Shown piece by piece: positions 1 to 64,000 of a stretch of DNA of 64,000 nucleotides. Each line of letters begins with the position of its first letter. Within the stretch, counting starts at the first letter, position 1. The notes below the pieces were generated by a model that worked only from the letters and a program-made list of their open reading frames with translations, was not told the origin of the DNA and searched no databases. Source of the DNA: Candidatus Poribacteria bacterium (GTDB taxonomy: Bacteria; Poribacteria; WGA-4E; WGA-3G); assembly GCA_965205015.1 (NCBI GenBank), contig OZ242029.1, positions 4,480,001-4,544,000 of the forward strand, written 5' to 3'. The position numbers were made by a program, and so were the translations under genes.

Positions 1-1484
1 AACGGTGTCCCAGGACTTTCAAAAGAGCGATATCGATAAGTGCGTAGTTCGTTGAGTGGCAACGCGTCTCCGCTCTCTACGTGCGCCAGCAGATCTGCAT
101 CGCCACGCCACCATCCGGTGCTGAAAACCTGTTGACTTCCGGGAGTTTGCCAGTTCCCCCAATGTGAGCCAAATAGTAGGGGCTGTCCTTTCTCATCTGC
201 GTTCTGACTCGGTGGGAAGAACATAACCACGCGCCCTGTGTCAACGAATTGTGCAATCTGTTCTGCTACTGCTCCGCGCGGTAGTGCCGCTTGCCAGATG
301 AATAGTCCTATGTTTTCCCAATCAATTTCTGCGACGCGATCCACGGACATCACATCAACTCGATGCTGGAGCCGAGGGTCTATCGGAATAGCAAGTGCCC
401 GACGGAAGGCTTCACCATTCTTTACATCATCACTAACAACAACAGCTCTTCGCTCCGTCGGTTCTGAGAACACAAAGAAAAACCGATTGTCTAAGGGATT
501 CGCATCACCCGGCAACCCAACCGACCCCCAACCTGAACGTAATTTGGTATCAATCGGAATCCGGTGTCCTTTCAGGGAGGCACCCTGTCTGTCAAGCGCC
601 ACTTCAACGACAGACCGAACGTTGTTGACCTCAAACTCAATCGGAATCTCTTGACGCGTTGTGTGTACGGGCGGAGTTACCTCGCCCCTACCCCCCTTTG
701 ACCGGACTCTCACATCAAGGACGAGCTCCGCATTGTTCCCACGTTCCCACCGTTGGACGTTTTCTACCCTTACCGACAAATTGTTTGAAGGTAAATCTGC
801 GTATGCAAGCAAGAAATGGTGTACACCCTCTAACTGCGTAAACTCCTCGCGTATCGCCTGCCAACGTCCGCTTTCAACATCCCAATCGTTCTCGCTCAGG
901 TCGGAACAGATCCACACGTCAACTCGTCCCGATTTATTCGCTTTGAGATATGCCAAGGCGGACGCAAGCATCCCCGGAATATCCGCACTGGTGGCACTCG
1001 ACTCGGTTATAGGTAGATCCAATAGTGCTTTCGGTGAATCGACCTCCTGTAGTTGACCGCTCGCACTATCAATCAGGACCAAATGTGTCCCGTAATCCCC
1101 CTGTTCCAACAATTCCGCGAGTTTTCGCAGTGCCGCGGATCTTTTCGACTGTCCGGCTTGTAAGTCTTGAATTTCCATGCTCGCAGAGCGGTCGAGAAGT
1201 ATCAAGGTGGCATCCGGTTTACTCATTCCGATACTACCCAACCATCCACCAGATAAGGGACGACTGACGACAAAAACCAGAGCTGCGACTGCAAGCACAC
1301 GCATTAATAGGATAAGGAAATGCCGAAGACGTGCCATGCCCCTGCTCATCCGCTTCGCACGCATGAGAAACATCATCGCTGCCCAAGGGATCGTACGGTG
1401 CCGATGCTGATTGATGAGGTGGATAAGGATCGGTAACGCGATTAAAGGGAGGGCAATTAATGCCAACGGTTGTAGAAAACCCAT
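1..1484 (-). CDS. BatA/VWA domain-containing membrane protein (partial, runs off window start)
   Basis: Not in ORF track. Manual translation from ATG 1484 gives MGFLQPLALIALPLIALPILIHLINQHRHRTIPWAAMMFL (BatA N-terminus), then LILLDRSASM (MIDAS DxSxS). Follows MoxR and DUF58. Confidence 0.85.
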   Translation of the reverse strand, partial: MGFLQPLALIALPLIALPILIHLINQHRHRTIPWAAMMFLMRAKRMSRGMARLRHFLILLMRVLAVAALVFVVSRPLSGGWLGSIGMSKPDATLILLDRSASMEIQDLQAGQSKRSAALRKLAELLEQGDYGTHLVLIDSASGQLQEVDSPKALLDLPITESSATSADIPGMLASALAYLKANKSGRVDVWICSDLSENDWDVESGRWQAIREEFTQLEGVHHFLLAYADLPSNNLSVRVENVQRWERGNNAELVLDVRVRSKGGRGEVTPPVHTTRQEIPIEFEVNNVRSVVEVALDRQGASLKGHRIPIDTKLRSGWGSVGLPGDANPLDNRFFFVFSEPTERRAVVVSDDVKNGEAFRRALAIPIDPRLQHRVDVMSVDRVAEIDWENIGLFIWQAALPRGAVAEQIAQFVDTGRVVMFFPPSQNADEKGQPLLFGSHWGNWQTPGSQQVFSTGWWRGDADLLAHVESGDALPLNELRTYRYRSFESPGTP

Positions 1485-1503
1485 CCATCAAATCCTTTTG
1501 AAT

Positions 1504-1669
1504 AGTTTTCAGTTTTCAGTTTTCAGTAAAGTTAAATCATGAGATTTTTTCCAAACCTGCAATTTCTTGAAATCCTGCATCTATATTCCTGAATAATTTT
1601 CAAATACCAGAGCAGTCGGGGGCGGGTAAAAAAGATTTCTTCTAAACCAAAACTTCTTAACTGACAACT
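1504..1669. repeat. Heptamer-repeat interspersed element
   Basis: (AGTTTTC)x3 at 1504-1524 and inverted-type end CTTAACTGACAACT near 1656-1669. Related units occur at 7944-7975, 8163-8236 and 25666-25828. Confidence 0.55.
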
Positions 1670-1674
1670 AATCC

Positions 1675-2577
1675 TCATTTATGCCGCTTGGGTGTCCGTC
1701 CCAACAGGAATCGCGCCAATACATCGTCGTAGTTTTCATCGATGCAGATACGGTGATAATCAACTTCAGTCTCCTGAATGACTGTATTCATACTTTCAAG
1801 ATACGTTTCAAGGGCACGTTGGTATTGCACGCCGATGACGGTTGGATCCGCCAATATAGGTTCGCCGCCCTCCATGTCAACGAAACGCATTGGACGATCA
1901 AATTCCAACGCCAACTCGCGCTGCTCCAACAGATGAAACACCGCGACATCGTGCTTACGGAATCGCAAATGCTCAAGACAGGTCCGAACGATTTCCGGTT
2001 CGATGAACAGATCGGAAAGAACGACGATGAGTGCTCTTTGGGGGACGCGTTCAGCGGTTTCGTGGAGAATGTTTGCCAATCCCGTCTCGCCAGATGCTTC
2101 CATCGCACCCAATTCATCGAGAACTGCACTCAGATGGGTGGCGCTACGTTTCGGTGGGATCTCTTTGTGGAACCCTGTGCCTGCACAGTAGAGACCGACA
2201 GCATCCCCTTGCTGCGCGGCGATATAGGCTAAAGTTCCAGCGATACGACGGGCATAGTCGAGTTTACTCGTTCCGTTATACGCGAAATTCATGGAGCCGC
2301 TGGTATCAACGACTAAACACATCCGTAAATTGGTATCAGCCTCAAACTCTTTGATGTAGTATCGATCATTCCGTGCGTAAGCCCGCCAGTCAAGTCTCCG
2401 AGGGTCATCGCCCGGCACGTACTTGCGGTACTCCGCAAACTCAAGGCTCGAACCACGAATCGGACTCCGATGTTTGCCTGATACGCTTCCGATCATAGGC
2501 AACCGAGCGTGCAGTTGCAGCGTCGAAAGCCGTTCGAGCACCTTCTGATCCAGGTAATCTCGTTTGAGTTGCAACAT
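1675..2577 (-). CDS. DUF58 domain protein (VWA-like partner of MoxR)
   Basis: GxHRSxxRGSSLEFAEYRKYVPGDDPRRLDW and VVDTSGSM motifs. Confidence 0.92.
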   Translation of the reverse strand: MLQLKRDYLDQKVLERLSTLQLHARLPMIGSVSGKHRSPIRGSSLEFAEYRKYVPGDDPRRLDWRAYARNDRYYIKEFEADTNLRMCLVVDTSGSMNFAYNGTSKLDYARRIAGTLAYIAAQQGDAVGLYCAGTGFHKEIPPKRSATHLSAVLDELGAMEASGETGLANILHETAERVPQRALIVVLSDLFIEPEIVRTCLEHLRFRKHDVAVFHLLEQRELALEFDRPMRFVDMEGGEPILADPTVIGVQYQRALETYLESMNTVIQETEVDYHRICIDENYDDVLARFLLGRTPKRHK

Positions 2578-2580
2578 ACC

Positions 2581-3597
2581 TTAATTCCCTTCAGACAACT
2601 CCTCAACGAGTCGATTGACGATGTCTTTACTGGAGATATTCTCGGACTCGGCAGCGAAGGAGGTGATAACACGGTGCGCCAAGACCGGATTCGCCACCGC
2701 AACGACATCTTCCAGTCTTGCCATGTAGCTGCCACTGAGTGCCGCACGGGCTTTCGCGCCGAGAATTAGGTATTGAACCGCCCGCGGACCAGCCCCCCAA
2801 GCAACCAGAGGCTTCAACCAGTCAGGTGCTGCATCGCCGCTTGGACGCGTGCTTCGGGCGAGATCTACGGCGAATTCGTAGATGTGTTCAGCGACTGGAA
2901 CGCGACGCACGAGGTCTTGAAACGCTCGCACCCGCTCACCCGTCAGCACATGCTCCAGCGTTGGGAGAGATGCACCCGTCGTCGTGCGGGCAATCTCAAT
3001 CTCCTCAAGCCGTGCCGGATAGTCCACCTCGATTCTGAACATGAATCGGTCTAATTGCGCTTCCGGTAACGGGTAGGTGCCTTCTTGTTCAATTGGGTTT
3101 TGCGTCGCTAAGACAAAGAAAGGGAGATCCAGAGTGTATGTTCTGCCGATGACAGTGATTTTGTATTCCTGCATCGCCTCAAGCATAGCCGCTTGGGTCT
3201 TTGAAGGTGCACGATTAATCTCATCCGCCAAAATAAGGTTCGCAAAGAGGGGACCCTTTACGAACTCGAACTCCCGTCTACCGCCTGGGATTTCCTGAAG
3301 GATGTCGGTCCCAGTGATATCCATCGGCATGAGATCAGGCGTAAACTGGATTCGACTGAATCCCAACGCCATCGTCTCAGCAAATCGACTGACCAACAAC
3401 GTTTTCGCCAAACCGGGAACCCCCATCAACAGCGCGTGCCCTTGCGAAAATAGACATATCGCCAAGTGTTCGATGACCTGCTCCTGACCGATGATGATCC
3501 TCGCCAGCGAGGTCTTTAATTGCTCGTAAACGTTTCGGAGTTCGTCAATTGCGGCAACGTCGTCGGCGTGCATTCCGTCGTTATTTGCGGTCGTCAT
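2581..3597 (-). CDS. moxR: MoxR family AAA+ ATPase
   Basis: GVPGLAKT Walker A, RIQFTPDLMPMDITG, LADEINRA Walker B, ATQNPIEQEGTYPLPEAQLDRF. Confidence 0.95.
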   Translation of the reverse strand: MTTANNDGMHADDVAAIDELRNVYEQLKTSLARIIIGQEQVIEHLAICLFSQGHALLMGVPGLAKTLLVSRFAETMALGFSRIQFTPDLMPMDITGTDILQEIPGGRREFEFVKGPLFANLILADEINRAPSKTQAAMLEAMQEYKITVIGRTYTLDLPFFVLATQNPIEQEGTYPLPEAQLDRFMFRIEVDYPARLEEIEIARTTTGASLPTLEHVLTGERVRAFQDLVRRVPVAEHIYEFAVDLARSTRPSGDAAPDWLKPLVAWGAGPRAVQYLILGAKARAALSGSYMARLEDVVAVANPVLAHRVITSFAAESENISSKDIVNRLVEELSEGN

Positions 3598-3984
3598 AAT
3601 ATTCCTTTTTTATTCGTTAACTGATAACTTCGATTTAAACGTGATATGTGATCCCATTCAATTGTTAGTGACGCATCTTTGCAGCGGAAATGGTGCATAA
3701 TTTTAGAAAGAATCAAAAAACTGCCTATATACAAACGCAAAGATACAAGGAATTTTCTATTTATTGCAATTTGCATCTGTTTAATCCGAAGTCCCGTTAA
3801 TTATTAGTGACACACTTTTAGGGTGGAAAGGTTGCAGAATCTCAGAAAAATCACCACAGCCTCCTGAGATTTAACCTAAAAAACCGAATATCAATACCCT
3901 ACCCGAAGCTTTCTTTAGGCAATCAGTAGTTCTGGCGGTAATTTTTAACCGAGTCCTATTCTTCCCCACCCTACCGCAACAAGG

Positions 3985-4000
3985 AGCAAATTCTGTGCCA
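3985..4000 (-). promoter_or_regulatory. Putative sigma54 (-24/-12) promoter facing the moxR operon
   Basis: Minus strand TGGCAC-AGAAT-TTGCT matches the TGGCAC-N5-TTGC consensus. Confidence 0.5.
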
Positions 4001-4208
4001 ATCTGAGTACCACCATATTGGCGGTACTCTTTGCGAAATGCTGGTAAGAACTGCCCAAAATAGAACATACGCTACATCCAGTTGCACAAAACAGGGCAGA
4101 TTTAACCCGTCAGATTCCTTTGGGCAGTTCCCCTGAATCCTTAAAACGAATCCACGTCAATCGCGTTTACAAAGTACATCTATCTTGTAAATCACCGTAG
4201 CGGTTGTG

Positions 4209-5669
4209 CTAATGCGAAGCGACACGCGGTATCATCTGAGGGTGCGCATAAACGGCTGCGTCAAAACTTTTCTGCATCAGTTCCCATTTGATAGCCTGAT
4301 AATCGGTGTGATCTGAAAGATCGTTGTGTTCCCAAGGGTCATTGTCGAGGTCATAAAGTTCGCAAAGCCCCTTCTTATGATAGGTTACGAGTTTCCAGCG
4401 TCGGTCCCGATACATCGTGGCGTGGGTCCGGTCGGGCATTGAGATAGCATCGAAAAATTCACAACGAACCGCCTCTCGATGCTCGTTGGCGGGAACATCA
4501 CCGCGCAACAGCGGGGCAAGGGATTTACCTTGGACGTAGTAGGGAATGTCCACACCCAACGCATCATATAACATAGGAACGATATCGGTCAGTTCAACGA
4601 GGGCATCACTCTGAACGTCTTGCAAGAACTGCGATGGCCACGAAATCATGAGCGGCACTCGCACCGATCCCTCGTAAAAACGACACCCTTTGAATGCCAG
4701 CCCGTGGTCGCCGAGTGCCTCTCCGTGGTCGGAAGTAAAGATAACAATTGTATCTTCACGAAGTCCCTCAGCCTCAAGATGGTCGAGGATACGTCCGAAC
4801 TCATGGTCGAGTTGTTCAACCATGGCGTAATAAGATGCCTGCATCCGCTTGTCGTCCCATTCCGAAGGCGGTTTCGCCTGAGATTGAAAGTCGATACCGG
4901 CATCTGTCAATTTTGACTGAAAGGCAATATCGCTCTCCTGAAAGTGTGGACCGGGGAGTGTTTCCGGATCGTACCGTCGATAGTATTCCCAAGGCGCATC
5001 AAACGGCGGATGTGGGTCAAACGGATTGATACTCAGCATCCACGGCTGATTCTCTCGACGATTTTTCCCGATAAATTCGATTGTTTTTTCGGTGCACCAA
5101 TAGGTCTGATGCAGGTGTGGCGGGACATTGTCGAGATCGGGCGTCGGTTCTGGCACGCGTCCCCGCCTGTTCGGATACTTTTGGGAGAGTGCCTTTCCCG
5201 CTATCAACGCCTCCGGATCAACCCCTTGCGCGCGTTGCCAATCCGCGTATTCATGTCCGAGGGCGTTCGGCTTGCCGTGGTCGTGGCTATATTGGAAGTA
5301 GCGATAGCCGTCATCCACGCGATGTTCTTGGGCCTCAAAAGCACTCGCGAGATGGAGTTTACCGATTAATCCACAGTCGTAGCCATCTTGTGCCAACGCA
5401 TGGGTAATCAATCTATCTTCATAATATTCGGGGAAAACCGGGTTGCCGTTGCCAGTGACGCTCACGGCTGAAGGATACATACCCGTCATAAAACTCGCAC
5501 GAGACGGTGTGCAGATCGGAGATTGGCAATAGGCGTGGGTGAATGTGACTGACTGACGCATAAATTCGTCGAGTCTCGGTGTGTTGATGTGCGAATTTCC
5601 CAACGCTCCGATGGTATCAAAACGTTGTTGGTCTGTGCAGTACCATAAAATATTTGGACGTTTTTCCAT
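4209..5669 (-). CDS. Cys-type sulfatase (arylsulfatase/choline-sulfatase-like), cytoplasmic
   Basis: RPNILWYCTDQQR, formylglycine motif CTPSRASFMTG, GKLH, PHPPF, FTSDHGE; no signal peptide. Confidence 0.93.
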   Translation of the reverse strand: MEKRPNILWYCTDQQRFDTIGALGNSHINTPRLDEFMRQSVTFTHAYCQSPICTPSRASFMTGMYPSAVSVTGNGNPVFPEYYEDRLITHALAQDGYDCGLIGKLHLASAFEAQEHRVDDGYRYFQYSHDHGKPNALGHEYADWQRAQGVDPEALIAGKALSQKYPNRRGRVPEPTPDLDNVPPHLHQTYWCTEKTIEFIGKNRRENQPWMLSINPFDPHPPFDAPWEYYRRYDPETLPGPHFQESDIAFQSKLTDAGIDFQSQAKPPSEWDDKRMQASYYAMVEQLDHEFGRILDHLEAEGLREDTIVIFTSDHGEALGDHGLAFKGCRFYEGSVRVPLMISWPSQFLQDVQSDALVELTDIVPMLYDALGVDIPYYVQGKSLAPLLRGDVPANEHREAVRCEFFDAISMPDRTHATMYRDRRWKLVTYHKKGLCELYDLDNDPWEHNDLSDHTDYQAIKWELMQKSFDAAVYAHPQMIPRVASH

Positions 5670-5682
5670 TTTTGCTCCTTTT

Positions 5683-6894
5683 TTAGTATTCTACTATTTC
5701 GCTCAGTGCTGCGTCAGTCGTGACGACATGTTTTCCGCCTGAACCCTCTATTCTGGTTATCATCAAGGCTTTAAGTTCTTTCAACTCCAACGGTGTCAGT
5801 TCTTCAACGAGAGGGCTCTCAATGAAGTTCCGATAGGCACGACTGGTGTCCGTTTTCGGCATGATGTACATCGGAATGATGGCTTGTAACATTGCGGCGC
5901 GTTTACGCGCTGTCCGATTGACGCCGGCGCGATGCCAGACCCTCGAATCGTAGAGGATATAACTCCCGCCCGGTGCCTCGACAACATCTGCATCCGGACC
6001 ATTGTAGGGCAACCCATGGGCTGCGCGATAACCCGGCTGTCTATAGATGTGGCCAGGTCCCCATTCGTCCGGTGGACCTTCACCGAGTGTGTGCGATCCG
6101 AGTTTGAAACAGGTTGCCCCATTCTCTTTGCGGAATTCGGAGACACAGAGGTTGCGCTGAACCCCCATAACCAATTCAGGGAAATTGTGGGGCGGTATCT
6201 CTGGACCCGTGCCTCTTGTAGCGAAAATTCCCCAATGGTAAGGGAAATCGGAATGCCACCCTTGCACATCACGTTCGCCATCGTCTGGCGTAAGTATCGC
6301 GAGACCCGGCGGGTGGCCCAACCGAATTTCACTCGTTCGCATATATTGACGCATCACCCACAAGGACACCGGCTCTGTCGCAGCTTGTGCTACGGCAATC
6401 CCCTTAACTAACGCGCCTGTGCTTCGGTCATAGGTTTCGTGGTCCCACCGTCCCGTACAACTAATCCGCTCTAACGCTTCAACGGCATCAGGTGCTATGA
6501 TGGACGGGAGACATACCCAACCGTTTTCCTTGAGCGTTTTTAGATACTCCGATGGAAGATGGGCAGGTCCATGCCCAACGGAAAAGATCGCCCCGTCATC
6601 GCCTGCTATAGTGCCGTCACTGGCAAGCCGATTTCCCTTATGTTGAAGATAACACCCCTTCCCTGCATCCGCAGCCTCCACTTCAAGGACAAGATTGGTG
6701 ACCACATGGCGGTACGCAGTCCCATCATCAATTGATTCCCATATCGCCTTATCATCTACATACGCAAAAACGGCGCATCCATCGTCAGACGCGCCAAGAA
6801 ACTCACCGTTTGGGGCGCGTAACAATGTGAAATGCGCTGACGGACGTGCCACACGAACGACGCGTTCCTGAAAAAGTTCATTCTCGTATGCCAT
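5683..6894 (-). CDS. Phytanoyl-CoA dioxygenase (PhyH) family Fe(II)/2-oxoglutarate dioxygenase with extra N-terminal domain
   Basis: GWHSD (HxD), ENGAT, YDSRVWHRAGVN and terminal R typical of PhyH. Confidence 0.82.
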   Translation of the reverse strand: MAYENELFQERVVRVARPSAHFTLLRAPNGEFLGASDDGCAVFAYVDDKAIWESIDDGTAYRHVVTNLVLEVEAADAGKGCYLQHKGNRLASDGTIAGDDGAIFSVGHGPAHLPSEYLKTLKENGWVCLPSIIAPDAVEALERISCTGRWDHETYDRSTGALVKGIAVAQAATEPVSLWVMRQYMRTSEIRLGHPPGLAILTPDDGERDVQGWHSDFPYHWGIFATRGTGPEIPPHNFPELVMGVQRNLCVSEFRKENGATCFKLGSHTLGEGPPDEWGPGHIYRQPGYRAAHGLPYNGPDADVVEAPGGSYILYDSRVWHRAGVNRTARKRAAMLQAIIPMYIMPKTDTSRAYRNFIESPLVEELTPLELKELKALMITRIEGSGGKHVVTTDAALSEIVEY

Positions 6895-6944
6895 AAATCT
6901 TCACTCCTTATCTGTTTCCGTATCGGACAGATGCCCCCAACGCG

Positions 6945-7904
6945 CTACCACGCATACGCCTCTGGTGCCTCGCCACCGGGACCCGCCCAAATCTCATCGA
7001 GTTTCGCGAGGACTTCATCGTCGAGTTTCAGTTCCAAGACTGATAAGTTCTCCTCAAGTTGTTCGATCGTCCGCGGTCCGATAATCGGTGCTGTAACGTC
7101 TGGATTGCTGAGTACCCATGCCAGGGCGACGTTCGCGGGAGGTTCTCCTATCGAGGCACAAAGTGCTTCATACGCTTCAAACTGTGCTCGATGCGTCGCA
7201 ATCGTTTCTCTGTGTGACTCCCTGCCCCGTCGACCCGTGGTCGGGTTATCCAGCACACCGCAGAGCAGGCCACCCCCCATCGGACTATACGGAATCATTG
7301 CCAAGCCGAGTTCGCGGCAACACGGTAATACTTCAAGTTCGATTTTCCGGCTGCGGAGGTTATACACACTCTGTTCTGAGACGAGTCCGAGGAAATTGCG
7401 TTGCTTCGCAATACCCTGTGCATGGGCAATGTGCCACGCCGCGAAATTGCTACTGCCGACGTAGGAAATTTTACCTTCACGCACCAATTGCTCCATCCCT
7501 TGCCAAATTTCATCCCACGGTGTCCGGCGATCAATATGGTGCATCTGGTACAGGTCTATGTGATCGGTTTGCAGACGCCGGAGGCTGTCTTCGCATGCCC
7601 GACGGATATGGTACGCCGATAGACGCCCATCATTAGGTCCTTCACCCGTCGAACCGTACAATTTGGTCGCCAGAACAATCTGATCGCGCCGGCTTTTATC
7701 GGCTGCCAACCAGTTTCCAACAATCGTCTCCGTTACTCCCTCGTTATAGATGTTAGCGGTATCGAAAAAGTTAATTCCGGCTTGCAGTGCCCGACTTAAT
7801 GCCGGAAGCGCGTCTTCTTCGGAGGTATGTCTCCCAAAATTGACGGTGCCGAGACAAAGACGACTCACCCGTAGTCCAGTCCGACCGAGATAGGTATATT
7901 CCAT
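6945..7904 (-). CDS. Aldo/keto reductase
   Basis: LGRTGLRVSRLCLGT, FFDTANIY, SLRRLQTDHIDLYQMH, PIIGPRTIEQLEEN. Confidence 0.95.
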   Translation of the reverse strand: MEYTYLGRTGLRVSRLCLGTVNFGRHTSEEDALPALSRALQAGINFFDTANIYNEGVTETIVGNWLAADKSRRDQIVLATKLYGSTGEGPNDGRLSAYHIRRACEDSLRRLQTDHIDLYQMHHIDRRTPWDEIWQGMEQLVREGKISYVGSSNFAAWHIAHAQGIAKQRNFLGLVSEQSVYNLRSRKIELEVLPCCRELGLAMIPYSPMGGGLLCGVLDNPTTGRRGRESHRETIATHRAQFEAYEALCASIGEPPANVALAWVLSNPDVTAPIIGPRTIEQLEENLSVLELKLDDEVLAKLDEIWAGPGGEAPEAYAW

Positions 7905-8009
7905 AGCGATTGCTCCTGTCTGAATGTTGGTAACTCTTAAAGTGGTTACCGGTTTTCGGTAATCGGTTAAAGAGGTACTTTTTTACAATACACCGACACC
8001 GTTTGAAAT

Positions 8010-8113
8010 GTTGGGTTTCGCTATGCCCCCGACACGGCTGGCGTCTTGAAATCAGATGATACCGTATAAACGAGATGGAAACTTGTTGTCTTTTACCGCT
8101 CAACCCAACCTAC
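8010..8113 (-). repeat. GTAG-type REP-like element
   Basis: Minus strand GTAGGTTGGGTTGAGCG ... GCGAAACCCAAC, nested among heptamer repeats. Confidence 0.5.
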
Positions 8114-8320
8114 ATCTATTTCTATTCTATCAAATCTCGGCTTTTTGATTAACAAAAATCTGGCAATTAGCGGTCAGCGATCAACAGTCAGCAGTCAGTC
8201 GGAAATCGTATTTCTTACTGACAACTCATAACTAACACAACTTTTGCTTGTCACGCCGGCAAAGGTATGATATATTTGTCTCAGAATTGACGGAGCATTG
8301 AGAAGAAAAGGGAGTAAACC

Positions 8321-9811
8321 ATGCGAATCGCAATCGGTTGCATCGGACACGAAACGAATACATTTTCACCCGTCCTAACAACCCTTGATAACTTCAACAA
8401 GGGGAGTTACCACCGGGGGGACGAAATTATCGCGGCGTTCCAAGGCACCCGGACCATTACCGGGGGTTTCCTTGATGTCGCTGAACAGCTCAATTTACAA
8501 CCCATTCCGCTCCTATGGGCGTTTGCGACACCGTCGGGTATGGTAGAACACGCCGCGTATCAGACGCTTAAAGCAGAGTTCCTAACGCTTTTACGGAACG
8601 CAGGAAAACTTGATGGCGTGCTCCTTGATCTACACGGCGCGATGGTAACAGAGGAACTCGAAGATGCCGAAGGCGACCTGATTCAGGCAGTCCGTGAGAT
8701 CGTCGGTGAAACGTGGATCGCCACCACGCTCGACTTACACGCCAATATCACCGCCAAAATGGCGCATTACTCCGACGTTATCATCGGGTTCGATACCTAT
8801 CCGCACGTAGACTGCTACGAACGCGGGTTCGAAGCCGGGCAACTGCTCTTTAGTATGAACCAAGGGAAGATTCAGCCGACGATGGCATACCGTCAACTCC
8901 CTTTATTGACCGCTCCCCCTGCGCAATGCACAATGAAACCCCCGATGACGGATGTGATCAATGCCCTGCATGATCTTGAGACCGAGCGCGGCATTGTAAC
9001 GGCAACACTCTCTATGGGTTTCCCATTTGCGGATATAACGGACGCAGGCGTTTCAGTCCTCGTTACCACCAATGGGGATATGGCACTTGCAGAGGCGCAC
9101 GCCGACCAGTTCGCATCCAATATCTGGGAGATGCATGAGGCGTTCACTTTTAACCTACACACCGTTGAAGCCGCGATCGAAATCGCCAACCAGACAGATG
9201 GTAATCCCATCGTACTCGCTGACGGCGCGGATAACCCTGGGGGTGGCGGTCCCTGTGACGGCACAACGATCTTACAGAAATTCATAGAAGCAGACGTTCA
9301 AGATGCCGTCATCGCGGTGATTGCAGATCCCGAATCGGTTGCCCAAGCGGTTGAGGTGGGTGTCGGCAACCGCGTTCAGTTGAACGTCGGTGGCAAAACA
9401 GACACGCAACACGGCGCACCCGTCGCATTGACAGGGTCCATCAAATCGCTCTCTGACGGCAGATTCATCCACAAAGGTCCTATGGGACGCGGTACCGCTG
9501 GAAACATGGGCAGAACAGCTGTCGTCCAAGTCGGTGGAATTGAGATTATCCTGACGGAGAGACGGATCCAACCTTACGATGCACAGGTTCTTCGAAGCGT
9601 TGGAATTGAGCCGAAGGCGCGTAAACTCATCGCTCTCAAATCTGCTGTCCATTTCCGGGCAGACTACACACCCATTGCGCACCAGATTTTAGACGTGGAT
9701 ACCCCTGGCGTTCACAGTCCGAACCTGTTCAATTATGACTATCAGAAGTTAAGGCGACCCATTTACCCCCTCGATCCAACTGTTCCCTATCAAAGGATAA
9801 AAAACAAGTGA
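8321..9811 (+). CDS. M81 family (MlrC-like) metallopeptidase
   Basis: HETNTFSP, LDLHGAM, TLDLHAN, TYPHVD, DGADNPGGG, LKSAVHFRADY; RBS GGGAG. Confidence 0.93.
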   Translation: MRIAIGCIGHETNTFSPVLTTLDNFNKGSYHRGDEIIAAFQGTRTITGGFLDVAEQLNLQPIPLLWAFATPSGMVEHAAYQTLKAEFLTLLRNAGKLDGVLLDLHGAMVTEELEDAEGDLIQAVREIVGETWIATTLDLHANITAKMAHYSDVIIGFDTYPHVDCYERGFEAGQLLFSMNQGKIQPTMAYRQLPLLTAPPAQCTMKPPMTDVINALHDLETERGIVTATLSMGFPFADITDAGVSVLVTTNGDMALAEAHADQFASNIWEMHEAFTFNLHTVEAAIEIANQTDGNPIVLADGADNPGGGGPCDGTTILQKFIEADVQDAVIAVIADPESVAQAVEVGVGNRVQLNVGGKTDTQHGAPVALTGSIKSLSDGRFIHKGPMGRGTAGNMGRTAVVQVGGIEIILTERRIQPYDAQVLRSVGIEPKARKLIALKSAVHFRADYTPIAHQILDVDTPGVHSPNLFNYDYQKLRRPIYPLDPTVPYQRIKNK

Positions 9812-11175
9812 CAGAAAAACGAATCACCGGAAACTACGAAATGAATCTGGTATTGACTGGGGAACCAACCACTGAACCCGTCAAAGTCTTCTTCTCTGGA
9901 GACACAGCGTTAGGCAAAAGGGCGTACCTCGCTATCTCTGCCGATGGATTCAAGATTGTCCGTGAAGTCAACACCCACACGCAAACCTTGAAGACATCCA
10001 ATAACATCGGAGAACCCCCGTGGAACGTCAGGATTCTGAAGAAAGGCAATTTTTTCAGATTCTGGGTCAACGAAACGACAAGCTGGATTCGCGGTCCCTT
10101 GGGTGAATGGGAAGGCATTTACGAACCGACCGATAACTGCCTTGGCGTTGAAACGCCGTCAGGTATCCAATCTCAATCCTGCACCGTAGCAACCCTCCCG
10201 TGGCTTCAAGAGATTACCACCCCCGTCATATCCCGGGGTCCTAAAGGCTCTTTTTATGAGAAACAGGTCATACCGGGTGCGATTATAGCGTACGACGGCT
10301 TATATTACATGTACGTCATGGTAGGCATGGCAGGCGATGAGGAGGGATCTTCAAGACGGGCAATTGGTGTAGCCGTGAGTCCGGATCTGAAGCGGTGGGA
10401 GGGGCATCTTGAACCCCTTATCTCCTATCTCGATACGCCGTATGATAATCTGTATGTCAGCGGTGCTGTCGTCACAGATGAAGGACGCATTGCCATTATG
10501 TTCTCTGCGCAGAAGTTTCCAGAGTGGCAGGGATTCATGTTAGCCATGGCCGACCATCCGATGGGTCCATTCACCCAATATGTGAAGAACCCGGTTTATA
10601 AACACCCCACGCATGCACACGAGTTCGATCTTATCCGCGCGGAAGGATTCCCGCATCGCTATCTTCTTTTCTATGCTGGATTTACCCCATCACCCCAACG
10701 CGGATCGGCAGGGGATCGCGGATATCTTCTCTACAGCGACGATTTGGTGAACTGGCACCCTGACGAACGAAACCCGGTCTTCCGTCCCGAAACGCTGGAC
10801 AATTGGGACGCGATCCACGTCCGACCGAGATCCCTGAATCGAGTCGATGATATGTGGTATCTATGGTATGAGGGCTGCAACACATGGAAACCGGAAGGTG
10901 TGTCTCATCACGGTTGGTGGGATACAGTAGGACTCGCACGTTCAAAAGACCTGGTCAACTGGGAATACTACCCGAGAAATCCAGCACTGCCCGGTCTCGG
11001 TATCAACGCCGACCAATTCGACTGCAATTGGGTCGGCTGGCCCCGTATGTTCGTCAAAGATGGTATCGGATACGTCTTTTACACAGGAAACGCCCAAGTC
11101 GGATTACGGACAATTCGGTTGGACGATCTCACCAACTGGCAGACAGAAGGCGGGCAAACATTTGATTTGCTGTAG
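9808..11175 (+). CDS. Five-bladed beta-propeller glycoside hydrolase-like protein (GH43/32/130 clan-like)
   Basis: Repeated blades IGVAVSPDLKRW, LYSDDLVNW, VGLARSKDLVNW, NPV; GTGA overlap with upstream stop. Confidence 0.65.
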   Translation: MTEKRITGNYEMNLVLTGEPTTEPVKVFFSGDTALGKRAYLAISADGFKIVREVNTHTQTLKTSNNIGEPPWNVRILKKGNFFRFWVNETTSWIRGPLGEWEGIYEPTDNCLGVETPSGIQSQSCTVATLPWLQEITTPVISRGPKGSFYEKQVIPGAIIAYDGLYYMYVMVGMAGDEEGSSRRAIGVAVSPDLKRWEGHLEPLISYLDTPYDNLYVSGAVVTDEGRIAIMFSAQKFPEWQGFMLAMADHPMGPFTQYVKNPVYKHPTHAHEFDLIRAEGFPHRYLLFYAGFTPSPQRGSAGDRGYLLYSDDLVNWHPDERNPVFRPETLDNWDAIHVRPRSLNRVDDMWYLWYEGCNTWKPEGVSHHGWWDTVGLARSKDLVNWEYYPRNPALPGLGINADQFDCNWVGWPRMFVKDGIGYVFYTGNAQVGLRTIRLDDLTNWQTEGGQTFDLL

Positions 11176-11212
11176 CACACACGTTTAGAAAAAGAACTGT
11201 TTCTGTATGATA

Positions 11213-12214
11213 TTAGTCCTGTGTTTTGAGTTTGCCCCACGTGCCCGTCAAAGGGGACGGCTGGAGCGAGATCGGCAAAGCAAACGCCGGATCGAACCAA
11301 TCGGCGCGGAAGTTATTACCCCGGTGTGTGAGCTGTTCTGGGACACCACCATCCACAGCGATTTTGAAGAGTTGTATGACACCACGACTCCGCTTGTAGT
11401 AAATAAGTTCATTCCCGCGCGGTGACCAGGTCGGGTTAGACACTAACGCGTCATCTCCAGAATCAATAATTTTCCTGAGTCCGCTACCATCTCGGTTCAC
11501 AACATAGATACCTACGGTAGGCCTTCCTCCATTACCCCCTAAAAAACCTTTCTCTTCCATACCGTTCCAAGAAAAGGCTATCTCAGCACTATCGGGGGCC
11601 CAGGCAGGGTCAAGCATCCAAATCTTCCCCGGAAGAAGCGGCTCTTCTACATGGGTTTGCAGATTGATAATCTGAACTCTGGTGTCCAGTAATCTGGGAT
11701 TTCCGTCGTCAGCCCAAACAAACTTGCCTGCCATAAAGGCTATCTCAAAACCGTTGGGAGCCCACGCAGACCATAAACCCTCCGCAAGTTTTGCCTCATC
11801 TTTTCCGTCAATTGAGGCGATGTAGATAGAAAATGTGTGAAATCGGTGATAAGCGAGTGCTTTCCCATCAGGTGACCACGTTGGGAACTCTCTCCTTATT
11901 AATTTTTTGAAGACCTGACGCACATTCGTTCCATCTGCATCCATAAGGTAGAGATCTGGTATCCCATCTCGATCCGAGTGGAAAAGAATCTGTTCACCTG
12001 TCGGGGACCAGACAGGCGCGAAATCTTGGGCACGGTGCTGGCTTAAATTTATCTGATCGGATCCATCCGGGTTCATGATATAAATCTCAAAGTTGCCATC
12101 ACGATTTGATCCAAATACGATTTTGGCAGTTTCTGGGGCTTTTGCGAAAAGCGAAGAAACGTTCGCACATAGCAGTATCCCACTGATTATGTAAAAGGCG
12201 AGTACACATTTCAT
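11213..12214 (-). CDS. Secreted TolB-like PD40 beta-propeller protein
   Basis: Signal peptide, PxWSPxG repeats, SNRDGNFEIYIMNPDG; C-terminus LTGTWGKLK. Confidence 0.88.
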   Translation of the reverse strand: MKCVLAFYIISGILLCANVSSLFAKAPETAKIVFGSNRDGNFEIYIMNPDGSDQINLSQHRAQDFAPVWSPTGEQILFHSDRDGIPDLYLMDADGTNVRQVFKKLIRREFPTWSPDGKALAYHRFHTFSIYIASIDGKDEAKLAEGLWSAWAPNGFEIAFMAGKFVWADDGNPRLLDTRVQIINLQTHVEEPLLPGKIWMLDPAWAPDSAEIAFSWNGMEEKGFLGGNGGRPTVGIYVVNRDGSGLRKIIDSGDDALVSNPTWSPRGNELIYYKRSRGVIQLFKIAVDGGVPEQLTHRGNNFRADWFDPAFALPISLQPSPLTGTWGKLKTQD

Positions 12215-12341
12215 CTGTATTCCTCCGATAGTCCCTTAAAAAAGTTAATATCACTCAAGTTACGGGTTGTAAGGATACCCTTTAAAGTTAAAGACTCCGT
12301 TTTGCAGCGAATGGGTGCATAAATACCGATTCTTCTTCAGA

Positions 12342-13607
12342 TTATGGGGAGGCTCCACAATCGCCCGGCATCCTCATCTCCAAAACCACACCTTCCCGTT
12401 CAATACGCGCGAAGGTCTCTTGATATTCGAGACTACTATCGTCGTCCCAATAGGTCGTAGAAATAGGGGAAGTGTAGTTCATCGGAATCAGACGACTCCG
12501 ATCCGGACGGACCATGAAAAGCGAATTCTTCGGATCCGCGATGTTATACATCCTTGTGCCGTTTTTGAATTGAGATTTGAGAATCCACCGCTCCTGTTCC
12601 GGCAGTTTTAAAGACTTCAGACGCTCTAATTCATCACGATCCAGCGTCACGCCGAGTCCAGGAGATTCAGGAACACGCACAAATCCGTTAATTGGGGTCA
12701 ATTGCTCGTTGACCACATCTGTTTTCCAGGTCTCGGTATCCGAATGAAAATGGAAGATCGCCGTTGGAAACGCTGCCATCATATGGGTTGTCATCGCACG
12801 CGTGATATTTCCACCCACATTCTGAAGCATAAACGGACTTCCATTCGCCGCAAAAAGTCCTGAGCGCCGGATTGCATCACCGATCTTCGCGTGTCCGAGC
12901 ATATAAATGTCTGCGGGACTCATGAACACCTCGTATGTTGCGCCCATCGGAAAATGGTGGAGTACAATCGGCAGTCGTGAGCGTTGACGGAGTTCGATGT
13001 ACCCCTGTAAGTCTTCACCGGGCAACGGATCTTCAAAACAACCCGAGATCCGATATTGAGACAACGCATCAATCAATTCAGGGATGTGGTCATCTGTCCC
13101 TCCCATCGTGAAGTCGTAGTGGATCTTGAATCCATCCGGCGCAACGGCTTCCATCGCTTCGGTCTGGTCGAGGACATTCTCGAAAGGTGAGAGGTGATAT
13201 TTCATCCATGTATACCCCTGTGCCGCATACGCAGCAACGGTCTCTGCCATGCGCGCGGGGTCGGTCGAAACCGTCCAACAGCCCACAGGCACCCATGAAC
13301 GATACTTCTGTCCGAATAACTTATACACCGGCACGTCTACTGCTTTCCCCATCAAGTCATACATCGCCGTGCCAAGTCCAAGCGAGGTCTCATCTCCTAC
13401 CCAATCAAACGGATTTGTCCCGATGTACTGATCAATAACATCTTGAGGTTCGCGTCTCCCGCTCTCACCCAACCCCTCCAAGCCTGTATCAGTCCGAGCA
13501 ACATATATAGTTCGCTGGATTGGACCGTAATAGTGATTGAGTTGATAGGCGAGGAAGTCTTGATATTCAAGCGTAATCTCGTGAATTTCAATCTCTGTAA
13601 TTTTCAT
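12342..13607 (-). CDS. Mandelate racemase/muconate lactonizing (enolase superfamily) enzyme
   Basis: MKITEIEI start with GGAGG RBS; AMYDLMGKAVDVPVYKLFG, FEDP, VPESPGLGVTLD. Confidence 0.85.
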   Translation of the reverse strand: MKITEIEIHEITLEYQDFLAYQLNHYYGPIQRTIYVARTDTGLEGLGESGRREPQDVIDQYIGTNPFDWVGDETSLGLGTAMYDLMGKAVDVPVYKLFGQKYRSWVPVGCWTVSTDPARMAETVAAYAAQGYTWMKYHLSPFENVLDQTEAMEAVAPDGFKIHYDFTMGGTDDHIPELIDALSQYRISGCFEDPLPGEDLQGYIELRQRSRLPIVLHHFPMGATYEVFMSPADIYMLGHAKIGDAIRRSGLFAANGSPFMLQNVGGNITRAMTTHMMAAFPTAIFHFHSDTETWKTDVVNEQLTPINGFVRVPESPGLGVTLDRDELERLKSLKLPEQERWILKSQFKNGTRMYNIADPKNSLFMVRPDRSRLIPMNYTSPISTTYWDDDSSLEYQETFARIEREGVVLEMRMPGDCGASP

Positions 13608-13738
13608 ATTGAATACCTCCGCCAAACTTGCTTTAAAAATTAATAGATGCTATAATTATAGTTAGAACGAAATAAAAAATGGAAAGTTTTACACCTTGAA
13701 TCTGCTTGAATTGAACACTAAGTTTCAGGAGGTGAACC

Positions 13739-15580
13739 GTGCGTACTTCAACCTTTACACCCGAAGAAGCCGGTGCGGGTTCTATTCACTTTGAACCTGT
13801 GCCAGTAGAGACGGTGGAGCACACCGATCTTGAGTATCATCAACTCTGCAGCGCGGATGAGTTTCAGGATTTGGAAGGCAAACCGTTCCATGTCAACGGC
13901 ACACACCTGGCTGTTTTCAAATACCAAGATAAATTTTACGCCGTTGATAACCGATGCCCACACATGGGGTATCCTATGTCCAAAGGCAGCATCCGAGATG
14001 GAGTCCTGATCTGTCACTGGCATCACTGGGAATTCGACCTCAAATCTGGCGGCTGCTTTCAGGCTTTCGGCGATGATCTGAAAGCCTTTCCCGTCGAACT
14101 TCGTGATGACGGCTACCTGTATGTCGGATTAGCAAAAGGTGAACGAGAGGCAGCAAAACGACGCGTCATTGACCGTGGTAAACGGGCACTTGAGCGAGGT
14201 CTCAAAGACCGTAGTACCTTCTTTATCGCGAAAGCTGTTACTGCACTTCGGGACGCAGGTGCCGCCCCCAACGAAATTATTCATCAGGGCCTCCACTACG
14301 GTGCCCATAAAAGTAGCGAAGGATGGTCGTCTGGTGTCGCGATTCTCACGTTGGCGGCAAACTTGTGGAATGATGTGGATCCAAATGACCACAACCTGTT
14401 TCTCGTACACGGCTTGAGTCAAATCAGCCGTCGAACGACGGGGAGTTCGCGCCCCTATCGTGCACCGTTTCCTGTAATGAGTGAGGAACACGACCTTGAA
14501 ACGCTCAAGCGGTGGTTCCGCTACTTTGTGGATAAACGGCACTCAGGTGCCGCCGAGCGTATCCTGTTAACGCTTAATGACCGCGGCTACGATAAATCGG
14601 TGATCGCAGATTTCGTTTTCACCGCCGCGACCGACTTCTACTTTACAGGCGACGGACACGCTCTCGATTTCGCCAACAAGATGTTCGAGGCGTTGGATTA
14701 TGTTGATTGGGAGGGAGCACACGAAATTTTACGCCCGATTGTTGTCGATCTTGTGAGTCGAACCCGTCATGAGGAAACCTCGCGCTGGGCAGATGCGGTG
14801 CCTGTGTTAGAACCCGTCTTTGAGAGGCTTGAGAATATCTGGAGTGCCAACCAAACCAACGAAGCGAAACTCGACATCTCAGCGTTTACACAGACGCTTC
14901 TCGGCGACGACTTCGAGCCGATTGTCGTCGCGGTCGAAGAAAAACTGCGTGCAGGTGTGGATCCGAGAGATATCTGCCGTGCGATGACCTACGCTTCTGC
15001 GATTCGGACGGCTCGCTTTCATCTGAAGAACGAGGGGGATTGGCACGATGTAGCGAACATTTACTCGTATGCGCACGCGCTGTACCACGCCTTTGATTAT
15101 GCCCCAAGTGCCCACTTACTGCGCGGTATTTTTCACGGTGTCGTTTTCTTAGCATATTTGCGTTGGTTGAACATGCCTGCCGCCCGCATACCGAGGCACG
15201 GACAGCGACTTGATGAAACTTATGACTCCGTTGATAAGATGCTGGAGAGGCTACAAGAGTTTGCAGACTTCCAGAAGGTCTATGAGGCAGAAATTCTGGT
15301 GAACCAATATCTGGAAGAAGGGCATGAGATTGAGCCATTGAAGCAAGCACTCTCGCACATCCTGCTCCGCGAGGATGCAGAACTGCACATGTTCCAAGTC
15401 CTGGAAGTAGCGTTCCGGCATTATGAGTTGTCAGTTGATCAGGAAGAGCAGCGAATGCATCTATTGGCAGCGACCCGTTACATCACAGCACAGAAGTTGA
15501 TGAAAAACATCTTGTGGTCTACCGAAAACGCAGAGCGTCTCGCTCGCGGTGAGTTGCTGAGTGAACGCGACGACGATTGA
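13739..15580 (+). CDS. Rieske (2Fe-2S) domain protein with long helical C-terminal region
   Basis: NRCPHMG ... LICHWHHWEFDL Rieske ligands; GTG start after AGGAGG. Confidence 0.85.
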   Translation: MRTSTFTPEEAGAGSIHFEPVPVETVEHTDLEYHQLCSADEFQDLEGKPFHVNGTHLAVFKYQDKFYAVDNRCPHMGYPMSKGSIRDGVLICHWHHWEFDLKSGGCFQAFGDDLKAFPVELRDDGYLYVGLAKGEREAAKRRVIDRGKRALERGLKDRSTFFIAKAVTALRDAGAAPNEIIHQGLHYGAHKSSEGWSSGVAILTLAANLWNDVDPNDHNLFLVHGLSQISRRTTGSSRPYRAPFPVMSEEHDLETLKRWFRYFVDKRHSGAAERILLTLNDRGYDKSVIADFVFTAATDFYFTGDGHALDFANKMFEALDYVDWEGAHEILRPIVVDLVSRTRHEETSRWADAVPVLEPVFERLENIWSANQTNEAKLDISAFTQTLLGDDFEPIVVAVEEKLRAGVDPRDICRAMTYASAIRTARFHLKNEGDWHDVANIYSYAHALYHAFDYAPSAHLLRGIFHGVVFLAYLRWLNMPAARIPRHGQRLDETYDSVDKMLERLQEFADFQKVYEAEILVNQYLEEGHEIEPLKQALSHILLREDAELHMFQVLEVAFRHYELSVDQEEQRMHLLAATRYITAQKLMKNILWSTENAERLARGELLSERDDD

Positions 15581-15795
15581 TGTCCCTCTTGCGTTATGTA
15601 AAACCCTAAAATATATGGACACTTGTTCAATGAACAGGTGTCCACGCCTGATGGCGAGGGTATTTCTTTTATAGTAAGTCCCACAATTACGTGGACACTG
15701 GGGCGAGGTTAGAAACCTCGCCAGCGGGATGCAGGATGGTGCTGCTACTCCCTGAGGTGTTAACTTATTTTTCGACTTTGCTATAATATCCTCGC

Positions 15796-18700
15796 CTATT
15801 CGTTTGCAAAAAAGCAATCTTGAACGGTGATGTTTTCGGACGAGCGTTCTTCATCCGTGACTTTGATTGCTTCACCACCCCCCACACGCCTCCCATATTC
15901 ACGGTGCACGGCATCGATACGACAATAGGCAATCGTCACGTTACGACACTCAGAAAGCTCGACTCCATTTCCATCTGTTCGGATGTCAACGTTGTCGATG
16001 AGGAGCCCGTCACAGCTCACAGATAGAATCGCAGAATCATCACGTTCGTAGATGTTCAAGTTCCGGATTTCCACGTTTTCGCAGTGTTTTAGTGCAATAC
16101 ACGTCCTCCCTGTCCCAACAAGGGTTCCAGGACCGTAGATTTTTACATTCTCTAAGTCTATTCCAACAAGTAGAGGGATATCTGCCTCAGCAAAGGAATA
16201 TTTAAGGACAGCCCCTGCGTCAATCGCGAGGGTAACATTACTTTTCAGGTAGATGGAACCCGTTGCGTAAACACCGGACGGCACAAAGACCGTGCCACCG
16301 CCCGCGGTATCGCAGACGGTGATGGCTTCGTTGATTGCGTCCGCACTGTTTGACTTCCCATCCGCAACAGCACCGAAATGCCGCACGTTGTATGTGCCAA
16401 CTTCCGCAAGTGCTTCGGCAGTCAGTTCTGCGAGGGTTTCCTCGCGTTTTCTACCGGTATACTTCTCAAAGTTCGTTACCCATTTCTTAAGGGTCAGGCT
16501 GCGTACGGATGCGGCATAATCCACCAGTGTTTTCAGCGTGTATTCATATCTATGCGGGTCCACTTTGCCTTCAAGCGTTTTCCAGAGTTCGGCTGCCTGT
16601 ATCGCCATGTCAACGCCCTCTTCCATGTTAGCGTAGATGTCTTGTATGAGGGTCCTGCCGATAGAAAGTCGCTGATCGTGTGTTGTGAAGTGAAGCGCAG
16701 CGAGATGTGCTTCCGCGCGTAACGGATCTCCATATATCTCGCGAAGTCCTGGGGCATACTGCGCTAACACTCGCTCATGCAAGGCAGGTGTCATAACGCC
16801 TACACCTTCCGCATTGACCACATAGGGAGTCTTGTTTTCCGTCATACCGGGGTCGGAGGAATCAAGCCATATACCGCGGTAACCCCGATAGTTGTAGGAC
16901 TTACGCGTCACCTCTTCAAGCATCATCAGCAGGGTCTTGATTGTCCCAAGTACCTCTGGATCATCGCCAAATGTCTGCTGAATCCATTCCGTGTAAATCT
17001 CATCCACCGTCAAGTCTGGATTCCAAGAGAGTCTTCCCAATCCGTAATAGTTCACGGCGTTCAACGGGGATTCCATCCATGCTGGCGACGGTGAGATCAT
17101 AGACACGCCCATGATGCAATCCACGCTGAATTTGTTTAGACTCCCCGGTCCGTTGCGATACGTATCCTGTTCAAACCACCACTTCCACTTCTTGACCCAA
17201 GAGACGGGCCAACTTTTGTCAATGACGAGTTCAGTTCCATAGAGATTTTTCTGAATCGCGCCATCGAGTGCGGGGATTGGTGCCCACAGATCCCAATCCA
17301 TAGGGCTGCCTTTCGGGACGATAATGACGTTATCTCGGAAATTGCCGTCCTCGTGGGCGAACAGATCGTAAGGAATCAAATTCCGATAGGGTTCGGGTGT
17401 GTATCGCAAGTTGCCATAGACGAATGCCCGCACAAGCACCTTTCCCCCATACGGCTTCAGCGTATCTGCAATCCGGTTCGTCATCGGTGGACGCGGATCA
17501 CCGTTCTGTTTCTCTGAACCGAGTTTCATCATATAGCCACCGAAGTCAGGCACGCGGGCATAGAGGGTATCGGCGGTTTTTGGGTCGAGTGCCAGGAGAT
17601 AACTCGGACTCCAGTAGAGTTTGATGCCGTAGTCTCGACAAATGTCAGCAAGTTTTTCAACTTCATCGAGATGATCCAGAAAGTTGTTGCGGTAGTGCCA
17701 GTTAATCTCACTCGGACAGAGCGCATTCCAACCGCACGATGCCAACATACGCACCCAATCTCGGATGCGTTTGGTATCGCCGGTACGCAACTCTTCCCAA
17801 CTGAAGATCGAATCGTCTCTGCCGCCACCGCGCCATCTGTCGCCGAAAAGCCCCCGAAAATACGACCAGTGTGCCACCATACGGATAGGCACCTGTGGAT
17901 TTTCCAGCACGTCGAGCGCGAGCGGATCCTGTCCAATCTGGATGCGACGAATCAGATCGAAGGTACCAAAAGCAACCCCTGCGGGTATTCCGCCTGCAAC
18001 AACAACCATCCCTTCCATCGCCTTGATGACGAACCCATCGCCTTCAATTCGATCCAGTTGGAGGTCTTCGGCACGGTCGCGGATCCAGTTGGAGGTTTCG
18101 ACTGTGCCGAGGATAACTTTCGGTCCGGTGGCAGTGACAGTCTCCGAGACGGAAGGTTTGAAAGCGAACATGGATTCCGCCGCTTGTGCCAACTCAGCAG
18201 CAGCCGTCTGGACAGTCGAATTCGCTCCCTCAGCAACAATGGTTCTGAATAAATCCTGACTGCGTTGTTCTGTATCGAGCGGATTGAACTGTAACCACGC
18301 CTTGTAGAGTGTCCTGTCTACTTCTTGGTACTTGTAAGTGTTCTGCCTTCTTTCAGTAGGGTTCGTATCCCGTCTTCCCGCATAGATGGCTTTGCTCTCA
18401 TCGTAAATCTGACGTATTTCAGCATCGGTGAGGGGTTTCTCATAAATGCGCAAATCATCAAGGAAACCGACAAAGCGTTCACCGGTGTGGATATCCGTTA
18501 AACCCTCTCGACGTAGTGGCTCTATATCCACCGTTGACAAGTCAATCGTGGCAATTTGCTCACCATCACGCCATCCCACAATCTGTTTTGCTTCGTCATC
18601 GTATGCCACCGCGAACAGATGCCATTCGGAATCGCCAATGGAGGCTTTCACATGCGGATAGAACGCCCACTCGCGCATGTCGTACTTGGGCCAGTCGTAG

Positions 18701-19131
18701 TCGAGGATCCCCTCCCAGTATTCAAAATCCTTTTCACCTCGGAAACGCACCTGAAAACAACCACGATAGGTGTTAAGTTCGATGGCATCGTTGTTATACC
18801 TGAGAATGTTGGCCCTATCCGATATCGTATTCAGCCAAAAACAGATTGTGCCGCGCGACAGTGCCAGCGGAGAATTCTCAGGCACAGGAATCCGCATCGG
18901 TTCGGTTTTGGGCATCGTTTCGATACAAGCCCGCCCCTCACCGAGTGAATAAATCTTTGCGCCACCGAGCACGGCGTGGTTACCGTTTCCAGAGAGATCG
19001 GTACCGGTTCCGTCGTTAAAATCCCAATGACCGACCAGTCCTCCGATTTCACCCGCCGTTACACTGCTAAATTCACTTGCCAATACCAACGCTGCTATTA
19101 CAAAAAGGGCAATGAGTACTTGATATTCCAT
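15796..19131 (-). CDS. Secreted multidomain glycoside hydrolase: LamG + GH67 alpha-glucuronidase-like + pectin-lyase-like beta-helix
   Basis: Signal peptide; GLVGHWDFN...DDLRIY (LamG); VPDFGGYMMK, RAFVY, NYYGLGRLSWNP (GH67-like); YNVRHFGAVADG...GGGTVFVPSG (GH28/pectate_lyase_3-like). Confidence 0.75.
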   Translation of the reverse strand: MEYQVLIALFVIAALVLASEFSSVTAGEIGGLVGHWDFNDGTGTDLSGNGNHAVLGGAKIYSLGEGRACIETMPKTEPMRIPVPENSPLALSRGTICFWLNTISDRANILRYNNDAIELNTYRGCFQVRFRGEKDFEYWEGILDYDWPKYDMREWAFYPHVKASIGDSEWHLFAVAYDDEAKQIVGWRDGEQIATIDLSTVDIEPLRREGLTDIHTGERFVGFLDDLRIYEKPLTDAEIRQIYDESKAIYAGRRDTNPTERRQNTYKYQEVDRTLYKAWLQFNPLDTEQRSQDLFRTIVAEGANSTVQTAAAELAQAAESMFAFKPSVSETVTATGPKVILGTVETSNWIRDRAEDLQLDRIEGDGFVIKAMEGMVVVAGGIPAGVAFGTFDLIRRIQIGQDPLALDVLENPQVPIRMVAHWSYFRGLFGDRWRGGGRDDSIFSWEELRTGDTKRIRDWVRMLASCGWNALCPSEINWHYRNNFLDHLDEVEKLADICRDYGIKLYWSPSYLLALDPKTADTLYARVPDFGGYMMKLGSEKQNGDPRPPMTNRIADTLKPYGGKVLVRAFVYGNLRYTPEPYRNLIPYDLFAHEDGNFRDNVIIVPKGSPMDWDLWAPIPALDGAIQKNLYGTELVIDKSWPVSWVKKWKWWFEQDTYRNGPGSLNKFSVDCIMGVSMISPSPAWMESPLNAVNYYGLGRLSWNPDLTVDEIYTEWIQQTFGDDPEVLGTIKTLLMMLEEVTRKSYNYRGYRGIWLDSSDPGMTENKTPYVVNAEGVGVMTPALHERVLAQYAPGLREIYGDPLRAEAHLAALHFTTHDQRLSIGRTLIQDIYANMEEGVDMAIQAAELWKTLEGKVDPHRYEYTLKTLVDYAASVRSLTLKKWVTNFEKYTGRKREETLAELTAEALAEVGTYNVRHFGAVADGKSNSADAINEAITVCDTAGGGTVFVPSGVYATGSIYLKSNVTLAIDAGAVLKYSFAEADIPLLVGIDLENVKIYGPGTLVGTGRTCIALKHCENVEIRNLNIYERDDSAILSVSCDGLLIDNVDIRTDGNGVELSECRNVTIAYCRIDAVHREYGRRVGGGEAIKVTDEERSSENITVQDCFFANE

Positions 19132-19197
19132 GTGTTCGCTCCCTATATTTGACGTATAACGATGAAGATTATTGTGCTTTGCACCTTAACTTCATCT

Positions 19198-19962
19198 TTA
19201 CGGGCTGGCTTTTATATTTCCCCATGTCGTGGTTAATTTGCCCGCCGGGTAAACCGCCAGGGCAGATTTCAGCCCTTTTGTCATCACAATTTTGATGTCA
19301 TCTTCAGTGAGCGCGACACTGAAAAACGCGATCTCGTCAAAGCGACCGGAAAAATATTGTCCCCACTGATCCAAGAAATTTGCGCCAATACCGAGCTCCG
19401 TAAACGTATAGGAATCGGCAACTGTCTCACCTTCTGTGCCGTTGTAATAGCCGGTCACATTTCCCTCACCATCGAATACAAACGCATAATGTCCCCATTT
19501 ATTGTCATCAAATTTTGGGATAACAGGTTTCCACGCACTACTCCAAATTTCAACTGTTTCACCTTGGTACCGAGTTGTGAAAGCCGGATTTGTCGGTCCA
19601 CTGATATTCGATATCAACCGATCATCATTGGCGGCATCACTCGGATGTGCCCACAAAACCAATGTAACCTCTCCAGACAAGCCCAAATCCCCGACAACGA
19701 CATGCCCCTTACTCTCGTTTCCATCAAATTCCAGCGCGGATCCGAACTTACCGTCCTTCGTCCATTTCGGGCTGTTCTCAAGTTTCCCATCATTACCCTT
19801 TTCAGAGGAATCCACCGCTGTATCCCCTTTCCCCTCATCAAAGAGCCACATACCGGCAACGGTTTTCAGATCAAATTCAGCACTGCTTATACCAGTAAAC
19901 ATCAGACTCAGGACAATTAAACCAACACACGTCAGCATTAAATTCGCCATTACGATCTTCAT
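19198..19962 (-). CDS. Secreted LamG-like jellyroll protein
   Basis: Signal peptide; GMWLFDEG, GKFGSALEFDG, FSGRFDEIAFF; C-terminus AVYPAGKLTTTWGNIK. Confidence 0.9.
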   Translation of the reverse strand: MKIVMANLMLTCVGLIVLSLMFTGISSAEFDLKTVAGMWLFDEGKGDTAVDSSEKGNDGKLENSPKWTKDGKFGSALEFDGNESKGHVVVGDLGLSGEVTLVLWAHPSDAANDDRLISNISGPTNPAFTTRYQGETVEIWSSAWKPVIPKFDDNKWGHYAFVFDGEGNVTGYYNGTEGETVADSYTFTELGIGANFLDQWGQYFSGRFDEIAFFSVALTEDDIKIVMTKGLKSALAVYPAGKLTTTWGNIKASP

Positions 19963-19992
19963 TTTCCAAACCTCCAGACCAGTGTCAAAACT

Positions 19993-20598
19993 TTACGCCT
20001 TTTGGTCAATCATGCTTGAAAGGATGCCAAGGATCTCGCCGCATTGCCTAATTTGATAGACTTCCATATCAACATAGAGCTGCTGACCTTTCAATTTCAG
20101 GAAGAGCCACTCGGTGCCTGTAGTTGTAGCCCCATAAATGCATGGAATTTCATTTCCTCTTTCTGCATTAAAGCGTTGGGCGGCGAGCATCTCCGCAACA
20201 CACTGTCCTAATCCAGTTGCCGGATCAGCGTTTTTGGCTTCAACGAGGACAATAACAGGTGCCTCCAAGTAAAATTGCTCTGGCGATAGGCTCACTAAAA
20301 AATCGCACACACCTGTTAATCCGCTTTCGGGATCAACACTGAAGTCAATTCCAGAAAAGAAACTGATGCGATGCTCAAAATGCTCTCGGAGTTCAACAAG
20401 AATGCTGGCAACAATCAATTCCGAGCGTGCTTTTTCTGTTCTGATAGCGATCGCTAACGGCACTTTTTTTGCCAATTCCCTTGTGAGGTCTTCGCTTGGA
20501 TCCAGCGGCTCAATATCGGAGAAGATGGCTGTAGATTCAAATTTTTCAAGATGAAACGTCTTCCGTACCGTTTCCAGGGTAAAATTGCTGTATGCCAT
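19993..20598 (-). CDS. Hypothetical protein with PD-(D/E)xK-like motif
   Basis: Likely start MAYSNF after GAGG; GVCDFL...VLVEAK...LGQCVAEM and IYGATTTGTEW resemble restriction-endonuclease-like HSDR_N relatives. Confidence 0.6.
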   Translation of the reverse strand: MAYSNFTLETVRKTFHLEKFESTAIFSDIEPLDPSEDLTRELAKKVPLAIAIRTEKARSELIVASILVELREHFEHRISFFSGIDFSVDPESGLTGVCDFLVSLSPEQFYLEAPVIVLVEAKNADPATGLGQCVAEMLAAQRFNAERGNEIPCIYGATTTGTEWLFLKLKGQQLYVDMEVYQIRQCGEILGILSSMIDQKA

Positions 20599-20644
20599 TA
20601 TGATGGATTCCTCAGAATAGTTATCGGTTAAAGGTCTTCCGTGC

Positions 20645-21016
20645 TTATGGAAGTCCATGTTTATGGAAACCATTCGCGAGGGCTAACAAGACCAAAGCGA
20701 TCATCGCCAGTCCGAAAAGTCCGATAGCGACGTAAAGATCGGTATTCCCTTGGAAGGCGAAACTTTTCTCCAGACGCTCGTTTCCCGATTGCTGAATTCT
20801 CTTCGTGAGTACCTGCTTATCGTATGCTGTCAGCTGCTGCACGCCCGGAGATGCGAGTGCTGATCGTTCGTCGAGAAACTTTTGAATCCGCCATGCCTGC
20901 CACTTCCGCAACAAGAACCGACACAAAATGACAGTACCAGTGGTCGCGAACAAAACCGTTGCTCCCAGAAACCAATCCGTCAGGGGGAGATGCCAAGGTA
21001 GATGTTTCCCGTCCAT
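20645..21016 (-). CDS. Small membrane protein with two TM helices
   Basis: AAGGAG RBS before MDGKHLP; two hydrophobic segments. Confidence 0.6.
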   Translation of the reverse strand: MDGKHLPWHLPLTDWFLGATVLFATTGTVILCRFLLRKWQAWRIQKFLDERSALASPGVQQLTAYDKQVLTKRIQQSGNERLEKSFAFQGNTDLYVAIGLFGLAMIALVLLALANGFHKHGLP

Positions 21017-21718
21017 CGTTTTCTCCTTTCTGATAACAAAAAGAGTTAATCGGAACAAGTCGTTTCAACCGACTGATTCACTATACGTGCCTAATTTTAG
21101 TATAACATATCTGTGTATCTCTATCCCAAATTTTCTTGCGAAACTTTTTCATAGCCACGAATTGGTGTCCGCAAGTCGCTTCAGCAGACCTCCATCTTAA
21201 CGTCTCAACCCTCTCACGCAAGTCCCCATGTATTTATGCGAGATTCGCAATTTTTATGAAAATCATTTGTTTTTTTCCTGAAACTGTTGTATACTTATAG
21301 TTGCATATAGGTTTTATTATATTTTTACTTGAAAAATAATAAAATATGTCTTATTGTAACTTAAATCTACAAATTCAGGACCTCACGAATAACGCGTATG
21401 AAGACTTATAGAGACTCCCTTCTGCTGAACATATCCAGAGAAAACGTGCCGCCGTGCTGGGTCCCGGTATCTGGCTGGGGTGTCGTGAGTCAAGGCGCGA
21501 GTACCCCCCCCCTCTTAATTCACGTGAAGTAATTTTACATATTTATCTCATAAACTGCGTCCGTAGCATCGCTGCTGTCGCTGTTTTTTTCGCGCCCGCA
21601 CGCGCTGCGTTTCCACACGTCTGCCGCGTTGCGGGCTATTTTGTTGCATTGGAATTCCACCGGATGCTTTTTGCAAGTGTTGGGCGGTCCCGATACATCT
21701 ACCCTTAGGTTAACCAAA

Positions 21719-21840
21719 TAGGACTTACGCATTTTCCTTTAAAGTCCCCCTGATAAGGGGGATTTAGGGGGTTTAAAGAACAAAAATACTGCTTTTCGCG
21801 TCTAAATGTGCGATATTTTGCACAATTTGTGTAAGTCCTG
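21719..21840. mobile_element. MITE (122 bp) with terminal inverted repeats and 5-bp target duplication
   Basis: TIRs TAGGACTTACGCA / TGTGTAAGTCCTG; CCAAA direct repeat at 21714-21718 and 21841-21845; internal hairpin TCCCCCT-GATA-AGGGGGA. Confidence 0.8.
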
Positions 21841-21867
21841 CCAAACTTAAAGAAGGAGAAATCTACA

Positions 21868-23214
21868 ATGTTTAGATTCGGCATCTTATTAATTCTCTGT
21901 GTGTTCGTCTGTGTCGTATCCGTGTTTGCACACGATCCCCCCGCCGGCGAATACATACTTACACTGCTGTATGAAGGTACTGAGACAAGAAGATCGTGGG
22001 GAGATTCTCAGGTTACCATATCTGAACACACGGATGTAAATGATGTCCACGTTCATAAGTACACAGTGACTTATACTGCAGCTGAAGCGGGGTCTGATGG
22101 GACCGTGTCTATTTGGAGGTCGTACGGTGGTAAGGTGCGTCCGCATTGGCATAGCTTTCCTGCCCACCAACATGACAACTACGTGTCGCACGTGCATGGA
22201 AGCGAGCACGTTCATGCGAATCCGTCGGACACACACAATGATCCTCACGACGTGGATAACGACCACTCTCATGTAGGCACACAACAGGACTGGCATTCGC
22301 ATGCTCTTACACACCAACATGACGAATATGCGGTCCACACGCATACAACGAGACACTCTCACCCGGATCCATCGTCCGTGCACGGATACCACAACCGCTT
22401 TACTGTGTCTGAAGTGCACGAACGATCACAGGCTCCTACGACAGTGCACGAACGATCACTGATTCCTCCGACACCGACTCGTCCGACAGGGATAGGGGAC
22501 GGCACCCCAGTCGTAGAGGAAAGTGGAACCCCTGAAGGGACATCCAGTCCTCAACCTGTGGTACCTGTTGTAACAGAAAGCCCACCTCAAGAAACGCCAC
22601 CAGAGCCTCCACCGATGCAACCGATACGCGTGACGGAGTATATGGTCAGAGATTGGGCGGCCGGGATTGGTGGATTACCACAGTGGATTGAGGTGTATAA
22701 CCCCAACACCGAGGAAACCGTCAACCTCAAAGGCTACACGTTCCAATATGCCACCCGACGGTCTGCCAACGCCCCCCATAAAGTCCACACACTGACGCTC
22801 GCTGGAGCAGAGGATGGTTTCAGCATAGCGGGAGGCGGCGTCGCTATCCTATCAACCGGAAAAGTTTCGGCATGGCGATTTTCCGGTATTGGAGCCTCCC
22901 AGGTCTACAACTTGAGCATAGACAACGTCCTCAAACGCGGGTGGGTGTTGACGGATGCCGATGGCAAGGAGATTCACCGTCTCGGTAGGGCTGCCTTTAG
23001 TGCGTTAGGGGATCCGGTGGCACCGCTCCATCAGAATAAGGCGCGTGTCTCTCATCAGGTCGTCCCGAGCGAGTCGCCCCCGGAGGTTTATTACTATGGA
23101 CATCGGGAAGACATGGGGTCTCCTGGTTTCTACAAGCAACCGGCGCCGGCGGCCCCGAGCGCGGTCAAACGCAAGCGAGTCGGCACTTGGGCGAGTCTTA
23201 AACGAACACCGTGA
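21868..23214 (+). CDS. Secreted His-rich protein with Pro/Thr linker and lamin-tail-like domain
   Basis: Signal peptide; HxH repeats; VTEYM...PQWIEVYNP...VNLKGY (LTD-like); C-terminus VGTWASLK; RBS AAGGAG. Confidence 0.8.
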   Translation: MFRFGILLILCVFVCVVSVFAHDPPAGEYILTLLYEGTETRRSWGDSQVTISEHTDVNDVHVHKYTVTYTAAEAGSDGTVSIWRSYGGKVRPHWHSFPAHQHDNYVSHVHGSEHVHANPSDTHNDPHDVDNDHSHVGTQQDWHSHALTHQHDEYAVHTHTTRHSHPDPSSVHGYHNRFTVSEVHERSQAPTTVHERSLIPPTPTRPTGIGDGTPVVEESGTPEGTSSPQPVVPVVTESPPQETPPEPPPMQPIRVTEYMVRDWAAGIGGLPQWIEVYNPNTEETVNLKGYTFQYATRRSANAPHKVHTLTLAGAEDGFSIAGGGVAILSTGKVSAWRFSGIGASQVYNLSIDNVLKRGWVLTDADGKEIHRLGRAAFSALGDPVAPLHQNKARVSHQVVPSESPPEVYYYGHREDMGSPGFYKQPAPAAPSAVKRKRVGTWASLKRTP

Positions 23215-23242
23215 TAGCCCTTAAATTTTACGGCTTAGCTAT

Positions 23243-23304
23243 GGAGATGCAGAGATACGTATGATGACAACGAGCGTTAAATCATCATACCGTTCTGCAT
23301 CTTC
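23243..23304. terminator. Long hairpin downstream of the His-rich gene
   Basis: GAGATGCAGA..GTATGATGA pairs with TCATCATAC..TCTGCATCT. Confidence 0.5.
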
Positions 23305-23624
23305 AACAATCCCTTGAGAGGATTAGGAAAAATCATCGCCAAACACCAGCAAAAAATTTCATAAATTGCTATACACCCGCCGCCCCGCTGAGGCTCTGTC
23401 TTCCCTGAAACGCTTTTCTACACACATACCGTCCTGACAAGATTGAAGACATCAGAATACGCACAATTACCAAAATCTGCCCTATCCGCGTCATCGGCGA
23501 TTCAGATAAAAATAAAAATTTTGTTTGACATTGCCCGATGCTCATGCTAAATTAGGTCTGCCTGCGAGATGCAGGCTTCATTGGAAAAATGTATTCTAAA
23601 ACCTCTTCACAGGAGATTTGTAAA

Positions 23625-24431
23625 ATGACAAAAAATTGGGCAATACTATGCATTCTGGCGGTAGTGGGGTTGGCATTCATCCCACTGCAGAGTTTTGCGG
23701 CAGTCGACAGTGAAACCGCTGTCGGTGTCTGGCTCTTTGACGATGGCGATGTTAGCGATTCCAGCAGTTACGGAAACGACGGCGAACTTATGAACGGCGC
23801 AGAGGTTACCGATGGCGGCAAGTGGGGAAAAGCCCTCAGCCTCGACGGTGACGATGACTACGTCAATATCGCAAATTCAGAAAGTTTAGACAGCACAGCT
23901 GAAGCCTACACCGGTGTCGCATGGGTAAAGCTCGAAAGAAAAGGCGATCCGCACAGTGCGTGTTGCGCAGACGATCACATGGTCATCGCCTTTACGACCG
24001 ATTGGAACAATATTCTGAACGTTTTCGGTCCCGGCAGAAGTGGAAATCAGGGGAAAGTCGAAGTCGGTAGCCGTGAACTGAATCCGCGTTGGCTCTTCGG
24101 ACCCACCGCTGTTAACGATGATCAGTGGCATCACCTCGCTTTCACCTATGATGGTGCCAAGAAAATCCTCTACATCAATGGCGAAGTTGACGTCGATCAA
24201 GATACAACCGGGGTCTTCGGTGTGGCAGGTGTTGATGTCCATTTAGGCGGAACACCCACGCAACGACAGGCATTAGGATTGATGGACGAGATCGGCATTT
24301 TCAATGTGCCACTCGAACAAGCCGACATCCAGAACATAATGAACGATGGTCTTGGCTCTGTGCTCGGTTTAACGCCTGTCACGCCGCAAGGACGGCTGAC
24401 AACAACGTGGGCGGACATTAAATCACAATAA
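23625..24431 (+). CDS. Secreted LamG-like jellyroll protein
   Basis: AGGAG RBS; GVWLFDD, GKWGKALSLDG, WHHLAFTYDG, MDEIGIFN; C-terminus PVTPQGRLTTTWADIK; TTGACA promoter near 23525. Confidence 0.9.
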   Translation: MTKNWAILCILAVVGLAFIPLQSFAAVDSETAVGVWLFDDGDVSDSSSYGNDGELMNGAEVTDGGKWGKALSLDGDDDYVNIANSESLDSTAEAYTGVAWVKLERKGDPHSACCADDHMVIAFTTDWNNILNVFGPGRSGNQGKVEVGSRELNPRWLFGPTAVNDDQWHHLAFTYDGAKKILYINGEVDVDQDTTGVFGVAGVDVHLGGTPTQRQALGLMDEIGIFNVPLEQADIQNIMNDGLGSVLGLTPVTPQGRLTTTWADIKSQ

Positions 24432-24501
24432 TTAAGTTAGATATAGTGGTAGTGGACGGGGTTGAAACTCCGTCCCTATACACTCCTATTCCCTCGAACC
24501 T

Positions 24502-25665
24502 ATGACCCCATTCAAATGTGTCCTCGCGCTCTTGATACTGTCCCTGACACCATTTAGCATTGCAGCACCGAGATACCATCCCGAAGCGGCACGGTTATAT
24601 GACGCTGGATTACGCGCGCTCGCTCACGGAGAGCAGGAAAAAGCGAGAATCGCCTTAGAGAGAGCCGTCACACGGGATGCGTCGTTAGCGGACGCACACT
24701 GCGTCTTGGGATTGATTTATAAAGGTGCTGAGGAGACCCATGCCGCGGCTGAAGCGTTTCAACAGGCAACGATCGCAGATGAAAACTATATCGAGGCATA
24801 TTATGAGCTGGGTGATGTGCTACTCGTTCACTTAGGCGACACCGCACAGGCAACACAGGTCCTACAGAAAGCAATCGCGCTGGATGCCGATCACGCACGC
24901 ATACGGACACTATTGGGCATCGCCTATTTTCGGGATAATCGCACCGATGCTGCCATTCGTGAACTTCAGCACGCACTTAAACGCGACCCAACTTCGCTGG
25001 CGGCACGCTATACGCTCGGTAACGCCTTTCTTCAACAAGAAGCGTGGCAGTCTGCTATTGATACTTTCAAAGCACTCATTGAAATCGATCCGTTCCACGC
25101 GAAGGCACATTTTTCCTTAGGCACCGCGTATCGCCGCATTGGAAAATCAGAAACAGCACAGCGGAATTTACAACGTTTTGAGATTCTGTCTATTGAGGAA
25201 GAACAATTGACACATCTCAAGCGATTTGTGAAGCAAAACCCTACCAATCCCGAGCCGTGGTACCGACTCGGTAGAATCCAACTCAAGCGGCAACTCTGGG
25301 CTGAGGCAACGCACTCTTTGGAACGTTACATCACACTTGCACCTCAAGAGACTCGAGGCTATGAAGCACTCGGATACGTTCACTTTCAAGGGCAGAACTA
25401 CAAACGATCGGTAGCGATGTACCAAAAAGCAATTCAGCGGAAACCGAATGTTGCAACGTACCGCAACAGCCTTGCGGGTGCTTATGTGATGTTAAAGCAG
25501 TATTCCGAAGCGATAGAGCAATATCAAACAGCCATTCATTTAAAGCCCGCCGAACCGCGTTTCTATCTCAACCTTTCCAAAGCTTACGAACGCATTGGGG
25601 CACACACAGAAGCCAAAAAGACCTATCAAGAATATGAACGTCTCACGTCAAAAGCCACAAAATAG
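24502..25665 (+). CDS. Secreted tetratricopeptide repeat protein
   Basis: Signal peptide followed by about 10 TPR units (AYYELG, ARYTLG, AHFSLG, PWYRLG). Confidence 0.9.
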   Translation: MTPFKCVLALLILSLTPFSIAAPRYHPEAARLYDAGLRALAHGEQEKARIALERAVTRDASLADAHCVLGLIYKGAEETHAAAEAFQQATIADENYIEAYYELGDVLLVHLGDTAQATQVLQKAIALDADHARIRTLLGIAYFRDNRTDAAIRELQHALKRDPTSLAARYTLGNAFLQQEAWQSAIDTFKALIEIDPFHAKAHFSLGTAYRRIGKSETAQRNLQRFEILSIEEEQLTHLKRFVKQNPTNPEPWYRLGRIQLKRQLWAEATHSLERYITLAPQETRGYEALGYVHFQGQNYKRSVAMYQKAIQRKPNVATYRNSLAGAYVMLKQYSEAIEQYQTAIHLKPAEPRFYLNLSKAYERIGAHTEAKKTYQEYERLTSKATK

Positions 25666-25693
25666 CAGTCGGCAGTCGGCAGTCGGCAGTCGG
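25666..25693 (+). repeat. Tandem heptamer (CAGTCGG)x4
   Basis: Directly visible immediately after the TPR stop codon. Confidence 0.85.
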
Positions 25694-25756
25694 AGAAATG
25701 GTAGTCGGTTTTTACCATCAATTTGTGCCTTAACACTTTCATCAAGGTGCGCGTTG

Positions 25757-26611
25757 ATGGTAAAAGCTGTCGGTTATCGGTTAAACGAAAACCTCTTACC
25801 GAAAACTGAGAACCGAAGACTGATAACCCTCTTACTTTATGCCCTCTTGGCGTTTTCTCCCTGCGCGTGGGCTGCACTTGAAATGTGTCTCATCCCCGCG
25901 GGATATTTTACTATGGGCAGCGATGACGATCTGCCGAATGAAGCACCGGCACACAAAATCTATCTGGCTGCCTATTATATCGGCAAAACGGAGGTAACCA
26001 ACGCTGAATACCATCAGTTTTGGCTCGAAAACGGTGGCGTCGGTAATGAACACACCCCGATCAGTTATGACGGTGAATTTGGGACCTGGCCCCGCATCGC
26101 AAAAACGAAACCCAATCATCCCGTCATAGGCGTATCGTGGCATTCTGCCGTCGCCTACGCGACGTGGCGCGGCATGCGGCTACCGACTGAAGCGGAATGG
26201 GAAAAAGCGGCACGCGGGACAAACGCCAGACGGTGGCCCTGGGGTAATACCTTCACACAACGTATCAACGAAACAACCGTCCATGCCAACACGTGGAAGC
26301 AATCGAGGGGGCATCCGAAACCCGTTGGTGCCTATCCTACAGGGGCAAGTCCTTACGGCGCACATGACATGGCGGGTAACGTCTGGGAGTGGGTGGCTGA
26401 CTGGTATTCCGAAACCTACTATCATCACAGTCCCAATCGAAACCCAAAAGGACCAATGGTTGGGAGTCGTCGCGTTGTAAGAGGCGGATCGTGGTTGAAC
26501 AAGGAAAAGTTAGCGAGATGTTCCACGCGAATTGGGCAATACCCGGCGATCGGGACCAGTTTTATCGGATTCCGACTCGCGAAAGACGCGGAACTTGTGC
26601 ATGAAAAATAA
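25757..26611 (+). CDS. Formylglycine-generating enzyme (SUMF1/FGE-sulfatase) domain protein
   Basis: IPAGYFTMGS, EVTNAEY, RLPTEAEWEKAARG, DMAGNVWEW, RGGSW, IGFR; start uncertain (ORF open from 25595). Confidence 0.88.
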   Translation: MVKAVGYRLNENLLPKTENRRLITLLLYALLAFSPCAWAALEMCLIPAGYFTMGSDDDLPNEAPAHKIYLAAYYIGKTEVTNAEYHQFWLENGGVGNEHTPISYDGEFGTWPRIAKTKPNHPVIGVSWHSAVAYATWRGMRLPTEAEWEKAARGTNARRWPWGNTFTQRINETTVHANTWKQSRGHPKPVGAYPTGASPYGAHDMAGNVWEWVADWYSETYYHHSPNRNPKGPMVGSRRVVRGGSWLNKEKLARCSTRIGQYPAIGTSFIGFRLAKDAELVHEK

Positions 26612-28814
26612 AAGCATCCACCTCCTCATAATACTCCTTATAGGGTTATCAACGATCAACAGTCAGCATTGTCCCGCAGGTTTCCCATACGCGGCTTGCG
26701 TCGCAATCAGCAAAGGAACCGTCAACGGGCTCGCTGATAGCCACTCTACAGCGATCCAATTCGTTGATGTGACTGCGGAGGCAGGCATCGATTTTAGGCA
26801 CATCAATGGCGCTGAAGGGGCATATCATCTGCCCGAAACCCTCGGTGCTGGGGGTGCCTTTTTCGATGCCGACAGTGACGGTGCCTTGGACATCTACCTT
26901 GTTAACAGTGGCTATTGGAAGGAATCGTCCGCAACAGATGCAGCACTTAGTGCACTCTACCGTAACAACGGTGATGGAACTTTTACCGACATCACAGTGA
27001 CTGCAGGCGTTGGCAACCGCGGCAACTATGGACAAGGCGCAGCGTGCGCAGATTACGACAACGACGGCGATGTAGATCTTTACGTGACCAATTTCGGTGT
27101 CAATATGCTCTATCGCAATAATGGTGATAGCACCTTTACAGAGGTCACGGCTCATGCAGGGGTCGGCGACCCAGCTTGGAGTAGCAGCGCGTGTTTTCTG
27201 GACTATAATCGGGACGGATACCTCGATCTGTTCGTTGTTAACTACCTTGTGTACTCAACGGATGCTCCCTACCGTCCCTGCGGAGAAGATGGGGTTCAAA
27301 CCTATTGTCATCCCTCCCTGTATGAAGGCGCGCCTGATACGCTCTACCGTAATAACGGCGACGGAACTTTTACGGATGTCAGTCAGGAAGCCGGTGTTGG
27401 CGGTATTGGCGGCTTGTTTCACGGGAAAGGGTTAGGGGTCGTTTCAGCCGACTTCAACAACGATGGTGTTCCAGACCTTTATGTCGCAAACGACGATACC
27501 CGAAACGATTTTTTCTATAACAACGGTGATGGAACGTTCAGTGAAATTTCGCTGCTGGCTGGCTGTGCTTACAGTTTTAACGGCGTTGCACAAGCGGGGA
27601 TGGGGGTTGCCACTGACGATTACAACGGCGATGGCTGGTTTGATATTTTCGTTACGAACCTCTCTTATGAAACCAACGCGCTTTACCGGAACAACGGCGA
27701 CGGGACGTTCACGGATGTCGTTTATGAAACACATCTCGGTAAAGAGAGTTACCTGTTCGTCGGATTCGGCACAGGCTTCCTCGATGCGGACAACGATGGT
27801 TGGCGGGATATATTCATCGCGAATGGGCACATCATTGACAATATTGAAGACACACACGACATCCTGACCTATCGTCAACGGGATCAGATTTTCCGTAATC
27901 GAGGAGATAGCACATTTCAAGAGGTATCAGCAAACGCAGGGGACTATTTTCAAAGTGCTGCAGTAAGCCGCGGTGCACTTTTCGGTGATTATGATAACGA
28001 CGGCGATGTCGATATGCTCGTCACACAGTCTAATGGTCCTGTAACCTTATTGCGAAACGAGACCGGAACACAACACAACTGGGTTCGGATTAAAACCGTC
28101 GGTGTTATCAGCAGTCGGGACGGAATAGGGACGCGCGTTCTCTTGACAGCAGGCGGACACACACAAGTCCAGGAGGTCAGTCGAGGCGCAAGTTACCTGT
28201 CCAGTCACGACAGTCGACTCCACTTCGGCGTGGGAGCGCATGCTGTCATTGATAGGCTTGAAGTGCGGTGGCAGAGTGGTGTTGTACAAGTCTTTGAACA
28301 TCTCCCAACCAATCGGGAACACGTCCTCTCCGAGTTTTCAGACACACCCGAGGACAAACTCTTCAAAGCCGCATGGACGGGTGATATGACGAACCTTCAC
28401 AATACGAGTGCGAGTATGAATATAAAAGATGCACTCGGCAGGACTCCATTGCACATCGCCGCAGAAAAGGGGTACGAAGACGTAGTGATGCTTCTCGTTG
28501 AAAACGAAGCAGACGTGAACCTCACAGATGCCAAGGGTAATACACCCCTAATCTTTATTATCCACAAAACGGGAAATCTGGAGATTACCAAAAGATTGAT
28601 TGCAAAAGGTGCGGTCGTCAATGCTCAAAATCGGACCGGTGAAACGGCGTTGATGTATGCGGCGTGGCGCGGGCATTCAGAGATTGTCGAGCTTCTGCTT
28701 GAAAACCGCGCCGATGCCTCCGTGAAAAATAGACAAGGCGACACAGCACTGACGTTAGCAGAATCGAGAGGGCATCTCGACATTGTGCAGATGCTCCAAA
28801 CCATCACAGAATAG
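26601..28814 (+). CDS. CRTAC1-like FG-GAP/ASPIC-UnbV protein with C-terminal ankyrin repeats
   Basis: DYDNDGDVDLYVTN repeats, LYRNNGDGTFTDV, GASYLSSHDSRLHFG (UnbV), GRTPLHIAA/GETALMYAA ankyrins. Confidence 0.9.
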   Translation: MKNKSIHLLIILLIGLSTINSQHCPAGFPYAACVAISKGTVNGLADSHSTAIQFVDVTAEAGIDFRHINGAEGAYHLPETLGAGGAFFDADSDGALDIYLVNSGYWKESSATDAALSALYRNNGDGTFTDITVTAGVGNRGNYGQGAACADYDNDGDVDLYVTNFGVNMLYRNNGDSTFTEVTAHAGVGDPAWSSSACFLDYNRDGYLDLFVVNYLVYSTDAPYRPCGEDGVQTYCHPSLYEGAPDTLYRNNGDGTFTDVSQEAGVGGIGGLFHGKGLGVVSADFNNDGVPDLYVANDDTRNDFFYNNGDGTFSEISLLAGCAYSFNGVAQAGMGVATDDYNGDGWFDIFVTNLSYETNALYRNNGDGTFTDVVYETHLGKESYLFVGFGTGFLDADNDGWRDIFIANGHIIDNIEDTHDILTYRQRDQIFRNRGDSTFQEVSANAGDYFQSAAVSRGALFGDYDNDGDVDMLVTQSNGPVTLLRNETGTQHNWVRIKTVGVISSRDGIGTRVLLTAGGHTQVQEVSRGASYLSSHDSRLHFGVGAHAVIDRLEVRWQSGVVQVFEHLPTNREHVLSEFSDTPEDKLFKAAWTGDMTNLHNTSASMNIKDALGRTPLHIAAEKGYEDVVMLLVENEADVNLTDAKGNTPLIFIIHKTGNLEITKRLIAKGAVVNAQNRTGETALMYAAWRGHSEIVELLLENRADASVKNRQGDTALTLAESRGHLDIVQMLQTITE

Positions 28815-28854
28815 GCACACCCATGAAAGATTGCAAACACTACAGGAGCGCTAC

Positions 28855-30765
28855 ATGCCTTCGGCTTTAACCCGCGGTGTCACCTTCAAATCGGTTATAT
28901 TATCTCTCATCCTTATCCCGATCAACTGCTATTGGATTATGTACACGGAGATGGTCTGGTGGGGGCTTTTTCCGACAACAATGTCCCTATTTTTCAATGC
29001 AGTCTTCTTCGTATTTACGATCACGCTTCTCAATCTACTTGTCCGGCGGATAAACCAGCAGTGGGCATTGACGCACGGCGAACTCCTCGTTATCTATGTG
29101 ATGCTTTGCATGGCGAGCGCGATTGCTTCACACGACCATACACAAGTGCTTATTCCTATGATCGGGCATGTCTTCTGGTTCGATACCCCTGAAAACGAAT
29201 GGCGAGAACTTTTATACCGATACATGCCGACATGGGGGACAGTCCAAGATAAAGGAATTTTAGAGGGGTTTTACGAAGGGCAAACCACGTTTTATCGCGC
29301 AGAGGTCCTACAAGCATGGCTCGGTCCGACCCTGTGGTGGACGAGTTTCATCGTCGTGCTTGTGTTTGTGATGCTGTGTATTAACGTTGTACTCCGGAAG
29401 CAGTGGACCGAACGTGAGAAACTCGCCTACCCCATCATCCAATTGCCGTTAGAAATGACGCGGAACAGTGGTGCGAACTTCTTCAGAAGTAAACCCTTTT
29501 GGACGGCGTTTATCCTCGTTTCGTTGCTGAACCTTATTAACGGGTTCAGTTACCTCTTCCCGACGATCCCGATCATTGGCGTTCGGTTTCGGAATATCAG
29601 CCAATTCTTCACGGAAAAACCGTGGAATGCTATCGGTTGGACACCGTTTTCTATCTATCCGTTTGTCATCGGACTCGGATTCTTTATGCCTCTGGATTTA
29701 TCGTTCTCTTGCTGGTTTTTCTACCTGTTTCGCAAGATGCAACGGGTCGCTGGTGCCATCATCGGGGTTCGGGGATTACCCGGGTTTCCTTACGATCGCC
29801 AACAGTCACTGGGTGCGTATCTTGGGCTTGCGATTTTCGCGATATGGGCAAGCCGAAAATATCTCGCTGAAGTCTTTAGGCAGGTTGTCAGGGGACACTC
29901 CAGCCTTGATGAATCCGTTGAACCGATGCGATACCGAACTGCCGTTGTGGGTATTGTGTTGGGATGTATCTATCTCATCGCGTTTTCAGTGAAGATCGGC
30001 ATCAGTATTTCGCTCGGTATCGCTTTCTTTGTGATGTATTTCGCGTTGTCAACCGGGATTACACGGATGCGGGTAGAATCCGGTGCCCCTGCCCACGATC
30101 TCCATTTCATGGGTCCTGATTACGCTTTACCGGCGATTCTGGGTTCGCGGGGCATGGGGGGACCGAACCTGACAGCACTCTCTTTCCTATTTTTCTTTAA
30201 TCGTGCACACCGCAGTCATCCAATGCCGCATCAGTTAGAAGGGTTCCAACTTGCTTCGCGTGCGCGGTTTAATCCGAAACCTCTGGTGTGGGTAATGCTC
30301 CTTGCTGCCCTTGTCGGTTCGATCGGTTCTTTCTGGGCATATCTCCATGATGTATATCATTTTGGGGCGAGTGGCGGTTTTGCACGCCATCCCTTCAATC
30401 GGTTGCAACAACAACTCAATTTCCCGATGGGACCGAATGTTCCTGAAGTGACTGCGATGGGTATCGGTATGGGATTCACGTTCCTTTTGATGTTTTTACG
30501 GATGCGTTTCTTTTGGTGGCCCTTCCATGCCGTTGGTTATGCTGTTTCAGGTGCGGCGGATTGGTGTATGAACTGGCTCTGGATCTCACTCGTGATTAGC
30601 ACGACCGCAAAATGGCTGATTATCAAACAGGGGGGCTTGCAGTTGCATCGAAAGGCGGCACCGTTCTTCCTCGGCTTAATTCTCGGTGAGTTCGTCGCTG
30701 GAAGTTTATGGAGTTTCTACGGGATGGCAACAGAAACGCGCATATTTCCTTTTAAAGATTGGTAA
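28855..30765 (+). CDS. Polytopic membrane protein (DUF6785/DUF6784-like putative transporter)
   Basis: Many TM helices; LRKQWTEREKLAYPIIQLP, WWPFHAVGY, PFFLGLILGE; AGGAG RBS. Confidence 0.7.
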   Translation: MPSALTRGVTFKSVILSLILIPINCYWIMYTEMVWWGLFPTTMSLFFNAVFFVFTITLLNLLVRRINQQWALTHGELLVIYVMLCMASAIASHDHTQVLIPMIGHVFWFDTPENEWRELLYRYMPTWGTVQDKGILEGFYEGQTTFYRAEVLQAWLGPTLWWTSFIVVLVFVMLCINVVLRKQWTEREKLAYPIIQLPLEMTRNSGANFFRSKPFWTAFILVSLLNLINGFSYLFPTIPIIGVRFRNISQFFTEKPWNAIGWTPFSIYPFVIGLGFFMPLDLSFSCWFFYLFRKMQRVAGAIIGVRGLPGFPYDRQQSLGAYLGLAIFAIWASRKYLAEVFRQVVRGHSSLDESVEPMRYRTAVVGIVLGCIYLIAFSVKIGISISLGIAFFVMYFALSTGITRMRVESGAPAHDLHFMGPDYALPAILGSRGMGGPNLTALSFLFFFNRAHRSHPMPHQLEGFQLASRARFNPKPLVWVMLLAALVGSIGSFWAYLHDVYHFGASGGFARHPFNRLQQQLNFPMGPNVPEVTAMGIGMGFTFLLMFLRMRFFWWPFHAVGYAVSGAADWCMNWLWISLVISTTAKWLIIKQGGLQLHRKAAPFFLGLILGEFVAGSLWSFYGMATETRIFPFKDW

Positions 30766-30855
30766 TTATCTGCTGAGCAATTCTATCCCCGAATTACCTT
30801 TTTGAAATACAATTTGCGTCATATAGCATTTTAACTGCGTTTACGAACGCATTCC

Positions 30856-30886
30856 TATTTTGATAATGAAACCCATTATCAAAATA
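30856..30886. promoter_or_regulatory. Fur-box-like palindrome
   Basis: GATAATGAAACCCATTATC (30862-30880) matches 16/19 of GATAATGATAATCATTATC; perfect 13-bp arms. Confidence 0.6.
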
Positions 30887-31276
30887 TATTTTTCCAAAGT
30901 AATGATATTTTGCTGTAAACACATACAACAACTGGGTTCATGGGCTTAGTACTGCGAAATTATGCCGTGGATATTGAATCAAAACGTGTCCGTCATTTAA
31001 CAACAGGATGCCAGATAATTTCGGCGGCATTTTTCCTTAATACTCCGAATGTGTTACCGAGAAATGTTGGTGAAGCGGTCAATTGGGAGGCTATCGTTCG
31101 ACCTCAGTTACGCATTCAGGTCAAACGTATAATATTACTGAAGGTAATATTGGTGAGACAGTGGAAAGGATATTTACAAAAAATGGAGGTAAGTGAGAAA
31201 CCGAAATCGTTTGATCTATTCTCCAGTTTCGTGATAAACTGAGAGTACTGATTTAGATACCGCAGGAGGGTAAAAA

Positions 31277-31759
31277 ATGTTAGCCGTTAAGGAACTCGGT
31301 CACGTCGGACTTTACTGTACCGATGTCCAAAAGTCTCAGGACTTCTATACCCGTATTCTCGGTCTCACCGTTACCGACGCGCATCCAGAAGGACATATTA
31401 TTTTCCTGAGCGCACAGCCAGAATCGGAACACCATGAGCTCGCCTTGTGTCCGGGCAGAGATGCCCCCCGAGGCGCAAAGGTGGTGCAACAGGTTTCGTT
31501 CATTGTTGAGGATATCACGGATTTAAAGCGGTTCTACGGACTTCTGAAGTCGGAAGGCGTCAGGATTCGGAGTGTGGTAAATCACGGAATCTCTTTGGCG
31601 ATTTACTTTTACGATCCCGATGAGAATGTCGTTGAGGTATACGCGAAGACCCCATATAAGGTCCCACAGCCGTTCTCTGAGGACGTAGACCTTGACTTGG
31701 ATGATGAGGAACTGATGCGGATTGCTGAGACAGGGTCTCCCGCTGAAGATGTTCACTAA
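31277..31759 (+). CDS. VOC/glyoxalase family protein
   Basis: LGHVGL..FYTRILGL, HHELAL, IYFYDPDENVVEVY; AGGAGG RBS. Confidence 0.9.
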   Translation: MLAVKELGHVGLYCTDVQKSQDFYTRILGLTVTDAHPEGHIIFLSAQPESEHHELALCPGRDAPRGAKVVQQVSFIVEDITDLKRFYGLLKSEGVRIRSVVNHGISLAIYFYDPDENVVEVYAKTPYKVPQPFSEDVDLDLDDEELMRIAETGSPAEDVH

Positions 31760-31819
31760 AACAGTATTCTCTGTGAATGCGGAGACGCTAAGAAAAAGAA
31801 GGCGATAGGAAAGTTGGAA

Positions 31820-31846
31820 AGAGGCGCGCGTACAAAGCGCGCCTCT
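31820..31846. terminator. Bidirectional terminator-like hairpin
   Basis: AGAGGCGCGC-GTACAAA-GCGCGCCTCT between convergent genes. Confidence 0.7.
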
Positions 31847-31855
31847 ATTTTCGAC

Positions 31856-33205
31856 CTAAGAGAGTCCTTGTAAACTGCCAGTGCTATCGCCCAATTGGGC
31901 AAGGTCAACATCCATCCGATTGAGCATGGATAGCCAGAGATTGTTGAGGGGTGTCTCTTTCGGGTAGCGGATATGACGACCCGTCTTAATCGTGCCACAA
32001 CCGCCGCCAGCCAGTATAATCGGGAGGTCGTGATGGCTGTGTCGGTTGCCGTCAGCGTTTCCACTCCCGTACAGAATCATTGAATGATCCAAGAGTGAAC
32101 CCTCCCCTTCAGGAGTGGCACTGAGTTTTTCCAAGAAGTATGCCAACTGTTGAGAATGGAAGATATCAATGCGTTTGATCTTTTCTATCTTCTCTTCATC
32201 ACCACCGTGATGTGACAGATAGTGGTGTCCGTCTGGAACGTCGACAAACGGATAGGGTCTATTGCTGCCTTCATTTGCGAGGACGAAGGTCGTAACGCGA
32301 GTTACATCCGCCTGAAATGCGAGGACCATGAGATCCATCATCAGGCGCAGATGCTCCTGATAATCTTCTGGAATTTCCTCCGGCACGGTATAGTCCGGGC
32401 TTTCGATCGGTGGGAACCTCTCAGCCGATGCGATTCTCACCTCAATATCCCGGATAGAGGAGAAGTACTCATCGAGTTTCCGGACATCGTTCCCACTGAC
32501 TTGACGGCGTAACGCTTTCGAGTCCTGTTTTACAAAATCGAGGATACTTTTTCGCTGTTGATCGCGTGCTTCTCGTTGTGTGTCGGGCAGAGAGGAGAAC
32601 AGCCGTTCAAAAGCGAGTTTCGGATTTACCTCTTTGGGAAGCGGTTGCGTCGCAGAACGCCATGAGAGTGTCGATGAATAGACGCAGCTATAGCCAGAAT
32701 CGCAATTCCCTGCCCTTCTGCCAGGGTCAATTCCGAGTTCAAGTGAAGGCATTCGCGTCCGGTTACCGATATGTGATGCGGCGACTTGGTCAACAGAAAC
32801 GCCAGCCTGAATATCAGCACCATCCGTTTTACGGGGCTGCGCGCCTGTAAGGAAAGCCGCCATGGCACGGGCGTGATCGCCACCGCCGTCCCCGTTCGCG
32901 CGGGCTTTATCAGCCGTTAGACCGCTGAGCACCAACATCTTGTCTTTTACATTTTCCAAGGGGGTCAGGATATCCGTGAGTTCATAGTTCGCTCCGATCT
33001 GCGTCGGGGTCCACTCCTCCATAATCTTTCCGTTAGGTACGTAAAGGAATGCCATCCGATTCGGAACCGTCTGGTGTGCTACCCCACTCGCTGGAGCGTT
33101 TGCCCACGAGGTAAGGGGTCCCATGACCTCCAGCCACGGTAGTGCGATACTCACTCCCAAACCGCGTAAAAATGTTCGACGTGAAAGTTGCTTTGAGGTG
33201 TTCAT
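31856..33205 (-). CDS. DUF1552 (HXXSHH) domain protein with Tat-like leader
   Basis: SRRTFLRGLG..ALPWLE, YVPNG, SVDQVAA, AFQADVTRV, HHYLSHH, EGEGSLLDHS. Confidence 0.92.
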   Translation of the reverse strand: MNTSKQLSRRTFLRGLGVSIALPWLEVMGPLTSWANAPASGVAHQTVPNRMAFLYVPNGKIMEEWTPTQIGANYELTDILTPLENVKDKMLVLSGLTADKARANGDGGGDHARAMAAFLTGAQPRKTDGADIQAGVSVDQVAASHIGNRTRMPSLELGIDPGRRAGNCDSGYSCVYSSTLSWRSATQPLPKEVNPKLAFERLFSSLPDTQREARDQQRKSILDFVKQDSKALRRQVSGNDVRKLDEYFSSIRDIEVRIASAERFPPIESPDYTVPEEIPEDYQEHLRLMMDLMVLAFQADVTRVTTFVLANEGSNRPYPFVDVPDGHHYLSHHGGDEEKIEKIKRIDIFHSQQLAYFLEKLSATPEGEGSLLDHSMILYGSGNADGNRHSHHDLPIILAGGGCGTIKTGRHIRYPKETPLNNLWLSMLNRMDVDLAQLGDSTGSLQGLS

Positions 33206-33307
33206 AATTGTTCCTTCGTCAACTCTCCATAGTTAAGGCAGTAGGAAACTTGCAAAAAACCGCTACTGTCCCTATATGATTTCTCGTTTCAGAACGCCTA
33301 TACCACA

Positions 33308-33336
33308 ATTATACCTTATTTTATATGACGTGTCAA
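33308..33336 (-). promoter_or_regulatory. Consensus sigma70 promoter for the DUF1552 gene
   Basis: TTGACA-17 bp-TATAAT on the minus strand. Confidence 0.75.
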
Positions 33337-33394
33337 GTATTTATCGGATCCTTCTGAAAACCCTGATTCAGACGTGCCCACTGACTGCTGATGG

Positions 33395-34444
33395 CTAAAA
33401 ATACGGTACCCCTTGTGCATTGACATAAACGGAATAGAGAGATTGGCTACCTGCCATAAAGAGCCTGTTTCGTTTCACACCGCCGAAACAGATATTCGCA
33501 CAAATTTCTGGGAGATGAATCTTTCCGATAAGCGTTCCATCTGGCGCGAAGATATGCACACCATCGTAGCCTTCGCCGACCCAGCCTGTGCCTGCCCACA
33601 GATTTCCATCGGTATCGCATCGAAGTCCGTCCGCAGCACCGGGTGCCATATCCGCGAATACCTGTTTGTTAGCCAACCGTTCACCGTTGACGACATCATG
33701 GACGACAATATTTTTCGGTGGACCGGTATCCGCAACGTAAAGTTTAGTGTAATCAGGCGAGAAACAGATACCGTTCGGTCTTTCGATTTCCTCCGTTACG
33801 ACGACTGCTTCGCCGGTATCAGGATTCAGGCGATAAACGGAAGTCGGTAATTCAAATTCTGCTTTATGCCCTTCATAATGGGAAAGGATACCGTATCCGG
33901 GGTCAGTGAACCAGATATGTCCGTCAGGATGGACAGCTGCATCGTTCGGTGCGTTGAAGCGTTTGCCCTCAAAGGTGTCTATGAGGACGGTAATCGTTCC
34001 GTCATATTCAGTTCGTGTGACACGTCGGGTGCCGTGTTCACAACTGATGAGCCTCCCTTGTCGATCGCGCGTGTGTCCATTGGTATAGTTAGACGGTTTG
34101 CGATAGACGCTCACCATGCCGGTGGCTTCCTGCCATTTCAGAATACGATTGTTCGGAATATCACTCCAAAGGAGGTAGCCGCCATCACCGAACCAGACAG
34201 GTCCCTCTGCCCAGCGCGACCCCGTCCATAACCGTTCCACAACGGCATTCCCGATTTTGTATTTGGCGAAACGCGGATCAATGACTTCAACCGCTGGATC
34301 CGGATAACGGGTAATCGGTCCCTCTTTTGTAGGAATATCTGCCCAAGCGGTTAGCGGACGTATCGCTTCCAACCAAGGTAAAGCAGCACCGACCCCTAAA
34401 CCGCGTAAAAATGTTCGACGTGAAAATTGTTTTGATGTGTTCAT
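33395..34444 (-). CDS. SMP-30/gluconolactonase family protein, Tat signal
   Basis: WAEGPVW, WSDIPNNRI, NAPND, PNGICFSPD, ADGLRCD. Confidence 0.93.
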   Translation of the reverse strand: MNTSKQFSRRTFLRGLGVGAALPWLEAIRPLTAWADIPTKEGPITRYPDPAVEVIDPRFAKYKIGNAVVERLWTGSRWAEGPVWFGDGGYLLWSDIPNNRILKWQEATGMVSVYRKPSNYTNGHTRDRQGRLISCEHGTRRVTRTEYDGTITVLIDTFEGKRFNAPNDAAVHPDGHIWFTDPGYGILSHYEGHKAEFELPTSVYRLNPDTGEAVVVTEEIERPNGICFSPDYTKLYVADTGPPKNIVVHDVVNGERLANKQVFADMAPGAADGLRCDTDGNLWAGTGWVGEGYDGVHIFAPDGTLIGKIHLPEICANICFGGVKRNRLFMAGSQSLYSVYVNAQGVPYF

Positions 34445-34459
34445 AAACCTCTCCCAGAT

Positions 34460-35518
34460 TTACATAAAATTAGACGTGCCCCAACGTTCGACATACAGAA
34501 GCATAATTTCATGGATAAATTCATATTTCTCAGGGCAACAGGAACGGAGTCTATGGGGATAGAGAAGATAAGAGGCGATACTTTCGGCCATATCCTCATT
34601 CGGATCTTCCTCAAAAGCGTAAGTTGATATAAACGCTGATCGTTCTTTCGTTGTTGACCAACCTGACTCACTTGTTGCCTCTCGATACCATCCACCAAGT
34701 TTCGCCCAATTCAATTTAAGTTCCCTATTAAAAACATAAGTCCATAAAAAATGTGCCTTTTCGTGGGCAATGACGTGCCGAGCCCTATTAGAATTCCCGT
34801 GGCGAAAAATGGATTCAGCGAACTCTATGTGCCCCCGACCTGTCCGGGCATAACTGATTCCTCTTTCATCCGGACCTTCATCCTTATCCACTCTACGAAT
34901 TATATGCTTTAATCGCGGTATTTTATGCAGTGCGTGAGGAAATTCTTCAAACACTGATATAACGAGCATCAAATCGTCATTTTCAAAGTTCGAATAGCGT
35001 TTTGATGCTGTGTTTTGGATTCCCTCGGTTGGCTCGGTTGATGAATCATCAGTTGATGAATCATAGGAGGGGACATATATACCATACCTTTTTTGTAAAA
35101 TTAATTCTATGATGGCTCTATTTGTTCCATTCTCTGTTACGTATTGAACGACTGCATAATAGAGGTGCTTGCCCGGAGACAGCACCTCTTGAGATTCTTC
35201 AACAGGAAAAACATCTTTACTAATCGTAACGAACTTTAACTTATCCTTAGATTCAATCTTAATATCGTTTTCTAAGCCGTCTTCAGTTATACTCCATCTG
35301 GAAAATTGTAGATTCAGATTCGGGGATATGGCTTCAAAGACCCTTAAGAGCGTGTGGGCATGTTTTTTTGTCCACGTAGAATCTAAGTAAACGGAATATT
35401 TTTGCTCCAACTGGGACATAGGATTGTTATCTGGTGTTTCATAATAAGGGGCTGTATAACAACTTGGCTGGAAAATTATGATGAATAAAAGGAAAATTAG
35501 AAAAATTCGCATCATCAA
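34460..35518 (-). CDS. Putative secreted zinc metallopeptidase (HEXXH), AT-rich
   Basis: Signal peptide; IAHEKAHF and downstream PNEDMAES; ATGA overlap with DUF1592 stop. Confidence 0.65.
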   Translation of the reverse strand: MMMRIFLIFLLFIIIFQPSCYTAPYYETPDNNPMSQLEQKYSVYLDSTWTKKHAHTLLRVFEAISPNLNLQFSRWSITEDGLENDIKIESKDKLKFVTISKDVFPVEESQEVLSPGKHLYYAVVQYVTENGTNRAIIELILQKRYGIYVPSYDSSTDDSSTEPTEGIQNTASKRYSNFENDDLMLVISVFEEFPHALHKIPRLKHIIRRVDKDEGPDERGISYARTGRGHIEFAESIFRHGNSNRARHVIAHEKAHFLWTYVFNRELKLNWAKLGGWYREATSESGWSTTKERSAFISTYAFEEDPNEDMAESIASYLLYPHRLRSCCPEKYEFIHEIMLLYVERWGTSNFM

Positions 35519-37956
35519 TTGTCCTTTGTGCCGCGTCGCAACCGGAAGGGATCACTCTTAACGATCTCTGTAATCATCACAGAACTTCTATACCCCTCGG
35601 CTTCAAGTTGTGACACGATCCTATCAACCGTCGATCGGTCATAGTATTCCAATCCTCTGCCCAACGCATAGGTTAACATTTTCTCTGTCAAACAGTGTAG
35701 GAACTGCTGTTTTCTGTCTTTGACAACCTGTTTCAGGTCCGCGACCCCGCGCACTATCGTTCCGTCCGGCAATTCCGCGGTTGTATCAATATTCAGTTCG
35801 CCATCTTTCCACCGAAAAGCCCCAATCGCGTTGTAGTTTTCGAGTGCGAATCCGATCGGATCCATTTTCGCATGGCAGTTAGCGCATGCGGGATCTGCTC
35901 GGTGTTGCTCGAGACGTTCACGTAGTGTCCTCCCGTGAACCGCTTCACCCTCTTCCTCTAACTCTGGAACATCCGGTGGCGGTGGTGGTGGCGGTGTACC
36001 GAGTATCTGTTCCAAAACCCAGCGTCCCCTTTTGACGGGAGAGGTGCGCGTTGGGTTAGAAGTCACCGTCAAGACGCTGGCGTGGCTAAGGATTCCACCC
36101 CGCGCGGTACTCTGCAACTTGACCCGTCGAAACGCTCTGCCTTTAATCGCTTCACCGCCGGGAATGATGGTCTTTTGTCCCCTCCAGTTCCCTTGTGTAT
36201 CCATAATACCGTAGTGGTTTGCTAAAGGTTGGTTGAGGAAAGTGTAGTCCGCATCAATGAGATCAAGTACACTCCGGTCTTCACGAAAGATCGATTCAAG
36301 AAAGAGTTCCGTTTCCTTTAACATGGCAGCGCGCAGTGCTCCCGTGAATGTCGGAAACTGTTCGAGATCCGGTGCAGCCGTTGTCAGTCGTTGGATTTGA
36401 AGCCATTGGGTTCCGAAATTACTGCCTAATTCGGATGCCTTCGGGTCTGCTAACATCCGTTTAATTTGGGATTCCAGATTGGCAGTGAGTTGTTTCTTCT
36501 CAGCGAGTTCAAGGAGTTCGTCATCCGGCATGCTACTCCACAAGAAGTAGGAGAGCCGTGACGCGAGTTGAACCGCATCCATCGGATGCGGTTCTGGACC
36601 CTGCGGACGGTCATCTAACTCCAACCGAAATAGGAACTTGGGTGAACAAAGAATGACTTTAATCGCCGCTTGAATGCCTGCTTCCCACGACGCCCCATCC
36701 GCTTGGACGGATGCCACAAACTGGGTAAGTTGTTCTACTTCGTTTTCGGTGGGTGGACGACGATAGCCGCGCCGCAGCAAACGCGTTAGCACCTCACGGG
36801 TCTGGTCTGCTTGGGAGATATCGGGTGTGCACGCCAGAATTTCAAAATGAGAATCGGGTCTGGTCTCTAAGGGTCCCTCTGCCCAGAGCGTGCGAATCTG
36901 GAGTTTCGCGTGCGGCTCACCTTCTATCGGCTTAAGCATCGCAATGCCGACTTTTTCAATGTTAGGAATACGGGTAATAAGGAATTCAATTGTCTGTCTT
37001 TTTTCTTCATCGCGGGCGGTAATCTCAAAAGCCTTCAAAACTTTGATATTGTTGTCTACCGTAGGATCTACGCCAACCAAGCGCGCGAGTTTCTCCGGTG
37101 GGGTTGTCACCTCCAAATTTTCACCCTGAATGAATAGAACGACCTCTACGGGTGTTTCACTGTCTGTTTCGGCGTAAAGCGTTGCATGGTAGACGATTTC
37201 TGTATCGGGAGTTATTCTGAAATCTGCCGCTCCCGTTGTAAAGGGACCAGATTTCCACGCTTCTGTGGCGGTTGGATCGAGCAGACGGTAACGTTCATCA
37301 GGGACATCATCGTGGCGAGGCTCCAGACGACTACCACTTTGGTAACGTTTGGAGGGTGGTGGCGGATCCAACAAGATAACACGCGTGGCGATTGCCTCCG
37401 CGGCTTCAAGATACCGCTCCATTAGAAGCGGTGACATCGTGAGCACATCGCCAATATTATCAAACCCGTGTCCGACATCATCCGCAGGAAAATTTTCGGT
37501 CGGATTGAAATCAGCCCCGAGCAGGTCTCGGACAGTATTCTTGTATTCGACTTTATTGAGTCGGCGGACGGTTACGCGTCCAGGATCTGGCTTCGCCGTG
37601 CGATCCGCATTTTCAAAAATCGCTTCAATATGCGCAACAAACGATTCCGACGCTTCTATTGACGGAAACCGATCGCTGTCCGACGGTGGCATCTGACCTG
37701 TCGTTAGCATGTCCAGAATCCGTTCCCAGATGTCTCGCTCCTCAATTAACGAACGATTGTCCGTGAATGAATCCAAGGAGAGTTCAGCGGCAGGCTCGTC
37801 ACCGGCGTGACAACTAAAGCAATACTCTTCCAAGAACAAAGCACCATTCTGCGAAAAGTCGGCAGTGTCCTTTTCACCCGGGTTAACTATAGGGACAACG
37901 AGCAGTAGCACCAAGATCAAACAAAAACAGTATGAAACATAATTGATCGAAGTCAT
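35515..37956 (-). CDS. DUF1592/DUF1588 family cytochrome-c-containing protein
   Basis: CFSCH and CANCH heme motifs, RRLNKVEYKNTVRDL, LASRLSYFLWSSMPD, TSPVKRG, YALGRGL. Confidence 0.92.
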   Translation of the reverse strand: MTSINYVSYCFCLILVLLLVVPIVNPGEKDTADFSQNGALFLEEYCFSCHAGDEPAAELSLDSFTDNRSLIEERDIWERILDMLTTGQMPPSDSDRFPSIEASESFVAHIEAIFENADRTAKPDPGRVTVRRLNKVEYKNTVRDLLGADFNPTENFPADDVGHGFDNIGDVLTMSPLLMERYLEAAEAIATRVILLDPPPPSKRYQSGSRLEPRHDDVPDERYRLLDPTATEAWKSGPFTTGAADFRITPDTEIVYHATLYAETDSETPVEVVLFIQGENLEVTTPPEKLARLVGVDPTVDNNIKVLKAFEITARDEEKRQTIEFLITRIPNIEKVGIAMLKPIEGEPHAKLQIRTLWAEGPLETRPDSHFEILACTPDISQADQTREVLTRLLRRGYRRPPTENEVEQLTQFVASVQADGASWEAGIQAAIKVILCSPKFLFRLELDDRPQGPEPHPMDAVQLASRLSYFLWSSMPDDELLELAEKKQLTANLESQIKRMLADPKASELGSNFGTQWLQIQRLTTAAPDLEQFPTFTGALRAAMLKETELFLESIFREDRSVLDLIDADYTFLNQPLANHYGIMDTQGNWRGQKTIIPGGEAIKGRAFRRVKLQSTARGGILSHASVLTVTSNPTRTSPVKRGRWVLEQILGTPPPPPPPDVPELEEEGEAVHGRTLRERLEQHRADPACANCHAKMDPIGFALENYNAIGAFRWKDGELNIDTTAELPDGTIVRGVADLKQVVKDRKQQFLHCLTEKMLTYALGRGLEYYDRSTVDRIVSQLEAEGYRSSVMITEIVKSDPFRLRRGTKDN

Positions 37957-38306
37957 GAGTATCTTTCCAACTGTGGAGGTGGGGTTGCAATGTAATACAA
38001 GGAATGGATTTAGTCCATTCCCAGACGAAATCCCTTATGACAACGTTTGCGTTCGGTTATAAGTTTACGCCAATATGCAGTAATTATATCTCAGTATAAT
38101 GCATAAAGGCAAATAAAAACCCACCAAATACTGGATTATTTAGTTTTATGAACAGAATTTGCGCTTTATCGTCAATTCTGCTAAAATAGCGGCGTTAGAA
38201 ACAGACATTTTGTAGGGGTATCCCCTGTGGATGTCCTACTGTCCACGTGTCCTTCTCACCCAACGCATATAAATGTGTTGAAAACGCCAAAGGAGCACCT
38301 CCCGCT

Positions 38307-39380
38307 ATGAATCGACACGAGCAAGAAGCAATCGTGAACGCAGGAGCATTGCAAACCGTCTGTAGTCAACTGTACCAAAAAGTAGGTGTTGCGCAATCGG
38401 ATGCAGATACCGTCGCAGAAATGCAGGTACTGATGGATTTGCGCGGCGTTCATTCGCACGCGACACGCGCCGTGCCACGTTATGTCCGAGGTATCATCAA
38501 CGGTGATATAAATCCGACACCGGCACTTCAAACGCTTGAAGACAACGCCGCCTCCGTTTTATTAGACGGTGACCGGGGATTGGGACATCTCGTCGGTGTC
38601 CGTGCAATGAACATCGCCGTTGAAAAAGCGAAGTCCACTTCGATCGGTGTGGCTGTTGTTCGGAATAGCAATCACTTCGGGGCTGCCTCCAGCCATGCGA
38701 TACGAGCCACAGAACACGATATGATCGGTTTCGCGACCACCAACGGCTTGGGTGTGAACGTCGCCGTCTTCGGTGCGAAAAGCACTTCGATCGGAAATAA
38801 TGCGCTCTCCTTTGCTATCCCTGCTGGTGAAGAGCCTCCGATCGTATTGGATATGGCGTGCGGTGCTGCCGCCGCTGGACGTATCGGAACCGCAAGGTTA
38901 TACGAAGAAAAAATCCCATTGGGATGGGCATTGGACGCTGACGGCAACGAAACCGATGATCCCAGTAAGGTTGCCGCGATCTTACCTGCCGCAGGTCCCA
39001 AAGGTTCCGCACTTGCGATCGTGATGGATATCTTATGTGGTCCCTTAAGCGGTGGACTGATGGGTATCAACAAGCATTATCAGCCTGGAGATGCCCCACG
39101 AGAGAAACGCGTATCAGCACACTTTTTCCTCGCAATCAACATCGCCAGTTTCACCTCCATCACAGAATTTAAGGCTGAAATTGATCGGCAGATTCGGATG
39201 ACACGTCAAGCCACCCCACGCAGCGGATTTACGCGTGTCACTCTCCCCGGCGAGATTGAGTGGGAATTGACGCAAGAACGCCTCGCAAATGGGATTCCGC
39301 TGCACAAGGAGCCATTGCGGGAACTCGAGCAGCTTGCCGACGAATTGGATGTTGAAATTCCATGGAGCGGTTGTAATTAG
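38307..39380 (+). CDS. Ldh_2 family (malate/L-lactate/ureidoglycolate-type) oxidoreductase
   Basis: DLRGVHSH, RNSNHFG, IVLDMA, GPKGSAL, LPGE. Confidence 0.9.
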   Translation: MNRHEQEAIVNAGALQTVCSQLYQKVGVAQSDADTVAEMQVLMDLRGVHSHATRAVPRYVRGIINGDINPTPALQTLEDNAASVLLDGDRGLGHLVGVRAMNIAVEKAKSTSIGVAVVRNSNHFGAASSHAIRATEHDMIGFATTNGLGVNVAVFGAKSTSIGNNALSFAIPAGEEPPIVLDMACGAAAAGRIGTARLYEEKIPLGWALDADGNETDDPSKVAAILPAAGPKGSALAIVMDILCGPLSGGLMGINKHYQPGDAPREKRVSAHFFLAINIASFTSITEFKAEIDRQIRMTRQATPRSGFTRVTLPGEIEWELTQERLANGIPLHKEPLRELEQLADELDVEIPWSGCN

Positions 39381-39391
39381 TATAGAAAAAT

Positions 39392-39420
39392 TTGACATTC
39401 GTTAGAAAATCAGGTATAAT
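39392..39420 (+). promoter_or_regulatory. Consensus sigma70 promoter of argF
   Basis: TTGACA-17 bp-TATAAT. Confidence 0.75.
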
Positions 39421-39533
39421 TATGCTTTCTTATTTATCACCGAGAGTCTTGAAGACACTGCACAACCTTTCTATGGGTTGTAAAGGATGGAAACCTTCCA
39501 TCGATTTCTAAGCACTCTACTGTGGAGGTAATT

Positions 39534-40478
39534 ATGCATCTAATTACGCTAAACCCATGGTCAGAAAAAGACATTCTTGAAACAGTTGAAAACAGTCTGA
39601 ACATCAAAAACCATCCTGAAAAATATAGACACGCTGTCGGTGGAAAGAGTCTCTGCCTGCTTTTCCAAAAGACCTCCACGCGCACGCGCTGCGCCGGTGA
39701 AATCGGTATAACGCAACTCGGTGGACATGCCCATTACCTCGACTGGCGCACGACAAACTTTGCATTAGCCGACCTTGGCGACGAAATGCGTGTCCTTTCG
39801 GGGTATGTTGATATTATCTTAGCACGGTTCTTGCAACACTCGGAACTCGTTGAGGCGGCAGCCGCTGCAACCGTTCCAGTCATTAACGGCTGTTGTGACA
39901 AATACCATCCAACGCAAGCCCTTGGCGATCTGATGACGATCCGGGAGCACCTCGGTAGACTGGAAGGGGTCAAATTGTGCTTTATCGGTGTGCATAACAA
40001 CGTCTGTAATTCGTTGATCGCCGCCGGTATGAAAGTAGGTATGGAAGTCACAGTCGTCGCACCAGAGGTGAATCCTGCTGCTGTCGACAAAGAACTATGG
40101 GAAGACGCCTCTCGCAAAGGTCTCTATAAAACGCTTAATACCGACACCGCGGCGATGGAGAGTTCATTGGAGAAAATAATTGCCAAAAGCGATGTCGTCT
40201 ACACAGATACATGGGTGGATATGGAGTTCTTCACGGATCCAGCTTTTGCAAAAGAACGGAAACGTCGGTTAGAAAAGATGATGCCGTATCAATTGAATGC
40301 TGAACTGCTGAAAGCACACGAGTGTCGGGTTATGCACTGCCTTCCCGCACACCACGGATATGAAATTTCGGGTGAACTCATTAACGATGAACGCTCAATT
40401 ATCTTTGAGCAATCCGAAAACCGTCTCTATAGCATGAAAGCGATCCTTCTCAAACTGCTTGGAGATGCCAGCCCGTAA
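39534..40478 (+). CDS. argF: Ornithine carbamoyltransferase
   Basis: FQKTSTRTR, HPTQ, YTDTWVDM, MHCLPAH; GGAGG RBS. Confidence 0.9.
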   Translation: MHLITLNPWSEKDILETVENSLNIKNHPEKYRHAVGGKSLCLLFQKTSTRTRCAGEIGITQLGGHAHYLDWRTTNFALADLGDEMRVLSGYVDIILARFLQHSELVEAAAAATVPVINGCCDKYHPTQALGDLMTIREHLGRLEGVKLCFIGVHNNVCNSLIAAGMKVGMEVTVVAPEVNPAAVDKELWEDASRKGLYKTLNTDTAAMESSLEKIIAKSDVVYTDTWVDMEFFTDPAFAKERKRRLEKMMPYQLNAELLKAHECRVMHCLPAHHGYEISGELINDERSIIFEQSENRLYSMKAILLKLLGDASP

Positions 40479-40550
40479 ACATCACGGTTCATTTCTGTGC
40501 TGTGGTCGCAATCCTTTTATGTCGATGATTAGCAAAAAGGAGAAGAACCG

Positions 40551-40886
40551 ATGGAAAAACTGATGTATCCATTCATGACACGCGTCTTATTACCAGAAGA
40601 AGGGGGCGGTTATTTAATCGAGTTTCCGGACCTTCCGGGTTGTATGTCCGATGGCGAGACGCTTGAAGAAGCCATTGAAAATGGAAAGGATGCCCTGCAG
40701 TGCTGGCTTGAAGCAGCAGCAGCAGATGGACAGGAAATACCTGAGCCGGGTTCATCGCCAACGTGGATTCAACAAGTTCCTAACCATATTCATATACAAC
40801 TGTCCCAACGGGCGGCGGCAGAAGGCATGAGCATTTCTGAACTCGTTGCCTCAATATTGGGCCAAGCCACAGATAATACAAGATGA
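40551..40886 (+). CDS. hicB: HicB family antitoxin (no adjacent HicA)
   Basis: EEGGGYLIEFPDLPGCMSDGETLEEA...IPEP plus RHH-like C-terminus. Confidence 0.88.
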   Translation: MEKLMYPFMTRVLLPEEGGGYLIEFPDLPGCMSDGETLEEAIENGKDALQCWLEAAAADGQEIPEPGSSPTWIQQVPNHIHIQLSQRAAAEGMSISELVASILGQATDNTR

Positions 40887-40953
40887 TGGAAGGGCTCTCG
40901 ACCGAACGCGAAGCAGTCATAAACAGTATAAACATCCAACCTAAAACGAAGTC

Positions 40954-42135
40954 GTGACGCTTGTAGGGGCTGCCCCTATTGCTGAGGCAAAAAAGTTGAA
41001 AAATCTGGAATGTAGTAGGTGTAACGAAACTTATGACCATCTCACCCCGCAGAATGTCTGTACCACTTGCGGAAAACCGCTACTTGCCCGCTACGCGCTT
41101 GAACAGATCGCAGAAACATGGACGCGGGACACGCTCCAGTTGAGACCCCCCTCACTCTGGCGTTATTCGGAACTCCTACCCATATCTAACCCAGCCGACA
41201 TCGTAACGCTTGGGGAAACGATGACCCCCCTCGTCCATACAAAGCGGTTGGGAGCAACGTTTGGACTTACAGACGTGTGGGTGAAGGACGAATCCCGATT
41301 ACCCACTGGAAGTTTCAAAGCGCGCGGTTTAGCAATGGCAGTTTCCAAGGCAAAGTCGCTCGGATTAACGCAATTAGCGATTCCTTCTGCTGGCAATGCC
41401 GCGACTGCCCTCTCAGTTTACGCCGCTGCTGCAGGTGTATCGGCACATATCTTTATGCCACAAGATACGCCTCCCTTCAATAAAGAGACGTGTCAACTCG
41501 CCGGTGCAAACGTCACACTGATTGAGGGTCTCATTACGGATGCAGGTCGAATTGTCACAGAACGGAAGGAGCAGGAAGGATGGTTTGATGTGTCAACGCT
41601 GAAAGAACCCTACCGCGTGGAAGGGAAAAAAACGATGGGGTTTGAGCTCGCCGAGCAGTGTGGATGGGAATTGCCGGACGTTATCATCTATCCGACCGGC
41701 GGCGGTACCGGTATCGTCGGGATGTGGAAAGGCTTCGCGGAATTAGAAGCCATCGGTTGGATAGGCAAGAAAAGACCACGGTTCATCTCTGTACAGTCAG
41801 CAGGATGTGCTCCGATTGTTAGGGCATGGGAAGAAGGTGCTACCGAAGCAACTCCCTGGCGTGATGCACATACCGTTGCGAGTGGTTTGCGAGTCCCACA
41901 AGCCATCGGGGATTTCCTCATTTTAGAGGCGATTCGTAAAAGCAACGGTGCCGCGATTGCCGTCACGGACGATGCCATCCGTGAAGCAATGCAACTGCTC
42001 CCCACAACCGAAGGGATTTTGACATGCCCCGAAGGCGCTGCAACTGTCGCTGCACTCAAACAACTCGTCTCGAATGGGATGATTCAAGACACCGAGCGCG
42101 TTGTACTTTTTAATACAGGCGGCTACCAGTCATAG
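40954..42135 (+). CDS. thrC: Threonine synthase (PLP fold type II)
   Basis: N-terminal CxxC..C, PTGSFKARG, PSAGNA, YPTGGG, LFNTG; start could be TTG 40996. Confidence 0.88.
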   Translation: MTLVGAAPIAEAKKLKNLECSRCNETYDHLTPQNVCTTCGKPLLARYALEQIAETWTRDTLQLRPPSLWRYSELLPISNPADIVTLGETMTPLVHTKRLGATFGLTDVWVKDESRLPTGSFKARGLAMAVSKAKSLGLTQLAIPSAGNAATALSVYAAAAGVSAHIFMPQDTPPFNKETCQLAGANVTLIEGLITDAGRIVTERKEQEGWFDVSTLKEPYRVEGKKTMGFELAEQCGWELPDVIIYPTGGGTGIVGMWKGFAELEAIGWIGKKRPRFISVQSAGCAPIVRAWEEGATEATPWRDAHTVASGLRVPQAIGDFLILEAIRKSNGAAIAVTDDAIREAMQLLPTTEGILTCPEGAATVAALKQLVSNGMIQDTERVVLFNTGGYQS

Positions 42136-42164
42136 GTAGAAAGCCGCAATTAGGGATCATTCTT

Positions 42165-42890
42165 CTACTTCTCAAGGTAGTCGTAGGTCGGTTGTCCCGC
42201 CGTTTTCGCTTCAGATGCTTTCGTCTTGAGATGATACCCTACCTCGTACTCGCGGACGGATATAATTGGATAGGGACCGTCAAATCCTGCGATTATACCT
42301 TTTACCTCGACCGGTTTATTGTTGTTTGCCGTATCTATCCGCAGCTGATCAAACTCAGGATTCGCACTGAAGACAAACTTCTGCTCTTCATGCCCCGCAG
42401 TCATCGCATGATGGATGTTGGAGGTATCCGGTCGCCAACGTCGCCATGCCGGAACGTTTCGGAGGTAGCTTCGGGCGAAGCCGGGATGTGCAAATAGATC
42501 GCCGCGGATGGTAGCCTCGGTCTTAAGAACGCGGGAGTGCCCAATGCCGTGGCGCCCCCGGAAACGCGAATCGTTAAGTTGACGCATGATGTCATAGACG
42601 TCAAACGTATGCGTTTCACTGTATTTAGAGGGACCCTGTCTCGGTTTGACTTCCACCAGCGTCGTAAAAAGCCGTTTTCTACCGTGCTTGTCAACAGGTG
42701 TGCGGAATGTGATGTCCTCTGGATCCGCCCAAGGTTCCAGTAACCGTCGAATTTGCCTTGCATCGGCGCTGCTGACGACATCGGAAATCTCCAACTTTAA
42801 AACAGCCACTTCAGCCATGCTTACCATACTGATTCCAACAAACAGAAGGACCACCACAAAGGTCAGCCAATAGAAATGTGAGCGTTTCAT
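42165..42890 (-). CDS. Secreted hypothetical protein
   Basis: Signal peptide, AAGGAG RBS; family not recognised. Confidence 0.6.
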   Translation of the reverse strand: MKRSHFYWLTFVVVLLFVGISMVSMAEVAVLKLEISDVVSSADARQIRRLLEPWADPEDITFRTPVDKHGRKRLFTTLVEVKPRQGPSKYSETHTFDVYDIMRQLNDSRFRGRHGIGHSRVLKTEATIRGDLFAHPGFARSYLRNVPAWRRWRPDTSNIHHAMTAGHEEQKFVFSANPEFDQLRIDTANNNKPVEVKGIIAGFDGPYPIISVREYEVGYHLKTKASEAKTAGQPTYDYLEK

Positions 42891-43299
42891 TCCGTTTCTC
42901 CTTATTCGTACGTTTTTCTTTCTTATACCTATTAGACACCATTCAACGCAAAAAGTTTCAAAAAAAGTTACGGATGATTTCTGTAGGGTCGAGTCGATGG
43001 AACGAACCCCTTGATTTGCGGGTTTAAACGGTTAATGTTAGAAAAAAGTTTACACGCTTATAGAAACACACATTTTAAAACCGATTTCTCAAAAAAGTAA
43101 AAAAATAGAGAAAATCGGAGTCACTCGACGCCACAAATATCCTTAGCACGATAATCCCACCACACAGATACACGAAATTCCTTGAAAAATTAACGGCACC
43201 TATGTTAGGATTTTAAAATGGAGGCGTCGCTTTTCGCGCGCTCTTAAGAACCATAGATTGCGCGCTTACGCAGCGCACAGTAAAATGAGGAGATACATA

Positions 43300-44232
43300 A
43301 TGATGAAGAAGATGTTTTGGGCAATAGCACTATCGGTTTTATGTGTTACCATCAGTTACGGGCAATATAATGGAGAATGTTGGGTCGTCAGCAAAGGAGA
43401 TACAGTTTATAAATTATATGCCGATGGAAACGCTGATCCACAGGTTATTCCGAATTTACCACAAGCAACTGCCGCCGAGGTGAATCCAGCAGATGGCGTT
43501 GTTTGGATTGCGGTTTCAGCGGCAAACACCGTCTATCGTTATAATCCAAATACTGGCGATTTTAAAGAGATTCCCGATATTAACCGTCCGAACCAGATCG
43601 CCATTAACCCCGCCGATGGTTCAGCATGGATCGCAGGGCTGGATGCTGTTAAAAAAGTATCCGGTGATGGTGCCCAAGTTGTCGCGACAATAGCCGCCCA
43701 TGAACCCGCAGTGGCAGTTAATCCTACGGACGGTTCGGCATGGATAACAAACGCACGAGGACCTATCGCACGCTATGATGCCGCAGGAAACAAAGTTGCA
43801 GACGCACCACCGATGGGTGAGCCTAAAGGTGTAACCGTTGACTACGAGGGAAACGCTTGGATCGCTGATAGTCAACATAGTGTTCTGATGCGGGTTTCAG
43901 CGAGCGGACAGAAACTGGTGGAAATTACCGATATTCCGAACCCTACGTCCCCGCGCGTCAATGTGGCTGATGGAAGTGTCTGGGTCGTTTCACAACAGTC
44001 AATGTTAATGAACTTGGGACCAGATGGCGGCAAAAGAGCTGAATTTCTTGCGGGAATGGCAATCGTGGCGATCAGTGTTTCACCTACAGATGGTGGTATT
44101 TGGATAGCGGACCTACTCGGAGAAACATTCCAAGGCGAAATTAGCAAATGGACATCCAGCGGACAGGCGTTGTTCAAAAATCCGATTCCGCAACCCTCCT
44201 CGGTCTCCGTCGGGCACTGGGCAGGAAACTAA
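43300..44232 (+). CDS. Secreted beta-propeller repeat protein (Vgb/NHL-like)
   Basis: Signal peptide; repeats VNPADGVVWIA, INPADGSAWIA, VNPTDGSAWIT, VSPTDGGIWIA. Confidence 0.8.
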   Translation: MMKKMFWAIALSVLCVTISYGQYNGECWVVSKGDTVYKLYADGNADPQVIPNLPQATAAEVNPADGVVWIAVSAANTVYRYNPNTGDFKEIPDINRPNQIAINPADGSAWIAGLDAVKKVSGDGAQVVATIAAHEPAVAVNPTDGSAWITNARGPIARYDAAGNKVADAPPMGEPKGVTVDYEGNAWIADSQHSVLMRVSASGQKLVEITDIPNPTSPRVNVADGSVWVVSQQSMLMNLGPDGGKRAEFLAGMAIVAISVSPTDGGIWIADLLGETFQGEISKWTSSGQALFKNPIPQPSSVSVGHWAGN

Positions 44233-44347
44233 TATAGGATCGGTAGGAATTGCGTTGCCACGTTCGGCTGGTTGAGCGATAAATCAAAATCTGGTTGTGG
44301 CACTCGTCGGAATCATAACAATTTCCTTGATAGATGTGAGGTACATC

Positions 44348-46783
44348 ATGATTAGGTATCTTCGTTTGACGCAGCACGTCAGTTTCCGAAATCTACTGTT
44401 AAGATTGGCAATCGGAATATGTGTTATTGCCTCCCTTAGCACGAGTGGATTCGCGCAACTACCAGACTTCCGTGTTGATGCTGATAGTATCTCCTTTTCC
44501 AATCCAACCCCCGTTGAAGGAGAAGAGATTACTATCTCAGTTGAGGTGAAGAATGTAGGGGACGGAACACAAACGATGAACCAGGATCTGGTTGTTGACC
44601 TTTACGAGGCGGATCCGGCAACGCAACCGCTTCAAATACTCTGTAAGGATGTCATCTTGGAGTTAAAGCCGGGGCAGAGCAAGCGCGTAAAAACACAGTG
44701 GCAACCGCCGCCCGGTAAGACCGAAATCTATGCCGTCATCAACCCGACCGGTGCAAAACACATTGAAGAAACAGACACAGGAAATAACCTCACGCATGCG
44801 GCAATCATTGCTGCGTCGCGCACGTTCCCACCCGTCACCCCTGAACAGATCCAGAACGCGATAACGAAAGGTATTGCTTGGATAGAAGCACAACAAGGCA
44901 GGCATAGCCGAACCTGTTTGCAGTGTGGAACTGAAAACCAACTTATCTTAATCTGTATCAACTGCGGAGCGAGCCTAAAAGGTCTCGCTGAAAACTTTAT
45001 CCCCGGCAAATCTTGGAATTTTGGCGAGGATCAGACACAAGAAACAGCGTTAGCACTACAAACGTTATTCGCAACAGGACATACAACTTCGCATCCACCC
45101 GTCCAAAAAGGCTTAGAATTCCTCTTAGAGCAGAACTGGAACGAATTCGCTGTTTACCAGTCCGCGGTGGTTATTCCGGCTTTAGTTGCGACACAAGATG
45201 TCGCTTACAGAGAGCGTGTTCAGTTTGCTGTGAATCAGTTAGTCAAAAAGCAGCTGCCCGTCAGCGGCAGTGAGTTCACAGACGATCGCGACGATGGCGG
45301 TTGGGGATACGGTTATAGTGCCGATGGCGCGCACATGAATATGGTTATCTATGCCCTCTATGCTGCAAAGCAGTGGGGGATTGATATTCCTCCTGACACT
45401 TGGGTACGTGCCCAACAATGGATTCGGCGGAACCAAACTGAAACGGGTGGATGGCTCTACAATTTGGTTGATGACGGTTCCCCGTGGGCAATAGGTGTCT
45501 ATGGAAGTATGACTGCAACGGGACTGTGGGCACTGCGGGCGTGTGGTGTTCCTGTTGATGATCCGCAGATTCAGAAAGGTATTGCGTGGCTTAAAAAGCA
45601 TTGGTCCTTAACCCGTAACCCCGGTTCTAACTCATGGCTTTATTACTATTTACTTTCACTGCAACGGTTCTGCGATATTCCCCCAACTTTAGACACACTC
45701 GCGGGTTACAACTGGTACGATGAAATCTCACGGATGATGGTTGCCCAACAGGAATCTGATGGGAGATGGCGCGGATCTGAGAGCGATTTTTTGTCGACCT
45801 GCTTCACGGTGATGACCTTGAGTCATGCCCTGGTAGGTCCAACAGAACCGAACATCGGGATTGTTCCACGAAGCCTCCGATTTTCACCGCCTACGCCACG
45901 CGTCGGCGAAGCCGTCCGACTGAGTGCTACCCTTCAGAATACCGGGACCCCTCTTGACGATATTCTTAACGTTGAGTTTTATGTTGATGGTGAAAAGGTT
46001 ACTAACACCGAAGTCCTTTGGACTTCTAAACTCACTGAGACCGTCATTTCTACCGATTGGGTGCCGGCAACAGAAGGGCAGATAGAGTTTGTGGCACGTA
46101 TCGCCTTCTCGGATGCAGACAACAATGATAATAGTGCTTCGGAAAAACTCACTGTGTTTCCACAATCCACTGCAGCTGCAGATGTTCAATTGGCAAAACC
46201 GAAGCGAATTAGCGAAAATATTTATCAACTCGGCAATGTTGTTTTCGATACCAGCAAACGTGAAGTAACGGTGCCGGGTGAAATTAACATTGTCAGTGGA
46301 GATGCGTATATTGAATTCTTTGCCTGCGGCAAACTTGGCAAAACACACGAGAGCATTTTAATTGTTGATGCAGAGCCGATTTATCTACTTACGGTACTCG
46401 GTGCCTTGGATTTTAAGCCCGGTATGGATCTCACTGTCGAAGGGGATCCTCGAACGCCTACAGGAGCACCTGTTGACATCTGGGTGGAATGGAATCAAGG
46501 TGAGGAAATTGTCTCGCGCCGCGCGAGAGAGTTAGTATGGAATGCTTTTACGGAGCAGCCAATGCGGGAAACACCATGGGTCTTTACAGGTGGACGGCTT
46601 AAAAATAATCAATTCACTGTCCAGCTCTTTCACAACATTATCGCCGTTTACCGCGACCCAGATTCACTTTTCAACCACCCCTTACCTACTGGCACAGATG
46701 ATCGGACGTATCGTGTGAATACCGATGTCATCCCACCTAAAGGCACAAAGATAAAACTTATCATCCGTCCTACCACAGCTTAA
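44348..46783 (+). CDS. Secreted multidomain protein: CARDB + prenyltransferase/squalene-cyclase-like repeats + CARDB + YdjY-like domain
   Basis: FSNPTPVEGEEITISVEVKNVG (CARDB), DGGWGY, QTETGGWLY, QESDGRW, EFFACGKLGKTHES. Confidence 0.7.
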   Translation: MIRYLRLTQHVSFRNLLLRLAIGICVIASLSTSGFAQLPDFRVDADSISFSNPTPVEGEEITISVEVKNVGDGTQTMNQDLVVDLYEADPATQPLQILCKDVILELKPGQSKRVKTQWQPPPGKTEIYAVINPTGAKHIEETDTGNNLTHAAIIAASRTFPPVTPEQIQNAITKGIAWIEAQQGRHSRTCLQCGTENQLILICINCGASLKGLAENFIPGKSWNFGEDQTQETALALQTLFATGHTTSHPPVQKGLEFLLEQNWNEFAVYQSAVVIPALVATQDVAYRERVQFAVNQLVKKQLPVSGSEFTDDRDDGGWGYGYSADGAHMNMVIYALYAAKQWGIDIPPDTWVRAQQWIRRNQTETGGWLYNLVDDGSPWAIGVYGSMTATGLWALRACGVPVDDPQIQKGIAWLKKHWSLTRNPGSNSWLYYYLLSLQRFCDIPPTLDTLAGYNWYDEISRMMVAQQESDGRWRGSESDFLSTCFTVMTLSHALVGPTEPNIGIVPRSLRFSPPTPRVGEAVRLSATLQNTGTPLDDILNVEFYVDGEKVTNTEVLWTSKLTETVISTDWVPATEGQIEFVARIAFSDADNNDNSASEKLTVFPQSTAAADVQLAKPKRISENIYQLGNVVFDTSKREVTVPGEINIVSGDAYIEFFACGKLGKTHESILIVDAEPIYLLTVLGALDFKPGMDLTVEGDPRTPTGAPVDIWVEWNQGEEIVSRRARELVWNAFTEQPMRETPWVFTGGRLKNNQFTVQLFHNIIAVYRDPDSLFNHPLPTGTDDRTYRVNTDVIPPKGTKIKLIIRPTTA

Positions 46784-47035
46784 AGGAAAAACGATGCCAA
46801 TTTTTGAATATCGCTGCAAGGTCCGATAGCATAGGTCAGCATTGTATTTTCCTTAGCATTACAGTCCAATAGACTCGGAAGTGATAGCGCTCTCCATAAG
46901 CGGGGGACACGCTCTATATACAATGCAATTCTACGTATACCACAAACCTCCGTTTGTGTAGAAATCAAGCCATTTATAAAATATAAGGAGCATGGCGGTC
47001 CTCCCAAAGCGATGGGATGGATGCTAAAAGATTCT

Positions 47036-48430
47036 ATGAGGCAGAAACCTACAAAGCCCGCACCAAACATCCTTCGCGAGATTCAAGCGAACAAAGTCTT
47101 ACCGGTATACCTACTCTGTGGCGAGGAAAGTTTCCTCATTGAAGGGACCCTCAAACAGATGCTCGATCACCTACTTCTCCCTGAAATACGCGATTTTAAC
47201 CTCACCTTTCTCGATGGCAGCGATATAACAATTCGAGAAATTCTCAGTCAAGTTGACCTCTACCCAGTCATGTCCAAATGGCGAGTTGTTGTTGTCCGCG
47301 ATGCCCCCTTTTTCAAACCCCAACAACGTACAACACCGATAACGCTCCTCCGAAATGCGTTCAAAATTGAAATTACGGACCCGCAAAAATCTATCTCTAC
47401 AATGGCAAAACTCTTAGAGGTGGATTCCCAACAAATCGCCGAACAGCATTTTGACTTCACAAATGCCGTTGAAGCGCTCATCAATGAGTTAGGGACAAAA
47501 TTAACCGACGAAGAGCGCAGTTTCTTGGAACGTTTGCCGGAAATCGCCCAACAACTGGATATCCATACGACTGAAGCCGGTGCCGCTGATGACATTGACT
47601 TACTTCTTGAATGGCTCCAAGCTGATCTCCCCAAAAACAGCGTTCTGATATTTATAGTGCGCGGACCCGTGAACGCGCGTAACAGGGTCGTTAAAGCGAT
47701 TGAAAGTGTGGGACGCTATATCTCGTTTGACCCAGCGAAAGCCAATCCATCACTGAAGGAAGACCCGTTGTATAAAAAAGTCTCAGAAAAGTTCAATGAA
47801 TTCAATAAACAGATAACACCCCGTGCTTTCACGCAACTCAGGACTCGCACCGGTGGCGATATGCACACAATTGCCGAAGCGATCAACAAGATTATCGATT
47901 TCGTAGGAGACAAGCGTCAAATTGACGAGCATGATATCCAGAATATTGTGACACAGAACACATTTGACAACATTTTTGACCTCACCGATGCGATTGGAAG
48001 GCGTTCAACTCGACAGGCACTGAAAAGTCTCTACGAGGTGTTAGCAAGTGGTCAAGAACCCATCGTGATTAATTCGACGATCACACGTCAATTTCGATTT
48101 GCCCTCCAAGCCAAGCTTATCACAGACAGGAAGGGACTGCGATCATTCCGGAGTCGGATGCCGTTCTCGGAGTTTACACAGAATATTTTTAAATCTCTTG
48201 TTGAAGAAATGGGGAGTTTTTTACCGAAGGCAGCTACGCATAACCTGCTGAAACAGAATCCTTATGTCGCCTACAAAGTATTTCAGACGCTCCACGCTTT
48301 TACTGCTGAGGAATTAGTCGCCGCGATTGAGAAAACGCTTATCGTGGATACCCAATTAAAAACAAGCCAACAAAATGAAACGAGCATTTTGGAGCAATTG
48401 GTGTGTGAACTTTGTACAACCCCGAGATAG
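47036..48430 (+). CDS. holA: DNA polymerase III subunit delta (with insertions)
   Basis: PVYLLCGEESFLI, DFNLTFLDG, PVMSKWRVVVV, NIFDLTDAI, DTQLKTS. Confidence 0.85.
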   Translation: MRQKPTKPAPNILREIQANKVLPVYLLCGEESFLIEGTLKQMLDHLLLPEIRDFNLTFLDGSDITIREILSQVDLYPVMSKWRVVVVRDAPFFKPQQRTTPITLLRNAFKIEITDPQKSISTMAKLLEVDSQQIAEQHFDFTNAVEALINELGTKLTDEERSFLERLPEIAQQLDIHTTEAGAADDIDLLLEWLQADLPKNSVLIFIVRGPVNARNRVVKAIESVGRYISFDPAKANPSLKEDPLYKKVSEKFNEFNKQITPRAFTQLRTRTGGDMHTIAEAINKIIDFVGDKRQIDEHDIQNIVTQNTFDNIFDLTDAIGRRSTRQALKSLYEVLASGQEPIVINSTITRQFRFALQAKLITDRKGLRSFRSRMPFSEFTQNIFKSLVEEMGSFLPKAATHNLLKQNPYVAYKVFQTLHAFTAEELVAAIEKTLIVDTQLKTSQQNETSILEQLVCELCTTPR

Positions 48431-48526
48431 CGCAGCTTGTTTTCTACAGAACAAAACTTAGAAACCGATAGAATTTGATGCCGTTTTAAATATTATGTAC
48501 GCATAGAAGCAAGGAGTTTTTTTATT

Positions 48527-49294
48527 GTGAAAGGCACAAGACCTTTAGACAACGTTGAAATCCGTAAGGTATCAGCGGCTTTTGACGGAGCATTCACCAT
48601 TCGGAATAGAAGTCTATTCATGCTGGGTGTCTCCGTCGGTGGACGGATTAGCGAATTGATTGCACTGAAAGTGAACGACGTATGGCAGAACGACAAACCG
48701 GTTTCTGATTTGCTGTTTGATCGGAACATTGTAAAGGGCGGTGAGGTATCGAGAGCAGTGCCTGTGAACATAGACGGCAGGCAGGCAATTGAAGACCTTG
48801 TCGCTTGGCATCTTAAACTCTATGGGAATGCTGATCCAATCCGTCCACTCTTCCCTTCCCGGAAAGGACAAGGTTTGAAAGCGATGACGAGAATAGCGGC
48901 GCACGATGCGCTAAAGGGCGCGTTTGAAACGGCGGGCTTAAATGGAAAACTTGGCACGCATTCTCTACGGAAGTCTTACGCGCAACGTCTTTATGAACAG
49001 ACGAACGATATTTATGCCGTACAAGAAATGTTAGGGCATAAAAGCGTCGTAACAACACAGCGATATTTAGGTGTAAACTATGCAAGCGTTCGGGATGCAT
49101 CGGAAGCAATGTCCATTCATTCCGAATCTAACAGAAGTGTGCAAACGTTAGGTTCGGTAAATGAAGCCTCGGATGACGTGCTTTTAATCGAATTGCTCCG
49201 CAGAGGATTTGATGTCGCTCGACTACTTGAAAAGAGTGAAACAGAGCAACCTTTTTCACTTCCAGATGAAGAGACAGCAGCAAAATTCGTTTAA
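48527..49294 (+). CDS. Tyrosine recombinase/integrase (catalytic domain only)
   Basis: GGRISE (R), HSLRKS (HxxR), LGHKS (H), TQRY (Y); GTG start after AAGGAG. Confidence 0.92.
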   Translation: MKGTRPLDNVEIRKVSAAFDGAFTIRNRSLFMLGVSVGGRISELIALKVNDVWQNDKPVSDLLFDRNIVKGGEVSRAVPVNIDGRQAIEDLVAWHLKLYGNADPIRPLFPSRKGQGLKAMTRIAAHDALKGAFETAGLNGKLGTHSLRKSYAQRLYEQTNDIYAVQEMLGHKSVVTTQRYLGVNYASVRDASEAMSIHSESNRSVQTLGSVNEASDDVLLIELLRRGFDVARLLEKSETEQPFSLPDEETAAKFV

Positions 49295-49383
49295 ATAAAT
49301 TGATTAACCGTTTTTTTTTACTATCCTTTCCAGTTTTGCAGACTCTATCCTGTAACACAACATAAAAATGGGAGGAATTTGAA

Positions 49384-49608
49384 ATGGAATCAGTACTCAT
49401 CATTGTGCTGGGTATTACGGTTACAACGCTTGGATGTGTGGCGATGGGCATATCCTACTCTAAAAAAGTAAACGGTTTGGAGAAGGGAGCATCGCAAAGT
49501 GATATAGAGGCACTGCAGCAGCACGTAAACCATATTCAAGAAGAAATGGTTGCCCTGAAGAAGGAAGTAAAACGGCTCATCAAGATTGCTAAAGGTGTTG
49601 ATGAGTAA
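49384..49608 (+). CDS. Small single-pass membrane protein with coiled coil
   Basis: GGAGG RBS, N-terminal TM, heptad-patterned C-terminus. Confidence 0.7.
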   Translation: MESVLIIVLGITVTTLGCVAMGISYSKKVNGLEKGASQSDIEALQQHVNHIQEEMVALKKEVKRLIKIAKGVDE

Positions 49609-49621
49609 AGGAGGGAAAAAC

Positions 49622-49951
49622 ATGCCGTTACTGCTACTGCTTTTAATAGGGGTCGGACTCTTCTTGATCGTCAAATATATAACTGTGATTGCCACTGTGA
49701 CGGCAATTATTATCAGCGGGATAACAGTTATTACACTTGCATGTGTTTGGATGGGAACCTCGTATTCCCTACAACAGTCAGGCTACCATCCCCGCAATGC
49801 AAAGCAAGCCTACCAACAAGTTGAATCAGATTTGAAACAGATCGCAGGAGATTTAACCGAGATTCGCTTGCAATTAGATGATGCTGCACCGTACTTGCGC
49901 GATATGGAATTTTTGAGGTACGCCCGCGAGAATCGGAAAAAAGAGAATTAG
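49622..49951 (+). CDS. Small membrane protein with coiled coil, paralog of the upstream gene
   Basis: GGAGG RBS; GITVITLACVWMGTSYS matches GITVTTLGCVAMGISYS upstream. Confidence 0.7.
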   Translation: MPLLLLLLIGVGLFLIVKYITVIATVTAIIISGITVITLACVWMGTSYSLQQSGYHPRNAKQAYQQVESDLKQIAGDLTEIRLQLDDAAPYLRDMEFLRYARENRKKEN

Positions 49952-49978
49952 CGTCGTAAAGCGAAAAAAGGTGAAAAG

Positions 49979-50006
49979 TAGGCAGGACATGTCTTTGTCC
50001 TGCCTA
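49979..50006. terminator. Terminator-like hairpin
   Basis: TAGGCAGGACA-TGTCTT-TGTCCTGCCTA perfect 11-bp stem. Confidence 0.7.
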
Positions 50007-50143
50007 TTGCATGTACGAAAATATTTCTTGAAATAATCTAAGCCGCTACAATGCCCTTATATTTTTCGGGTAGGGTTACCATAGCGGGGTATCTTTTTCA
50101 GGGGGCTTGTAGGGCATTCTCGAAAGGATTTTTTTTAGCTGCC

Positions 50144-51331
50144 CTAAAAAGCCAACCATCGGTGAAAGAGGACGCCTTTCCCTTCAGGTTCCACCACTCG
50201 TAATAAAACTTTCCCATCATTGAGAAAATCTATCGCCATGAAACCGGTATGTTGATGTGCGAATAGCGTATTGTCGCCGGACATCACTTCGGTCACTTTT
50301 CGGCTCGCCGCGGCACCACTCACGAGAAGATAATCGGTAACTTCGCCCTTCAAAACCTGCAGGGAATGTTCATGCCCAGCAGCGTAGATTAAGAGTGGCG
50401 GACCTTGCGGTGGCAATTTTCGTTTGGCAAACGCCCCGTTTAACTGCGCGACCATATTTTTGTTGTGTGTGCCGCTCAGGTCTTGATCAGATCTGTAGAG
50501 GTGCCACCGTGCGTATGGATAGATGGAACCCACTATCGGTATCGGGATCCAGAGCCATTTTTTCATAAATCTGACAGGAAAGAGGTGTGCCTTCCAGTCA
50601 TGGAAACCGCCATGGGGTCCGTAACTTTCCAGTGGATGGTGTCCGACGACGATGACGGGTAATTCCGTATCTAAGAGGGCAACGAGTTCTTCTATCACCT
50701 GTTGAGGTACTTTTTTCGGTTTCTCATGTTGATGGAGCCACCACTGCGTGTCCAGCACAACAAGCCGTACTGCGGGGTCGGTTTTCGGGAGTTCAAGGGA
50801 AACAGGACCGGGTGAGCCACCCGGTGGCAGAAAATTCGATTCACCCGCAAGCGCATCGTTGATAAACTTTTCTTGGGCAAGGACTGCACGAAGTCCCTCT
50901 GCTCGTCCACTCGCCCAATCATGGTTTCCGGGTATAAAGAGTCCGTGGGCACCCGTAGATTTGACCACGGCGAGTTGTGGCATAAGCCGAGCCGATGCTT
51001 CATGCTTCTTCCGCTCCGTCATCCCTTCGGGATACATGTTATCGCCTAAAAAGACAACACTTGTGCGTGCTGGATCCTTTTTTGCCCATTCGTCGAGCGT
51101 TTTCAGGACAGGTTCATCCGGTTCCGGCTCTCCGCCATCCCCCAGTAATAAAAGGCGGTATCGGAGTATGCCTTCCGTTTGACTCTCATGTTTCGCACTA
51201 TCGGGTATATCGGGATGGTAATACGGCTTTGTATGACTACACCCGACAATTGTCAGTTGCACTGCTTGAACAATGCAACAGAGCAGAACAATGTAACGGG
51301 TGAAGTTGGGGCGTTGATAAAATTGTTTCAT
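50144..51331 (-). CDS. Calcineurin-like metallophosphoesterase (probable lipoprotein)
   Basis: LGDGG, FLGDNMY, PGNHDW, GHHP, AGHEH; IVGC lipobox-like. Confidence 0.88.
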   Translation of the reverse strand: MKQFYQRPNFTRYIVLLCCIVQAVQLTIVGCSHTKPYYHPDIPDSAKHESQTEGILRYRLLLLGDGGEPEPDEPVLKTLDEWAKKDPARTSVVFLGDNMYPEGMTERKKHEASARLMPQLAVVKSTGAHGLFIPGNHDWASGRAEGLRAVLAQEKFINDALAGESNFLPPGGSPGPVSLELPKTDPAVRLVVLDTQWWLHQHEKPKKVPQQVIEELVALLDTELPVIVVGHHPLESYGPHGGFHDWKAHLFPVRFMKKWLWIPIPIVGSIYPYARWHLYRSDQDLSGTHNKNMVAQLNGAFAKRKLPPQGPPLLIYAAGHEHSLQVLKGEVTDYLLVSGAAASRKVTEVMSGDNTLFAHQHTGFMAIDFLNDGKVLLRVVEPEGKGVLFHRWLAF

Positions 51332-51386
51332 CTTCTAATACTCTCATGCTCCCGTTGCTATTGAGACATTCACGCAGAGAATCGCT

Positions 51387-52718
51387 TTAGGTGTCTATCC
51401 ATCGCTGAATGTGTTCAACAAGTTCTTCTCGCGGAACGATCTGTTGCTCTCTGCTTTCGAGATTCCGTATTGCCACTGTGCCTGCCTCTAATTCGTCAGA
51501 GCCGAGAATAACGGCGTACGGGATACCTTTCGTATCGGCGTATTTTATCTGTGTGCTGATACGCGTCGGACGACTGTAGACCTCTGTACGGATACTGTCT
51601 TGGCGTAGAAGCGTCGCCAATTTCAGGGATTCTTGGGCGAGTTCAGCATCGAAAACAGTAACTAATACCTGTGTCACCGTTTTACCTACGGTCGCGGGAA
51701 ACATATCAAATTCTTCCATCACGTCTATAATCCGTTCAATACCGAAACTGGTACCAGTCGCTGGATATCCCTGCTTGCTGAAACTTCCAATGAGTTCATC
51801 ATATCTCCCGCCGCCGGTGATACTCCCAATCTTCGGTTCCTCAACAACGGTTTCGTAGATCGGACCGGTATAGTATTCCAAGCCACGCACCATTGAAACG
51901 TTAATCCGATAGAACTCGTCCGGCACCCCAAGCGTTTCGAGATAGCCATTGAGTTCTTCTAATTCCACAATACCCTCTCTCGCCACTTCGGAGTCTCCGA
52001 GTTGTTCATTGAGTGCGTTCAGCACCGTCGCTGTATCACCTTCAATCTGCAGCAGTGCGAGCAGTTTTTCAATGACGGGTTCCGGAATCTGATTTTCTGC
52101 TAATTCGTCCCTGACCGCCGAAAGTCCAATTTTATCTAATTTATCAATAGACCGATAGAGTCCACCGAGTTGCTCGTCTGGCACCCCGGCGAATTGCCCG
52201 ATCCCAGTGATTAATTTTCGGTCGTTGATATTAACCTCGAATTGCTCAAAACCGAGCCGAGTGAGCACCTGATAGATGAGATTAACATTTTCAGCATCAG
52301 CGAGCATACTCTCGGTTCCTACCGTATCCGCATCGCATTGGAAGAATTGGCGATAGCGTCCTTTTTGTGGACGTTCCGCTCGCCAGACAGGATCGATCTG
52401 GTATCGCTTAAACGGTTTCGGGAGTTGTGGATGCATAGCAATAACTCGACAGAGCGGCACCGAAAGGTCGTAACGGAGAGAGATGTCCTCTTTTCCACCT
52501 ACGTGCCCTGCCTGATAGATGAGTTTCTCAGCATCCGGTCCGTATTTGCCTGTGAGGACTTCAGACAACTCAAGCGCGGGTGTTTGCAAGGGTTCAAACC
52601 CGAATTCCTCGAACACGTCTCGAATCACATCAATCACATACTGTCTACGAATCATCTGCTCAGGCAAAATGTCTCGCATCCCGCGCGGGACGCGCGGTTT
52701 AATAAAAGGGGTTGCCAT
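51387..52718 (-). CDS. hisS: Histidine--tRNA ligase
   Basis: PRGMRD, LRYDLSVP, WRAERPQKGRYRQFFQCD, RGLEYYTG, GGGRYD, FGIERI, anticodon domain. Confidence 0.95.
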   Translation of the reverse strand: MATPFIKPRVPRGMRDILPEQMIRRQYVIDVIRDVFEEFGFEPLQTPALELSEVLTGKYGPDAEKLIYQAGHVGGKEDISLRYDLSVPLCRVIAMHPQLPKPFKRYQIDPVWRAERPQKGRYRQFFQCDADTVGTESMLADAENVNLIYQVLTRLGFEQFEVNINDRKLITGIGQFAGVPDEQLGGLYRSIDKLDKIGLSAVRDELAENQIPEPVIEKLLALLQIEGDTATVLNALNEQLGDSEVAREGIVELEELNGYLETLGVPDEFYRINVSMVRGLEYYTGPIYETVVEEPKIGSITGGGRYDELIGSFSKQGYPATGTSFGIERIIDVMEEFDMFPATVGKTVTQVLVTVFDAELAQESLKLATLLRQDSIRTEVYSRPTRISTQIKYADTKGIPYAVILGSDELEAGTVAIRNLESREQQIVPREELVEHIQRWIDT

Positions 52719-52730
52719 AAGTTCGGCTCC

Positions 52731-53510
52731 TTAAATGTGCCCGGGGAGTGCCTGACTCCGCCGTCTTCGCAAACCTTTTTGGAGGGTCTGCTTCAGTTCT
52801 TCAATCTTCTCCCGTTTCCATGAATCCCTGAGTGCCTTTGGATTCGCAATGAGAGAAGATTCAGTCTCGCGCAGCAGTTCAACCACCTTGAGATTATTTG
52901 CCTTGATTGTACGCCGAGATGAAGTCGAATTGTCAATGATAGCATCCGCTTCCTCAGGAGGTTTCCCTTCAGTGGCACCGAAAGACAACATGAGTGTAAT
53001 GGGGGACTGATAAGTACCAGGAGTGTTAAGCCGCTTCCACGGTGTCAAAATCGTAGGTGCGACCTTATTTCCCGTTTTTTGAAGGATATATTTCTCGGAG
53101 ATATTTAAATATTCAGTGGAAATTCGAATGTTTCTACCCGAGAAATTCATCAAATCGTCAAACGTGTTAATGTCATCGCGTTCTTCACGAACAGCGAGGA
53201 GAATATCCATACGTCCGTATTCCAAAGGCAAGATTTCCTCAACATCCGCGTCAGTTTCTTCGACCCAATCTTGACCCGTAATTCCGACATCGTAGAAGTC
53301 ATCCATACCGACATAGACGGGTATCTCTTGGGGACGCGAAATTTTGATTTGAAATTCGTTGTCGTTGCGGAAGGTCGCGCGATAAGACCTATCCGTTTCG
53401 GTATAACCGTTGAGTTCGTAACCGGCGCGCTGAAACATCTCAAGCGTATCCGTCTGTAGACTCCCTTTCGGTAAAAGTAGTTTCAGCGTCCTTTGTGATT
53501 CCGTTTGCAT
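52731..53510 (-). CDS. hisG: ATP phosphoribosyltransferase (short form, no C-terminal regulatory domain)
   Basis: LPKGSL, RPQEIPVYV, DVGITGQDW, STEY, SFGATE; start 53510 (AGGAG RBS) or 53552. Confidence 0.88.
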   Translation of the reverse strand: MQTESQRTLKLLLPKGSLQTDTLEMFQRAGYELNGYTETDRSYRATFRNDNEFQIKISRPQEIPVYVGMDDFYDVGITGQDWVEETDADVEEILPLEYGRMDILLAVREERDDINTFDDLMNFSGRNIRISTEYLNISEKYILQKTGNKVAPTILTPWKRLNTPGTYQSPITLMLSFGATEGKPPEEADAIIDNSTSSRRTIKANNLKVVELLRETESSLIANPKALRDSWKREKIEELKQTLQKGLRRRRSQALPGHI

Positions 53511-53548
53511 TATAAATTCTCCTTCTCCTATAAAGTACTGGGAAGTAT

Positions 53549-54988
53549 TCATAGAAGATCTTCAACAGTGACCACTTGTTTATCGCCCGTTTTGATTTGA
53601 ATTCTACACATCGGTTCATCGGAGACCAAACGGAGCAGATACTTATAATTCGCTTGGCTGGCGTACTCCTGCTGTGCCTGTAGATCACGCTCCATCAAGT
53701 CTACCTCAACGTTTTTACCCGATTTCCGCAGCGTTTCTGCGAGTCGTTGTGCTTCAGCAATGCCTTCGGGCGTTTCTGCTGCGATGAAGTAGTCTCTTTT
53801 CCCGTTAACAGGGGTTGCCTCGTTTGTGTCAGTAAAGGCTTCCACAAGTGCGTCAAATTGAAACGCAAATCCAGCACCAGGTATCGACGGACCTCCGAAG
53901 GAAGCGATCAGGTTGTCGTATCTTCCACCACCACAGAGTGGTAAACGTTTTTCAGGCAATTCGATTTGAAAAACCGTACCGGTATAGAAATCGAACCCGC
54001 GTGTGATACCTAAATTGATTTCAAAATCTGTAATACCGTAGTTTTCCAGACAGGCACAGAGGACAAGTAGTTCTTGACGTGCTGCTTGCGCTGTATCGCC
54101 GAGACGCGTCTCCCACGCTGTCATCACAGTGTCCTTATCGCCACAAATCCTTGAGACATCTATACAACACTGCGCCATATCTTCGGAAACATTGAAATAA
54201 CGGTGCCATCTCGCCTTATAAGTCTCCTCAGCAATCGTTGGCAGTTGCTCCGCAACGGCGGGGGCAGTGCTTTCGGTTAATCCCCGAATCGAGGCGGTTT
54301 CAATTTTGTAATTGCCTTGGTAGTCAGCTCCTTGCAGACGACGCAGCATCGTAAGCGCATCTTGCAGCGTTTCCAGATCCCACAGTTTACTTTCGTTACG
54401 GAGACTTACAAGATGGTCAATATCCCAAATCATTTCTGCTTGGTCTTTCGGATCCAAGGCACCCTGTTTGAAAATCTCGCGAAAAACGCCTGTATTGCCA
54501 ATTCTTAACTTCGTATGTGAGACGTTGAGTCTCTCAAGGACTCGGATCGGAATCGTAATAATTTCAGCATCTGCATGGACGGAAGCCGGTCCAATAAGTT
54601 CAACACCTGCCTGCCGGAATTCCCGCTTTACTTCGGCACCATCGGTAATCGGTTCCTGTCGGACACATTGTCCGATATAGTAGAGTTTATACGGATAAGG
54701 GAGATGTTTCAGTTCACCATTAGCGATGAGTCTACAGACAGGTGCGGTCAACTCAGGTCTCAGCGCATAATCCACCCGATCCGAACCGACGAACGTGAAC
54801 ATCTTGTGCCGGATCTCTTCGCCAGATTGCGCAGATAATAGGGCAAAGGCTTCAAACAGTGGGGTCTGGACCTGTGCGTATCCATAAGTTTCAAAGGTTT
54901 CGCGAACGATGTTTTCAACGAAATTTCGCTGAACCATCTGATCGGGTAGAAAATCGTTCGTTCCAGCAGGTTTCTCAAACTTTTCCAT
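53549..54988 (-). CDS. hisZ: HisRS paralog, probable ATP phosphoribosyltransferase regulatory subunit
   Basis: LRPELTAP, REFRQAGVELIG, RGFDFYTG, GGGRYDNL, GFAF; directly upstream of short HisG with a separate canonical hisS downstream. Confidence 0.75.
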   Translation of the reverse strand: MEKFEKPAGTNDFLPDQMVQRNFVENIVRETFETYGYAQVQTPLFEAFALLSAQSGEEIRHKMFTFVGSDRVDYALRPELTAPVCRLIANGELKHLPYPYKLYYIGQCVRQEPITDGAEVKREFRQAGVELIGPASVHADAEIITIPIRVLERLNVSHTKLRIGNTGVFREIFKQGALDPKDQAEMIWDIDHLVSLRNESKLWDLETLQDALTMLRRLQGADYQGNYKIETASIRGLTESTAPAVAEQLPTIAEETYKARWHRYFNVSEDMAQCCIDVSRICGDKDTVMTAWETRLGDTAQAARQELLVLCACLENYGITDFEINLGITRGFDFYTGTVFQIELPEKRLPLCGGGRYDNLIASFGGPSIPGAGFAFQFDALVEAFTDTNEATPVNGKRDYFIAAETPEGIAEAQRLAETLRKSGKNVEVDLMERDLQAQQEYASQANYKYLLRLVSDEPMCRIQIKTGDKQVVTVEDLL

Positions 54989-55166
54989 ATTTTAATTTTT
55001 CCTTACGGTAAAATGTCAAAAAAAAAACCCAGTAAACAGCTTACTCTTTTTCTCGCGCGCATCGACAACGCGGCACGGAGGAGAGCGGCTCGTTTACCAG
55101 GGTCCAAACAAGTTAAACTTGCTTCGTATCTAAAGGTATTTATTCATTTCCCATCATCCGCTCTAC

Positions 55167-55220
55167 TCAGAAATCGACCGAATGATGGTGATGGATATTC
55201 AATGTATTCGCGTTACACAT
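55167..55220 (-). CDS. hisL: Putative his operon leader peptide MCNANTLNIHHHHSVDF
   Basis: 17-codon ORF with four consecutive His codons (55182-55193) between the promoter and hisZ. Confidence 0.8.
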   Translation of the reverse strand: MCNANTLNIHHHHSVDF

Positions 55221-55317
55221 TTTTCATTTTCGCTCGCAATGTCGGGTCCCCACCCGTTACTCGGAAGGGGTCAAACTCAATATTAAAAAGTCAGTGATTT
55301 TAATTTAATTTAATGAT

Positions 55318-55346
55318 ATTATACCTCATTGAAAGATGAATGTCAA
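55318..55346 (-). promoter_or_regulatory. Consensus sigma70 promoter of the his operon
   Basis: TTGACA-17 bp-TATAAT on the minus strand. Confidence 0.8.
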
Positions 55347-55374
55347 ATTTTTTTAGAGACCACCGAACAACACA

Positions 55375-57006
55375 ATGCAAATTAAACCTATTTACATCAT
55401 CTCTATCCTCGGTTTCCTGCTATCGGTACTCCTCTGCGGTATCTACTTTCAATTTTCCTACTTTGAACCGGACACCGTCTCGTATCTATTCCAAGCAAAG
55501 TTGTTCACCGAGGGTAAACTCTCGGTGCCAGCGCCTCCGGAACACGGGTTCTCCTCTTCCCCACATATCAACGTTCTAAACGGGAAATGGTATTCAAAAT
55601 ATCCATTCGGAAACGCCTTGATGCTGATGTTCGGTGTATTTATCAATGCCCCGTGGCTGATTCCGGCACTCGCAACGGGGGGCGCGCTGCTGCTGCTCTA
55701 TCTTTTTGTGAAAGAGATATACGGGAACATCCATCCCGGAATGGCACTCACTGCCGCGGTGCTCGCTCTCATTTCGCCAGCGACACTTGGGATGGGTTCG
55801 ACCTGGTTCAGCGAGCCCGTGAGTCGTTTCTATCTTTCGCTTTATCTCCTTACACTCCTCAGGACGCTGAATTGCCAAAAGGATGCCTCTCTCCTCGCAC
55901 GGGTCGGTTACCCACTGCTCTCAGGGTTTTCGTTGGGATACGCGTTCAATACACGCCCACTCTCGGCAGTCGTCTTTGGTGTTGTCGGCGCAGGGTTAAC
56001 ACTTTACCACCTGTTTACCCAATGGCACCATCGACACGAAGCGGTGCAAGCGGTGCCCTCTACCATAAAACGCTTAGGGTTCTTCTTTATTCCATTCGTT
56101 GTGATGCTTGGCGTGTGCATGTCATGGAACGCACATTTCACGGAAGAGCCGCTCATGTTTACACATACGGTCGCGCAGCCTTATGACAAAATCGGTTTCG
56201 GTGTTCGCACAGAAGGTTACGAACCTAATCTTGAACGGGCGTTTATTTTTACACCGGCATGGGCGATCGAAAGGACCTGGCGACACATCCTCCCGAGCAT
56301 CAGCTTTAACGCGCTCGGTTGGGGGAGCTATCACCACGATTTGTTGAAGGACATAAAATTATCAGTGACGTGGTTCGTCGCCTTTGTGCCGTTAATTCTG
56401 CCGTGGGTTCTGGTCTTTATACCTTTCTTCCACCGCTCGCGCAACAGATACGATGTGTTCTGTTTGTCCCTACTCGTCGCCAACTTGCTGCTTTACGCCT
56501 TCTTCTACTTTGAGGGTTCGACGTGGGGATTCACGCCTGTGAATGCTCGCTATTACACTGAGTCAACTTTTCTTGCGTTCATCCCATTAGCGGCGCGCGG
56601 AATATGTATCCTCAATGAACGGTTCAAACCGTTCCAAAGACGCGGGCTTGCGATTGGTGTCGGGATATGTTTTCTGTTGCTGAGCGTTAACGTGGTGTGG
56701 AGTTATGTCCGCATTGGGAAGGTGTACCAGAATTGGAGTCCTGTCTATCAGAAACTGCCACCGATGGTAGCGGAGCGGGATATTCACAATGCCGTTATTT
56801 TCGTGGCGCAACACCGAGGCGCGCCGATTGGCGATTATCCGTTTAAGGCTCTCCAAGAGGCGGACATTGTCTACTTCAAACTCGGTCCCGCACCCCGGTG
56901 GAAACTCACAAATAGTGACTGGCAGAATGTCTATGCCCAATATTTCACGGGTCGGAACGCCTATCTGTACGTGCCTCGTGAAAACAGCCTTACACATTTA
57001 AAATAA
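55375..57006 (+). CDS. GT-C fold (PMT/ArnT-like) membrane glycosyltransferase
   Basis: Multiple TM helices; EPDTVSYLFQA, SKYPFG, FNTRP, ARYYTE. Confidence 0.7.
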   Translation: MQIKPIYIISILGFLLSVLLCGIYFQFSYFEPDTVSYLFQAKLFTEGKLSVPAPPEHGFSSSPHINVLNGKWYSKYPFGNALMLMFGVFINAPWLIPALATGGALLLLYLFVKEIYGNIHPGMALTAAVLALISPATLGMGSTWFSEPVSRFYLSLYLLTLLRTLNCQKDASLLARVGYPLLSGFSLGYAFNTRPLSAVVFGVVGAGLTLYHLFTQWHHRHEAVQAVPSTIKRLGFFFIPFVVMLGVCMSWNAHFTEEPLMFTHTVAQPYDKIGFGVRTEGYEPNLERAFIFTPAWAIERTWRHILPSISFNALGWGSYHHDLLKDIKLSVTWFVAFVPLILPWVLVFIPFFHRSRNRYDVFCLSLLVANLLLYAFFYFEGSTWGFTPVNARYYTESTFLAFIPLAARGICILNERFKPFQRRGLAIGVGICFLLLSVNVVWSYVRIGKVYQNWSPVYQKLPPMVAERDIHNAVIFVAQHRGAPIGDYPFKALQEADIVYFKLGPAPRWKLTNSDWQNVYAQYFTGRNAYLYVPRENSLTHLK

Positions 57007-57042
57007 GCGTAAGACCTTCGCCTATCGCTATAGAGCAAGAAC

Positions 57043-58152
57043 CTACATTACCTGTTCCAAAATGACAATATCCCCAGGGTTCCACGATTGCGCAATGATG
57101 TAAAGTTTACCGTCAATCTTACGGATCACAGCGCCGTGTAGATGCTGGAAAGTCTCCACACCCAACTCCTCTTTTAGCATAACCGTTGAGACAAGGTTGT
57201 TGCCCTCCAAGATGTAGAGCGGCGCGCCTTTCTCTTTATTCGGTCCGAAGAGACATGCGACGACAGCATATCCTGCTTCGTAGTCAATGCTACAGGGGAA
57301 TGATCCTTTGATAAGGAAGAGTGTTTCCAAGTAGGTACCATCTGGGGAATAACGTTCAATTTCTGCGTTTGCCCGATCGGAAGCATCCAATCGCTGTGTG
57401 CCGTAAGGCACTGTAATGTGGTGTCCTGTACCGAATTGCCCCGGTTCATCACCTTTACCGCCGAATGCCAACGGATACCAACTCGCCTCAAGCGGTTCAA
57501 GGCTTGTGAGTTTCACTCCCAGAATATAATCCAAATCGGAGTACCCAGTCGTAACGTAAAGCATTCCATCAATATGCGTGATACCGGTGGGTACGAACTT
57601 CCCACCCTCACTGAAATAGGTGTTAACTGCCTGATTCTTGAAATCGGTCATTGCGTCCGGAGCTTCCAGTGTATGAACGAGCTTCCCCTCCATCGTCGTC
57701 GTGAAAATTTTGCCGACATCGTCTGCCGGGAAGGAGAGGTAAGATGCCCCGGTAGAGGTGGTCCAGACGGTTGTGTAGTGGGCATTGGCTTTTTTCAGCG
57801 CAGGAGGGGTCTCAATGCGTCGCGTCGTCTTCAGATCTGCACTGATCTGGATGATGCCGACACCAGGGAGCGCAAAATAGGTTTCACCTTTCCCTTCCCG
57901 TCGGTCTACGTCAAACCCACCGTGTGCTTCATCAATTGCGGGGACGACTTCTGGCGGAAAATGGTCGCGCGTATAGAGGACCTTGAACTTCAGCGCGCCT
58001 TGCCCACTGGTTAGCTTCATGTCAGGTGCTTCATGATGCGCTACAAACTGGAAATTTCCTGTTCCTGTTGGAGGGTGTTCTGTTACATGCGCAGAAACAC
58101 CTCCAATTATTATAAAGGTAACGGCAAAAATTAAAACGACAACCCGTTTCAT
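57043..58152 (-). CDS. Secreted NHL-like beta-propeller protein
   Basis: Signal peptide; FGGKGDEPGQFGTGH, SDRANAEIERYSPDGTYL. Confidence 0.65.
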   Translation of the reverse strand: MKRVVVLIFAVTFIIIGGVSAHVTEHPPTGTGNFQFVAHHEAPDMKLTSGQGALKFKVLYTRDHFPPEVVPAIDEAHGGFDVDRREGKGETYFALPGVGIIQISADLKTTRRIETPPALKKANAHYTTVWTTSTGASYLSFPADDVGKIFTTTMEGKLVHTLEAPDAMTDFKNQAVNTYFSEGGKFVPTGITHIDGMLYVTTGYSDLDYILGVKLTSLEPLEASWYPLAFGGKGDEPGQFGTGHHITVPYGTQRLDASDRANAEIERYSPDGTYLETLFLIKGSFPCSIDYEAGYAVVACLFGPNKEKGAPLYILEGNNLVSTVMLKEELGVETFQHLHGAVIRKIDGKLYIIAQSWNPGDIVILEQVM

Positions 58153-58165
58153 CTAAATCTCCTCT

Positions 58166-58939
58166 CTATGCTTGTATCATCGCTCGAAACTTTTTGGTAA
58201 ACTCGCAACTGCGCGCAATACTCGCGACATCTTCCATCTTGTACTGGACAACGAGCGGACCTGAAAAACCGATCTCCTTCAAGCCTTGCGCAAACGTCTC
58301 AAAATCGAAAACGCCGCCACCCGGTTCCCCGCGGTTACTTCCCGATACATGGACATCACCGAGGCACGCCTTCATGGCGTGCGCCGCCGTGTGCGGTTCA
58401 GCCCCATCGTTGAAAAGATGATACGTATCACACGTCAGATAGACCTGCAGGCCCGTATCCTCAATGAATGCCACACCCTCGCGATAGTTATCAAGCGGAC
58501 ACCCCTTCTCAAACTCAAGTGCAATCTTCATCCCGTTTTCATTGCAAGCGGGTATCATCTGAGACAGGCTATCGGCAAGTGCGTCCAGAGATTCCTGTCT
58601 CGACACACCTTCGGACGGATTCACCCATACCCCAATGACTTCAGCATCGAATCGGCGTGCAACCTCAAGGACGATCTCAAAGTGCTGCAACGCTTCAGTT
58701 TTTCGGGCGGGTGTTGTTAAGATATGATTGCCGAATCCAATCGTTGGGGCAACGAGATTGTGTTTCTCGGCGAGGTTAACCGCGTCATCTATCTCCGCAG
58801 CCGAGAGTTCACCGAGAAAACCGGAATTCACAGGAATGTTGATACCCTCGTAGCCTGCATCGGCGACAAGGTCAAAAATCTTGGCACGTGTGAATCTACC
58901 CAATGTGCCAGAATACGGGTCATAACAGATAGTTAGCAT
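58166..58939 (-). CDS. Sugar phosphate isomerase/epimerase (xylose isomerase-like TIM barrel)
   Basis: IALE, DTYH, VHVSGSNRGEPG, GFSG. Confidence 0.88.
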   Translation of the reverse strand: MLTICYDPYSGTLGRFTRAKIFDLVADAGYEGINIPVNSGFLGELSAAEIDDAVNLAEKHNLVAPTIGFGNHILTTPARKTEALQHFEIVLEVARRFDAEVIGVWVNPSEGVSRQESLDALADSLSQMIPACNENGMKIALEFEKGCPLDNYREGVAFIEDTGLQVYLTCDTYHLFNDGAEPHTAAHAMKACLGDVHVSGSNRGEPGGGVFDFETFAQGLKEIGFSGPLVVQYKMEDVASIARSCEFTKKFRAMIQA

Positions 58940-58989
58940 TTTTTCCTACACAGATACCGCCCCCTACGGGGCTTGAATTGATTGTCAAA

Positions 58990-59220
58990 TTATTCAGAAT
59001 CGCTTCTTCCATCGGTTTCTTTTGATAAGGGATATGGATCTTCTTTTGTCAGTTCACCATTGGGGAGTTCATAGTAGAGGTGCCCATTGAAATCATAGAC
59101 GTTCGGAATCCCTTTTTTACGGTTTTCCTCTTGGGCTCTTTTGACGGCGCGATTACCAATCCTCAGGAACTCAAGTGTTTCTTCATAAATATCAACAGAA
59201 TCTAATTTGTCGTTGCGCAT
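58990..59220 (-). CDS. Small hypothetical protein coupled to the zeta-like kinase
   Basis: GGAGG RBS; TAATG overlap; GNRAVKRAQEENRKKGIP. Confidence 0.7.
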   Translation of the reverse strand: MRNDKLDSVDIYEETLEFLRIGNRAVKRAQEENRKKGIPNVYDFNGHLYYELPNGELTKEDPYPLSKETDGRSDSE

Positions 59221-59807
59221 TATGCACCTCCATTGCGAATATTTTGCATGAACAATTCAAAGAAATGTTCGTTTATTACCTTAATCTCATTGCCCTTACC
59301 AACGACGGTTTCCTGAAAGTGTTCCGCAGAGTTGTAAAACAAATGCCACCTATCTACCATATCTTTATAGATATACCAAAAATTGTGCTTGCTCCGATAA
59401 AAACGACGCACGACATCTTCTGTTGGCACATGGTGTCCACCCGCGCTCACTCGATTTCGTACCCGGGCAACGCATGTGTCAGCGGATTTGAGAAAAATAA
59501 AGACAATCGTGATTGTATATCCAGCACGTTTCAATTGGGAGATGATTCTCGTAAATCCTTTTCCTGAGAGTGTTACCTCAACGGCAAAGTCTTTCTCTGC
59601 TTCAATCAGCTCATGGATCTCTTTTATAAAGAGACGTCCGGCTTGAATTTTGACGCTGCCCATGTCCTCTGGTCTGGATACCAGTCTTTCCGCGATTGCA
59701 TCGGCACTGATGTATTCGGAAATCACTGAGTCGCGAAGATATTCACGAGCAAACGTCGTTTTGCCAGAACCGTTTGGACCCGCTACGACTATCACATTTT
59801 TCGACAA
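59220..59807 (-). CDS. Zeta-toxin-like P-loop kinase/ATPase
   Basis: AGPNGSGKTT, ADAIA, RVRNRVSAGGHHVP..RRFYRS. Confidence 0.85.
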   Translation of the reverse strand: MSKNVIVVAGPNGSGKTTFAREYLRDSVISEYISADAIAERLVSRPEDMGSVKIQAGRLFIKEIHELIEAEKDFAVEVTLSGKGFTRIISQLKRAGYTITIVFIFLKSADTCVARVRNRVSAGGHHVPTEDVVRRFYRSKHNFWYIYKDMVDRWHLFYNSAEHFQETVVGKGNEIKVINEHFFELFMQNIRNGGA

Positions 59808-59862
59808 AGTTTACCTTCCTAATTTCGGTGCAGTTAGGAAACCGCACCTACCGCGGGCTGGG

Positions 59863-61152
59863 TTACTTCTTGTTCAGACAGCACTGCTTATATTTCCGTC
59901 CACTCCCGCAGGGACACGGCGAGTTTCGTCCGATTTTCCGTGAACCTATTGGTGTATTAGTGCTTATTTTTTCTTGCTGACGCTGGCGCAAGATCGGCAT
60001 AATACTATTCGCAGGTCGTCCCGCTTGTAGTGCGGAAGCCATCATTTTCATCGGTTCGTCAATGTGATTGAAAAACTGCTTATAGCCAGCACAGAGATAG
60101 TTCAAGCCATCTTCACCCGTAGGTGTTTTGATGAATCGGTTCTTTGGGCAGCCACCGTTGCAAACGAACTTCACTTCGCAACTTCGACAGTATTCGGGCA
60201 GCGTATCGCGTTTATCGGTCCCGAATTTGCGTTGAAATGTTGAATCTACCATCTCGGCAATCGTGTTGTCCGCGATATTTCCGACGTGATAATCAGGCGT
60301 GACGTAATGGTCACAAGAGTAGAGGTCGCCGTTGTGCTCAATTGCGAGGGCATCCCCGCACGTTTCATTGAAAACACAGAGGCTCGGATTATAACCCAGC
60401 CATGCCTCCAGTGCGATATCGAAAATCTGGACGAAAACCCGTCCGATGTCGTTCACCACCCATTCATCAAAAATAGCGCAAAGGAATTTGCCGTATTGCC
60501 GCGCCGTGACGGAACGCGGGGACACATTCTTTCCATCGAAATGCTCGACCGCTGGAATAAACTGCATAAACTCTGCACCGAGTTCTTTGAAGTAGTTATA
60601 GACCTCCAGCGGATATTCAGCGTTGTGTTTATTGACAACGCAAAGTATATTGTAATCGACCCGATGCTCCTGCAAGACCCGCAACCCACGAATGACTTGT
60701 TCAGACGATGGCCTGCCGCGTTTGTCATACCGATATTTATCGTGAATTTCTGGCGGTCCGTCGATGCTGACCCCGATTAAAAATCTGTTCCGCTTGAACA
60801 ACTCCGCCCATTCATCATTGAGGAGGGTGGCATTTGTCTGAAACGTATTTTGGATCTGCATACCCGGGCGTCTATACTTCTGCTGATATCTGACTGCTTG
60901 TCGGAAGAAGTCCACCCCCATCAACGTCGGTTCTCCACCTTGCCATGCGAACGTGACTTCGTTGGTCTCCTGGGCGTCAATGTATTGCTTGATGTAGTTC
61001 TCCAAAATTTCGTCAGTCATGCGGAAGGAACGCGTTTCGGGATAGAGTTTCTCTTTATCGAGATAGAAGCAGTACTCGCAATCCAAATTGCATATTGGAC
61101 CGATCGGCTTTGTCATCACATGAAATGCGCGCGGTGTGTTATGTTGAACCAT
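59863..61152 (-). CDS. Anaerobic sulfatase maturase (radical SAM/SPASM) with C-terminal SEC-C motif
   Basis: CNLDCEYC, WQGGEPTL, YSCDH, CxxC..CNGGCPK, RNSPCPCGSGRKYKQCC. Confidence 0.93.
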   Translation of the reverse strand: MVQHNTPRAFHVMTKPIGPICNLDCEYCFYLDKEKLYPETRSFRMTDEILENYIKQYIDAQETNEVTFAWQGGEPTLMGVDFFRQAVRYQQKYRRPGMQIQNTFQTNATLLNDEWAELFKRNRFLIGVSIDGPPEIHDKYRYDKRGRPSSEQVIRGLRVLQEHRVDYNILCVVNKHNAEYPLEVYNYFKELGAEFMQFIPAVEHFDGKNVSPRSVTARQYGKFLCAIFDEWVVNDIGRVFVQIFDIALEAWLGYNPSLCVFNETCGDALAIEHNGDLYSCDHYVTPDYHVGNIADNTIAEMVDSTFQRKFGTDKRDTLPEYCRSCEVKFVCNGGCPKNRFIKTPTGEDGLNYLCAGYKQFFNHIDEPMKMMASALQAGRPANSIMPILRQRQQEKISTNTPIGSRKIGRNSPCPCGSGRKYKQCCLNKK

Positions 61153-61431
61153 CTGATTGTCCTCTTTTCACCTTAACCTTGTAACATAGAGCTTCCAAAG
61201 ATGTCTTAAAGTTTAGCATATTCCACGTGAATCTACAAGAAAATTTGTCGCGCTCAAATTTAGGTGGGCTGCGCTCTTCTTTCCCGTAGAAAAGCATCTG
61301 CTAAAAAAGGAAAAATGTGATATAATATTTTGTACAGAGGGATACAGAAAAACCTATTCACCTGACATTTCAAATTAAGATTTTGTGTCCGATAAGATTT
61401 TGGGCATTTCGTATTTGATGGAGGCGTTAAA

Positions 61432-62202
61432 ATGAAATTGCTATGTATTGGAATTGCACTGCTTTTATGCCTTGGTGCCACCTCGTGGGCATTAGAAGAA
61501 GACGATCCAGCGATTGTTGGTGTATGGCTCTTTGAGGGCAATGCCGATGATGCCACAGACAACGGCAATGACGGAAAGATCAACGGGGCATTTAAGTTTG
61601 AAGACGGTAAATTTGGTAAGGCGGTCGTGGCGAAGGGCGGCGGTAGTATTGATGTCGACGATTCGGACAGTATCCTGAGCGTTGAAGCAGAACTGACAGT
61701 TGCTGCGTGGTTCCGAGTAGATGCCGATTCAGATACCGGGGTCAGAAAAAATGGTGCCTATCTGTTGGAAGACCAATCTGCAAGTGAACCCGTGCCTGAT
61801 GGCTTCTCGTTCAGAATCTGGACAGGTGCCGGAATTACGCCCGGATTTTACGGGCAAACAGAGTTGGAACAGGGAAAATGGTACCATCTCGCTGGAACGT
61901 ACGACGGAAAAATCGTCGAGATGTATGTTGACGGCGAACCTGAAAGTAAAAAAGGCGCGTTGTCATCCAACAAGGCAGATTGGAAACCGGAGTGGAACGG
62001 TAAGGTTAACCCTGGAGAAACACTACAACTCAAATTCGGACCAGAGCCGTTTACCGGTGGCATCGACGAGGTTGTCATTCTCAGTCGCGCCCTTGAGGCG
62101 GATGAAATTAAGCAGCTGCTGAACGGTTGGGACGAGGCTTTCGCCGTTGAACCGGAGGGCAAGTTGGCGACGACATGGGCGAGAGTAAAAATTGCCCGAT
62201 AA
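61432..62202 (+). CDS. Secreted LamG-like jellyroll protein
   Basis: Signal peptide; GVWLFEG, WYHLAGTYDG, FTGGIDEV; C-terminus AVEPEGKLATTWARVK. Confidence 0.9.
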   Translation: MKLLCIGIALLLCLGATSWALEEDDPAIVGVWLFEGNADDATDNGNDGKINGAFKFEDGKFGKAVVAKGGGSIDVDDSDSILSVEAELTVAAWFRVDADSDTGVRKNGAYLLEDQSASEPVPDGFSFRIWTGAGITPGFYGQTELEQGKWYHLAGTYDGKIVEMYVDGEPESKKGALSSNKADWKPEWNGKVNPGETLQLKFGPEPFTGGIDEVVILSRALEADEIKQLLNGWDEAFAVEPEGKLATTWARVKIAR

Positions 62203-62282
62203 GCGGAAGGTCGCGATGTTGTAGGGGCATCCCTTGTGGGGGCCCAACTATGGATGCTCTTATAACTCCGAATTTGTAGACT

Positions 62283-63791
62283 ATGGCGGATAAATCAACT
62301 ATAATTGGAGAGGTTTTTACCCCGCTGAAATGGGCAAAATGGCTCATCGACAAGTGGGATATTCTCAACGCCTGGATTGATGGGGCACACATCTGCGACC
62401 CAACAGCAGGAAAAGGGGCATTCATCCTCGCGCTTCTGGAGATCGCACGTTATAGAGGGGTCCCTATCACCTCTGACCGTCTATCACGCCTAACGCTCAT
62501 TGAGAGGAACGCTGCCCATCTGGCATGCTTTAGAAACAACGTCAAACAAGAATTCGGTGTTGACTTCCCAGCCTCCCAACTCTTCTGCCAAGATGTAATC
62601 ATGGAACCGCACGCGGGAAAATATGACATTCTTATTGGGAACCCGCCGTGGGTGAATTTCGCGGATCTGCCATCGGATTACAAAGCGCGTGTAAAGCCTT
62701 TTTTTCTCGCAGAAGGGCTGATGCCAGACAGGCAGCAATTGCTCTTAGGTTCCTCTCGTATCGACATCGCCGCACTCGTTCTAAAGATCGCTCTCGGTCA
62801 ATTGCTAAAAGAGAACGGGGTTGGGTATTTCTATCTCCCATTGTCCCTCTTTTTCGGTGATGGTGCACATAGTGGTTTTAGAAATTATCGCGCACATCAA
62901 CGCGATTTCGCCGTAGATACGGTCTATGAATTCGCATCAACCCAAGTATTTAAAGGGGTCAACACATCATACTGTTGCGCTAAATTTCGGTGCGATACGC
63001 GTCAGACTTTCCCAGTTCCATATTTCAGGGAATTGAGTGGAAAATGGACTGAACATAAGGCTGTCCCACTTAACGATTCTGCAGACCTATGGCGGGTTGT
63101 GAGGAACCTCAACGAACTGAATACAGGTACAACCGTTGACCTTAACTTGTCCCCGGCACAAACACCGCGACAGGGTGTGAACACATGCGGTACCAACAGC
63201 ATTTTTATTTTTGAAGATAAGCCTTCACACCTCCCTGAAGCATTTTTGTATCCACTTGCAACAAAGGAAACTTGGCGACAATCGGCATCCTCCGCCCATA
63301 AATGGATACTGCTACCGTATCATCGGGAAACCGGAAAACCGCTCACGCAGCATCAGATTGACCAGCATGTTTCTTTAAAGGAATACCTCCAGAGTGCTGA
63401 AGAGGTGTTACGATCGCGGAAGGGAACGCTTCTCCGAGCGGCGATTGATAGAGGCTATTGGTGGGCACTGCTCGGTGTCGGTCCCTATTCGTTTGCACCG
63501 TTCAAAGTGATGTGGGAGGCATATGGGAGAAGTCGGTTTAACCCAATTGTGCTGAATGATATAGATGGACAGGCGTGGCAAGGCAACCAGTCGATGCATG
63601 CGTTCATCCCGTGCTGGTCTGAAGATGCCGCACAGCGGATTAAAGAAACCCTTGAGAACCCCCAAATTCCGACGCTATTACGGCAGCTCAATGGTGCGGG
63701 TAAACGCAATTGGGCACAACCGGGGAAAATTAAAAAGATTCTTTCATTTAGAGAATCACATGACACGCGAAAGGATCAGGTGTATACATGA
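62283..63791 (+). CDS. SAM-dependent DNA amino-methyltransferase (gamma-type motif order), orphan
   Basis: GEVFTP (motif X), DPTAGKGAF (motif I), ILIGNPPW (motif IV). Confidence 0.82.
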   Translation: MADKSTIIGEVFTPLKWAKWLIDKWDILNAWIDGAHICDPTAGKGAFILALLEIARYRGVPITSDRLSRLTLIERNAAHLACFRNNVKQEFGVDFPASQLFCQDVIMEPHAGKYDILIGNPPWVNFADLPSDYKARVKPFFLAEGLMPDRQQLLLGSSRIDIAALVLKIALGQLLKENGVGYFYLPLSLFFGDGAHSGFRNYRAHQRDFAVDTVYEFASTQVFKGVNTSYCCAKFRCDTRQTFPVPYFRELSGKWTEHKAVPLNDSADLWRVVRNLNELNTGTTVDLNLSPAQTPRQGVNTCGTNSIFIFEDKPSHLPEAFLYPLATKETWRQSASSAHKWILLPYHRETGKPLTQHQIDQHVSLKEYLQSAEEVLRSRKGTLLRAAIDRGYWWALLGVGPYSFAPFKVMWEAYGRSRFNPIVLNDIDGQAWQGNQSMHAFIPCWSEDAAQRIKETLENPQIPTLLRQLNGAGKRNWAQPGKIKKILSFRESHDTRKDQVYT

Positions 63792-64000
63792 TACAAAAGA
63801 CAGGGTTCGCCTATCATCCAGACTACCTCAATCACGATACCGGTCCGAACCACCCCGAACGCCCCGATCGGTTACGCGCCAGCTTAGCCGCACTTCAGCA
63901 AAGCGATGTCTGGGAACAGTTGCACCGCATTGAACCGACACCCGCAAGTGTCGCGCAGCTCTGCTACGCACACGAACCGAGCTATCCTGAACACATTCAG
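63788..64000 (+). CDS. Histone deacetylase family (acetylpolyamine amidohydrolase-like) protein, partial
   Basis: Not in ORF track. ATG 63788 gives MIQKTGFAYHPDYLNHDTGPNHPERPDRL...AHEPSY, the typical HDAC N-terminus; ATGA overlap with MTase stop. Confidence 0.85.
   Translation, partial: MIQKTGFAYHPDYLNHDTGPNHPERPDRLRASLAALQQSDVWEQLHRIEPTPASVAQLCYAHEPSYPEHIQ

Follow-up and report, generated by a model that had tools for sequence, protein, structure and literature searches.

A conserved histidine leader, probably a ribosome-mediated attenuator, upstream of hisZ-hisG-hisS in Candidatus Poribacteria

The genes hisZ, hisG and hisS of an uncultured, sponge-associated Candidatus Poribacteria are preceded, on the minus strand, by an element that is very probably a classical ribosome-mediated (leader-peptide) transcription attenuator sensing charged tRNA-His. 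The element lies in a 64-kb stretch of DNA, referred to here as the window. A previous reading of this stretch from its letters alone (the sequence-only reading) had proposed hisL-type logic, and this proposal is borne out by a run of His codons kept in 68/68 complete leaders, by a leader ORF whose length changes in whole codons, by a stop codon that falls within the 5' strand of the antiterminator, and by folds that depend on the position of the ribosome footprint.

The full arrangement, a His-codon ORF followed by a long terminator, was found again in 68 of 72 related loci. These 72, with HisZ-like identities of 58-91%, were among 75 loci returned as relatives; 70 are titled Poribacteria and 2 'uncultured bacterium', and the 3 remaining loci, from Phocaeicola and Eggerthellaceae, carry hisS genes that are only distantly related. 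The four related loci for which no leader was called are cut by contig ends, two of them (L027 and L056) beginning within the attenuator and the other two (L021, with 36 nt present, and L035, with 276 nt) having leaders that cannot be judged. The window holds one copy of the element and a motif search of window and loci returned at most one per locus, using a stricter motif that has zero matches in 13/72 Poribacteria loci, where the sequence deviates or is cut. In MFE folding the whole leader is more stable than 100/100 shuffles (z = -2.9).

Promoter, gene order and the extent of control

The features of the leader and of the genes behind it are as follows, in the direction of transcription.

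55318..55354, minus strand: promoter, with an A-run (55354-55348), -35 TTGACA (55346-55341), a 17-nt spacer and -10 TATAAT (55323-55318)
55248..55270, minus strand: small 5'-UTR hairpin CCCCUUCCGAGUAACGGGUGGGG ahead of the leader ORF, from the MFE fold
55167..55220, minus strand: leader ORF MCNANTLNIHHHHSVDF, 17 codons, with ATG at 55220 and TGA stop at 55169-55167
55182..55193, minus strand: the regulatory codons, a tandem run of four for His (CAT CAC CAT CAT), by direct reading
55179..55188, minus strand: region 1, CCAUCAUUCG, 5' strand of the 1:2 hairpin in the MFE fold, comprising His codons 2-4 and Ser
55158..55168, minus strand: antiterminator 5' strand, GAGUAGAGCGG, starting within the leader stop UGA, from constrained folds
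55151..55160, minus strand: region 2, CGGAUGAUGG, 3' strand of the 1:2 hairpin, sharing 55160-55158 with the antiterminator 5' strand
55108..55122, minus strand: conserved small hairpin GCAAGUUUAACUUGU, located after region 2 and ahead of the terminator, from fold and alignment
55078..55088, minus strand: region 3, CCGCUCUCCUC, antiterminator 3' strand and 5' side of the terminator middle stem
55018..55101, minus strand: intrinsic terminator, a 74-nt hairpin (55101-55028; -32.7 kcal/mol) and then U10 (55027-55018)
53549..54988, minus strand: hisZ-like HisRS paralogue, 479 aa, with AAGGA 11 nt before the ATG
52731..53552, minus strand: hisG, short-form ATP phosphoribosyltransferase, 273 aa, its start overlapping the hisZ stop by 4 nt
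51387..52718, minus strand: hisS, histidine-tRNA ligase, 443 aa, 12 nt after hisG with GGAG in the gap
50144..51331, minus strand: 395-aa ORF with a weak metallophosphoesterase match (Pfam Metallophos, 26.3 bits), 55 nt after hisS
49964..50006, minus strand: candidate end-of-operon terminator, UAGGCAGGAC-loop-GUCCUGCCUA and a U-rich tail, found by eye in the window only

The promoter noticed at 55346-55318 in the sequence-only reading holds at those positions, scores 12/12 against the sigma-70 consensus and is the sole 12/12 site in 50000-58000. Promoter-like sites in that interval number three in total, fewer than the shuffle mean of 9.0, so that the match by itself proves nothing and its weight comes from conservation: TTGAC[AT]-N16-18-TATAAT is present in 65/66 leaders with at least 130 nt of upstream sequence, the exception being L053. 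Transcription would be expected to start near 55311-55314. The alignment places hairpin CCCCUUCCGAGUAACGGGUGGGG outside the conserved core, as a variable insert that only some group A leaders have. A similar hairpin sits after the terminator in three loci (L047, L022 and L025); the hairpin motif CCTTCCSRGTAACGGGTGGG has one match in the window and thus forms no repeat family there. A plus-strand ORF antisense to the leader (55013-55297, 94 aa) was considered as a gene and rejected, its frame not being kept open in relatives: their longest open antisense stretches come to 66 aa at the median and drop to 28 aa in the shortest case.

The HisZ label of the 479-aa protein rests on context. NCBIfam scores it at 276.6 bits for hisS and 222.9 bits for hisZ, both under the cut-off, and its PDB matches are a mixture of HisRS and HisZ, so that neither resource decides between the two; Pfam finds tRNA-synt_His and no anticodon-binding domain, and a protein 89% identical to it is named 'ATP phosphoribosyltransferase regulatory subunit' by a source. 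The assignment of hisG is above the cut-off (TIGR00070, 118 bits), with PF01634 only and no HisG_C domain, as is that of hisS (TIGR00442, 393.5 bits), which carries both tRNA-synt_His and HGTP_anticodon. No other his genes were found in the 64-kb window. The 395-aa ORF lies immediately after hisS in many loci, no hairpin with a U-run was read in the 55-nt gap before it, and the transcript may end with this ORF.

The idea that one attenuator controls both hisZ-hisG and hisS, already put forward in the sequence-only reading, is supported by gene order and spacing, from which co-transcription of hisS with hisZ-hisG appears probable. One alternative, which we consider unlikely, is that the attenuator is real and serves hisZ-hisG only, the first step of histidine synthesis, with hisS relying mainly on a promoter of its own, within hisG or behind it, and the clustering reflecting the history of the two paralogues. 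HisRS is essential and would be needed when histidine is plentiful, exactly when the attenuator terminates; read-through must therefore be substantial, or hisS has an undetected promoter. Some loci would leave room for one, with hisG-hisS gaps of 100-313 nt (for example L005, L007, L022, L040, L041, L068 and L070), and L026 carries another gene after hisG. Against this, most loci have a hisG-hisS gap of 12-21 nt, that of the window measuring 12 nt and having its GGAG immediately behind the hisG stop codon; hisS directly follows hisG in 68/69 evaluable loci; and a consensus scan of the minus strand in 50000-55300 found no promoter-like site inside the genes and no terminator-like site between them. 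A perfect-consensus promoter combined with partial termination could itself provide the basal level of HisRS.

The terminator and the leader ORF

The terminator is a three-part hairpin composed of a base stem, a middle stem and an apical stem, and its base pairs CCUGGUAAAC (55101-55092) with GUUUACUGGG (55037-55028). The U10 tract described in the sequence-only reading is present, its end lying 29 nt from the hisZ-like ATG at 54988. The same reading erred in taking the stem next to the U tract to be a weak AGUAAG/UUUACU pairing; the adjoining stem is the base of the strong hairpin, and because the terminator is strong the accompanying worry over a non-canonical output is unsupported. A long hairpin followed by U6-12 occurs in 69/69 sequences, with predicted energies of -21.6 to -38.7 kcal/mol, and the base and apical stems are 96.2% paired, compared with 22-50% when the strands are slid. 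Six pairs in these two stems are changed on both sides, and 0/500 shuffles reach the covariation score; for the full three-stem terminator of group B, no covariation beyond that of shuffles was seen.

It could be supposed that there is no regulation at all, with the hairpin and U-run no more than a usual terminator, or else a relic structure, and with the His ORF there by chance. A simple consensus scan did leave the 74-nt hairpin unlisted, its rules being a short uninterrupted stem and a loop of 3-8. Such a supposition is hardly credible, however: the upstream neighbour (55375-57006, plus strand) is divergent, so that there is no same-strand upstream gene to terminate; the terminator stands between a conserved promoter and hisZ; and all of the parts are kept at HisZ identities as low as 58-91%, while the spacer from terminator to hisZ varies from 24 to 539 nt among loci.

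The 17-codon ORF with CAT CAC CAT CAT was read at 55220-55167, just as the sequence-only reading had it. Alignment of hisZ upstream regions, which had been suggested as a check on His-codon conservation, revealed the run to be kept and in frame: a short ATG ORF with HHH or HHHH is present in 68/72 related loci, that is, in 68/68 fully present leaders, and in 0/3 of the distant Phocaeicola and Eggerthellaceae hisS loci. Across 69 sequences the His positions show CAT/CAC synonymous changes only, and the N-terminal residues of the leader peptide vary freely. The ORF is 13-18 codons long in 66/69 sequences and 25-26 codons in the 3 that have lost the stop, indicating that insertions and deletions comprise whole codons; the stop codon falls exactly four codons past the His run in 65/69, with the others being 8-9 codons further (3 sequences) or one further (1 sequence). 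These features suggest that the ORF is translated. A Shine-Dalgarno-like 4-mer at -20..-4 of the leader ATG is found in 0/69 sequences, compared with 40/69 for hisZ and 26/44 for long ORFs of the window, and initiation would have to depend on the conserved A-rich context GAAAAAUG.

The missing Shine-Dalgarno motif lends some weight to another explanation, that the switch is genuine and not read by ribosomes. In this view the CAU/CAC repeat and its flanks would bind a trans factor, either an RNA-binding protein or, in the manner of a T-box, uncharged tRNA-His, and the ORF would be incidental. The His codons double as a strand of a conserved helix and could be kept by selection at the RNA level alone, and in Firmicutes hisS is under the control of a T-box riboswitch (PMC2965389), in which uncharged tRNA-His turns on the HisRS gene through a choice between terminator and antiterminator. 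A T-box, however, binds the tRNA directly and does not need translation, whereas the Poribacteria leader keeps a translatable His ORF: its ATG, its open frame and the spacing of its stop are conserved, its indels are of whole codons, its CAT/CAC changes are synonymous, and a stop codon within the antiterminator strand makes sense only with a ribosome. Nor does the element match a T-box or any other Rfam family, even at E up to 10. We therefore regard a trans factor as quite improbable and retain the ribosome as the reader of the leader.

Searches with Rfam models of 54700-55700 at E up to 10 returned nothing relevant, only chance snoRNA and RNA-OUT matches, and at the gathering score there was no relevant match in the full window or in 8 related loci. 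Two identities, T-box and Rfam His_leader, were rejected on this basis, neither giving a covariance-model match in the region (E up to 10), the window or the 8 related loci.

Competing pairings and the predicted switch

From the leader ORF into the terminator the transcript has two predicted pairings that exclude each other. As the sequence-only reading had claimed, the His-codon segment (55188-55179) pairs with 55160-55151, CCAUCAUUCG and CGGAUGAUGG forming a perfect 10 bp that is present in the MFE fold of the window. This 1:2 hairpin is retained among relatives in two registers, with 359/360 cells paired in group A and 302/312 in group B in its own register; placed in the group B register, group A leaders have just 325/585 cells paired. 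Considered alone, the group B hairpin is 96.8% paired, has 2 pairs changed on both sides, and 14/500 shuffles reach its score. The small hairpin GCAAGUUUAACUUGU has 223/225 paired cells in group A and 105/120 in group B.

The competing helix was also correctly identified beforehand: AGAGCGG (55164-55158) can pair with CCGCUCU (55088-55082), and bases G55160-G55158 are common to both pairings. The 10-bp antiterminator core is paired in 97.0% of cells (67 distinct sequences), and the 15-bp antiterminator of group B in 92.5%, where the slid control for antiterminator pairings gives 32-69%; the group B antiterminator overlaps the terminator base stem by one base only. Alignments A2 and A3 show almost no variation in region 3. 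Covariation, which the sequence-only reading had suggested looking for, was found in part, in the terminator base and apical stems and in the 1:2 hairpin of group B. It was not found in the antiterminator, the strands of which are almost invariant and so offer it no such support: 142/500 and 65/500 shuffles reach the observed values for the core, and 49/500 that for group B. In a control with region 2 shuffled, 146/680 folds gave a helix of 12 bp or more and 395/680 one of 7 bp or more; base composition, purine-rich against pyrimidine-rich, accounts for a fair share of the pairing between regions 2 and 3.

Folding of the leader with and without a ribosome footprint, another check proposed at the outset, gave the predicted switch. 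Transcripts were cut after region 3 and the footprint was masked (n=68, with L067 left out as a miss of the motif search). With the ribosome stalled at the first His codon, an antiterminator of at least 12 bp is in the MFE structure of 61/68 leaders, and at the last His codon of 62/68; with the ribosome at the stop codon, these in silico folds contain it in 0/68. Without a ribosome the cut transcript forms the antiterminator in 26-27/68, and the untranslated state is therefore ambiguous in silico. Equilibrium folds of the full leader with ribosome masks show no discrimination, the terminator always being the MFE structure, from which it follows that the switch must be kinetic.

A sequence of events consistent with these pairings can be proposed, in which the kinetic order of folding and the His-dependent read-through are predictions of the model. 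Transcription would start at the consensus sigma-70 promoter, and the 17-codon ORF with its four His codons would be translated while emerging. With His-tRNA plentiful, the ribosome would reach the UGA and, since the stop codon is itself the first part of GAGUAGAGCGG, its footprint would cover and block that strand; the 74-nt terminator with its U10 would then form, and most transcripts would stop 29 nt ahead of hisZ. With His-tRNA scarce, a ribosome stalled on the His codons would break the 1:2 hairpin between these codons and CGGAUGAUGG and would leave the strand past the stop codon unpaired and able to pair with CCGCUCUCCUC, as well as, in most relatives, with CCCU of the terminator base. 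The antiterminator would keep the terminator from zipping, and RNA polymerase would continue into hisZ-hisG-hisS. In an untranslated leader the 1:2 hairpin should retain region 2, with termination as the outcome.

Relation to known histidine leaders and significance

This kind of regulator is well known and its mechanism is textbook, and current understanding is not overturned by the element described here. Like hisL of Escherichia coli and Salmonella, it has a short tandem-His ORF, an intrinsic terminator ahead of the first his gene and hairpins predicted to exclude one another, between which the position of the ribosome would choose, and it would control the gene for ATP phosphoribosyltransferase. 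It differs from hisL in having no match to any Rfam model (E up to 10), including His_leader (RF00514); in having 3-4 consecutive His codons, with a further His codon two positions on in most sequences, where enterobacterial hisL has seven in a row; in its 74-nt three-part terminator; and in preceding a hisZ-hisG-hisS unit rather than a full hisGDCBHAFI operon. Attenuation of an aminoacyl-tRNA synthetase operon through a leader peptide with many residues of the cognate amino acid is exemplified by E. coli pheST and its pheM leader, which involve a different amino acid and an operon without a biosynthetic gene.

Closer functional precedents are found in bacilli, where hisZ and hisS*, a paralogue of hisS, each have a His-leader attenuator upstream (PMC2965389), and His leaders are also described on the his operons of the Bacillus cereus group, Peptostreptococcaceae and Erysipelotrichales (PMC2965389, PMC9413887, PMC4833913). 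The bacilli leaders share with that of Poribacteria a His-codon peptide and a terminator/antiterminator before hisZ, and they provide precedent for a HisRS-family gene, with hisZ and hisS* having separate, similar leaders whereas in Poribacteria a single leader stands ahead of hisZ, hisG and canonical hisS; this comparison is by functional description (PMC2965389, PMC9413887) and not by sequence. In Poribacteria a single His sensor would govern both the HisRS gene and hisZ, its regulatory paralogue.

This probable His attenuator is conserved across the phylum Poribacteria and apparently not yet described there. Literature searches on Poribacteria found no report of an attenuator, and the leader-peptide papers among the matches listed all concern natural products or RiPPs by their titles and the beginnings of their abstracts, in agreement with the sequence-only reading, which knew of no description in this lineage. 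PMC2965389 names Proteobacteria, Actinobacteria and Firmicutes for leader-peptide attenuation, and the Poribacteria element would take it beyond those three.

A leader-peptide switch works only with ribosomes close behind RNA polymerase, and phylum-wide conservation would therefore be genetic evidence for transcription-translation coupling. It is quite possible, and we put it forward tentatively, that a single His-tRNA-sensing leader behind one consensus promoter has set both the HisZ/HisG entry step and the cell's HisRS since before the known Poribacteria diverged, and that its conservation constitutes such evidence; if true, close coupling is implied in organisms whose cells were at one time postulated to have a compartmentalised, nucleus-like plan (PMC3909097).

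Poribacteria is, to our knowledge, a phylum without a cultured member, for which the leader now provides a sequence-defined regulatory element. The 69 aligned leaders could serve to build a covariance model for annotating the element in sponge metagenomes, and the ratio of leader to gene coverage in metatranscriptomes could report histidine limitation of the symbiont in situ.

The leader and its conservation

Judged by comparison of related sequences, the histidine attenuator of Poribacteria is real and well supported, and the predicted mechanism is the textbook one; what is new is the lineage and the gene set. Direct reading of the minus strand confirmed the promoter, the His-containing ORF and the U10 tract where the sequence-only reading had placed them.

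Leader features in the window
55346-55341 and 55323-55318, minus strand: promoter, -35 TTGACA, 17-nt spacer, -10 TATAAT (scan score 12 of 12)
55220 (ATG) to 55169-55167 (TGA), minus strand: leader ORF MCNANTLNIHHHHSVDF, read directly
55193-55182, minus strand: His codons CAT CAC CAT CAT, inside the leader ORF
55101-55028, minus strand: terminator hairpin, 74 nt, -32.7 kcal/mol, base abutting the U-run
55027-55018, minus strand: U10 tract, 29 nt 5' of the hisZ-like ATG at 54988

Thirteen of at least 120 HisZ-like homologues were aligned, and a scan of representative genomes with this alignment returned 75 loci, 72 of them at 58-91% HisZ identity (70 titled Poribacteria, 2 'uncultured bacterium'); the remaining three are distant hisS loci of Phocaeicola and Eggerthellaceae, in which no His-run leader ORF was found (0/3). 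The proposed histidine run proved to be conserved, a short ATG ORF with HHH(H) lying upstream of hisZ in 68 of the 72 loci. Where none was counted, two sequences (L027, L056) start within the attenuator and one (L021) has just 36 nt of upstream sequence; L035 has no element in 276 nt upstream, a distance inside the spacer-length range of other loci.

Together with the window these loci give 69 leader sequences of two types. Group A (45 sequences, including the window) encodes a peptide ending HHHHSVHF, typically of 17 codons, and group B (24 sequences) one ending HHHS[IV]H[SCTF], typically of 13-15 codons; the peptides of L070 and L071 read HHHPFHA. Across the 69 sequences the ORFs differ in length by whole codons, the His positions are CAT or CAC only, residues 5' of the His run vary freely, and the stop lies four codons past the run in 65 (in L038 it is displaced by one codon), a pattern that points to a translated leader. 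Shine-Dalgarno-like 4-mers occur upstream of hisZ in 40/69 sequences and of 26/44 long ORFs in the window, and upstream of the leader ATG in 0/69; the conserved context of that ATG is GAAAAAUG, in which translation is assumed to initiate.

Of the 66 leaders with sufficient upstream sequence, 65 have the promoter TTGAC[AT]-N16-18-TATAAT, and in the window a run of seven A lies just 5' of TTGACA. In all 69 sequences a long hairpin with a U6-12 run at its 3' end lies 111-160 nt 3' of the leader stop. The spacer from U-run to hisZ ranges from 24 to 539 nt, with unrelated, often hairpin-rich insertions; L003, whose leader peptide is identical to that of the window, has 219 nt versus 29. Because the spacer varies while the leader parts stay conserved, the attenuator is a self-contained module.

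A plus-strand ORF antisense to the whole leader (55013-55297, 94 aa) is probably no gene, the corresponding open stretch in relatives having a median of 66 aa and a minimum of 28. In the window (55270-55248, minus strand) and in some relatives, a small hairpin (CCTTCC..GTAACGGGTGG..) lies in the 5' UTR ahead of the leader ORF; in L047 (5859-5878), L022 and L025 it lies past the terminator. It has the look of a small palindromic insertion, and the window holds a single copy.

Alternative pairings and ribosome position

The minimum free energy (MFE) fold of 55312-54989 (-86.9 kcal/mol) is more stable than 100/100 dinucleotide shuffles (z = -2.9). It contains the predicted hairpin between the His-codon strand (region 1, CCAUCAUUCG, 55188-55179) and its partner (region 2, CGGAUGAUGG, 55160-55151). 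The stem before the U-run, thought weak when only the sequence was read, is in fact the base of the 74-nt hairpin, which a simple terminator scan missed. That hairpin comprises a base stem CCUGGUAAAC/GUUUACUGGG, a middle stem using GCUCU of region 3 (the 3' strand of the antiterminator) and an apical stem. Pairing in its base and apical stems is 96.2% across the 69-sequence alignment (22-50% with the partner slid). Six pairs there differ on both sides, and the covariation score is matched by 0/500 shuffles; covariation of the full three-stem form as drawn for group B is no better than that of shuffles. The 1:2 hairpin is conserved in two registers, with 359/360 cells paired in group A and 302/312 in group B in its own register, in which group A would pair at only 325/585; within group B alone, pairing is 96.8% and two pairs show compensatory change (14/500 shuffles).

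The predicted antiterminator joins GAGUAGAGCGG, beginning within the leader stop codon, to CCGCUCUCCUC, with 97.0% pairing, or 92.5% for the 15-bp version of group B. Its covariation values are matched by 142 and 65 of 500 shuffles, and by 49 of 500 for the group B form, and are uninformative either way since both strands are near-invariant; the invariance of region 3 may reflect its having two pairing partners. The group A helix extends into CCCU of the terminator base stem, and in group B it abuts that stem with a one-base overlap. Three relatives (L004, L005, L007) have TGG for the TGA stop, extending the leader ORF by 8-9 codons; the extension (…HHHHSVHFWVERMRGK) crosses the antiterminator 5' strand and ends at TAA, a natural stop-position variant.

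In equilibrium folding of the full leader the terminator forms whatever the ribosome mask, as would be expected of a kinetic switch. Transcripts were also cut 8 nt past region 3 and folded with a 28-nt ribosome footprint masked, in 68 sequences (L067 was left out, the motif search having missed it).

Sequences whose MFE fold contains a predicted antiterminator of 12 bp or more
Ribosome on first His codon: 61/68
Ribosome on last His codon: 62/68
Ribosome at stop codon: 0/68
No ribosome: about 26/68 (26-27)

Modelled in this way, the footprint-dependent folding that had been suggested as a check behaves as predicted, an antiterminator of this length forming in most sequences under a stalled ribosome and in none under one at the stop codon. 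The helix predicted under the stalled ribosome has a median of 16 bp (10 bp in the window), and 17 sequences keep 7-10 residual pairs when the ribosome is at the stop codon. The outcome predicted with no ribosome is ambiguous, and a state in which an untranslated leader is terminated would depend on the local 1:2 hairpin folding first. A control qualifies these results: when the 27 nt of region 2 were shuffled, 146 of 680 folds gave a helix of 12 bp or more, 241 one of 10 bp or more and 395 one of 7 bp or more, so that the 2:3 pairing is partly due to purine-rich versus pyrimidine-rich composition.

Downstream genes and their probable joint control

Four ORFs follow the attenuator on the same strand.

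Features 3' of the attenuator
53549-54988, minus strand: hisZ-like HisRS paralogue, 479 aa; NCBIfam 276.6 bits for hisS and 222.9 bits for hisZ, each slightly below cut-off
Start overlapping the hisZ stop by 4 nt, minus strand: hisG, short form; TIGR00070 above cut-off, no HisG_C domain
12 nt 3' of hisG, GGAG in the gap, minus strand: full hisS; TIGR00442 393.5 bits, Pfam tRNA-synt_His and HGTP_anticodon
50144-51331, minus strand: weak metallophosphoesterase ORF (Pfam), 395 aa, 55 nt 3' of hisS
50006-49964, minus strand: hairpin and U-rich tail, candidate unit end, by eye only

In the first protein Pfam tRNA-synt_His matches in two stretches, the Pfam anticodon-binding domain was not found, and PDB matches mix HisRS and HisZ. 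The label hisZ was chosen because short-form hisG adjoins, the anticodon domain is missing, a true hisS is in the cluster and a close relative is so named; the protein is presumably HisZ. Its 479 aa are unusually long for a HisZ-like protein, the split match suggesting an insertion of about 100 aa or more, and its C-terminal part can be aligned to the equivalent part of solved HisRS chains despite the lack of a Pfam anticodon-domain match.

The terminator at 55101-55028 cannot serve another gene, because the upstream gene (55375-57006) is divergent. The 51 long ORFs in the 64-kb window include no further his genes. Same-strand hisS lies 3' of hisG in 68/72 loci, or 68 of the 69 evaluable ones (in L023, L036 and L071 the sequence ends at or just past hisG); in L026 an ABC-2 family membrane protein gene (8623-10038) takes its place. 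Most loci have a hisG-hisS gap of 12-21 nt and a few one of 100-313 nt, and a consensus scan of the minus strand from leader to hisS found no promoter-like or terminator-like sites. The proposal that one attenuator serves both biosynthesis and the synthetase is supported by synteny and the short gap; that it governs hisZ-hisG and hisS together we infer to be likely. HisRS being essential, its supply must come from basal read-through from this very strong promoter or from an undetected promoter. The metallophosphoesterase-like ORF may share the transcript, there being no obvious terminator in the 55-nt gap; a similar ORF directly follows hisS in many relatives, and about 1.8 kb is inserted in others.

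Known systems and genomic setting

The Poribacteria leader follows the same logic as the enterobacterial hisL attenuator and matches no Rfam model, His_leader and T-box included. His-leader attenuators range more widely than Proteobacteria: bacilli are described with His leader peptides preceding hisZ and a hisS paralogue, and with T-boxes on hisS (Naville and Gautheret, PMC2965389), such attenuators are placed in the B. cereus group, Peptostreptococcaceae and Erysipelotrichales (2022 BMC Genomics, authors including Vitreschak, Gelfand and Rodionov; PMC9413887), and such hisZ regulation is cited for C. difficile and the B. cereus group (PMC4833913). In agreement with the sequence-only reading, a literature search with most subscription journals outside its range found no attenuator or leader peptide of this kind in Poribacteria, where the leader-peptide papers listed, by titles and abstract starts, concern natural products or RiPPs; by title and abstract, neither attenuation of a hisZ-hisG-hisS operon nor histidine leader-peptide attenuation in Planctomycetes was found.

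Poribacteria were at one time proposed to have a compartmentalised, perhaps nucleus-like cell plan, an idea since revised (PMC3909097). A phylum-wide attenuator read by ribosomes would imply that ribosomes track RNA polymerase closely in Poribacteria, a modest but concrete deduction.

Close homologues of the HisZ-like protein carry the name Candidatus Poribacteria, and the domains encoded elsewhere in the window (sulfatase, PhyH, planctomycete PSD/PSCyt, ankyrin, TPR and Laminin_G_3) are in keeping with it. The window also encodes a HicB-like antitoxin ORF (40551-40886), a Zeta-toxin/AAA_33 kinase-like ORF (59220-59807) adjoining a radical SAM/SPASM gene, and an Eco57I-type methylase-like ORF (62283-63791). 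A phage-integrase-family ORF (48527-49294) lies about 850 nt past the end of the his cluster.
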